Made by a program: the position numbers and the translations under genes. A stretch of DNA of 55,235 nucleotides, the filler included, from Platydemus manokwari (Eukaryota), in assembly GCA_037951405.1 (NCBI GenBank). It is 4 parts of 4 records of this genome, joined end to end, with 100 filler letters (N's around TTAATTAATTAA, not from the genome) between each part and the next. Parts side by side here need not be neighbours in the genome. Positions count along the whole stretch, not along the records: positions 28,794 to 44,469 come from JBBMOY011256985.1; 3 more parts are not named here. One strand, written 5' to 3'. Below the pieces are notes generated by a model, which saw nothing but the letters and a program-made list of their open reading frames with translations, was not told where the DNA came from and made no database searches. Of this stretch, positions 1-55,235 are shown piece after piece. The stretch's first letter is position 1. Every line of letters starts with the position of its first letter.

Positions 1-91
1 TGTCTGATGAACATTTAAATGACTTATTAATGATTTCAACTACTCATTTTGAACCACAATTTTTGTAAACCTATCAAATTTTAAAAAATCA

Positions 92-127
92 ATGTGGTCC
101 TTTGCTGAAAAAGTTTGCAGACCCCTG
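92..127. mobile_element. Terminal fragment of a hAT-Charlie DNA transposon
   Basis: Ends ...AAGTTTGCAGACCCCTG (reverse complement CAGGGGTCTGCAAACTT, a Charlie-type TIR). It is followed by CTCTAGAA, which matches the NTCTAGAN target preference of Charlie elements. The other end is not seen in the window. Confidence 0.6.
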
Positions 128-609
128 CTCTAGAAACAAACATTTTGTGTAATTTAAGGTTATTTTATCTTTCTCATAGATTGAAAAATGCATCAACAAA
201 TCAGATGAATAGATTATATGTAAAATAAATCTTTTTATCAGATTGCTAGATCATTTTTGTCAGAATGTAAATTTGCATAGAATTTAATTTTATATTGAAT
301 TTGATTTGATATAAAATGGTATTCATTTGTTTATATAATTTTATTTGAATACAATTTGAGGTCGTGCCTTTTCAGTTTGTTTTCAATGTGTGGTTTTTAA
401 AATAGTAGCAGCTTTCATGGTGACCGCGCATCTGGATTCGATTGAAAGAAGATCAATGACTGAAAATTATGGGGAAAAAAGAGGAAAATGTTGATACTAT
501 ATAGAGAATATATCAATAAGATATAACGAAAATTAACAAAATGTAGAGAAGATATAAATAGAAGATATATAGAAGCATCGGAGAGTTTTGCTGACATAAA
601 TATGAAGAG

Positions 610-1606
610 TGTTAAATACAATATATACCTATAAAATAATAATAATAACAATAATAAAAATAATAATAATAAATAACCCGTAATGTGTTATTGCGCAGTA
701 AATATCTAACACCAATTATCGCGCATTGCAGATAGAATATACACCTAAAATAAATTAAATAGCTAGACATTAAATAAATATCATGCATTAAATTTAATAA
801 GCCATGCATTGAAGTAATCACAAAGAATTTCTCTCTGGCATGGTAGAATTAATGGCAGAGAATTTTTCACTACCTTAAAATATTCCAGTGCATTAAACAC
901 ATATGCACGACAATAAATAAAAATTCGCAGAAAATATCCGCGAATTAGTCATTGCTGCCTATATAAGTCAGTGACTGCAATTAATAAGGACGATAACACA
1001 ATAACAACAGTAGAAACAGCAACACATTGGCAGAATCGACGCATAGTTATTTATTTAAAAGAGCGATAATACATCCACCAGTATTACAACCAAGGAAAGA
1101 AGATTCAATTGCGCACACAGGATATGCCCAGATTCGTCTGGAAGATCAATTTTGATAATTGATAATCAATCTGTTTTCGAGGAGAAGACCAAGGACAGAG
1201 TAAGATAATTTCCATAAAATCATCAACAATCTACAACATCAACTGCATATTCTTCCTATTTATAGGTTTAAATCCAAGGCCCTTGTGTAAACGGTTCTAC
1301 TCCTCTTGGGAGCATTGTTAACCATAGCTTTGTCCGGAATTGTACAAATCTGTCCGTTTACGTGTATAGAAGTATTTGTAAAATCCAAATTTTATTAATT
1401 GTATATAAGTAGTGATTTATAAGCTTATTTTTATTGTTGTATAACTGTAGTAATTCATATTAATAAATTTTTTATCAAGGAGATTGTTTTTTTGATATTA
1501 AATCGGCAAGTGCCATTAGGTTCCACAAATCATTTTCTGTAAATATGATCATTATCAAAAATCATCTCACAACCTTTTTGGCAAGTTATAGTTAAAGTAT
1601 TTAACG
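610..1606 (+). mobile_element. LTR (~1 kb) of an LTR retrotransposon
   Basis: Termini TGTTAAATAC ... GTATTTAACG form a 9/10 inverted repeat. Contains TATATAA (~960) and AATAAA (~1462). A PBS-like CA|TGGTGACC at 416-425 suggests a further LTR-element remnant upstream. No TSD found. Confidence 0.5.
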
Positions 1607-1961
1607 GTCAATAGTAATATAAATCATTATAGCAATATCTAGAGCCACCCATCCCGTCTCCAGACGTGGATTGGTGTGATCGAGGCGAAGAAATGTCAAA
1701 ATATTGGGTTTAGTAATTACCTGCGGGTTAGACGGACTCAGAGAGCTTATTAGACTCAGCGATAACCAAAAACCTATTAGATTGTTAGACAATGTTAATA
1801 CCTTTTACAGTTTTCCGGATGGTTAAAGTGCAAGTATTATTTATAATAATTATTAAAGAAAACAATCATTGGATATATATGACCATTTATAAGAGTTGCA
1901 TATTCGGTTAACATAATGTTGTTTTTCTATGTTTATGATTTCCTTGTTTTTCTTTTATAAC

Positions 1962-2516
1962 TCTTGGGTTATCAATCAATAGTTTAGATCTGAAAATTGT
2001 ATTAACCAAGATATCACAATCAAAATCTCAATAACTACTATAAATCCTTTCACAATTCACAACAGTAAATAACTCAAGACGGTATCAGCGCCTGAAAGTC
2101 AAAAACAGAAAGGAAAGTAATCAAAAGACTAATTACTAAAAATCATACAAAGACAAGCTTAGCACTCAGGTTACCTACCAAAACTGACTGGCAGATATTT
2201 ATGAAACTCAATCTATGTTATAGACCTATCGGGTGTGTATGCTTGATGTCAATAATCTACATTTTCCATTTTCCGAATTTGTTCGTGGATCGATCTACTT
2301 GAAATTTTTCTTGAATCCCAATTATCATTGGCGGATACTTGAGCTTGCTGCTGTTTATAGGTATGTGCCTGTCGATTCTGAGCTTCTAAATATGGATTAG
2401 AACAAATCTGATTGGTTAATGCCACCGGTGTTTATCGGGTTTGTGTGTATTGACCCTTTTAGGGTTCTTTCTTTAGTTCTTGTGACCATTATGATTGATT
2501 TGTGAACCACCCAACA
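1962..2516. mobile_element. Solo LTR, family A, copy 1
   Basis: T(C)TTGGGT...ACCCAACA termini and a near-TSD TAAC/TAGC. Colinear with 43716-44265 through shared blocks such as CCTGAAAGTCAAAAACA, GAAAGTAATCAAAAGACT, CTACTTGAAATTTT and TTGAGCTTGCTGCT. Confidence 0.7.
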
Positions 2517-3698
2517 TAGCAGAATAGATAATAAAGAATTGCATTACTTCACAAATCGATAATAATAATTTCTACTGCTTCATAATTATTCTTGCTTTTA
2601 ACTCCACCGTAAGAAGTGAGATTTCTGAAGTGTTTTCTTTTCATTCAATATCGACAATATCAACCATAATTTCAGTTGATTGACTTTTCGCCGAGTAACT
2701 GTTTTTCTTTTTGTCTTGTTGTCTAATTGGTTCTTTACCAATTTCTTTTATAGCGCACTTTCATTATAGGTAATTTTTAGATTAAATTCTTATTTACCTT
2801 TTAATAAATTTTCTTTTCTTGTTTTAAATATTTTATTTTATTAATTTTATTAATTTATTATTATTTATTTATTCCTATATTTTATTGTGTACATTATTTA
2901 CCTGTAACTACTTCAATATTAAAGATGCGTATAATTATATATAATTATTAAATAACATAATTAATATGACAATCAAGTAAACCAATAATAATCAACAATT
3001 AACATAACAAATTTAACCACGAGAGGAAAAATTAATTTGGAAACATATAAAGATAACAGAGGAATACTGAATGAAAAATTTGAACCTAGAAATAAACAAA
3101 CGAGTTATCTCAAAATGTTTCATTCATATTGTCTCTTATTTATTTATACTATTTGTGTAATTGGGTATATCTTGGTGCTCCTCTATTATTTTTCAGTATA
3201 AATAATCATCACTCAATACTAAAGAGTTACAATAGAAGATAAAATCCAATGATTTGCATAAAATATTGCTTATTAACGTTAATAACGTTATTGCCACATA
3301 TCAATTCAATTGCATCCAAATTGTTATTTCCTTCCTCTGACTGAATCATTCATTTTAATACTTATATTTTACCAATGAACAATGACTGATATTATACACT
3401 GTATTGGAGTTTTTTATTATTTGATCTGAACAGGGTAGTCCTTCAAACAGTATTATTAACCACCGAAAAGTAATATCTTGGTAATGACTAATAAACTGCT
3501 GAAGATGATTGGAAAAAAAATTACAAATTAATATTGTAATTTAAACAGAATTATTGAAAACTTTTAATTATTTAATGTTAATATTATAAATTAATAATTA
3601 ACTTTAATAATTATAAATTCATGGCACTAACCAAAAGAATATTTTTATAAGTATGCTTGAAAATGGGTTGTATAATGTTGGGAAACATTAATGTAAAT

Positions 3699-4305
3699 TA
3701 GTGTTCTTCAAAAGGGAGGCGCGACCCACCAGTGGGTCACTTATTCTTTAATTTTGTTGATATTATTAAAAGACAAAACAATAATTTTTTTCTTAATGTA
3801 AAACTCAACAAGAGTATGTTTTAATTATTAAAAAAAAGTGAATCATTTATCACTTAAAGCTCAAGAAGACTTTTCAGAACTCTCCAGTTATTTGTGCTTG
3901 AAAGTAATTTTTTCATAAAAAACATAAACTCCTTTTGGGCTAGTGTAAAAAAAGAATATAATTTATTATCGGAACTAGCTAGACTTTCTCCTCTTCATTT
4001 GCCTCTACTTATTTGTGTGAAAAATCATTTTCGACACTGACTTATATTAGGACAAAATATCGACCGAAAATTAAAGATCTGGAATTAGTACTGAGACCAT
4101 CTATCACCGAAATAGAGCCAAGATGTGATGTTTTATACCAGAATACACAAAATCGTTGTTATTATTAAATATTTTTTAATTTTTTGGTGTCAAAAAAAAA
4201 TTTTATTATAAAATTTAATTTATGATTTTTATTTTAGTCCCTATGAGTCACGAAAAAATTTGGACTCTTAAAGTGGGTCGCAACACAAAAGTGTGAAGAC
4301 CACTG
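3699..4305 (+). mobile_element. Non-autonomous, internally deleted hAT-Charlie transposon
   Basis: TIRs TAGTGTTCTTCA...TGAAGACCACTG and a perfect 8-bp TSD ATGTAAAT (3691-3698 and 4306-4313). An internal remnant encodes the hAT C-terminal dimerisation motif FASTYLCEKSFSTLTYIRTKYR (~3998-4065). Confidence 0.9.
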
Positions 4306-4463
4306 ATGTAAATGAATGATAATAATTAATTAAGTGAAATTAATTTTTGAAACCCATAAATTTCAAAGTTAAAATTATCGATTTACTTCATTGATTAAAA
4401 ATTTATTACATTCTTCAAACCAAGATTAGTTAAAAATTATTCAAAACTAATTATTCAATAAAA

Positions 4464-7400
4464 ATGCTGGATACTGTGTATAGAAAAGAAAAAAATGTTT
4501 TCTACAATTACAATGCATATCGAATGAGGTTGGTTAATAGCATTTATCAAGTTCGACTTGAAGCAAAAAATACAGTTCCGTGTATGATAGAGCCTGGTGA
4601 AGGAGAATTTGTCCCTTCTTACAAATTGAATGTAATACAGAAACAACTTGACAATGCTATCGATAATTTACCTGCAGCAAAAATTCCTAGCCATTTCATG
4701 GAAACTCTTGTGGGGTTTATCAGTTTTTTTGATAAGAAAAGAGGAATTTATTATAGGCAATATCAATTGAAATCAGATTACCGGCTTGTTTTAAACTTAA
4801 TTGAAAAATTAGAGTTTGAGCATTATCCACCAGAAACCTATCGTTATTTTTTTCAAAATTGGCCTGATTTGTGTATTATAGTATGTGAATGTTTATATTT
4901 ATTGTTACATTAAGTATTTTCGTTAAATGTTATATTTTATAGTAAATTATATTATATAATATTAAAAACATATCGAACATTTAATTAAAATTATCGTCAT
5001 TTATCTTATTAATAATAAAAGTAAAATTAATTTACATATTAAATCAAATATAAGCAAGAAGTATATTCATAAAAAGAAATTTCTTTACTTCTTAAATAAA
5101 TTACTAGTAAAATAGTCCATTAGAAAACTATTTTTGTTAAAAATTTTATCATATAGTTGATTAAATTCCATTCCAGATCAATATTAGATAGGTCAAACAA
5201 CTTAAATAATACTTTACATGAAATATAACATCAAACCATAATTTTTTATCTTCCCAGTCAATACCATTATTTTGTTCATTCGTAATTTTTCGTGTTTATA
5301 ATTTCCAAAAGTAATTAAAACTATTTAATTAATAATTTAATCAAGTACTTAGCTATAGAATTCTTAATTTAGGCTTTAACGGATTGTCAAGAACCAGTGG
5401 GTGTAATAATTGGACAAAGAAATGGTTTTACGCATGGCTATATTGCCTATACATATGTCAAGGAACCATATAGACGAAAGTTAATTGGTAAATATATTGA
5501 TTCGATAAAACAATTATTATATAGTTTGGAAACGTATTTGTTTTTTAAATTGTGATTTTTTTGTGTTTAAAGATTTTTTGAAAAATTTATAAAATATAAG
5601 AATACGATAAATAAAATAATACTAGATATTACTCTATTTTAATTAAGCTCTTAGAATTGATTAATGCTTGTGATTTCGAAAAGGTCTGGTTATACGTGTT
5701 AATTTTTTATAAATTGTAATTCTTGATATTTTGAAATTATAAAACTAATTAATAAAACCATCTTAAATTTTGTACAAATTTTTGAAGAACTTTTGGACTC
5801 TAAATTTGAAAGACAATCAATTAAAATCTCAGATTAAGACTCAGTTTCAATGAACCGAGTCATCAAATCAAAGGTAAATAAATGTTTGGGGAAAATATTT
5901 GCAATCAAGAAAAGTTAAAATCAAATTACATACAAAATTCAGAATAAAAAAAGAAATTTCACCAATAAACTAACTGTAAAAAATAGTTGCTAAAATAGTT
6001 TCATCTTAAGCCCCTGTGATAGCCTGAAAAGGGAGTTTGAACAATGGACTTTACTGAATAACGATTTTAGATTAACCACATTTAAGCTGGATTTTTATAA
6101 TTGCTTCAGATTAGTGATAATTTGATGTAAATGAAATCTTATTAACTAAGTCAACGAGATTAGTAATAAAATTCTCATAGAATAAGAACCACTTCTTCTA
6201 ATGAGTTAAAAGAAGAGTTAGTATGTAATTCGAAAGAATTTGTCAGGTCTTCAAAAATTTGTTGCATACTTAGGCTTCAGTTGCCTCTTAGGTTTCGCTG
6301 TCAGGCCTAAATGACTAATATGTCATAGTATAATTTTTAACTATGTAGTTGGTATGTCAGATTGGTAAAACGTTGTGTCTACAGCATAAAATTAAACACA
6401 AAGAATTCAAATTAGGTAAACAGAAGGATAAATATTTGGAAAAAATTCAAGAGAAATGAGACTTTGTTCTAATGATAATGGAAAATCAGCAGAAAGATAA
6501 CGAGATAAAATTATTCCTAAATGTTTTTTAAAGTAAATTACTGGAAATTCCAGAATCTGTGGAAAATAATGTTGTTTGGAGAAAAATGACTTACCTGTAT
6601 TAATGCTAGTGTTGTACCAACAATTTATATGATATAATCAGCCAAACACATACACGAGAAGAAGCCTATGCGATACTCTTTATTAGGTAGACATGTTCAC
6701 AACTGTACTAAAAACAATAAGGCAGGCAGGCGAAAATCGAACAAAATAAATCTTGATAACTCGAAAGTTTTGGTATTTTTTTGAATAAATATTCATAGAT
6801 TTTATTCATATGTTAAAGGTTTCAGTTAAGTAATTGGTAGTTTGAAATTATCATTCTTAAATTAATAAAGCTGGTAATGGTAAACGAAAGTTTCACAACA
6901 AGACCAAAAAATAATTTTCAGTATGATTCTGAAGTCTTGGATTAAAATTTTAAAATGAAATTGGCTATTTGGATTTATTAGAGAAACAATTTGAAAGTCA
7001 ATACATAAAACAATGCGTATTCAAAGTTTGGAATTGAATGCAAGCTTAATTCTTCTTATTAACATCAGTCAACTGAAAGATATAATAATATCTCTAAAAG
7101 GCGGGTGTCTGTTGAGAAACTGGAGTAATCTTCTGCCTCAAATCGAATTCTGTATCAATGCAACTCAGTAGAACACTATTTAATTTTCTACATTAGAATA
7201 AATTTATGAAGGCTAAATAAATTTATGCTCAGAAGGTGAATGGAAAATACTAGCTAGAGACATAATTGACGAATGCACAAGAAAAACTCATGTGACGTAT
7301 ACCTAGTCGACAGTGATCATCAGAAGCAGAAGGGGTAAGTCCACTCTTTTTAAGAGAAATATATTGGTAAGGAAGAATACTCATAAAAGTTTGAAAATTG

Positions 7401-8610
7401 ATTTTCAATATGAAGAACCATTTTTGATCTAGAGTTTTAAGTTGACTTGTGAATTAAATATGAAATTCAACAAAAACCAAGATGTATTGAATTGTTGAAG
7501 AGATGAAGAGGACTTTAACGAGAAGTTAATTATATAACAAACACATTTGTTTAAATAATCAGGAATTATGGATAACGATATTTTTTAAAATGTAACTATT
7601 TATTTGAATAACTATTCTAATTAAAATGTTAAATTTAAACAAAATGAGTACAGATAATCTTTAACAGAAATAATTATCTCGAATTTAACAATAATAAAAT
7701 GGTACTATGATATAGTTACATTTTAAAGTATGGTTGCAATGAACTTTGAATTTCATCATAGTCACAGTGAGAAACTAAACTGCTTATTTTCAATACATCA
7801 ATATTTGAAAATATCGATATTGATATAACCTAGACCGAAATATTAATACATTGAAATTAAATTCTTTAGACTTGAGCAATACTTTCAATATCGTACAATT
7901 AAATTAAATTAAATTAAATTAAATTTTGCTAAAAGGACATAATTTTCCCTAATTTGTACTTTTAGATTAAATTTCTGTTATAATTTAATTATCTCTGATA
8001 TTGTTTATACAAAAAATTATATAATATTTGATAGTTTATTTCCCCACGTTACGTTTGAAAAGATTATCAAAGCATTAATTTAATAATAATAGTAATATTA
8101 TCATTTAATTGTTAATTTTACTAATGATATTTTTGATAATTATGATATATTATGTTTAAAATTGAGAATATGATAAACAAATACTTATGCAATTTTTTTG
8201 ATAGGATCATATCTATTGAAAGTGTTGATTAACCGAATGCACAAAATAGGAATAAGAGAAGTTTCTAAATAATTTTCGTATATTTTTCTAATACGTTAAT
8301 AATTAAATAGGTGATAACTGAAGTGGACACAGAAAACAGAACAGGTCTTTTGATGTTCTACTTGAAAATGGGATTCATTAAAGATAGGCATTTGAGCTTC
8401 TATTATCGAAACGGTTGGAGTGCATGGCGAATGAAGATGTGGATCTACAAATATGATTTAGACGTCGATAAGTACGAAAGAGAAGTTAACAACAAAATCC
8501 AGTATTTAAAACAACACAAACCTACACCAGTAGAAAAAGCTGCTGGAGATAAAAAGTCTAATGAAAAATCTCCTAAATCAAAATCACCGAAAAAATCACC
8601 TAAAAAATAG
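4464..8610 (+). CDS. Divergent NAA30/Mak3-like GNAT N-terminal acetyltransferase, 4 exons (4464-4880, 5373-5487, 8205-8260, 8311-8610), 295 aa
   Basis: GT-AG introns join in frame (888 nt). Motifs TYRYFFQNWPDLC, GYIA, YRRKLIG and GFIKDRHLSFYYRNG..A.RMKMW align with NAA30 TYRYFIHNWPQLC, GYIA, YRRNGIG and [30 protein letters not shown] at 8661. Confidence 0.85.
6900..7500 (+). mobile_element. Degenerate Gypsy integrase remnant in intron 2 of the NAA30-like gene
   Basis: From 7118 it translates NWSNLLPQIEFCINATQ*NTI*FSTLE*IYEG, matching the integrase W..LP.IEF..N.T..T...SPFE..YG segment. Many stops; boundaries approximate. Confidence 0.6.
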
Positions 8611-9755
8611 TTGAAAAATACAACTATTATAATCGAATATTATTATTTGAAACATTTAACAATAAACGGATTAATTTTCTTAGTGTTTTATTTTCATTTT
8701 TTTAATTTATTAAAGTGAAATTTAAATTGGAAAATAAATAATTATAAACCTTGATATCAAAAGTGAAATTAAAAAACCACTTTATCTAATAAAGTTGTTA
8801 TATTTGTAGCATTAAAAGTGCCACAAAAAGAGATTGTCCATAAATTGGTCGGTACATGAATAGAAATTCGCATAATGATTCTATTCAGATGGAAATGTTA
8901 CGTATAAAGATTGTTAGAAAATCCAAGTTTTAATGATGAATTTTGAAAAACGTGAAAAATTAAATGAATTTTTGTTTAGTAAGTGGGTTGTAAAAATCGT
9001 GTTTAAGAATGAGAACCTGACCATACAAAGTTAAATCAATAAAAACTCTTGCAAGCATTTTAAAATTAAACTCTGAATTCGCATTTTAACTCAACTTAAT
9101 CTTTGACCCTTTAAAAATGTCTTTTATTTCTGCTGTACATTATCCAGAATTTATTTTATTGAGCAAATAAAAATTAAAGTTATTTTTAATTTAAATGTTA
9201 TAAGTCTCAACTTTCACTTTTTCAAATGTAAATATCACGATCCGATGACAATTTCTATATTGGTAAATTTATGATATCTACTTGTCACAATATTCTCATT
9301 TCTATGTTTACATAATCAAATACATGCCAATTATTTGCAAGAAATTATAGCAACAATTATAACAGAAAAAGTTTAGTACAGAAATTCAGAAGAAATAAAT
9401 TTTGGTTATTATTTTGATCATTTCTAAGACAACAAAAAGCCATGTGAAAACATTGACTCCCATCGCAAAAGTTGACTTTTCTTCATATCTTGAATAAGTA
9501 AGATGAACTTCTATTTAATGCTCGCAATCCTGAGAAAGAAGAATGTTTAACAACAATAATAATTGAAACATTTCTTGAATGTTTTGAAATATCAAAGAAT
9601 CTTGATATAATCCATCTGCAAGTTATCACCAATTTGAATATTTTAAGGATAAATCAAACCGATATATGCAATATTTCAACCGAAAGTCTAAGCAAACATT
9701 TTAAAATATATTTAAGCAAAATTACAACAGTAAATCTATATTAAAAAACAACAAA

Positions 9756-10530
9756 TCAATTCTTTTTTCTAACTGGAGGAGCATATTGAACGTTTACTGC
9801 GGTTGCACGTTTGCGAATCTTCACCAAATCAGCAATGCTTGAATCTCTGTCCAAAGTAGCAAAATTAAAAGCTGGTGGACTCTTATTGCCCTTTCTGATA
9901 GGAGATGCTTTCAGGTTCTCACTGATTGCACTAGCATTAGTCTCATTCAACACGTCCTTTTTATCATCGGATAATTTAGGAACTTCACCTATTTCACTGG
10001 TTTTAGATTCGTTTAATGAATCATTCTGCATGGGATTTGACGTTTCCAACATGCTCTTTCGAATGACTCTTTTACCACCAAGACCAAGTCTTTTAGGAGT
10101 CGAAGCTGTTATAGTTGGACTACATCTTAAAGAGACAGCACGATTTGTACATGCTTTACCGCCTGACGTATTCTTGGTGAATTTTTCTCTCTTTGTCAAT
10201 GGCGTTGATTTTACAATGTTTTCATAATACAAACTCGGTATCGAATTATTCAGCATTTTCATATTGGGTAGACATTTTTTAACATGTGCTTGTATTTCGT
10301 TTTTTACAGAATGAAAATTCTGAATAAGTTGTCAATGGAAATAATAATTAAAAACACTGTAACCCATTTCCTGCTAACATAAAGTACGTTACTATGGACA
10401 CCGTAATGACATTCAAAAATTAAAATTCTAGTATCAGAAATGATTCTCGAATGAGGAGATTTTCGATACTGGAGATTCAGAAATTTCACATGGTTACTTA
10501 ATTCGATGATATTGGATAAATAATTCCCCT
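9756..10530 (-). CDS. Spliced gene of unknown function (last two exons about 10530-10365 and 10320-9756; further exons likely up to ~10920)
   Basis: The open exon GNYLSNIIEL...YVSRKW joins through a 44-nt GT-AG intron to a long terminal exon containing the 168-aa ORF. The basic, S/T-rich tail has S/T-P sites (TPKR, SPIRK). The 5' exon structure is unresolved. Confidence 0.55.
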
Positions 10531-12564
10531 ATAAATAAAATAAACAAATGACAAACACCACAAGAATTTAACAATATTAATGCCGAACGATAATCAGGAA
10601 CTTCAATTAAAGCAACTGACGTAGACCAGGAGAAAATGTTAATGACAAAGACGTTATTATAGAATATTTTACAAATAATAATCCAACCAAACTGTTTATT
10701 TAACATAAGGATATAAAAATACTTTAAAAAATTTTTAAATAATATAAAAAATTAAAAATAAATATTTGATAAATTAAAAAAAAAGTTTTATAATAATTAA
10801 CCAAATTTCTCAACCAAACGATCATGTAAATTTTCGAATTTCCAACAATTAAACTGTTCTTTCATTAAATTTTTGGTTCTGATTATAGGAAGAAAAATTA
10901 TGCAATATTCTTGGAAAATATTCTATAAATAGATCTTGAAATGCTGTTTTAATAGAGAAACCGAATCTACGAAAATCATTTTAAACCACTATAACTATTT
11001 GAAGTAATTTTCAAACAGTCTGAAGTCGCTACTTATATTAGAAGTGAAATCCATTTTCTAATATTGGAAAACAGTCACCTGATAAACAATGTTCACCAGG
11101 GATCAGCTCCAAATCAGTGTCTTATTCGCTGGTACAAATATTGACCATGTGTCACCAATATCATAATAAAATAATTAACAATAAACATATGGTAAATTTC
11201 TAAGGTTGAAAGAGAAACTTATCAGGGATTTGAGAATCGAAAACATCAATAAAGAAATTGCTAAAATTCATAATAATATGATTTGACCAGAAAAATTGAT
11301 TTCACACTTCCAATTGTAAAACTAATATTAGAAAGATAATTGAATCAAAATATACACCATATCTATATTACGATAAACGAAAAGATTGTTTGTAGAGCCC
11401 TTATTTATTTTAATATGAAGATATTTAATGGTTTGTGCTTTAATAAATTATAAAATATTGGTGACTTAACATCGTATCATAATGTTTTTGTGTAATTTAC
11501 TAATTCCAATAAAATAATAAAGATTGTTTTAAAAAAATAATACGTTTTTAATGGCTATAAATGGACTTAAATCATTTTCAAAATTATTAAATTCATAAAA
11601 AGGCATAATCACATTCACACAATAAATTTGCCTTGAAATAAAAACAAACGTGAAAAAATGAATTATAAATGAATAGTCGTTAGAATTATCAATTTTCATC
11701 TCAAATCGTGATATTTCTTACCTGCTTGTCTCTACCAATACATAATTTTAAAAATATTGATTAAATAAAATTATTATTATCTAAAAATCATTATCTGAGT
11801 CAATCAAACAATACTATATTAATAATTTAATTTTTTGTAATTATATCTATTTGAAATTCTCAAAATGAACTTCAGCACATTAAAAATAAAATTTACATTA
11901 CTCTATTAATTTATCGATTTCTTCTTACAAAATCTTTGTTTTTAAATATATTAGTTACAATATTCTTCAAGATGTAAAAATATATTAGACATGTAAATAT
12001 TAAAATAACTAGGTTGCTTTTATTGAAGAATAAATATAGACCAATTTCATAATAAATAGCTCCTAGGGCAGAAAATTGAAATAATTTTTAAATAAGCTAA
12101 CGATTGGTTGGTAAAATAATTTTAAGAATCAAGCAAACTCAAGTATGTTCTACATAAAATCAGAAAGTCCACATAATTTCAAGAAATAAACACCCATTAG
12201 TAAGCTATATTTCGGTGACGTTTCTGTGAAAAATTTAATCACTTATTTGAGAGTTAGTAAACAGTTATTTCCAATTCTATGAAGTCAAATAAAAATCTTG
12301 AAGATTAACAATGGAATTTTGATATCTGATAGCACCAAAAAAATTGAAAAACTTTCACTGAATGTAGAACAACTGCAACAGACGATAAGTCTTTTTACCA
12401 ACCACTTTATTTTAAGATCAATTTCAGTTCTTCAACATTAAAACTTATGAATATGCATGAAGTGATGATATGATGCTGATTTGAAACCCAAATCCATTAT
12501 CAAAACAGGTGCTTACAACTCAGTGATAATTTAACAATGAAATTCTGATATACATATATATATA

Positions 12565-12664
12565 NNNNNNNNNNNNNNNNNNNNNNNNNNNNNNNNNNNN
12601 NNNNNNNNTTAATTAATTAANNNNNNNNNNNNNNNNNNNNNNNNNNNNNNNNNNNNNNNNNNNN
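12565..12664. other. Assembly spacer N44-TTAATTAATTAA-N44
   Basis: Identical 100-nt spacer with a six-frame stop linker; it occurs three times in the window. Confidence 0.97.
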
Positions 12665-15600
12665 ATAATTTTCAATTTTTAGGTGAAATAGCTACTTTCA
12701 ACTAAATTTATTTTACTATTATGGAAACTTGTTAAATTGCTATTATGTTACTCAATTAAGCAATCTTTACTTCGAAGTAGATGTATAAGTATTTAATTTT
12801 CAAATTTTAAAATAAATTTATAAATATAATTTTGAAATACAAAGACATGAAGAAGACTTTCTATTGAAATAAACAATTATTTTTGTTTATGTAATCTTAG
12901 GGTTTTATTTCCTTGTTTCGTTGAGTTATGGTTACTATTGATTTATTTTTACTTGAAGAGAGGTCACCATCACCAACTTATAACGGTTTAGTTGCATGTT
13001 ATTACATTTATTATCAACTTTATTTATTGTAAATTCACCAATTAACAAAGTGGAATGATCTCAATACTTTTATTAAATACTTAAACAGAATCAAAATAAC
13101 TGTTTCAACTTTTGTAAGCAAAATTAAAATTATAATTTATGGTTCTCCTTCAATGATCTTAGCAATATGCTTGGTTATCGAACGGTTGATTATCAGGCAG
13201 TGAAGGATTACATTAGTGTGTTTCTCCATTGATTTCCATTTGATTTTGATTTACTACTTCAATCATTTCTGCATTGTTTATTTTCCTTAGCTTATTTTGT
13301 GAGTTCGATAAATGATTATTTTAAATCCATGGCCATTTTTGTTTTTATACATGTGTTGGGAGGGTGCCCCCTAGCATTAGTACTCAGGAAAGAATTGGGC
13401 TGGATGAGGAAATGAATTGGAATGGAAACGATGGAAACAAGCCAGAGAAGGCCATTCGAAGCAAAAAGGCCAAACAAATAAAAGCGGAACTGACAATTCT
13501 CGATGACACAAAAATCTGTAGCTCAAATGGTGGGAACTCCACAAACGCGAGGATATTGATAAGGATTTCAACTCGTGATATGTTTAATCGCTACAATTGA
13601 CTTAATTTTTTTGATTTACATTTTGATCTAATTGTCTCTAAACTTTAACTTGAAAAATCTATAATTCCAAGTCCTCTCTTGATCTTTGGTGTACATTCTG
13701 TAGCATCATGTATTAATTAATATATTTTTGGAAAATAATTAATATTTTGGTGAAAATAAAGATAAATTAAAATCGAACAACACAAATAATGAATAAAGTG
13801 CTTATCAATAGTAATAAAATGTAATTTAGAAAAAATTAGATTTGTTTAAGTGTTTTAATAAAAATTTTTTTAAAAATTACCATAGTAATTAATTATGGAA
13901 ATGCCAAAATTAATTCGTTAGAATTTTCTAAAAATTCATAGAATTTCTAAAATTATGGAAAATAATAAAATAAATCGAATAAAATTTTGTAAAAATAAAA
14001 TTAATTTTAAATTTAAAGTGAAAAAATAAAAATTTCTTCAGAAAAATCTCCACTTCTAAACGATTGTGAAAATTAGAATTTTTCGCTCTTAAAATCTGAC
14101 CAATAAAATTTGAATTAAAACTTTTAGGAGGAAAAATCTGAAAACCAGAATCGAGTCATTTTCTAAGTTTTCGAAATAGGTTGGTTCTACAAGTGGTCCC
14201 CTGGTTCGGAAGAATTGTGGTGATTACAATATTATTAAAAATGATTAAGAGAAACGTATGGTGAAAGGTGTCAATTGTGACACCCGGGTAAGATTTTATC
14301 AGATTTTTGTAGGTATTTGACTTTTCATTTGATGTTATTGGCTTTAAATTGGAGTTCTCCTCGAAGCGGAGTAAGTTCAGTGGAATGATGAAATAAGAGG
14401 TGATGTTATCTAAAGATGGTACTGAGAGAAGGATGGAAAACGGTAGCAATTGGCGTACTGTTTTCTTTGGTTGAATCATATATTAATGGAACAGTTAAAA
14501 ATCAAAAGTATCTGGGTTCGTAAATTGAAGGACGGATTCTTTATCAACTATCTAATTTCACGCCAAGTAATTTTAGAAATTTTTGCATTTATTGCAAAAT
14601 CTTTGTGTGAGTTTCTCTCTGACAAGGGGCATGATTGATCCATCATCCTTGTAACAAAACTCATTAAAAAACTTAAATAGATAGTTAAGCAAAAGCATTG
14701 TGAAATCGCCCACTTACAAAAGCAAGACAAATGTAATGCTCTGTTGCTTAAAATATTTCAATCTTTCTCGTGGAGAACTTGATTCAATCTAATTTCTACA
14801 AATAAAACATAATTTATTGGTAAATATTTAACAATTTTAAAATTAGTATATGATATCAAATTATAGATTCTTATCCATTTCTTATTGGTCATTAATAATT
14901 CAGATGTCAAAGTTGTAATTTAAATATTTCGATCATTGTCTTTCAACTGAATTTCTAAACTCGATTTCCAATGGCTTGTGATTTTTATGTATTTGAAGTG
15001 AAATTCATTATTAAGTATCATTATTAGTTTTATTAATATCTTTGTTATGTAAAACTCAAAAATATATGCTAGAAATTAGATTTATCTACTTTATTGGCTT
15101 AGACATGAGCGACGAAAATAATAAGGGTACTCCATGTCAGTTAATCGAATTTTAAATTTAAATTTTTGAAAATTTAAATCCTATTATTTATAATTGCTAA
15201 TATTAATTTTACAATTCTATTTTTATTTTACGAAAGACTATTATAACTTTAACCAACAAAGAATTTTTACTTTACTATCTTAGCTGATTATTAGCTTATT
15301 AGATTAATAATAATTTTTTAATTTAAATCGTCTGATAATATTAATTATTTAAAACAAATTGCAGACCTTCGGATCATAACGATGTTAAACACATTCGTCG
15401 GAATATAAGGCATAATTGTGTTTTCTTAATAATTACATTAGAATTTAAATATTAATGTTTTGTAATTTATGATAATGTTTTTCATAATAATTTGTCATTA
15501 AGTTAACTTTTAAAATCTTTTTAAAATTAAATTCTAGACACCTCAACTAAAATCCTTTATTGAAGATTAATTAATTTATTATAATTTACGGATTTTTAAA

Positions 15601-15727
15601 GCAATTAAGATTGTATTTTGATGAAATGCAATGCAAAGCAATACTAACAGCAACATAAATCAAAGCCAATGATCTATGAAGAATTTCCATTGGATGAAAT
15701 ATCGTATAATTTGAAACCGTTCTGGAA

Positions 15728-16639
15728 ATGATTCGAGCTAAAATGACACAATGTTCTTCTTATGAAGATCTCAACGCACGAAGTATACCGGGTGTGGATT
15801 TTTATTGTATGTACGGTGCTGCGTTTTCGGTAGGGATCATTATAAATTCTATTCTTGCATACACTTACTATCGCAATGGATCGAAAGTTCTCGGTAAAAG
15901 AGTCACCTTCAATTTTATTATGAAATCTATGAATTTTACAGATATTTTGATGTCAGTGTTATTGTTTGTGAACATTTTCATTGTTCGATTTGCAACATTT
16001 AATTCATCCCCATATATGTTGATATTTATCACCCCGAGAAATTTAACAATAGGATTTGAGACACTTGTTTTAACCTTCATGGCATTGGACCGAGTATTAG
16101 CAGTGGTTTATCCGACTACTACCAAATGGAATAAGAAGATAATTAAAATTGCCCTGTTTTCTATTATCGGAGTCTGTGCTTTTGTGGAGATTTTGTTAGA
16201 TGGAGTAATTCGAAGTGGCATAGAATGTGTTTTACAGACATTATTACAAAAAATTTATTTGTTAACTTATGGAATATTGTGTCTCTTGCTATTGTTAACG
16301 ACCATTTTAGCTTACATAGTACTCTTTATAGTTTTCTTTTATAGAGCTAGAAAGTCATTACAAATCGGAAACAAAGATGCTAAAAAAGATAAAATTATTG
16401 ATCTTAAAACATTTCAAAATATCATCAAATTCGGTCGGCTTCTTTTTCTGATAACGCTTTTGTATATCATTAATTTGATTCCTATTTTCCTGTCCAATTC
16501 TGGCATCATAAAGAATATGAGTTTCCTATTTTATTATTTTTTCTATCTGAATGTTGTGATAAATCCTCTTATATTCATTATTGGAAATTCTACGATAAAG
16601 GAATACTTTCTACGAACTTTTAGGTGCAACAAGAACTAA
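15728..16639 (+). CDS. Intronless rhodopsin-like (class A) orphan GPCR, 303 aa
   Basis: Seven hydrophobic segments. TM1 GIIINS, TM2 FTDIL, TM3 MALDRVLAVVYP (DRY-like), TM6 NLIP, TM7 YLNVVINPLIF (NPxxY-like), helix 8 and a terminal Cys. Confidence 0.88.
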   Translation: MIRAKMTQCSSYEDLNARSIPGVDFYCMYGAAFSVGIIINSILAYTYYRNGSKVLGKRVTFNFIMKSMNFTDILMSVLLFVNIFIVRFATFNSSPYMLIFITPRNLTIGFETLVLTFMALDRVLAVVYPTTTKWNKKIIKIALFSIIGVCAFVEILLDGVIRSGIECVLQTLLQKIYLLTYGILCLLLLLTTILAYIVLFIVFFYRARKSLQIGNKDAKKDKIIDLKTFQNIIKFGRLLFLITLLYIINLIPIFLSNSGIIKNMSFLFYYFFYLNVVINPLIFIIGNSTIKEYFLRTFRCNKN

Positions 16640-18330
16640 AACAATGAGTACATTTTTATGAACAATTTAGATATAGATTTATGTGATTAGTTTTCTGATT
16701 AGTTCTAAATTTGTTATTTTATAAATGTTTGAGTGCACTTGAATAATAAATATATTCGGTTATTTGTTTATGATATTTTATTAACATATTATTAGTGACA
16801 TAAACCAGACTTCGTTTTCTGTAACATGTCATTTAATTTTTGAGCTGTTTTTGATACATTTTACTCTTTAAAAGCAACAAGAACTCCATTCATTGTTCAA
16901 CAGTGAAATCAAGCTTTCACCCAATATATAAGGTTTCAATTTACTGACTATTGGGTCCCGAAAATGTTAAGTCATAAGGTTCAACTTCTTTTACAATATA
17001 CACCTCATAATTTTAGTAGAATATGGAATAACAGAATCCATGCGCAAACTGAAAATTGTGACATTTTTTAATTTTCGCTTCTATGCTAGATCAGTACAGA
17101 TCGAAAACTACATCGAAAAAATACCACAGGATTACATCTATCTTGGAATCGATAGATCATGTTTTATTTATAAAATAAAAATCGCAGATTAATTTTTCAA
17201 ACACAAGATTCAAACAAACTGCTATTTATGCGTGAAATCAAAAAAATTTTAAGCGAAGTGTTAATATGAAATTTTTGAGTGTAAAAAATACACACATAAT
17301 TATTTGCAAAAAGACTAAAATAAATTCATTAAATATTAAAATGATAATTCACAATTCAGAAGTAATTTATGTTTTGTTTGAAAAAAAGTAATTTTGAAAT
17401 CGACTTTACTAAATTTAAAAAAAAATTTTTCGAAAAATAATTTTTTTGCAAACAATTAGAGTATTCAATGTAGTGTTTTTTTCAACATTTGGTGGGTATG
17501 GAAAACTACAGACATCCAGTTCGTTAACGAACCCCATCCCGCTCATCTGATTCTTAAAATAACGTGTGATTAATACTCGCATATATGATGAAAACATTAA
17601 AAATTTGACTTTACTTATTTTTAAGAATTGTTAAATATAATAACCAAATCTCTTAATTTTAGTGAGCACATCATACTCAATATATAATAATGTTCTATCT
17701 AATTTATCAATTTCTGTGGACTTAAGACCGGTAATGGAAATGCTTTTTAAAGTAAAGATTCATGTTATGCAAAAAATGGTCGAATATGTGGTCCCTTGTT
17801 TTATGCTGTTGTCTAACTTGAAACTACTCGAACACAAATGGCTAGGGATCCTCTTAGTCTACCTTAGAAGAGCCCCTGAATTTCGCATAACCTTAGTTGA
17901 ACATTGGAGGTTTATTGATTGATTCTTTAATAATCCCAAACAGATGATCCCACTATTATATACCGGTTTCGTAACAATTTCTATTCATCAGTATTGGATA
18001 GAATCTCAAATCCACATTTTCATTGGAACCCACAGATATTTAATGCCGCTTCATCACATCATTTATTGCTGTACTGTGAGAAATGAAATATCAGTTACAT
18101 ATCCTCATATCACTAACAATCACCATGAACTGGAATACCAATCATTTTCAATTCATAATTAAAACTAAGTCTCATTCATATTATTGTCAATAAATAGAAA
18201 ATCAATCGAAATGATCACACTAAACCTTACAAACAATATCAACACCATAAATCAATTCCGAAAAATAGATCTTTACACTAAAATCATTAAAAATGTGCTT
18301 AGCAGTAGAATGTTATCCTCACATTTTCAT

Positions 18331-21300
18331 TCATAATGAGCCCACCAATTTCAAGTTCAGTTCTTTGGTGAGATTTTCCGCTAATAAATCTACGAATTCA
18401 AATGTGTTCAAGTAATCCGAACGTTTCACACTAAACGAATTGCTTTAAACTCGGGAGAAAAAGTGCAATAATTTTTACGCATTCATTCCGTTGATACAGA
18501 TTGCAAGATCTTTCGTCATTCGGCCGCTTTCAATGGTTTCAATACAAACTCTTTCTAAGGTATGACAAAACAATTCCAATTTTGAATTTTGATCCAATTT
18601 CGCTCGATGTTGCAATCCACGAGTCCAGGCAAAAATCGAAGCTTGTCAGATTTAATTATTTAGAAATGCTATCGAATTGAATTACCAATTGGATTGGTCG
18701 ATGTTTCACCTCCTTGTTGATGAACTCTGAAATGTCTCGTGACAGTTCCATGGGCTGCTTCTGCTTCTAATGTTTTGCCATCCGGACAAATGAGTACAGA
18801 CGTCATCATTCCTAATGATCCAAATCCTAGATTTATTGAAAAGATTCATCCATGATAGATTTTATTAAATTCAGTCAACGTACTCAGTACATGCAAAAGA
18901 GGAGACTCTTTAAAATTAATTTTACTTAGATTTTAATTATACATTCTAAACGTATTTATATTGAATAATGCGCCATCAAGATATGTGAAATCAGGAAGCC
19001 AATCAAAAGAAGTATATAGAATTATATTTGAAATAAAGGGTTAAAGAATTATATTTGAAAACAAGGAAAGAGCTAAACAATATTCAAAAACTAAAAATTG
19101 ATAACTTAAGTTAAGACCAATCACCGAAATAAATATAGAACGAAGACAAGTAAAGCCTTACTAGAGATTCAACGATAAGAAATAACAATAGGAGCACAAC
19201 TATAGTAATATAAAACAAAGTTTGCCATTGTCAAATGTCAGATAAATAGCTGTTACATATCAGGACAAATATAGAGCATACATTTTCAGTACATTTGGCA
19301 CAAAGAAAAAAAATTGCGAAGATTATTTTATAAATTCCCGAAATGGAGAGCAGTTTTAGCATAATATAAAGCATTACATTTTTATCCAGTGGTTTACTAA
19401 ATCTGATAAGATAACTCCAAATTTCTATTTGATCAACTAATATCTGTTAGACAGTAGTGTATGTACGATGCAATGGTCTATCATGTTGTCTGTAACTCTT
19501 TTCTTTTGGATTACATTTCATTGATTTTGATTTTCTAATTTTTATATTTTAATCTCTTTTTTAAATACAGTCATATCCGCTCAACTCGAATTTGATTGGA
19601 ATGCCACAATTTATACGATTTTTATATCAAATAGTTTTACCAGCAAATAATGAGTACCACATTGACATAATCTAAGTATGCCATTTCTTTATGGAACACG
19701 TTTGTGCATTGGCTGGTTTTCCTACTGTTTTAATTATCTTCTCTTTGTTTTTCAGGAAATCGTTTAACGTTTGAGGTTTCATATTATGATGAGCAGCAAC
19801 ATCTTTCTTCAATATATCCGTGTGTTCTTCAATGCATCGTACTTCTTAGACTGCAACTTACATTCTTCAGCCTATGTAAATGGCTGAAATAATCATTAAA
19901 AAAGTGTACTTCTGTAAGATTTCGAAAGCAATCGCAAATTTAAAAATTAAAGATAACTTAAATTATATAAATATTTAAAAGTGTATCTATTAAAACACAA
20001 ATTATCGAATTGATAATTACAATTGAATAACATTATAATTTAATATCTACTGCAACTGTGTACCAACAGTCAATATACGTGATAAGCGGGAAAAATCAAT
20101 ACATACGTATTTACTTACCAGTAATAATAGCTACGTGATAAACAAAAATATGACTTATTTACTCGACTTAATTTGTTAAATTGATATGAATTATAAAGGT
20201 AAAAATCCTGATTTTTAACTCACTGCGACATACGTCTAAATTCAATATATCCCGACCCCACTAAAGCAATCTCGACTGGATTATCATAATAATGATAAAA
20301 CCACAACTATTGTAAATTTAGAATCAGATAAGTTGAGATTATTTTCATAAAATTATTTCAAATTCAATCGTTATCAGAATTCAAAAATCCACCAATGAAA
20401 TTCTAGCAACACTCATCACTGATCATCATATCAATCAATTAATATTTATTTCCTACCTTGAGCCACAGAATCACTTTGAACGTCACCATCGTAATTCTTA
20501 CACGCCCATACAAAACCGCCTTCGGATTTCATGGCAAAAGCCACCATATCGTCAATCAATCGATGTTCATACCAGATATTTTTAGCTTCAAACTTGGCCT
20601 TGTAATGGCTAAATAATCACATTTTGAACTCTGATTACGAATGATAAATGTCTGGCATTAATTAAATATTCAAAGTTTAATATGATAAAGTGCAAAGATA
20701 AAATAACAAAATCAAAGTCAATTCGTTTATCAAAGTTCATCGACTAAAGATCATAAAGCATCTTACTCGTTGTAAATCTGTTGGAAAATGTCTTTGAAAT
20801 TGCCATCGTATTGTTTCAAAATCGTATTTTTCGTACTAAATTGAAACAAAAACATTCGACCAATGAAATCACACCACTAATCTGAGCAACCTTAAATACA
20901 AAACCCATCCCTTATCGAGAGCAAATTGAAACGAACTGTGAGCGAAGTCGCTTATGCTTTTATTTGTATTATACATGGCCATTGCAACACCTCCAGATTG
21001 TTCGAAATCGAATACTTCGTATGATATCGGTGAAATATCTGGATTTTTTGGTGTCCAACTAATGGTCAATTTTCCAGCTTCCGGAACGACAAAATCGATA
21101 GCTTTGTACTAATTTATGAATCACAATTATTGGAATTACATTGTTAAGAATAACAAACATAATTACAAATATTAGACAATCAATACATTTCAAAAAAGGA
21201 ACAAAAACCATTAATATAATCGATATTCCAAAGTTTTGACAATTATAATTTTTCAGATTTTTAGATATGCAATTGTCGCTTAGCAGTGAATATTGTGACC

Positions 21301-22419
21301 ATTTAATATGATTTGTTTCGCTTTTATCATTCTTATATAAACCAATGTAACTCAAAATGAGTATTTTATTCAATTTTTAAACATTATAAAACACCAGATA
21401 AAATATCCATTAAAAATTTTGTCATCGAATTCATTCAGCAAAAAATTCTACAAATTTCTGGATTCGATATCAAAGATAATAACGATGAATTCGTTTTGCT
21501 GAACGATTTTGATTGGTTGATGAAGAAAAAATTTCTAACCAATGAAAAACGCCAAAAGAATAAAATTATTAAATTAATCAGTTTTTAATAATTTCTTCAA
21601 ATTAAAATAAAATTTCTTAATTGAAAATAAAAATTAAGTATTCAACATCCCCTCAAAGTAGATACAAATGACGAGTAAAATCGATATATCTGAGCAGCAA
21701 ATTAATGAAAACTCTTTGAAAAGCAGAGATAATTATTGTAAAATCCACCATTCCACTTATATAAGAAAGGGAAATAATCAATAAATATCAATTGATATAG
21801 TTACAGCTTTAAGAATAAAATTTATAATAATAATCTATCACAAATAATATACACCTGATCACCATGAGCATGACGACCTATAATAATTGATTTGGTCCAT
21901 CCAGGAACCAATCTAGGAATATTTTGACAAATTATGGCTTCCCGAAAAACGGTGCCTCCCAATATATTTCTAATCGTTCCATTTGGTGAGCGGTACATTT
22001 TTTTCAGTTTAAATTCTAATTAAGTCAGCAAAAATTAACTATTATAATTTATCGATCTTTTTTCACACCTTTCACTCTACTCTCGTCGGGTGTTATTGTT
22101 GCACATTTAATACCGACGTTGTACAACTTGATTGCATTTGCACAATCGACAGTGACTAAGTTTTATATTTTAAGTCAATCCAACTATTTGGGTATTAAAT
22201 TGAACCCTACCTTGATCATCTGTTACATCACGATTTTGTATACTTAAATCATAAAAATGAATTTCAGGTTCAACAAAAGGAAAGATTAATTTTTCTTTTA
22301 TTAAATCCCAAATGATTCTTGTCATCTCATCGCCTTGGATTTCTACAATTGGCCCACCTAAATATGTTGTTTAGTCATCTTTGAAATTAAAAATTGAAAT
22401 AATTACATTTGATTTTCAT
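18331..22419 (-). CDS. IDH1: NADP-dependent isocitrate dehydrogenase, cytosolic type, 10 exons (22419-22407, 22357-22211, 22155-22069, 22015-21855, 21108-20891, 20835-20767, 20608-20457, 18826-18686, 18641-18479, 18430-18331), 416 aa
   Basis: Exons splice in frame (1251 nt). Motifs [74 protein letters not shown] and [10 protein letters not shown]. Residues equivalent to human R100/R109/R132/Y139/K212/D252/D275/D279 and NADP-binding K260/R314/H315 are intact. No N-terminal presequence. Confidence 0.97.
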
Positions 22420-23219
22420 GATTTTTAAAACAGAATACGTTGTAAATGATTAAAAAAAATCGTAAATTGATCATTTAAAACATCTGCGTCCATTTAATAA
22501 ATTACTTTTTTATAACAATTATAATTCAAATTTATATTATGATTATATCATTTTAATTTTGTATTTCCAAATTTAATTTAAATGTCATTATGTAAGCTTT
22601 TAAATAAAAAAACATTAAAAACTTGATACTGAAAATTATTTTTTTTATTATATCATATGTTTATATTAAAATTTACTCTTGGATTTTAAATGTAAATATT
22701 AAAGCCAAATTAGGAACTTCAATACGGTATAAATCAGTCACATTCATACAACCAATGTAGTTACGTCCAATGGTGATAAATATAAAAATGTTAACATTGT
22801 AATCTATACGAGATTTTAATACGCAAATAAATAGTTAACGAAATGCCTTATCATGTCAAGCAAAATTCATTGAAACAACTTAAGTCGAATATAAGACAAA
22901 ATTGAAAAATATTTCCTATGTTCAAAATTTTTGAAATTTATTATTTTCTTATAAAACCTATTGGATGATAATAAATGCTACCAAAAAGTAAATTAAACTT
23001 TGATATAATAAAATTCGGTCAAACAAAGTCAAAAGGATTGGGATTGAAACTCAATAAAAGAAGGTTGAGAAGCCCGAAATTAAACAGAAATTGTTACTTA
23101 ATTATAAACCAAAAGAATGAAAACTTTCACATAAAATAAGTTCATTCATAGCCCAAAATCTGTGTGTTAATTTGATGTGACAAGTTTGATTTTTTATTTA
23201 TTGCTAAATGTTCTCAATC

Positions 23220-24729
23220 ATGACTTAAAGTTTTTATTGATGACTCCTTGGTTTGTTTTTCTGATAGTATTTTTTATGAGCTCATTGTTCGACAATGTCA
23301 ATCGAATCACCAATGTGTAATTTAGAAATTTAGAAATTACTGATAAGCTGCTGATATAGATGTATTATATTCATATGTATGCACATAAACTCTTCACGAA
23401 ATTATTTCCAATTTTATGCTGGTTTTTCCAAGATTGTTTGTCACATAATCTCATTTAATCATTATATTTGTGTTCATTGTTTATGTAACCTTTTATTCTA
23501 TCTGCAATGGTGAAAAATATATGCTAATTACATTAAAATTAAGCAGCATTTAATAACCCTTGTGTAGTTAGATAATGAAAAATAAACTGTCTCAACTTTA
23601 TATAGTAAATATCACCGTTTTAATTATATAATTATTGGAAATAATATTAAAGAAATTACAAATTTATTTGATGAACTTATTTGAAACAAAATATTAAATA
23701 CGAGAGGAAATGGTAGTAATGATTTTGAAAATATGTTAGTGTAGAAACCAATATTTACAACACGTAGAACAATTGAATTATAATGCTTCGATGATGTCTT
23801 GTCAAAATTGCCTAGTTTAGAAATGTATCAAAAAAAATAATGGTATTCTAGATCTAATTGTAATATCTGTTAATTTTTTCCATACTTTATAAAATCAGGA
23901 TCTCTTCATCTCTTCCAGAGCTGCGGCTAGATTTTTGAGTATCTGTTGTTAATCGATATCAGTAATATTATTTCACAATATGAATTTGTCAAAACACAAA
24001 GGTATTCTATGTATTTCATATCGATTTATAAATATTGGCAGACGAGAGTTACGTAGTTTAATATTTATAAATATTTCGCTATTCGAAATTTCCCGTATCT
24101 TGTTTATCAAATGGCATCACCTAATGAAAGAAGAAAAAGAGGCAAAGTATTTTAATGCTATTAACAAGAAATATTAACTCATTTGTTATTCATAAGTGCA
24201 TATAGATCAAGAAGTGTAAATTAAAAGATCACAAAGGCTTTCCTTAACTTTTGTTAACGATTATGTTTTTTCTTTCTTAAATAAACCTCCAATGAAATGT
24301 CGTCTCTAATTTCAAGTACTTTTACTAATTGCCTTAATGATATTGGAAACATTTTAATATTCACTGAACCTAAATATGTTGATAAGTAGATCAGAGTCGA
24401 GATGCATTGATGAATCTATCTAGAAACCATAAATTACTAAAAGTTATAACAATTTCATAATATAATTTATTTTACCTCCATCAAAATTCATAAATAAACT
24501 TCAAAAAATCCTGATAAGAAGAATTTAAATTAAAAGAGAAAGTCATTTTAGTTCAGAGGAGATTGATGCCATACATTATTCTTTCATTAATCAGTATGTT
24601 TCCCTTATTTTACTTTTACCATAATTTTAAATTTTCCAACAACTTGAGTATTCTTTCACTTTCGTTTTCATTTTGTAAGATATAATTTCTTTCTTGATCT
24701 TTACCTACAATCACGTTTGGACTATACAT
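23220..24729 (-). pseudogene. Probable decayed multi-exon gene of unknown family
   Basis: A series of AG|...|GT-bounded exon-like blocks, including a clean 43-codon exon at 24415-24287 (IHQCISTLIYLSTYLG...RDDISLE). Neighbouring blocks carry in-frame stops and frameshifts. Confidence 0.4.
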
Positions 24730-25914
24730 CTAAGTTGGTTTAAATTTTTAATTTCTTTTAATTGGGATTCATTGTCTCTTTTTACAAATTTCTGGTAATT
24801 TTTAAACTAATTTGACTCTGCTAATCTTTTATCAATATATTGATCTAATTCATATTAATTTCAATTCATAGATAAATCAACGGAATTCTTAAATATAACA
24901 GATAATTTTGTAATAAATTTCGTACAGGTATAGGATAAAAAAATTATCAGTACATCGAACTCTAGAAAAAAAATATTAAAAGTAAAATTTAAAAAAGCAT
25001 TTTGAAATATGTTAGTACGTTTGAAGAATCAAAAAGGAAGTTTAAAAAATCTTTTTTAAAGTATGTATCATGTACTGGCCATTTGCTCTCTAGTTCTGTA
25101 AGATAAAACTATTCTTGAAATATGAACATTTATCAGAAAGGAAATATGGCATATATGGATACAGAAATCCGAAATATGTTAACAATGTTTAAACTCATCT
25201 TCTTCCACACGTAATACGGACCAAAGAATGTCTGCTGAGATCGAGTACTAAATCTTTAGCACTGGTCAGCCAAAACAACAAATGTATAATAGAGTTACTC
25301 GGCAATGTTGCAAAGCGAACGAGAAGACTTCAAACAAAGAAATCTCGAATCAGAATATCAGAAATTTCAATCTTCAGAATTCAATTTAAAAGTCGACATG
25401 AGGACTTGTGCCACCCCATCGTGAAGACTGTTATGTTTATGCAAAATAAATATTTATATTTTTTAATTAAATAAAAAATCATATGGTTAATCATACAGAA
25501 ATGTGTTACACCTTGGAATGAGATGATATAAAGAAAATTAGTCAACAAAAGAAGTTCCGGCAAATACTTATTGAAAAATATTATTATAGCACGTTTCTTT
25601 ACAGATAAAGTGATCTAATTAAGAAAACTACAAAGGCCACAAAGATTTAAAAAAACACGGCTACTTCGGCCACTGGTATTTTCGTATCACCATACCAAAC
25701 ACCTTTACCATATGAACGTTATGAAATAAGTCGTTTCCTATTTCGGACCAGTTGCTAGATTATCAAATGATTTAAAATGTTAAATGTCTTATTGACTAAA
25801 AGCCAATTAATCAAAATACACACTCAAATATTAAAATGTTAAACAATATTCTAAGATTCAAAAGCAGAGTCAAAGAAATATCAAATCCTAGTATAATTAG
25901 TAATTATTGATTTT

Positions 25915-26687
25915 TGTGCCCGTGATTGGTTACTGTTTAGTGTACAACAAAACTAAGGCAAGATAACCATGAAAAAGTCCCGAGAGGTTTGATACAGGCA
26001 TGTACGATGAACAGATGTTCCAGTAGCCACTCAGATGCCTTTAAAACACTAATTCATATATATAATTCGATCATCAATTTTGGTAACAACAAGTAATATA
26101 CGCCAAGATGAGTCAAAGGTACAAAAGTAAAAAGAAAACCTACTAACAAACACTGACAAGATATTATGAATTCGTGCTCCACATAACCTGATCCATAAAT
26201 CAGTGGATTACCAAATGTTTAGATCGAGAGATGAAACAGGTTAAATAATTCATGGCTTTATAACTAATCTCATGAATGGGAGACACCAACTGAAATCAAT
26301 CCTGAATATCTCAAATAAAAAGCAAATGATTTGATCCTCAAATACCGCAAAACCAGACATATCAGCAAATGACAAGAAACACCGATATTCCCCAATAACA
26401 CGAGAAATGTAAGAGAACTTGCCAACATATCGATGTATGGACGAGCATCTGCCAACCCTTTTTAATCGATAACCTTCATTCTGTTTTGTTACTTCTGTGT
26501 GATTTTCCTGACGGCCAGTCTTTACTATTGTTTTATATTCTGAATTCCCGTCTTGAGTGATCAACTATTGTTGTAGCTCGATTTTAAATTGTAATTGCTG
26601 AGAAGTTGAGCCTGTGATTCTTTGAGATTTAAATTACCATTTTCAGCATTTCAGAGTTGTTTATTAATCTAGATCCTATGGGCAACA
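25915..26687. mobile_element. Solo LTR distantly related to family A, opposite orientation
   Basis: TGT(-)GCCC...GGGCAACA termini. Contains CCGTCTTGAGT, the reverse complement of ACTCAAGACGG in copy 1, plus other patchy reverse-complement similarity. Confidence 0.45.
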
Positions 26688-27466
26688 ATTGTATTTTCAA
26701 AGAAATCACTGTAATATCGGATAATAAAAAATAGTCCACATTATTAATAATAAATAACAAGTAATATAAACTAAGAGTTTCTTAATGACTAATGACTAAG
26801 TTAAATGATATAGTAATAACAAATCAAATATTAGTACTGTATTTGATAAGTTTATTTTGCATAAATAATTAAGTGCAAAATTCACAATAGCGTTATAACA
26901 AGTAAGAAATGAATAGTTCTAATGAAGGGAATAGTTATAATATAATAGAGTAGACCTATTGTATAGCATTTAGTACAGTGCGTCAAGACATTGCGTATGC
27001 TATGGAAAAGTTCTAGTAAAGCCAGCATTTTGACAGGATTAAGCCTTTGCTAACATTTATTGTTTGACAGTAACTTCATTTGGAGTTAACTTTTATTAAT
27101 TCTATAATAAGAATTCTAAAATTATGTTTTGTTGGGTATTTTTGATAAGAATATGTTATCAGGTTTTATTTTGACATTTCGTAAGGCAGTAAAAATAGTA
27201 TAAAATAACGGCTACAATAAAAACTTTGTATTTTTGGAAGCGCAATAATGCTTGAAAAATACAAAAGAAAATTTTTCGTTATTATATTTATTTGTTTTTA
27301 TTACAAGTTGTTATCTCAAATCGAGATTATTTATTAATAAAAACACGAATGAATTAATTAAAATAATAAACAATTTAGAATTTTGATATATTGGATTTAG
27401 AATTTCTTGTTCGTCGTTCATGCTGTACTCTATTACTTTTTGTTCAGAAGTCAGGCTCATAAAAAT

Positions 27467-27698
27467 TGTTGGATTTTAATCAACAATTAGACCTGAAAAC
27501 TATATAATCTAAATATTACAATAGTAATCACAACAACTATGGGTAAACCTCTTCACAAATCACAATTATTAATCACACAAGACGAGATCGACACCCAAAA
27601 GTCAAAAACAGAATAGAAAGTAATCAAAAAGGCTGATTGCTGAAAATCACACAAAGATAAGATTAATATGCAAGTTACCAACCAAAAAGACTGGACAT
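27467..27698. mobile_element. Truncated LTR, family A
   Basis: Begins TGTTGG and is colinear with the first ~240 bp of the other copies (AAAGTCAAAAACAGAATAGAAAGTAATCAAAA, ACCAAAAAGACTG). Confidence 0.7.
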
Positions 27699-28693
27699 TG
27701 TTGTCAAAAAGGCTCTTTAATAATATTCCTACAAACATTGTCACGTTATTACATAATATAATCGTACATAATATAAACAAATCGTTCTGGAATATTCTAT
27801 TAATTTTTATTTTTTGATTTAAGCATATCATTAATGATTTTCTTTTAGAATATTTATAAGTATATTTATTTAGAATTTTTTAATTATTTTTTAAAAGTTT
27901 ATTTTTTTACATATACGGCAAGAAGAAGGTTTAAGCACTTTTATTTGTATTTAACAACACATCACAAGTTTTTTACAATTTTATTGGGATGCTTTGGTAG
28001 ATACAATCTACGAAATGAGCTCAAGTTTTCATTTAATTAGGTCACTTCAAACCAGTTTCAACGGTAAAAATCCTATTCAAAAGAAGACTAAACAAAGTAA
28101 CGTGGTTCAATTATTTAGATGACATCTGAGAGGTTGTGTGAGGGAAGCATAATGCAACTTTAAGAGAAATAAAGAATGTCCATTCAAAATAATAGTGTAT
28201 GCGATATTTATTAAGGTTAATTTCAGTTAATTTAAACGTTTTTGTATTTTTGCTATTAAACTCCGTCAAAACTTTCACAATAACAATTCAATAATAAACG
28301 CAGTACAAAATCAAAATGCATTTTATCCAAAATGTTGTACTGCATTTATTGATTTATTATGTTTTTCTAAGAAGTTATTATGTACTACGTTATGTGAAAA
28401 TTATTTATGTTTTCAAATAATCGTATGAAAAGTTATTTATTTCAATTAAATCTAGCAGGTGATAATTTGTTAATGGTGCTCTTCATCATCAATTATGTTC
28501 TCAGTGCCGATAAATTAAGCAATTATCTTTGATCAATATTTATAATTAAATAGAAACCTGTTTGATAAAAAATAAGGTGTCAACAATATTTCTCTGACAT
28601 AGGCGCTTAGTAATAGCAACAACAGATATGCATATCATAACGGATGATGTAATCAATAGATTTCACATATAATGATAATGACAACGGTAATAA

Positions 28694-28793
28694 NNNNNNN
28701 NNNNNNNNNNNNNNNNNNNNNNNNNNNNNNNNNNNNNTTAATTAATTAANNNNNNNNNNNNNNNNNNNNNNNNNNNNNNNNNNNNNNNNNNNN
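28694..28793. other. Assembly spacer
   Basis: N44-TTAATTAATTAA-N44. Confidence 0.97.
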
Positions 28794-28835
28794 TTATGTT
28801 TAAATGATTTGGTAAAACAAAAACTTTAAACAACT

Positions 28836-28867
28836 AAAAAACATGAATAACTTTTGACTCAGCCTAA
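28836..28867 (-). mobile_element. Mariner-type TIR (element end next to gap)
   Basis: Reverse complement reads TA|TTAGGCTGAGTCAAAAGTTATTCATGTTTT, with a TA target and resemblance to the Hsmar1-type TIR TTAGGTTGGTGCAAAAGTAATTGCGGTTTT. A near-identical TIR is at 44396. Confidence 0.75.
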
Positions 28868-29239
28868 TAAATGACAGAAATAAAATTAAAATTCGATAGA
28901 TGAATGAGAAAATGGTTTACGATAAACTGCAAATCAAGATTAGAATATGATGGGAGATAAGTTATTCATAAAGATTGAGATCGCCGATGATATAGCGAAA
29001 TACTAAATAAAAGAATAATGAGATTAACTGTACCAGCGCAACGCTAGAGGATTTTTATTGCAAGAATTATTGCAATGGTCTACATTGGATAGACTGTAAA
29101 GTGATCTTGTGTCGCAACGAAACAAAGCTGCTAAATCGACATGTCCAAATATGTTCGCATCGAAGCGAAATTGAAGCGATATTGCAGAGATCCAAAATAT
29201 GGTAAACCATGCTTGTGCAATTTCTGAAGTGCAAATCAA

Positions 29240-29480
29240 TCATCGGTAATGAGTTTAGAGATGAAAGAATAATCGAACCATCTACAAGTTTGTTCCGTCC
29301 GATGTTTGTAGCTTTACCTAATTAAGTGATTTATTAGAAGTATTGGAGACAAAATGTTCACAAACTTTAAATATTTTCAAAGTGCTTATTTTTTAGGCAT
29401 GTACATTGAATACAAATGCCTAGTTAGTAATTTTTGATAAGCAGACCTTGCAATGTGGAATGAACCCAAGATATTTATTG
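29240..29480 (+). mobile_element. Highly degenerate Gypsy-type RT fragment
   Basis: Translates RDERIIEPSTSLFRPMFV, resembling GIIEPSxSPWxSP, with weak traces of later RT motifs. Confidence 0.35.
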
Positions 29481-30546
29481 TATTTCTTTTTAAAATTAAT
29501 CGCGCAAAGAATTTTTTTATTGAACGAAACCTGATGATAAATACACTCACACGTAAGATTTAATTAATTTTGAGCAGTCAATCTCGATTTCGATGTTATT
29601 AGTTGTTATATATTTTGTGACATCGGTTGTCATAAATAAATCTTGACATGCAAACAATTGTATTGCTTATTTACAGATGTCACATTAAATAGATCGAACA
29701 ACTTCATATAATAACAGCATTTTTTATTAAAAACTGCAACAATTTTGTAAAACTACAAATTACTCAACGTTTTAAGCAAAAATTCTTAGTACAAATTCTC
29801 AAAAGAAATTATCAATGATGCCTCGCTGAAGTTGAACATTAACAAAATATTAATGTTTGCTCCATTATTTAGTTCAACTGCTTATAAACCCACTTATAAC
29901 ATAAACCAACGTCATTACACAAATTCAAAGCTAATTGACAAATGCTTCAAATTAAATAGAATTATAAAATAATTGCTCCAAAATTATGATTGATTTTCGC
30001 TGATATTTGCACGTCAAGTTTGTTGAAGAAATTTATTAAACAATTTTAATTGGTAAATTAAACAGTTTTGATGAAAAATATTCTGATTATTTACAAGAAT
30101 TATTATAACACAAGAATATCTTAGCTCCATTTACAAGAAATACGTATTTAGATTTCCAAGGTCGAATTTTGTTATAAGTATTTAGCATAAATAAACAATA
30201 GGATTATAAATATAATTTTTATTGATAGTTTAAATTTAAATGAATATTCATTATAATACTCACTATATTATTCACTATAAATTATAAATTATGGAATTTA
30301 ATTAATAATTACTTTAATACGTTCAATTAAAGGTTGTACTGTAAATGAACTTTATAAGTATAATCCAGATTCTCATAGACCTACTAAATATATGAAATAA
30401 AATGATTGAGCTTAACATATTGACAATTTGCTTAATATAAGTACTGAACAGGCTTTGGCATACATTCTTGTTGTTGATTGACTAAAGAATACAAGCATAT
30501 ATATGAATCTAAAAATGATAAATTGTATTTCTAAATTTGTATAGCA

Positions 30547-32034
30547 ATGAAATTCAACTTACAAAGAAAAGATGTATTTATTTTTGTCCTATTAGCTCTA
30601 GCGAAATTTTCAATAGGAATTATGTGCAATTTAGTTATTCCTATTTTCCCAACATTGATTGCTACTAATTTTAATGAAAAGAACTTATCAATATCAGATT
30701 TCAATAATTCCGATTTACGAAATTCAAGTTTCAACTATCAGAAACTGTCGATTTTATTTGCCACATCAGCAATAGTCACAATTGTAGTTGGACCACTGAT
30801 TGGGTATATTTGTGGAATAGTGGGATCGCTAAACTTATTGCTGTTTGGAATTAATTTGGAAACAATAACAATATTATTTTACGGACTTAGTAATCAATAC
30901 TATCTCATGATTTTAGGTCGAATTGTCGAAGCTATTACAAGCAGTTCAATTCACATATCCGTGATAACTTTTATGACTTACCAGTATACTGATCATAAAA
31001 TCAGAGGATTTATAACTGGTCTAACTGAGGTTGGTCTATGCATAGGTGGATCGATAGGCCCTGTTTATGCAGGATATGTGTTTCAATATCATGGTAGAAT
31101 TGTAGTATTTCTATCATTCATATCATTGATTATTTTACAAATTATTCTCTTAATTTCTTTAATGTTATATCTTAGATCCAACAAAAGACGAGAATCATTC
31201 AAAAAAAATTCTAAAAAGATGAAAAAATTAAAATCAAATGACAATCGATTAGAAGTATCTTCAGAAAAAATTGGAGAGAAAGATGATGTAAATAGTATTG
31301 GAATGACTGATGAAGTTGTGAAGACTAATATAGGAGAAGAATCGAATATAAGCAAATCTCTCCTTAATAAAGATAATACTGAGAAAATTGATAAACAAGT
31401 AGATACCCTAATAGTGAAGACCAAGCGCAATATACTCTTAGAATTTTTAATCGATCCTTATTTCATACTTACCATTATTTCTTTTCCAGTAATGCTTTTA
31501 AGCCTAATCATGTATTTATCTACCTTACCTCGATACATGAAAGAAAAATTCAATGCTACTGAATCTCAACAAGGACTAATATGGACTCTAAATATGATTG
31601 GATATATTGTAGGATTTTTCTTGGGGAATTTTCTTAACATGAAATTTTCAAATTGGCGTCATGTCATTTTGATGATCCAAATGTATATAGCTGCAGTTGG
31701 ATCTATTTGTGTTGCTCTGATGCCAAATTGGTGGTCGATTTCTTTCCCATTATGTCTAATTGTCACTCAACAATTCATGTTTTCAATTATTTGGATTCCA
31801 GTTTTGTCAACGATTGTTGAGAAAAGACACAACTCGGAATTTGGTATCATGTCGGGAATAACAATGGCTGTGATAGGTATTATTGCTACTTTAGGATCAT
31901 ATTTAGGACCTATTTTATACGGAAAGATCGGGTTCTTTTATTTGAATCTGATTATCTTGATTATGGAACTTGTATATGGACCTCTGTTGTTGTTTGATAA
32001 GCAATTTGTGATAACAAATAAAAATTCAGGTTAA
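30547..32034 (+). CDS. Intronless MFS transporter, divergent SLC18A (VMAT/VAChT)-like, 495 aa
   Basis: About 12 TM segments with a hydrophilic central loop. SLC18-like landmarks: VIPIFP (VVPIIP), LFATSA..GPLIG (LFASKA..NP..G), LIDPYF (L.DPYI), LPRYM (LPIWM), IVEKRHNSEFG (LVDxRHVSVYG) and LGP. Confidence 0.85.
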   Translation: MKFNLQRKDVFIFVLLALAKFSIGIMCNLVIPIFPTLIATNFNEKNLSISDFNNSDLRNSSFNYQKLSILFATSAIVTIVVGPLIGYICGIVGSLNLLLFGINLETITILFYGLSNQYYLMILGRIVEAITSSSIHISVITFMTYQYTDHKIRGFITGLTEVGLCIGGSIGPVYAGYVFQYHGRIVVFLSFISLIILQIILLISLMLYLRSNKRRESFKKNSKKMKKLKSNDNRLEVSSEKIGEKDDVNSIGMTDEVVKTNIGEESNISKSLLNKDNTEKIDKQVDTLIVKTKRNILLEFLIDPYFILTIISFPVMLLSLIMYLSTLPRYMKEKFNATESQQGLIWTLNMIGYIVGFFLGNFLNMKFSNWRHVILMIQMYIAAVGSICVALMPNWWSISFPLCLIVTQQFMFSIIWIPVLSTIVEKRHNSEFGIMSGITMAVIGIIATLGSYLGPILYGKIGFFYLNLIILIMELVYGPLLLFDKQFVITNKNSG

Positions 32035-34225
32035 AAGTTAATATATTTTCGTCACTGAAAGATACACTGCATTTAAATATCATATAATTTGCATTTTTTC
32101 CCGTGTTTTATTTATTACTTAAATAGGTACAATGATCAATTGGAAACCAACAATGATTTGAAAATTGAAAATAAGAATAAGAAAATGCACATAACTCTTA
32201 ACTTGTTACCTCAAATGATAGGGTAAAAATAAAGAGCTCTTATAATATATCAAGTATTTGAAAGAACGAATTAATTTGTTAGTTCAAATGATCTAGTGAA
32301 ATACAAACAATAATTTTATTTGTAGCATTTAAAATGATTAATTAGATAAATATTATTGATTTTATTCTAAAATATATTAAAAGTATTGGCGTTATTAATT
32401 TTCAAAATTCCAATAAATATGTTGATTAAATTTTACAGATTATTAAAATGAAAATATTGTTGAGTGTCAAACAAAACTAATTCAAGATACTTATGAAAGA
32501 GATACTTCAAAAAGTTTGATATACACGGACTCGATGAGTGCACGTGCCAATAACCAATCAGATGCGTCCAAGATACCATTTCATTAATATAATTTTATTA
32601 TCATCGACGCACATCACCAAAAGGCAATAAACACTAAGATGAGCCATTGGTGAACAGACAATGTAGATCTGTAAAAGGAATCAAATTTGGGAACAAATTA
32701 CCAGTCTTTCTTGATCGGTAACCATTATATAACTTACTATTTTGCTATGTCATTCTAATGACCAACCTTTAATAGTTCTTGTTTCTATTTTAATTCTATC
32801 TTTCGGCATCATCTTGAATGCACTTACAATGCAATTATTGATAAATTGATTTTTAAATGTGACTTTGTGATTATAATTACATTTTTGACTATTCGGCGTT
32901 AGTATATATCAAACAACATTTTTATAAGAATAATTTTTTACACAAGTAATTGTAGGATAAATGAAAATCAAATTAATCTAATGATTAATTTCAGAATAAG
33001 ATCTTTCATTAAAGAACGCACGAAACATGGAATATTGATGATCACAACTAAAATTTTAAAATTTCGTCTGTTACCTTTTAAAATTCAGAAATCTTATTAA
33101 TGTCCCGTAAAATGTTATTGTTGAATACAAGGTTTTTCTAAAATAAGATAAAATCAAAAAATATTTGTGAATATTGAAGTTCTAATTTGATAAAATCGTA
33201 TTATACGGTTTCATGATGTTGCTAAAGGCCCACTTCTACTTTTGATTAGGTTTTACCAGCAAAATCATCAACTTTTATACTGGCCTTCGATCTCTATGGA
33301 ATGATAGATTTCCATATGAGTTTGGAAACACTTCTTCATGAACATTATATCGAATAAATGTTCTACGACAATGCTATTGGGTAGTATATAATTGTATATT
33401 CACTTGACGTTATTATTCAGTACATACGTTATCTTACTGGCAAACGATCGATAAAGGTATAAAGAACTAAAAAAGATCAATATCTAAGTAGTAATAAAAT
33501 TTTCTTTATCCAGTTTATGGTAGTGTTAACTGCTGTATAACTTTGATAACCTTATCGAAAATGAAATAGAAGTGCTGAAATATTGAAAATTAAGTGAATT
33601 CAATCCGAGATATTGATGTGTTTAAGTAATAAAGGCGATCAACTAGTTTTATTTGGCTAAAAATATTCCACTGGCACCGGAATCCTTTATATGATGCAAG
33701 CATTGTTGACAACAAAATCTTCAGACTTCATTCCTTCATTACCGGTTTCCAAAATTAAGGACATAATTCCTGCCATAAACAAAATTATATTTCGTCAATA
33801 AAATCGAAATATTTTATTTATTTTAGTCAAAAATGTTTTTATCAATCACATCGCAGTAGATATACAACCAGTAAATTTGTTACAAAGATGATAATTATGG
33901 TCCTATTATTTGTTACTGTGCTCTTCTAATTTCAAATTGCCAAAGAATATATCGATCAATATATCCATCAAATATCAATATATAATAATATGGCAAATTA
34001 AAATAACAATACTTAGAATTTGGAAAGAATTATCCAATAGAATTTGTTCTAACTATAAAACCATAGTAAAAGATTTTAAAACTGGACTCCAAACCGTAAT
34101 ATGCTGGTATTTATTCTTTTTATCTTTGTTTCAATGAGATAAATCTGAGATTTGTTTAAATATTCAAGAAAAGGATACTGATTTTTAAAGCAACAAATTA
34201 TAATGGAAACAACCAACGTTTGTAC

Positions 34226-37200
34226 TGGCAACCATGCCGAAATAAATGCTCTTACGAGAGCCAAACGAGAAGAGAGGTAGAAAAAAATTTGCGAATCTGT
34301 TCCAGAAAACTCAGGAGTTATTGATTAGGGAGCTGTCGTTCTTCGATGCATCAATATAATAAGATCCTGATAAATGGTTCCAGATAATCAAAGATTTCGC
34401 AACATTTAATCAAAAGGAACTATCATTTGCAATTAACATGCTGTTGAGAGATCACGTCTAAGAACGTGGCAAGAAATCAGCAGTTTCAAAGAAGCTCTTT
34501 CAAATGAATATATCTTGAAAAGTGGTTTTTTGAAACTTTCTCACATGCCAAAACAATGTAAGACAAGGTTCAGGATTTCGCAGCTATGCAACAAAGACCA
34601 CATGAAAAATACCGCAGTTTCGAACTTCTGGTAAAGAAGCTGGTTTCGAAGGTGTTTGACAATGAAGACGCTCTTGAAGAAATTCAAGACTATTTATTTT
34701 GTCTAAATAGCAAAGAGTTGAAAATCTTTTACTCTCAACCCTACAATGTCAGACGATAGAAGAAGAGACCTGTCTGTCAATTCGGAAAAGTTTACTCCGA
34801 TGAAGCCCATAAACGGTACCAAAAACATATGCCCAGTCGGTATTTCAAAGTGACCCACGAAAGACTTTTCAGAAGAAGAATTCTTTCAAGAAGCCAGATC
34901 CAATTTTCAATAAAGAGATTTTAGTGTAAAGAAAAATCATCGGACACCAATTAATCGCATTGAATTTCCAAAAAATGCGAGACCAACAAGATCAATGAAA
35001 GCTATTGCCTCTAAATTTTATAACGATTGTAGAGGAAAACCCACACCACATGATGATGTTTGAAATCCAGGAGCTTGTTTTGTTGTGCTGAGCTTGGACA
35101 CAGGAAGTTTGAATATCCACTGCGGAATAAAAGTTTAATATACGGGAAAGAAAGTCAACCGTTCAGAGAATGTCATTTAGCCAGAAAGCCTAGTTATAAT
35201 ATTTCGAAGAAAATTTAATGCCTCCATGACGAAGAAGGTGAAACCAAAAGTCAAAGTAACAAAACTGGAATCAACTTCTTGTGGCAATCTCGTCAGTGAG
35301 GTTGAGTCAATAGACAATAAATCAGTTAGAGAGAATAGAAGTAAAGATGAAAGACGGCAAGAGAAGAAGGAATCATTCACAGATGTTTCAGAAAGCAGAT
35401 GGTAGACACTGGAGTGAAATTGAGTGCAACAGTACATATATTGAAGTGTAATGGAATTCTAGCGAATCGATGACAGTAATGAATGAGGGCAACTGGAGGC
35501 GAATGGGAGAGCCGCAGATTAAAACTTCTGATGTTCGATTGGCTGGCGTATTCTCCAATAGACACAAATCGCGTCTAGGGAAAATAAGGATCTCAATAGT
35601 TTGGAACAACAAAATTCTAGTAAAGGAGATCATTAAAGTAAAAGAAATTTCACCAGGATTTATTGAAGGCGTTGATATTATAAAGACTTGTAAAATATTT
35701 CTTGCAGTGATAGAATCAATTGATGCCAAAGACGTAGGAAAGAAATACATCGATCAAGACAGAATTGAAATGGCACTGAAGAGTATTGCTAATAAGAATG
35801 ATATTTCATTAAAAGGTGTATAAAAGAAAATGACTCAATTTTTATGGCTTCTCGGTTCGATTTAGAACTAACTGATTTGTCAAGCACGAGATCCGAACAA
35901 AAAGCAGTCTATAGATTTAGAAACAAAAATTCAAGAATTGATAGAAAATCTTCTAGAGAGTAGTCTAATAAATTATTTTTTACTGTGCATTAACAAGTTC
36001 TTCGCGAGGCGGTGGGAAGATCCCTCAACTCGACTTTATATTTGTAAGTTGAAATTGTAGATCTATGCCTTTTCACGGTCTCGGCATATTGGAGATTCAT
36101 TGTTTTTCACGAGAGCTAAATTCATTGTTCGTCCCATTGAACATTTTCTTGATTTTAAATTTTTATTTTACTGCACTTCAAAGATTGAGATTGGGCAGGT
36201 ATTGTCATAGTGAATGGTGTTTCATCGTCAATGATATTGCTGTACAGGTTGAGGGTTCGAATGTCATCAGATTCACATTGTATGTGGTCAGGTAGTGAGT
36301 TTGATGTGTATTGGAAGAGTCATCGTCAATATGAGAGTCGTCCAAGTGTCTGTCGGTATTGTTTTTGTGTTCGAGTTGGAAAGACGAGTCACAGATCCAG
36401 TGAATATTTGGGGTATGAGTGAATTGTCCATGAGATCCATTTTCATCGGGCATATGGCGTTTGAATTAAATACAATGAAAAATATGCCAAATTTCTAGTT
36501 AGAGAAAGGGCTTAATATTAAAAAATGTGAGATTGTTTAATTAAAAAATTGTTTAGAAAGAAATTTAATTTAAAAATTTTAAAACATAAACAAGGTTAAA
36601 AAAAAATTCATAAAAAAGGTGAAGAAATAATTTGTGAGTGAGAGCGTGAGTTAAGTGACCGTGAAAGTGTAAATTAGAATGAAGTAGAGTTAGATGTTTA
36701 ATTTAATTTTAAACTTTTGGCAGAGATTTTATGTAGATATTCTGAAAAAAATAAAAGAAGGAAGAAAATGTAAATTTATTTTAAAATTAATTTAAAACAA
36801 TAATTAATGTTATGATAAAGACTGATGTTAGATGTTAAGATTATTAAGAATGAAATATTAAATTTTGGTAACGATGATAGTTAATTATATTGAACTTAAA
36901 GTTTTGGTGGTTTAGTGGGATATTTAATTATAGTTTAGTAATTAATTAGATGAAGATTTATAGTTTAGTTGACAATGGTTAATTAAATATGTGTATGAGG
37001 TGATAATGAGTTATGATAGTTTAGAAAGGTGGTGAGTTTTGATGGAATGATAAGGGTGATTTATGTGATTAAGGATTTGGGCCTATTGTGTTAGAAGGCG
37101 TGTTAATTTAGGTCTTTTGTGTGCAGTAGGCGTCTGTTAAAAGTACTGTAACTATAATTGAAGACAGGAAGTTTATCTATTTAATGATTGATTTTAGTAT

Positions 37201-40200
37201 TTTTTACTCCGATTGATTTTAGTATTTAATCATTATGAGATTCACATCTCGTGTTGTTTGGTGTCTATTGGTGATTGCTATTTGTCTTGTAATGATTTTA
37301 TATTTATCGTAGTTTAAGGAACGGTGTAGATTAAATTTGTGTCCATGTCATAGAATATTTTAGGTAAATGACAAATGTGTGTTTTTTCGAGTTGTTTATG
37401 ATAATTAAGTCGGGTCTGAGCCTAGTGTCAATATCAACTGGTGTCGCATTTATATCGATGTCGATCCCGAAGGACTGTAGATGTTTTTCTATAATTTCCA
37501 GTATCATGAAGTGGCGTGGTATTGGGAGATATTGTCAGAAAAAATGGCAGCGGTATCGGGTTCAGTTTTGCAGCACCTGCATAGCACGGATTTGTTGTAT
37601 TTAACGAAGTAGGGAAAGTAGTTCAGTAGTAGGAGAGTGTTGCGAACCAAGTGTGTAAATATCCAGACTTCGAGAAGAGATGACAACTGTTGAGAAGTTT
37701 CCGGAAATTGTGGTGAGGCGGAGTAACAATAAACCATACGACCTTGTTTTTTGAGGGTCTACCACTGGTTATGGTATGACATTTGAACGGCATCGTGTAA
37801 GATGTCACAAAGTTTATTGGGGTTTTCGATAGAGAAGAAGTAGGTTAAGTCGTTAGCTATGGTCATTTTGATTTTGGTTTCAGTTTTGTGTTGAAAGAAT
37901 TCTATATTGATGTTGTGTTTTCTAAGATTTCGTACGGCAAATTGGGTTTTGGTCCACCAGATAGAGGAGGGTTATTTGAATGAGGGGATATTATCGATAA
38001 TCCATGAAAGTGCTGTGTGTGAGAATTCGAGTCTTTTTCGAACTATAAAAAAATGGGACACAATGAATTCACCGAAGTTGTCATCAAGGCTGGTGAAAAA
38101 TCTAAAGGCACACAGGGCTGGATGGAGACGTGATTTGGAGATGGTTTCGAAGAAAGATAGATAGTCATAATGTGTTTAGACTTTTGAAAAACAAAAGGAA
38201 CAGACCGAGAAATCTTTTTCCAGTACCTTATATCGAAATGTTTATAAACTCGGTGTATGGCACGGCAGTTTTCTCCAAGATAATTTTAGACCAAGTATAT
38301 TATCATGTCGAACTGGAGGAAAATTTTAAGTTGAAAACGATGTTCAACACTAGAACTAGACAATTCTGTTTTAGCAGACTACTTTTTGGATTATGTTTCA
38401 AAATCTAATGAATACAATATTCAAGGATTTGATTTACAAAGGCGTTCTTGTTTATCTGGACGATATTTTAGTGTAGGGAAGAACAATTGAGGAAACCAAT
38501 GAGAAACTCGAAACGCTATTCAGGTTGATTAAATCATTAGGTTTGAAAACCAATCCCGAAAAATGTGCTTTTGCAACCAGAAAACCAAATTTTCTGGGTA
38601 ATACGGTCAGTGTGGAAGGTATAAAATTAACAAGGACAAAGTAAAGAAGATTAAGGAAGCAATAAAACGCGGTTGCATCACTCAGTTGAGGTCGTTCCTA
38701 AGATTATTTAATTTTTTACAGAAGATTTATCAAAGACTACGCATTAATTGCGGCTTCATTATGTGAAACGATGACTGGAAGCGACAAGAAATTGGAGTGG
38801 ACTACGGAGTATGAGCAGAGTTTTACAAATCTTAAGGAACAATTATGGACAGCTCCGATTTTGGCCTTTCCGATTCCAAACAAATAAATGATTTTTGATA
38901 TCGACACTAATTTCGGAGCGATTGACCGCGTTCTAATCCAGGTGAATGATACTGGAAAAGAGAGAACAGTGGCCTTTGGTTCTAGAACTCTAAAAAGTCA
39001 TGAAAAATGTTATTGCGTCATGAGGAAAGAGCTTTTGGCATTGTCTGCTGAGAAAGAAATTTGTGACACGCACATGCATGAAGAAAACTAACAAATAGAT
39101 TAGCCCTAAGTTTCAAACATGGTTTGCAAACTATTCCGGATTCAATTTCGAACTTCAATATCGGAAGAGATAGAATCTTGGAAATGCGGGTGAGCTCTAA
39201 AGGATAGGCGAAGCATATTGTTCACAGTGGTTAACTCAGCACAAAGGTGCTAAAGAAGACAAACCAAAAAGTCGGTTTATTAATGTTGTCGAGCATTCAA
39301 TTGCAAATAATGACCAACTAAAGTAGATTCAACAAAAATAGTGCCATTGGTTCCACTCAAAAATGGTTACAGAAAACAGGAGGGAAATATTTTAACAGTT
39401 TAGAGAAATATAAATTGTTTGAATATATGGTGGTGTATAACGAAAATGGAAAGAAACGAATTGTTGCGCCAGAGGTTCATTCGCAGAAACTAACGAGATA
39501 TTTTCATGAGGAATTGTGCTTTATTGGTAATAAGAAATTGGTTTATTACACTCAATAGATTTACTTTTAGCCAAATTTGTCACGAAGCATCCAACATGAA
39601 GTACGAAATTGTGAAATTTGTGCTAAACTGAAAGTATACACTGGTCGGACTGAAGAGATTATGATTCTAAGGGAGGAGTTTGGTCCACTGGAACATATCG
39701 TTATTCATGTTGCCAATTTTTGAATAAAACAAAATAACTGTTGGCTATTCATTAAGTTACTAAGCTTTGTGCCACTTATTTGACAAGAAGAGATCAGAAT
39801 TTCCAATCCTATCATCAATAATTGGATCTATAGATATGGTGCTCCAAAATCAATGCTCGCTGATCGAGGTAGAGTCTTCAAAGGAAGAGAAATGAAGGAA
39901 TTAGTGATACGTTTTGGAATAAAGCAAGAATTTACCTCCTCATACAAACACCAAGCAAATGGCTTAGCCGAAAGAATGATTAGGAGTGTCCGAAATGTGG
40001 TCGTTACAACGCATTCGTGAAACAGGCTCGGAATAATTTAATACCTCGGATGGAATTTATCATTAATGCAACATATAAGCGTTCAATTCATCATTTTCCT
40101 TTTGAAATATTGTTTTGACGAAGAATTAATATGTATGAGTTACGACTAAATGAATCAAGCCACCTCAACCAAATCATCAAATAAACGGAAAACCAGCTAA

Positions 40201-40440
40201 AATCAGTAGCCATAAACCTAAGGAAATTAGATGCTAAAAAAAAAGGTCGTACGATTTTCGAGATTGGAGAGGAAGTTTTAGTGAGGAAAGAACCACCAAG
40301 ACAAAGAAGAACGGAGATAGTAATGAAGGTCTTCACAGAATATTGAAATTTTTAATCTCCCGTCAAATGTATCTTGACTTCCAAGCACATCCTAAACCTC
40401 GAAGAATTGTGTGGCTGAAAAAGCAGGAAGTATCAAATAT
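34226..40440 (+). mobile_element. Degenerate Ty3/Gypsy LTR retrotransposon (gag-PR-RT-RH-INT), interrupted at ~35975-38130
   Basis: PBS-like TGGCAACC (34226); gag knuckle CFCCAELGHRKFEY (~35075); protease remnant ending IEGVDII; RT FPVPYIE..FSK..YYHV..FGL and YLDD (~38455); RNase H IDTNFGAI..VL.Q, VAFGSRTL and KELLAL; integrase H..CEIC, GAPKSMLADRG and QANGLAERMIR. RT-RH-INT order. Many stops; LTRs not identified. Confidence 0.92.
35975..38130 (-). mobile_element. 5'-truncated R2-group (NeSL/R5/Utopia-like) non-LTR retrotransposon with RLE endonuclease, nested in the Gypsy RT
   Basis: Minus-strand translation with a few stops and frameshifts gives ALCAFRFFTSLD, SIWWTK, KKQG, WIFTHLVRNTLL.LN, the zinc knuckle CRCCKTEPDTA-H (~37580), RHFMIL, and the RLE motif LRPDLIIIN..K..FVI (37420-37370) followed by DKY. 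Confidence 0.85.
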
Positions 40441-40599
40441 AAAAGAAATCGACATCAATTAACTTAGTCAAATAGATGAAGTTTTTCGAACAAAAATATT
40501 AGTGTTGTCTTGCTTACCGGAAGGATTTGGATTAATTGGTATTTTATTCTCCAGTCTAGCTGAGATCGTCCTCTTACAGATATCAACATCGAAAAATAC

Positions 40600-41655
40600 A
40601 ATTTAGACTAGAATTGCCGCACATATCAAAAATAATTCAACATAAAAATTGCAAATCCTGTATGCGGCTGAAACTATCTGATTTTTCAAATTTATTTAAA
40701 CTCTCAACAAATAAATGCTGATAGAAAATTTAAAACTCAGTTCTTCACCTCACCAGTATCAAGTAGCAAGTTAACGACTCAAAAAATAATCCTAAGTAAC
40801 CCTAACTATTCTATTATATCCAACCGGAGAGTGTTTGTGTTATCCAACTCAAGCTATAAAATATTAGCTGGTATACACATAAATAGGGTATTACAGTGAA
40901 TCTTTTAAAGCAATATTCTGAAACTAGAACAGAAATATAAGCTGGAGTCTGAGGGTTGCATTGATTACAATGAATATTTGTTGTTCATATTTAAAGAAAA
41001 GGAAAAACCCACCTCAATAACATTGTTCGACATCGATAATGCATTCCTAAATATGGAGAAAGCTTGCCTTAGCGTTGATTTTGTGGCTATCATTGAGGAT
41101 ATAAACTCTGATGTATAAACATTCTATAAATTCAAGAATACCATTATCCATGAAATTCAGCTCCAGATAAGGATAAAGAAAGAGTTCAGACCATAAATCC
41201 TATTATCGATACTATTACCAGTTCTAACATTAAAGCATTGAGATAGTTTTTGTTCAACAAGAAAATTAAAGTACTTTGACTATGGTGATTACCTCTCTAC
41301 AAATGCATTGGATTTTAATGATTTTAATTTATTTTTGATCGTGCTACAATTATTTCTTTTAAGGAATCTGCATTTATTTTCGTCGGTATCAAGGACACAG
41401 AGATCATCATCAACCAACAATCAATCATGTAACTTCGTTTTGGAGAATTTCATATCTGGGAATGCCAGTTGGATATCAAATATATGAAGCACCGATTGAC
41501 ATTGATATATTATCAAAAAATAAGAAAAATCAACTTGTTACAAATCTAACTTTTGTCCTCCGAACAGGAGCAAAAAGATTTCACAATCAAAATTTCACAA
41601 AAAGTCAAGAAAATGCTATCATTCAAATAATGGTGATGGTTTTTTGACATTTGTT
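40600..41655 (+). mobile_element. Degenerate RT domain of an R2-group (NeSL-like) non-LTR retrotransposon
   Basis: Ordered motif traces: NRRVFVLSNSSYKIL (NWRPI.L.N..YK), EQK, GCIDYN (GC.EHN), LFDIDNAF, FVAIIEDI, VL-YGDYL (YADDL), YLGMPVG, LTFVLRTG and a GGLG-like thumb near 41630-41650. Left boundary approximate. Confidence 0.75.
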
Positions 41656-42239
41656 AGGATTTATAATAATATTGAGGATTTTTAAAAATAAATTTAAAAG
41701 ATTTTATTCTATTTGTTTGAAAAATTGTGAATAAAATATTGGCTTGTGTTGTGACTTTTCAGTTCGTTTTCAGTGGGTGCACTTTATGAAATATAAGTGG
41801 CTTACAAATGCCATAATTTGAAAGCATTGTTACAATGCTTAAAGTGAAGAAATAAAAATTATTTAAAGGAATTAAAATCGAAATAAAAACGTAATTCAGG
41901 CGAATTAAATTAGAGTGCTTTAAGATATCTAATTCTATTGGTTCATCGAAAAATATTATAAATACTAGAGTTATTTGAGATTCAAAACCAAATTGATTGA
42001 AGCTATCAATATGTTAATGGGGTCACCAAAAATAGATTTAGTGATTGAAAACGGAACGACCTTTTAAAGAATTCAATGATCATAAATTTTTAAAAAATTT
42101 AAAATTTAAAGCAAACAGGGATATCATAGATATGCTGAGTGTGATGAAATTCTGCAAAAAGAACGAATTTGCATCTTGGAACCCATGTTCAAGAGCTTTA
42201 ACGATTTGCATGCTTACACAACCATACAAGCATAGCAAT

Positions 42240-42600
42240 CAGCCAATCATAACGAAGTAAGATGGCAAACGACAATTTAAAAAAGGAACATAGCTACACA
42301 ACAACGCACACATACGGATTGACCAATTCCTCTCATGCAAAAACTTAGAAACCCAACAAGAACGTGACACACAATTACACACAGATCGCGAGTATAAAAA
42401 TCGATGTAAAGATGGCCAATTGTCAGTTTCAATCCGAGTTTTGGTTGGTATTTTGTACAGTATAGTTTGTGTGTAGTGTACTGAATAATACATAAGAAAA
42501 TGTAATACTAGCCTGCTACTGTGGAGTCAAAGCTCAGTTAATTAAAGTATAAATACTAAGTAACCGAAATGTCTTGGAGAACTGACATCGTATTTTACCA
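42240..42600 (+). mobile_element. Possible LTR fragment
   Basis: CCAAT boxes, TATAAAA followed by TCAGTT about 25 nt downstream, and a CA end. No partner copy seen. Confidence 0.3.
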
Positions 42601-43374
42601 CTTCTATTTAAGAAGAATATAAAGAGTTAAATTTGTGGTTTTCAAAGTGCGCATCTTGAGAAAATTAGGATTTCATAAAGTTCTTATAACTACAAGTATG
42701 GATTGTCGATTCTGATTGGGTTATTGGCATAAGACAAGCACCAGAAAATAGCGAATTCGCTTGTTGGGTTAATCTTCAACTAGATAATCTCTCTATACTT
42801 TGGAAATTAGACTCGAGAAATTATCAGCATCAACTCTTAACGAATTTCCGATTCACTAAATTCAAGGACATTAGTAAGTACTGATCTATCATAGACTTGT
42901 TAAATAAAATGTGTTTATTAAAAGATATTTTAGAATCTCTCTCTATCCAATGAATAGGTGATTTGAGCGTGATCTAAAGTTGAACTGTGCATGGATCTGT
43001 GTATCTATGAAATAATAAGGGCTTTAATTAGTAGCTATCTTTGTACCTATATGAACTTTGATTTTCTTTCCTAAACAACATTAAGAATAAAAAACGTGAA
43101 TGACTTAAAAACCTTGAAAAATAGTTAAGAGTAAGTTTTTCTCACATTCACCCACGAATTGCAACAGTAGTAAAGAAGCGCCAGGCGCAACTGTTCCACT
43201 GACATTCACCATTATTATTCTATACCCGGTATTGAATACAGAATATGTTGTATTTATGAGAATAAAAATTCTTCTTAGATGATCTTCTTTGTTTTATATT
43301 ATTTCATTGCGAAAAGTTTTTGAGTAAAAAAAATTTATATTTTGAGGTAGTTGTGGTGTGAAAATTTAAAGAGC

Positions 43375-43417
43375 TCAATAGTGTGCCTTGATATATAAAA
43401 ACGATTGGGAACCACGA
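43375..43417. mobile_element. hAT-Charlie terminal remnant
   Basis: GTGTGCCTTG...AAAACGATTGGGAACCAC resembles Charlie ends (...AAAGGTTGGGAACCACTG). Confidence 0.4.
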
Positions 43418-43715
43418 GCTAATTGGTGAGGTCTAAGCTTTTATACTATAAGTCCAGCACTGTGCGGTGGGCAAGTAAAATAAAATAGATAAAATCTGAA
43501 AAATAGCTGAACCTCGTTATAGTAAGACTACTTAATAATCTTTGTAAGAATTAGTAAAAATATTATTAACAGCAGATAAGAATATTTACTGAATGAGGGA
43601 AATCACAGGAAAACGGTTGCATTGAGAGCAAACTGAAACTCTTGATATGTCATTTAAGGATAAAAATGGCCACCGGTTAAGCAGCCATAAAATATGAGGT
43701 AGTGAATAATAATAT

Positions 43716-44265
43716 TGTTGGGTATATTAATCAATAATTTAGATCTGAAAACTGTATTACTAACAATATTACAATTAAAGTCGCAATAGCTACAGCAAAT
43801 ATTTTCACAACTCACAATGGTAAATAACACAAGACGGAATCAGTGCCTGAAAGTCAAAAACAAAATAGAAAGTAATCAAAAGACTGGTTACTAAAAATCA
43901 CCCAAAGGTAAGCTTAACTCGAGAGTTACAAACCAAAAAGACTGCCAGACATTCATGGAACTCAACCTCTTTTATAAACGTATCGAGTGTGTTACGGATC
44001 TTCGTTTTCTATTTGTTGAATCTGTTCGTAGATCAGTCTACTTGAAATTTTCTTTGTATCCTCGGATTATTGGCGAATATTTGAGCTTGCTGCTATTTGT
44101 AGATATGTGCTTGTCGGTTTTTAGCTTCTGAATATGGATTAATATTAGAAGAAATCTGATTGGCTGACGGCACAGGTGCTTATCGCATCTGTGTGCATCA
44201 ACCCGTTTTAGGGTTATTTCTTTGATTTTTTTAACCAATTTGATCGATTTGTGATCTACCCAGCC
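43716..44265. mobile_element. Solo LTR, family A, copy 2
   Basis: Starts TGTTGGGT, ends ACCCAGC, and is colinear over ~550 bp with 1962-2516. Confidence 0.7.
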
Positions 44266-44395
44266 AAGTTGAGAGGCGTACATTTTATCATATTGACCTC
44301 CAAACAACATTGATTGGCAAAATGATTAGCTAAATAAAGAAGAACACTTTAGAAGCTTATGATTTGTCATGAGAAATTTTCGATAAGCAGACATA

Positions 44396-44469
44396 CCAGG
44401 TTGAGTCAAAAGTTATTCATGTTTTTATGCAGGTATTTTATTAACACAAATTGTTATAACGCTGAACAT
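44396..44469 (+). mobile_element. Mariner-type TIR running into gap
   Basis: TA|CCAGGTTGAGTCAAAAGTTATTCATGTTTTT, the same family as 28836-28867. Confidence 0.75.
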
Positions 44470-44569
44470 NNNNNNNNNNNNNNNNNNNNNNNNNNNNNNN
44501 NNNNNNNNNNNNNTTAATTAATTAANNNNNNNNNNNNNNNNNNNNNNNNNNNNNNNNNNNNNNNNNNNN
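44470..44569. other. Assembly spacer
   Basis: N44-TTAATTAATTAA-N44. Confidence 0.97.
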
Positions 44570-44603
44570 CCTTCAATCCATTATAATAATAAATGTTATA
44601 TAG

Positions 44604-47580
44604 GATGGTCCCCAGATGTTTTCCTAGACTGGAAATCTTTCACAAAATTAGCTATTCCTGGTGCAGCAATGGTTGTCATGGAATGTACTTGTTTTGAAAT
44701 CGGAACAATTTTAAGTGGTATAATGGGAGAAGTAGAACTTGCTGCTCAATCGGTCATGTTCCAAGTTGAGACCATTACATTTATGGTTACAGATTATGTA
44801 ATTATAAATTTGTTTCAATTGAATTCATTTAGATGAGCTTTGGTGTTGGTATAGCAGTCAATATTAGAGTTGGACAGAATCTTGGTGCAGGACAACCTGT
44901 TGCAGCATTAAAAGCATACAGATGTGGTATGTTGGCGATGTGTAAGTTTCTTTCGATGAAATATTATCTATGTGATATCTCAATTCTGTCCAAAGTTTAT
45001 TTTTAGTTTGAATGAAAACCACATAAGTGATTTCAATCTTCATATTTAATTTATATTTTGATAATAAATAATTGACAGTTAATTATCGTTATCAAAATCG
45101 AATAAAAATTATTAATAATATACCTAGTGTTGACCTTTATCAGTATGTGCATACACATAAGTTTTTATTCTTAAGTTTTTTACACAACCCAATGTCTCTG
45201 AACATTTAAAAATTCTATATACATGGTTGAAGAAAAATGTGAAAATGACCTCAAAGGCTAACAACATCAAACGATTTTGTTAAAATTTTGGATCACTAAG
45301 AATCATATAATTTTAACCGAATCTGTTTTATAATTTTGAAGAAATAAAATATTAATTTCAAGGATCCATGAAAATTAATTATAAAAGGGAGAATAATATA
45401 AATAAAAGTTAGCTGAATGTGAAAGTTAAAAAGGGCAAGTTGTAAATAAATACATGTATTAAATTTATATTATCGTACTTAAATATTCTTGTTTTAATCT
45501 GTTTATGCCATATTATTATTATCATTAAAAATATTCTTATTATTTAATTCACGTATTACGATACTCAATAGAATATATTTCTAAAATTAGATTATTTAAA
45601 CAAACTAAAAATCCAAATGAGTTTTAAATAATGTCAGTCTTGATCAGAAATATCTATATTTATATGTGTGTGTATGCATGTATGGATATCCATGGGTGTG
45701 TGCTTTAATACAAATTATTTTTAAATATTTATATAACAATACATTTAAAATCTTTAAATAAGTAATTAATTTCAACACATTCCTCAAATACTTTTCAATT
45801 ATTTTTTTTATTAAGAAAAATATAAGATTATTTATCACAAATTAATTTGTTTTTTATCCAGTCATATCATTCTGTATCATAAGCACTTTTATAATTGGCT
45901 TTCAAACTTATCTACCAATGGTATTCACAAACGATGAGTTAGAATTTATTGATAATTTCATAGAATAATTTTTTATTTTCAGGAAAGCTCAGAAAATGTC
46001 TACTGAATTATTACCTTATCTTGTTGGTGTCCAATTCTTCGACGCTTTTGGTGTGAGTGTTTATGTGTCTAACTCGATAAATAAATAAAATGAATTTTCA
46101 ACTATAAGTTCTCGTCAAATGGAAAAAGTAAACACGATATTCCAAATTAAAAACCAATGTAATTTCCGAAGAAATTTGCGTTGCTTCTATAAGGCCGAAA
46201 CAGCTGTAAAAATTGGAAGCCATTTATTCGACAAAAATTTTGACGTGTTATTTCTCGAACAGGAAGAAAACATCTGAAATATTGTGTTAACTTGTCGTAT
46301 TTGATGAAAGAGTAACACGGTGTCATGTTTGATATCTATGGAAAATTTATTAAACCGGAAATACTTTCATCTTGTGAACAATTTTAAGTGAATTGTGAAG
46401 TTATTTGGAGAATCGTTTTTCGGTCGGATAATCAGAAATAATGCTAATCACTTTTCGCGATAATTAAAGAACCACAGAAGTTATGAAGTCTCGATAAATT
46501 AAGTGATTTATACCCTTATTGACAACAAACTTATGTTTAAAGTTAATGTTGATATGATTAATGAAATACTTAATCGATATCTGTAAAAGATTCACCTATA
46601 AACCGGACTGAGTTCATAAATAAATATTATGAACACATTGGTCTAGGAATCATTCTTAAATTGTCAACATTTTATCTGATTAAAATAATGAAGTTATGTT
46701 GTGGTAATTATTTGATATTTATATGATTATTTAGACAGTAACAATGGGAGCATTACGAGGTTGCGGTCGACAGAAAATATGCGTATTGATCATATTTTGC
46801 TCGTATTACTTGCTTGGTCAACCTATTGGCATTTCATTAGCATTTGCAGCTGACATGAAAGTAAAAGGTATTTTAAAAGGAATTTATTTTTTCTCAGTGT
46901 TTGAACTCAATAAACCGATTACTCAATCGAACAACTGAACTAACTCAATCAATTTTTATACACGAGTTTATAGCTACTCTACAATTAACAAAATAATATA
47001 TAAAAGCTGTTACAATAGAATTAATAATATTATAATCAATAACGAATAATTTTAGGAATATGGATTGGACTCTTGATTTCTGTGGCAATCTGTGTACCAA
47101 TTGCCGTTATTTATACAAATTTCTTTCAAAATTGGCAATATCAAGCAGATCTTGTATTATTTTACTATAACAACCATTATTAACATCATCATATTGTCCT
47201 ATTTAGTGCCAAAAACGGATAGCTGATGCTATGATTCAACAGCAGAAAGAGGAAATGAAAAGCAAATATCATTCATTTATTGTGATCAATTTAATTATGA
47301 TTTAGGTGAATTATTTGAAACTGGTGAAGGTATAGGATCTACCAAAGCTGCTTTTAAAACATTGCACGAAAGATCATTGAGCAAATCTTTTTCAACAAAA
47401 TCGGCTAATGAAATTTTAGTGACAAAGTATATTAAAACTGACAAAAGAACTTTTATCAAAGCCTACACTGAGAAATCAATAATATGTGCATTAGCAATTT
47501 GCGTTCTACTGATAGGGGTTTTTGTACATGTTTTCCTTCCGAAAAGTTCTTACTGGCCGAATTCAACGACATTACATTAA
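44604..47580 (+). CDS. MATE/SLC47-family transporter, 3' half only (exons 44604-44785, 44833-44941, 45862-45937, 45983-46052, 46735-46867, 47056-47153, 47207-47261, 47306-47580)
   Basis: The in-frame product GWS..LDWKSFTKLAIPG..MECTCFEIG..ELAAQSV, RVGQNLGAG, VFTND, GALRGCGRQK, YYLLGQPIG, GIWIGL, NW..QA plus a terminal TM aligns with the MATE1 C-terminal half. The 5' exons are missing at the gap. Confidence 0.93.
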
Positions 47581-47989
47581 TGCACTTTTTAGTAGAATAA
47601 ATTTTGCTGTACTGAATATGTGCTCTCTGAAATGCTCTCAAAGGTATATTTAGTCTTCACTAATTGAAATTAAAAATACCATTAACCTGTTTTTACAAGC
47701 AAGTCATTTTAGAAATTGAATTTATTTAATTTTCTTTTGATATTTACTTTATATTTGTTGGGTTTTGTATGAGCTATTAATTTAATGTATTTAAATGTGA
47801 GTTCTTTTGAAAACGATTTAGTTCTAAGTTTATCATTAAATCAACAACTATTATTCTTTCGAAAAAAGAATCAAAATTCCTACGACAAATAAATTGACAC
47901 AATTTTATTTTAAAGATGAAAATTGATTTCTACAAAAATTAGAAAAATAACCAATAGTTTATTGGAACTGATTTCTCTGAAATTGACCT

Positions 47990-49010
47990 TCATGGTGGCT
48001 TTGTATTCGACATTTCTTCTCAATGGTAATCTTTGACCCTTAATTATTTGATACTTCAGCACGTTTATTAACTCTCCTTAAATTGTTTTCATTGACCAGA
48101 AATGATAACTGTATCAAATTTGTCAAAACACAAAAGAAATCAAGGCCCAAATCCTGGAATTAGGCCTAAAAGGGTAATTACATCGTTAGGCAATACACAC
48201 TATTCAGTATCCAATAACATGCTTTAAATTAATACTCCGTGATTGGACTTCAAGCAAAAAAATCAATGCACCAAACTTTGATCAATACACACAAAATTAA
48301 CATAAATAAGTGAGATGTGAGCAGTTCTGCAATTTTGTGCTTTCTCTTCATTTTACGAGTGTTTGCTTGAATCTCCGACTTTTTGTTTATTGTGCTAGCG
48401 ATTTTAATAATAAAAAAATCTGCATTACTTTTTATAAGCTTTATATAAGACAGATAACCTAGTACGCTGAAATAAAGCATACCTGTCATCCACAGATTAA
48501 TCCACTCTCAAATTATAAATTATCCGTGGTTGATTAAAATTTATTTTCATGTGGAGTTTAAAATTTTAATTTTACCATTTACCTAATAAACGATGAGTTG
48601 GAGTATTAAAATCGATGTAATGATTAAAATCTTAATTGGCTCCAACTAATACGACGTGTAACCAGAATAAGAAATTTATAGTCAGAAGTTTGAATAAGTT
48701 TCTTGAGCAAGCTTTTTATCCAATTTTCTTCTTATTTGGATTCTAATTGAATTTAATAATTCATCATGACAGAGATTGGTCTGAATATTCGGTATATAGT
48801 GATTCAGATTGGTAGGACAGTAATCTTTACAAAAGTTAATTAATCTTTGTTATTATTGTTATCAACATTTTTAACATTTAATTGCGTATTGCGCACCCTT
48901 ATTATTTAAGCTGTGCATTAATTACCGAAAAGGCGACAGACAATTAGAGAAAGCTATCAATCACATTAGTAGCATCTTTAGAGTTTGAAAGCTTATTTAT
49001 AATAATCGAT
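47990..49010 (-). pseudogene. Probable decayed intronless peptide-receptor-like (srw/PROF1-type) GPCR
   Basis: Frameshifted traces: TM2 (ATNV-LIAFSNCL), TM5 (EWINLWMTGMLYFSVLGYLSY), basic ICL3 (TRKMKRKHKIAELL), TM6, and TM7/H8 (NDVITLLGL...WSM-KQFK). Multiple stops. Confidence 0.4.
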
Positions 49011-49380
49011 CTTCTTCCTATTGCTTTTATAAGTAAAATATCAAAACAGGGGTTCTAATGCTCAAAGAGTTGTTATTTTAAGGGAATCTTTCATACAAAT
49101 AAGATGTTTTCAAATTATTAATATAAAAACATTAAAAGATTCTGATATATTAAATGTGATACTTATTTAAAGTTTATTTTCATATGCTCTATAGAACATT
49201 TTATATTAATATGAAACTGATTGGACAAAAGAACATGTCAAATGATCATATATTTAATATCACGATAATGGAATCTATGAAAGGAAAGGAAAGAAATTTC
49301 GAAAAAAGTATTATGTAGAACTGATTTCATTAAGTTATGAAAATTGTTTTTATCCGAAAAAAAATGTTGTGCTAAGAAAT

Positions 49381-51756
49381 TTATTGGAAAACCCAAGATT
49401 GAAATATTGCTTGATACAATGACTTAATTCCACATCGATTTGGAAATGATTCTTTATCTCTGATGAGTTTTGAATTTTGAAATTCTTTTTGATTTTGAAT
49501 TGGCTTATGAAAATCACTGCTCATTTTTATCAATAGATTTTGAGAAGTAGTTGAATTTTTGGATTTTTCACTTGTATTATAGCTGTATGATTTTCTCGAA
49601 TGACAAAACAATGATTCTATTTCATATTTTTCCAAGGAACACGGTGAAACCAATGCTTTAGGATCCGAATGTAAATTGATATTCAATGCTTTACATGGCA
49701 TCATATTCACTGCAGAACTTAAGGAGAGGTCAATGTCTCTTGAAGGCAAACAATGTTCGGAACATTGTGTGATATGAAAATCTATTTTAGCTTTAGAATG
49801 GAGTTTTTTAATTAAATCATCAACGGCTATAAATCGATTTGAAATCGGTACACATTTTTCTTCAAAAATATGTTGGCATTTTTTCAAGACTTTTAATTTC
49901 GAATAATTTTTAAATGGATTGATTAAAGTGATTTTTGCTGATTGTCTGATGTTATCTTGAATAGCGAAATATGTTTTCTTTTCACATTGAGATTGATTGC
50001 AATTGATGAAGCTTAAAAGAAAATTATGAGTCGAGTCTCGATCACTTTGAGATTGATTGCAACCGACGGGTGCATTTGGTTTTGGATATTTATCATTTTC
50101 AGGATTAGGTAACTCTTGATATTGGTTTAACAAGCTATTGTTGTGAGATTTACTTGTTAATGATTCGGAATTTGTTTGGGAATGATCAATCGTTATTAAT
50201 GGTGTTGTTGCGCAGTCTTTCAGTTTTGATTTAATGTTTGATGCATCACATTGGATAATTGGTTTGAATTCATTGACTGTCATTTGTTTGATTTCAGTAT
50301 TCATAGTGGAATAACAATTTGTTCGATGTCTGTCAATGTCATTATCAATGACCGTCAAAGTTGAAATGGCATTGAGTAGACTATTATCACTTGAAGACGT
50401 GGAAATGCTGGTCAATTGCTTGGATTTCATGATGATCTTAGATTTTTTAACATGATTTTTGTCAACCGATATCGGATTTAATGAATTTTGACCTATTTGC
50501 ATACTTTTCAATCTGGATTTTGGTGACTTATTAATGATATGATGGGAATTTTTGTTTGAGCACAAATATTTATCACCGCTCATCTTAGTTGATGGTTGGT
50601 TTTGTTTGGGAATCGTATTTAGATTTATGTTGTCCTCGTTAAATTCATTGATTGTTGACACGATTTCACTGGTGTTGTCCGTAATATTATCGATAATTTT
50701 AAATTGTTTTCCCAAATCTAGTTTCTCATTGTTGACATCATTTAAGACAATCAAGGAATTCGATGGATGGTTGTGAATTATAATTGAATCCAATACGTCC
50801 TGATCTTTCAATATTTGTGCAGTTGATGTTTTTGTGTTGACTTCACAATCGCCTTCAACATTTAACAACATTCGAACACTGTTTCTGTAACCCAGACATC
50901 TTTGTCTGAGAAAATAATCACAAAATTGATAATGGATACATTTCTGTAATTCAGCAGCTACTGTGATCGTAATGAAATCAGTCAATGTGTTGATATAACA
51001 ATTTATTATGTCGAATTCATTGATATTAACCGATTTAGAATGTGTGTTCACCTTGACTTGAATAGACTTGGTTGAAACCTTGGAATTCGATCGTTTTTCT
51101 GATTTCAGAAATCTTTGTTCAAGCAATTCAACCTCTTTAATGGCTTGATTAGAATTTATTTTTTCTATAATTGTTTTAATCAATTTTTCTAATTGTTTCA
51201 ATCTATTGTTATGACTGATTACATCAGTACTTGCTAACTTTGCTTGACCACCATACGATATCAGTTTTGTGTCATAGGATGAATAAAGATTTTTGAAATC
51301 ATTAATTAATCTTTTATTATCAGTTTTATGATTTGATATTTTACCAATGATATTCATTTTTGGATTGATGTTTTTATCAGTAAAATTTGATGAAAATTCT
51401 CGATGGATATCAGCTGATTGAGATTTAAAATCGATTTTATTTTCGCTTTGACAACTGACAGAATGAAGTTGATGGTTACGGCTAAATCGGAGCTGGTTTA
51501 TTAATTTCAAGTAGAAACTAAAAGCATCGACTGTTTTATTAATTTTATTTTCTTTTATTTCTTTTGCTGCATGATGTATATTTTGTTCGATGTAAACGGT
51601 ATTGTTATTTTTGTTGGAATAATTATTGGTAGTTGATATACGATGTCTGAATTTTGATATTTTTGAATATTTCAAATTCTTATGATATTGATTGATTCCC
51701 GATAGCGATTCGTGTCCATTCCATGAATGTGATCTTCGTTTTTTTAATTGCGGCAT
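49381..51756 (-). CDS. 791-aa uninterrupted ORF, N/S/K/I-rich, no recognisable domain
   Basis: A 2376-nt open frame in AT-rich DNA, starting AAAATG. No TE or enzyme motifs recognised. It could be one large exon of a longer gene. Confidence 0.75.
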   Translation of the reverse strand: MPQLKKRRSHSWNGHESLSGINQYHKNLKYSKISKFRHRISTTNNYSNKNNNTVYIEQNIHHAAKEIKENKINKTVDAFSFYLKLINQLRFSRNHQLHSVSCQSENKIDFKSQSADIHREFSSNFTDKNINPKMNIIGKISNHKTDNKRLINDFKNLYSSYDTKLISYGGQAKLASTDVISHNNRLKQLEKLIKTIIEKINSNQAIKEVELLEQRFLKSEKRSNSKVSTKSIQVKVNTHSKSVNINEFDIINCYINTLTDFITITVAAELQKCIHYQFCDYFLRQRCLGYRNSVRMLLNVEGDCEVNTKTSTAQILKDQDVLDSIIIHNHPSNSLIVLNDVNNEKLDLGKQFKIIDNITDNTSEIVSTINEFNEDNINLNTIPKQNQPSTKMSGDKYLCSNKNSHHIINKSPKSRLKSMQIGQNSLNPISVDKNHVKKSKIIMKSKQLTSISTSSSDNSLLNAISTLTVIDNDIDRHRTNCYSTMNTEIKQMTVNEFKPIIQCDASNIKSKLKDCATTPLITIDHSQTNSESLTSKSHNNSLLNQYQELPNPENDKYPKPNAPVGCNQSQSDRDSTHNFLLSFINCNQSQCEKKTYFAIQDNIRQSAKITLINPFKNYSKLKVLKKCQHIFEEKCVPISNRFIAVDDLIKKLHSKAKIDFHITQCSEHCLPSRDIDLSLSSAVNMMPCKALNINLHSDPKALVSPCSLEKYEIESLFCHSRKSYSYNTSEKSKNSTTSQNLLIKMSSDFHKPIQNQKEFQNSKLIRDKESFPNRCGIKSLYQAIFQSWVFQ

Positions 51757-53377
51757 TTTTCATTCATTAATAACTATCAGTGATTTATTAATAAAATTGA
51801 TTGCATTTTATAGATTTGTTTAATTCGTAATAAAGATTTTAATAGTTTTAAAATTTACTGTAGATTTACTGAGAATGTTTAATTTGAGATTGTAAATAGC
51901 TTTAAGAATCTATATAACTTAAATACAAATAAAATGACACATTAAAACAATATTTTCAGCGGCACTAAATTACTAGGTTTACTGTAATGATATGAATTAT
52001 TTTCTTGATTTTATTATCAACCACTCATTAATAAGACTCATTCTTTGATTGATTTTCAACTTGATTTTGAACTTGAATTCAATATCTAATTGTTACTTAT
52101 GGGGGTCAGTATTGATTTTTACGGTTTCTGTCTTAACTTGAAAACACTATGTACTGGTTAAATCAGTCTTTTGAGTTCTTATGACTCTCAGGAATTAATG
52201 AAACCTTATGATTTTGGAATTTCTTTATTTCAACTTTCAAACACTTGTATGGAGATAAGACAAGGTAGTTTATAATTGAATTATTTTTAGTAACGACTTG
52301 ACTTGTAGCTCTCACTCGGTTTATGGTATTAATTATCTTACGAGTCTCCATCTAATATAATGGAACAATGTCAACAAACGTGACAGTTTATCGGAATTAT
52401 CAAATTGATATCTATTAAACTTGTCAAATTTAAAATCAGAAACAAATAGTTCCTATTAAAAAAGTTTATTGTAGGATTCTTTAGCAACATGACAATTATC
52501 ATAAATGAAATAATCTTAGCGATGTTTAATATAGATACTGATACACATATAAACGTCAGCCAGTTAATATAATTCCTGGAAGTTTTTTTGTAAGCCCCCT
52601 TGTGAAGTAAAACTAGATTCGCTCAGTAAATAAGAAGAATATGTGTGTACTAATACTCAAATGTGATTTTACAAGAATTGATCTTATTACTTTTGCGAAT
52701 CTTATCTTCGAATTTACACACTACTTGATTTATTTGTTCAATTTCGTCCGAAAATTTTTATATGTTGATGAATTTAAAAGATTTTTTAATCCGATTTTAT
52801 TTATTAATTTGCTTAAATTATTGAGGTTAAATATAATTTTGTATCGTGACTTTTCAGTAAGTTTCAAATAAGTGCTTTATAAAATAGTATTTGCTTATTA
52901 TTTGTTTTTTTACTGCTTTTATGTCACTTAATTTTTTTATACGAAAAGTTTATTAGTTAATATAGCAGAATTTATAATTTATCTTTGGTGAAATTTCTCT
53001 AAATATAACTGGTATTTCGTACAGATAGTGTTTAATTTTCATAACCCTAACATTGGGGAGAAGAATTCCGAAAGTGTGTCCTCAAGCATTCTGTTCGCCG
53101 TCAGCTGGTCTTCTCTTGTCGAGTGGGATAATTTTCGTTTGTCACTATGGAAGGGAGTTAAATGATAAATCTAGTTGCTTTTGTCTTCAGCGTAACCCAT
53201 ATTTCCAAGCATGGCATAAATTTTGTCTTGGTACAAGCTCCATCGGCTTTAAATTAAATTTCGAATTGATAACCATTGAAATCTATGGTCGTCTTCATAT
53301 CTATGATTATAGTGTAATATCTTTCTAGAGATGTACATAAATTTCTCATAAATTACTCTCTTAATTTTAATATTACA

Positions 53378-53406
<29 letters not shown>
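53378..53406. repeat. (AC)n(TA)n microsatellite
   Basis: Visible dinucleotide run. Confidence 0.9.
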
Positions 53407-53408
<2 letters not shown>

Positions 53409-53539
53409 AATAGGAAGATAAAAAAAATTGTTACATTATACACAAAATGCTTGTTCAATCAAGCCATGCATAATAAATGTTTTTAATCAGTTAAATGAGA
53501 CAAATCTTTGGGGGATAGAATAAATTGTATCCAATTTTT

Positions 53540-54065
53540 AATGCGTTACGATTAAATTCGTCTCTCGAAACGTATAAATAGGTGGTTACAACTTCACAAT
53601 TTCGCCTAGCCCTGTTTCAAACCACTATGAATATTGTGTGAAGCCCGTTTTCTAATAAACCAGCTTACGTGAAGTCAACTACGATTCATATTTGTCAGAA
53701 GCGTTTTTCTTGATCCATCATTCAATAGTATATGCCAATCAACGTAAGTTCGATCTTATATAAAAAACTGATCGTTACAGTAAACTTCCTGAATATCTCC
53801 TACTATAGAATTGTGTCTCACATCCTTGTAGGTAGTTTTGCTGTAAGAGCATTCAGTTTATTAACGGTGTAACTTATCCTCAAGCTTGATAGGAATTTTT
53901 GTATAATTCTATTTTTTATTAAACCATTTTACTATTGTAGTAATTTATAATTAGTGTAAGTTGTAATTTTAGTGTCAATAAACATTTTAAAAAAACCAAG
54001 TTTTTGTTATTAATCTGATTTGTGACTGATAGCTTCAAAAACCATTATAGTTTTACCGAAATTCA
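53540..54065 (+). mobile_element. LTR-like remnant resembling 610-1606
   Basis: TATAAATA followed by the same ordered 3' blocks as 1446-1535 (TGTAGTAATT, AATAAA, TTTTTG.TATTA.ATC). Boundaries uncertain. Confidence 0.35.
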
Positions 54066-54859
54066 TTGATCATTATTGTCATTTGATATTGTCATCACAC
54101 GTGAGGCGAAGAAAGAAATACATAGGTTCAATAGATCGTACCTAGGGCTTGACCAGAACCACGAGTGACTGATTGAGACGAAAGTGATCAACAATAAACC
54201 AATTTTCGAGACTGATAAGATTAATAACATTAAAACAAGCAAGCCCAAAATGCATCATATATATAGTTCTTTTACAAAATTATTATAAAATGAAAACTGG
54301 CTATTTTAAATATATAGGTTTTTTTGTCAATGATGACGAGAGGTTAAAATTTAGTTTAATGAAAGGCAAAGAGTATTATGAAGAGTATTACACGATAATA
54401 ATATTAAGTGTGGTTGTTATCAGAATAGATAGATATGAAATCAAAATGCTATTGTTAAAATATAACAAAAAAGGATACTGTAATATAAAAGCAAAATAGA
54501 AAGAAATTTTGTTTAATAATCAAGTAATCATCATGAAGTAATAAGAATTAGGTCTAATAACCATATCATACAGTTCCAAAAAGAGAACAAAAGATACGTA
54601 GAAGCCTGAAAATTGATTAAATAAAATACAAATTGATGTATTCATTATTGATTAAAATCATTTTTAATGTTTCTTTACTGAGCTTTTGATGTCAGGCATA
54701 AATTTAATTAATAACATCAATTCATTACAAACCAAATTCTTATAAAAAACAATCAATACAACAATATTAAACAAATATATTTAATTTCATCATCGGTTTA
54801 TATATTATCCTTTATCGACTTTAATTGACATAAATATACAGTTTATAGATCGCTTATTT

Positions 54860-55120
54860 AATTACTTCACAAACTTCTTTATAAATTTTCTTTTGCTAAA
54901 AAATTAATCCAAAATAAAATGACATATAAATAATGACATTTATTGTAGTTAACAATCTGATGTCCGTGGTACAGTAAAAAGCAATTACTGGAAAAATTCC
55001 AATTAAAGAAATAGAGAGTACAATAGTTTCTGCAAGGTCTTCATCAGTTTTGATAATAGTAACAATAATAATATTAATAATAGACTTATTTTTTATTAAA
55101 AATTTTATTAAAATAATCAT
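54860..55120 (-). pseudogene. Possible TM6-TM7 remnant of a class A GPCR
   Basis: DEDLAETIVLSISLIGIFPVIAFYC ... INVIIYMSF (NPxxY-like), then a shifted basic helix SKRKFIKKFVK. Confidence 0.25.
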
Positions 55121-55235
55121 TGGAGTACATAGTTATAGTTAATGTAAAATTTAATTTATTTTTTATCATTAATTTATGTGAACATTCAACTCGTTCGTTA
55201 TATTATAAAATATTAATACTGAAAGAAATTTAATT

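Follow-up and report, generated by a model that had tools for sequence, protein, structure and literature searches.

Whether a neuron is aminergic or cholinergic is defined by its SLC18A transporters, whose mechanism is believed to require a fixed complement of buried charges. What, then, is to be made of a family member that has none of those charges: a relic, a protein that has given up coupled transport, or a carrier that has moved its coupling site and changed its cargo? The question is raised by a gene of the flatworm Platydemus manokwari (GenBank assembly GCA_037951405.1), found in a window of 55,235 nucleotides, the whole stretch of joined parts that was analysed. A complete single-exon coding sequence for an SLC18A-like 12-TM MFS_1 transporter, 495 amino acids followed by TAA, lies at 30547..32034 (+), in a 15.7-kb piece whose next longest open reading frame encodes 120 amino acids. 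The first-pass annotation had called the 495-codon frame intact and the ORF list agrees; at the local base composition that many open codons would arise by chance with P ~2e-19. The start Met is common to Smed slc18a-3 of Schmidtea in an end-to-end alignment, and this is an intact gene of an AT-rich flatworm. The sole sequencing run that contains the locus is genomic (~12x, 0 differing letters) and may be the source data; searches of sequencing runs for RNA containing the locus found none. The gene is followed, 2.5 kb downstream, by a decayed retroelement.

The SLC18-like identity first proposed is borne out by sequence, fold and tree, and is more exactly SLC18A-like. The protein matches Pfam MFS_1 at 2.6e-35, and its best PDB sequence matches are VMAT2, VMAT1 and VAChT (1e-15 to ~3e-20), with NorA at 5e-3 and no SLC18B chain among them. 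The AF2 model (mean pLDDT 86.7) has 12 TM helices, and its VIA-align scores are Z 50.5 for VAChT (rmsd 2.3 Å over 377 residues), 49 for VMAT1 and 46-47 for VMAT2, the next fold families and other MFS proteins reaching at most 38; Foldseek gives target TM-scores of 0.87-0.91 for the best VAChT, VMAT1 and VMAT2 chains, and an ESM Atlas feature search points to a vesicular amine transporter or MFS protein. The structural glycines and prolines of SLC18A are retained, as is the TM5 glycine/proline antiporter motif (G158, G163, G167, G168, G171, P172 and G176, one Gly having given way to A175). There is an equivalent of VMAT2 Y341, and aromatics stand at the VMAT2 gate columns F135, W318 and F334 (F71, Y330 and W346, mapped via ungapped HMMER offsets). 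The lumenal loop between TM1 and TM2, typically large and glycosylated in SLC18A, has here only about 22 residues (42-63); N46, N53 and N59 each begin an N-x-S/T sequon in it, three in all.

In an IQ-TREE phylogeny of metazoan SLC18A, rooted by a fungal and holozoan/protist outgroup and with SLC18B sequences left out, the gene falls inside the metazoan SLC18A clade (support 100/99). Might it nevertheless be some other DHA1-type MFS protein, drawn to SLC18 by chance similarity? Identity to VMAT and VAChT is only ~20% and NCBIfam returns weak Tet/DHA matches, but with sequence and structural scores so far above those of NorA and of other MFS folds, and with nesting in that tree, such an origin is very improbable.

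Within SLC18A the gene joins Smed slc18a-3, -5 and -1 and a Macrostomum homolog in a ten-member clade (100/100) whose labelled members are all flatworms, five of the ten carrying no organism label. That clade lies in turn in a VAChT-side clade (100/100), a placement that involves long branches and unusual composition, the Platydemus sequence itself being flagged. Its sister is Smed slc18a-3 (99/95), with terminal branches of 0.68 for Platydemus and 0.38 for the Schmidtea gene. Joining the clade to the VMAT side is 35.7 log-likelihood units worse and is rejected (p-AU 0.011), the group having been named after the tree was seen. The gene is outside the true-VAChT clade (98/96), and the columns diagnostic of VAChT versus VMAT are mixed. 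Of the 'VAChT-derived branch' once suggested, the VAChT-side position relative to the split from VMAT stands, but derivation from VAChT is not supported. As identities, true VMAT was set aside on the tree and the AU test, and true VAChT on the position outside its clade together with S413, M440, L324, H136 and S74 in the columns of D398, D425, E309, D193 and K131. The phylogeny places the gene in a divergent SLC18A subfamily, on the VAChT side and outside the true VAChTs, as the ortholog or co-ortholog of Smed slc18a-3. The flatworm subfamily is monophyletic, has lost D426 and has an acid at the VMAT2 Q192 column wherever D33 is lost.

The nearest relatives are Smed slc18a-3 (~50% identity, end to end), slc18a-5 (39%) and then slc18a-1. 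In word-index protein searches neither the protein alone nor a 10-sequence profile recovered anything but Smed slc18a-3; generic hydrophobic words filled the candidate lists, and the searches are uninformative on taxonomic range. A search of the available literature for earlier descriptions of divergent flatworm SLC18 found none, an absence that is not proof, and the gene can hardly be regarded as unknown, since a 2015 study listed its Schmidtea counterpart, along with four similar paralogs, as divergent planarian slc18a genes and mapped them by in situ hybridisation (Vu et al. 2015, PMC4500094). Of the eight slc18a genes that Schmidtea has, five are in the divergent set.

Is the gene a relic? 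A retrocopy had been one suggestion, and reading of the flanks turned up none of its hallmarks there, neither a poly(A) tract nor an evident target-site duplication. A retrocopy or pseudogene that is evolving neutrally and is open by chance would account for the single-exon coding region and would fit the nearby retroelement and the lack of RNA evidence in the runs searched; it is nonetheless highly improbable given the chance expectation for 495 open codons, the flanks, the retained MFS structural residues and an alignment that shares the start and runs end to end at 50% identity with the product of a cloned cDNA from another species. Constraint is also unevenly spread. The two TM halves share 51.5% and 57.3% identity with Smed slc18a-3, about twice the 28.8% of the central loop, synonymous sites against this sole ortholog being saturated at ~50% identity. 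The loop, cytoplasmic between TM6 and TM7 (residues 206-295; 31162..31431, +), is of low complexity and poorly conserved, with pLDDT below 50 at residues 245-284. Among 53 strongly conserved SLC18A columns the gene keeps 27, in a clade that ranges from 21 to 39. As to the missing introns, the Macrostomum relative has one only, in its central loop, so a scarcity of introns may be usual in the clade; no genomic contig of Smed slc18a-3 turned up in an exact-sequence look-up. These comparisons indicate a functional, selectively maintained gene.

The loss of the charges had been read from a manual alignment to human VMAT2, and a HMMER alignment to the same protein reproduces every substitution listed. 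D33/N34 in TM1 become I23/G24 (30613..30618, +), K138 in TM2 becomes S74 (30766..30768, +), E312 in TM7 becomes L324 (31516..31518, +), D399 in TM10, the equivalent of VAChT D398, becomes S413 (31783..31785, +) and D426 in TM11, VAChT D425, becomes M440 (31864..31866, +). All five membrane-embedded charges of SLC18A are missing (0/5). The VMAT2 cavity is lined by six titratable residues, D33, E312, D399, D426, K138 and R189 (PMC10959523), among which R189 alone is kept, as R125.

Everything here depends on register, which is identical in the pairwise, 64-sequence and 117-sequence alignments and in the structural superposition. It is anchored by landmarks whose spacing is preserved: TM1 has P32/P35, TM2 the LFA block and TM7 the L-P pair, P418 follows the D399 column by five residues, and G433 precedes the D426 column by seven. 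When the AF2 model is superposed on VMAT2 its ends are offset by +10 (N terminus) and -14 (C terminus), as in the sequence register, and the canonical acids are not restored. Among the 54 relatives outside the clade in the 64-sequence alignment, the D33 column is Asp in 51, the K138 column Lys in 50, the E312 column Glu in 46, the D399 column Asp in 40 (with Glu in seven more) and the D426 column Asp in 36; with the expected charges filling the columns in most of them, these are the columns where the canonical residues align.

The losses differ in how widely they are shared. The D426-column acid is gone in all ten clade members. The D399 column is Glu or Asp in 7/9 clade relatives and Ser in Platydemus, and with Lys or Arg at the K138 column in 9/9 the loss at S74 is specific to the Platydemus gene; both serines, S74 and S413, are encoded by TCA, from which no Lys, Glu or Asp codon can be reached in fewer than two nucleotide changes. 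The motif A arginine has become I91 and Q142 has become Thr, both being kept by the closest relatives. On the C-domain side the N388 column, the partner of E312 in VMAT2, is also Leu (L402), and the pocket columns N305, E312, N388 and D399 read L, L, L and S, so that N305 and N388, polar partners of the lost residues, are hydrophobic too.

Charges have also been gained, and those first noticed, the new glutamates and a TM1 lysine, are real: K20, E105, E128 and E161. K20 (AAA, 30604..30606, +), three residues before the D33 column, is Lys in Platydemus, Smed slc18a-3 and slc18a-5, its column being Leu in 36 of the 54 other SLC18A relatives. The TM4 motif B segment R125..E128 (30919..30930, +) brings together the R189 column, Arg in 64/64 aligned sequences, and the Q192 column, here Glu. 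That last column is Glu or Asp in all eight clade members without D33 and Gln or Asn in both members with it, a swap that is a single event on the tree and not a repeated correlation, and it is acidic in none of the 54 relatives outside the clade. In the VMAT2 structure D33 contacts Q192 (PMC10959523). The loss of D33 and the acid at the Q192 column look like one carboxylate that has moved. H136 (30952..30954, +) is at the TM4 column of VMAT2 S200 and VAChT D193, which is Asp in 12/12 VAChT-clade sequences and His in Platydemus alone within its own clade. In the topology of the AF2 model E105, E128, E161 and E474 lie near the middle of TM3, TM4, TM5 and TM12 respectively, E474 aligning with VMAT2 D460. 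Helix spacing and VMAT2 homology suggest that K20, E128, H136, E105, E161 and E474 may face the cavity.

The best explanation as a whole, to which we give a probability of roughly 55%, is a constrained flatworm SLC18A-subfamily gene with relocated coupling and a non-classical cargo. On this proposal the Platydemus protein would still be an alternating-access, probably proton-coupled, vesicular transporter of neurons, with proton handling relocated to a rebuilt N-domain network in which E128 would replace the lost TM1 aspartate and would be partnered by R125, by the subfamily-specific K20 and possibly by H136. Rewired proton coupling, raised at the outset as one way out, is plausible in that E128 occupies the column that contacts D33 and is acidic exactly in the clade members without D33. 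A working analogue may be the E. coli MdfA variant E26T/D34M/A150E, whose binding and protonation sites are described as revamped and which was studied for drug/H+ antiport, with coupling reported (PMC7054563): like the flatworm protein it is a DHA1-type MFS antiporter with TM1 acids removed and a Glu placed on another N-domain helix, although it is an engineered bacterial drug exporter outside SLC18 and has its new Glu at A150 instead of in motif B of TM4.

An inclination to see loss rather than relocation is understandable. Coupled MFS carriers that lose a protonatable residue tend to become uniporters, and a fold kept for service as a uniporter or facilitator, or as a non-transporting sensor, chaperone or regulatory subunit, would fit the disappearance of four cavity acids and K138. 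It would fit too that charges kept at the K138 and D399 columns by most or all clade relatives, and the motif A Arg, are gone here on a branch longer than the ortholog's; with these extra losses, Q142 among them, and that branch, partial relaxation or loss of coupling may have occurred in the Platydemus lineage. Against it stand a mid-membrane E128 beside the invariant R125 conserved across an eight-member subclade, the antiporter-type TM5 motif, the gate-column aromatics and the clear constraint on the TM halves, and we regard outright loss as unlikely, though worth keeping in view.

What of the cargo if the coupling site has indeed been relocated? The cavity would pass from net negative to neutral or positive and its C-domain half would be largely hydrophobic, so that canonical binding of acetylcholine or of a classical cationic monoamine would be unlikely, and the cargo would more probably be a small molecule that is neutral, zwitterionic, anionic or hydrophobic. 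It may be countered that a cationic amine or acetylcholine-like transmitter is still loaded by way of the new acids E105, E128, E161 and E474. Four glutamates near the middle of their helices, one of them aligned with D460, might compose a new site, as a rebuilt acid site proved workable in MdfA (PMC7054563), and in situ hybridisation shows Smed slc18a-3 expression in the brain, the photoreceptors and discrete mesenchymal cells (PMC4500094, supplementary file 1). The difficulty is that true VMAT is represented in planarians by separate genes, slc18a-4 and -7, and true VAChT by slc18a-6 (PMC4500094), and that the pocket columns have turned largely hydrophobic. In addition, E105, E161 and E474 are Q, G and G even in Smed slc18a-3. 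In MFS folds TM3 and TM12 generally lie at the periphery, and altogether cationic cargo seems rather doubtful.

Relocated coupling with a non-classical cargo can be carried a speculative step further, to a lineage-specific SLC18A-derived set in flatworm neurons and photoreceptors that loads a non-amine cargo, be it neutral, zwitterionic or anionic, through a coupling site moved from TM1 to TM4. If so, flatworms would have an undescribed vesicular pathway for a transmitter or modulator, and the Platydemus gene would be its most stripped-down member, with R125, E128 and K20 as the minimal charges. The wider interest is that a constrained, probably neuronal branch appears to do without all five canonical charges while its scaffold is kept, a natural experiment in how MFS antiporters relocate a coupling site, and a way in to what may be an unknown vesicular cargo of planarians, animals in which RNAi, in situ hybridisation and phototaxis-type behaviour tests are routine. 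Were the cargo to prove ordinary or the protein inert, the gene would still show which family residues are dispensable.

Other SLC18-type transporters are orphan or non-classical in their cargo, and are likened here by description: Drosophila portabella is an orphan SLC18-like transporter, and SLC18B1/VPAT is reported to have a polyamine substrate. The closest comparison is with Smed slc18a-3 (an AKN-series GenBank entry; UniProt A0A0H3YK86), with which Platydemus shares K20, R125 and E128 and the loss of D33, E312 and D426; the Schmidtea protein keeps the Lys of K138, the Gln of Q142, the motif A Arg and a Glu at the D399 column, where Platydemus has S, T, I and S, and Platydemus adds H136, E105, E161 and E474. 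Mammalian VAChT is intronless, and few or no coding-region introns are among the likenesses to VAChT (SLC18A3), along with the best structural match and the same side of the SLC18A tree. The differences are the short lumenal loop and the five absent VAChT residues, among them D398, on which vesamicol binding and substrate recognition depend (PMC11369146). To VMAT1 and VMAT2 the likeness is in the 12-TM fold (Z 46-49), the R189-equivalent Arg, the Y341 equivalent and the gate-column aromatics; unlike them the Platydemus protein has lost five of the six titratable residues of the cavity, and tree and AU test place it elsewhere.

The open reading frame at 30547..32034 (+), 495 codons closed by TAA, encodes an intact, constrained protein of SLC18A fold from which the canonical charges are gone. 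HMMER alignment to human VMAT2, whose numbering is used for alignment columns, pairs D33 with I23, N34 with G24, K138 with S74, E312 with L324, D399 with S413 and D426 with M440; the substitutions at D33/N34, K138, E312, D399 and D426 had been read from a manual alignment in the first-pass annotation, and the two agree exactly. The new residues listed there, a TM1 lysine and glutamates in the N-terminal half, are likewise all present (K20, E105, E128 and E161). Spacing is unchanged at the register anchors P32/P35, the LFA block, the L-P pair after TM7, P418 and G433. Across the 54 relatives that do not belong to the gene's clade, a divergent SLC18A subfamily, the D33 column has D in 51, K138 has K in 50, E312 has E in 46, D399 has D or E in 47 and D426 has D in 36. 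S74 and S413 are each encoded by TCA, from which no Lys, Glu or Asp codon can be reached in fewer than two base changes, so both are old substitutions rather than single-base slips. At the level of sequence, loss of the full canonical charge set is confirmed. Six titratable residues are reported to line the VMAT2 cavity, D33, E312, D399, D426, K138 and R189 (PMC10959523), and of these the gene, unlike VMAT2, retains the arginine alone (R189 equivalent). With E128 and K20 counted, and assuming that both face the cavity, its nominal charge would go from −2 to about +1.

Does such a protein belong to SLC18 at all? It matches Pfam MFS_1 (2.6e-35), and phmmer against all PDB chains returns VMAT2, VMAT1 and VAChT only (E 3e-20 to 4e-15), followed by NorA at 5e-3. 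An AlphaFold2 model with a 64-sequence alignment as input (mean pLDDT 86.7) shows 12 TM helices, with the central loop disordered. Foldseek with this model ranks VMAT1, VMAT2 and VAChT at the top, and VIA-align gives Z 50.5 for VAChT (rmsd 2.3 Å, 377 residues), 49 for VMAT1 and 46–47 for VMAT2, the next families, SV2A, NorA and SotB, reaching at most 38. Structural alignment of model residues 8..487 with VMAT2 18..473 has end offsets of +10 and −14, those of the sequence alignment; the register is the same and the acidic residues are not restored. In an IQ-TREE phylogeny (LG+C20+F+G4 PMSF; 50 sequences, 451 columns), whose seven outgroup sequences had clustered in the first tree with MFS proteins of fungi and holozoans, the gene falls inside SLC18A, and that it lies outside SLC18 altogether is very improbable.

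The gene is sister to Schmidtea mediterranea slc18a-3 (99/95), the pair is joined by slc18a-5 (100/100), and all three are in a 10-member clade (100/100) that includes a Macrostomum protein and slc18a-1. This clade is nested in a 26-member clade (100/100) with the true VAChT clade (98/96, label Spadella VAChT), and the VMAT side (labels Haliotis VMAT-like and bird VMAT1) is outside. Forcing the flatworm clade onto the VMAT side lowers the log-likelihood by 35.7 units (p-AU 0.011), the group for the AU test having been picked after the first tree was seen; the tree has long branches, and the composition of the query is flagged. The notion of a VAChT-derived branch is thus borne out as regards the side of the tree but not as regards derivation, the gene being outside the VAChT clade and the clade's states at 25 VAChT/VMAT-separating columns being mixed (49 VAChT-like, 54 VMAT-like). 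Placement on the VAChT side, outside true VAChT, is what the sequences make supportable.

The frame, previously described as intact, is upheld: at local base composition a stop is expected about every 12 codons, and the probability of 495 open codons is ~2e-19. It is the sole long frame of its AT-rich piece (28794..44469, G+C 25–37%), the runner-up in all frames being 120 aa. In the sole sequencing run containing it (genomic DNA, perhaps the assembly's source) the locus is a single contig at ~12x with no differing letters. A retrocopy had been suggested. The coding region is one exon; flanks read by eye have no poly(A) tract 3' of the gene and no flanking duplication, and the ...tatag immediately 5' of the ATG might act as splice acceptor to a non-coding exon further upstream. 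Since the Macrostomum relative has one intron (~860 bp, within the central loop) and other clade members are uninterrupted frames on contigs of 1.6–1.8 kb, a coding region with few introns or none may be usual in this clade. Mammalian VAChT likewise has few or no introns. A retrocopy origin, though conceivable, is not needed to account for the structure. Compared with slc18a-3, the gene product is 51.5% identical over TM1-6 and 57.3% over TM7-12, against 28.8% for the central loop. Of 53 columns with 80% conservation or more elsewhere in SLC18A, it retains 27 (clade range 21–39; slc18a-3 33). Scaffold residues G86, G101, R125, P172, G176, F188, D303, P304, G343, P418, R427, G433 and P479 are all present. 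The pattern argues for purifying selection on the gene rather than a decaying copy, its longer terminal branch (0.68 versus 0.38 for slc18a-3) perhaps reflecting somewhat accelerated evolution; a neutral retrocopy or pseudogene is extremely unlikely.

Within the clade, D33 survives in the two basal members, one from Macrostomum, whose Q192 column holds Gln or Asn; the remaining eight, this gene included, have lost D33, and all eight have Glu or Asp at the Q192 column, where none of the 54 outside relatives is acidic. Six Tet-like or other DHA-type matches in a wider, distant and less certain alignment also have Asp or Glu there. In VMAT2, D33 is central to a polar network, directly contacting N34, K138, S196 and Q192 (PMC10959523), and so the carboxylate seems, judging by the alignment, to have shifted from TM1 to a facing TM4 position one helical turn from invariant R125, as a single event on the tree with no repeated correlation. 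None of the ten members has kept D426, and nine have lost E312. The gene's nine clade relatives all have Lys or Arg at K138, and seven are acidic at D399; within the clade, Ser at both is found in this gene only. At Q142 it has Thr, and the motif A arginine is replaced by Ile. K20 is shared with slc18a-3 and slc18a-5. The pattern of charge loss is genuine and coherent and can be tested in planarians. The paralogous members P0006 and P0011, which pair as sisters and both have Asp at Q192 and Glu at D399, come from a single run, SRR21676451, so the subfamily is multi-copy in at least one further organism.

What might such a protein do? Cargo and coupling we infer entirely. Since the TM5 antiporter-type glycine/proline motif is retained and aromatics are kept at the columns of the VMAT2 gate residues F135, W318 and F334 (ungapped offsets of the VMAT2 alignment), the product would still be an alternating-access antiporter. 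The TM4 Arg-x-x-Glu and the TM1 lysine are conserved; protonation would be at E128, adjoining R125, and no classical cationic amine would be bound canonically. The DHA1 antiporter MdfA, with its binding and protonation sites rebuilt in variant E26T/D34M/A150E, offers a precedent for such a rebuilt site (PMC7054563). C-domain polar partners are absent (L, L, L and S at the N305, E312, N388 and D399 columns). Loss of coupling, leaving a facilitator or non-transporting protein, is conceivable, if unlikely. Gains specific to the gene are H136 (column of VAChT D193, VMAT2 S200), E105, E161 and E474 (column of VMAT2 D460). A cationic cargo held by new glutamates is somewhat less likely again, E105, E161 and E474 being unconserved even in slc18a-3.

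When 1.84 billion cluster representatives were scanned in full, only three proteins fell below 1e-30: slc18a-3 (50% identity over an alignment that starts at Met1 and reaches the C terminus), slc18a-5 (39%) and the product of a transcript-sized contig. Further matches included a hypothetical protein of Macrostomum lignano, Smed slc18a-1 and four sequences without organism label. Judged by its best matches and composition, the source is most likely a flatworm distinct from S. mediterranea. The subfamily is already deposited, catalogued and expression-mapped in Schmidtea. Of the eight slc18a genes in Vu et al. 2015 (supplementary file 1), two are clear VMATs (slc18a-4 and -7, BLAST E 2e-160 and 2e-156), one is a clear VAChT (slc18a-6, 2e-149) and five are divergent (slc18a-1, -2, -3, -5 and -8, 1e-12 to 1e-19). 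In situ hybridisation places slc18a-1 and slc18a-3 in brain and photoreceptors, slc18a-3 also in discrete mesenchymal cells, and slc18a-5 in brain and pharynx (PMC4500094). Neither functional work on the subfamily nor discussion of its missing charges was found in the literature searched, within which the complete charge loss, the matched acid at Q192 and this gene's extra K138- and D399-column losses appear undescribed. The coding sequence of the Macrostomum member P0004 (L006:3001-5408, NIVC01000236.1) is divided between two exons near residue 226, and its gene is probably duplicated in the M. lignano genome, since there is also an entry for an almost identical protein, P0151.

Around the gene, a 12-bp tandem repeat (unit AATATTCACTAT, 3.2 copies, 30243-30280) lies ~270 bp upstream of the start codon. 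An antisense frame of 113 aa (31089-31430, −) crosses the low-complexity central-loop coding region and is most likely a by-product of that segment's biased composition. At 32728-33021, ~700 bp 3' of the stop codon, summed contig depth rises from ~12 to 35–44, many short contigs end, and one contig omits 59 bases (32770 to 32830), the likely sign of a short interspersed repeat. A decayed Ty3/gypsy-like retroelement occupies 34500-40350 (+) as short ORF fragments with many stops between, among them matches to RT_RNaseH (38888..39091, +, E 7e-09) and integrase core (39853..40020, +, E 2e-03), at a G+C (31–38%) above that of the gene region. Inside this region, ~600 bp at 36500-37100 consist of A, T and G, nearly C-free on the + strand; GC skew reaches 0.55 over 36294-37293, and a 24-bp tandem repeat is present in two copies at 36585-36632.
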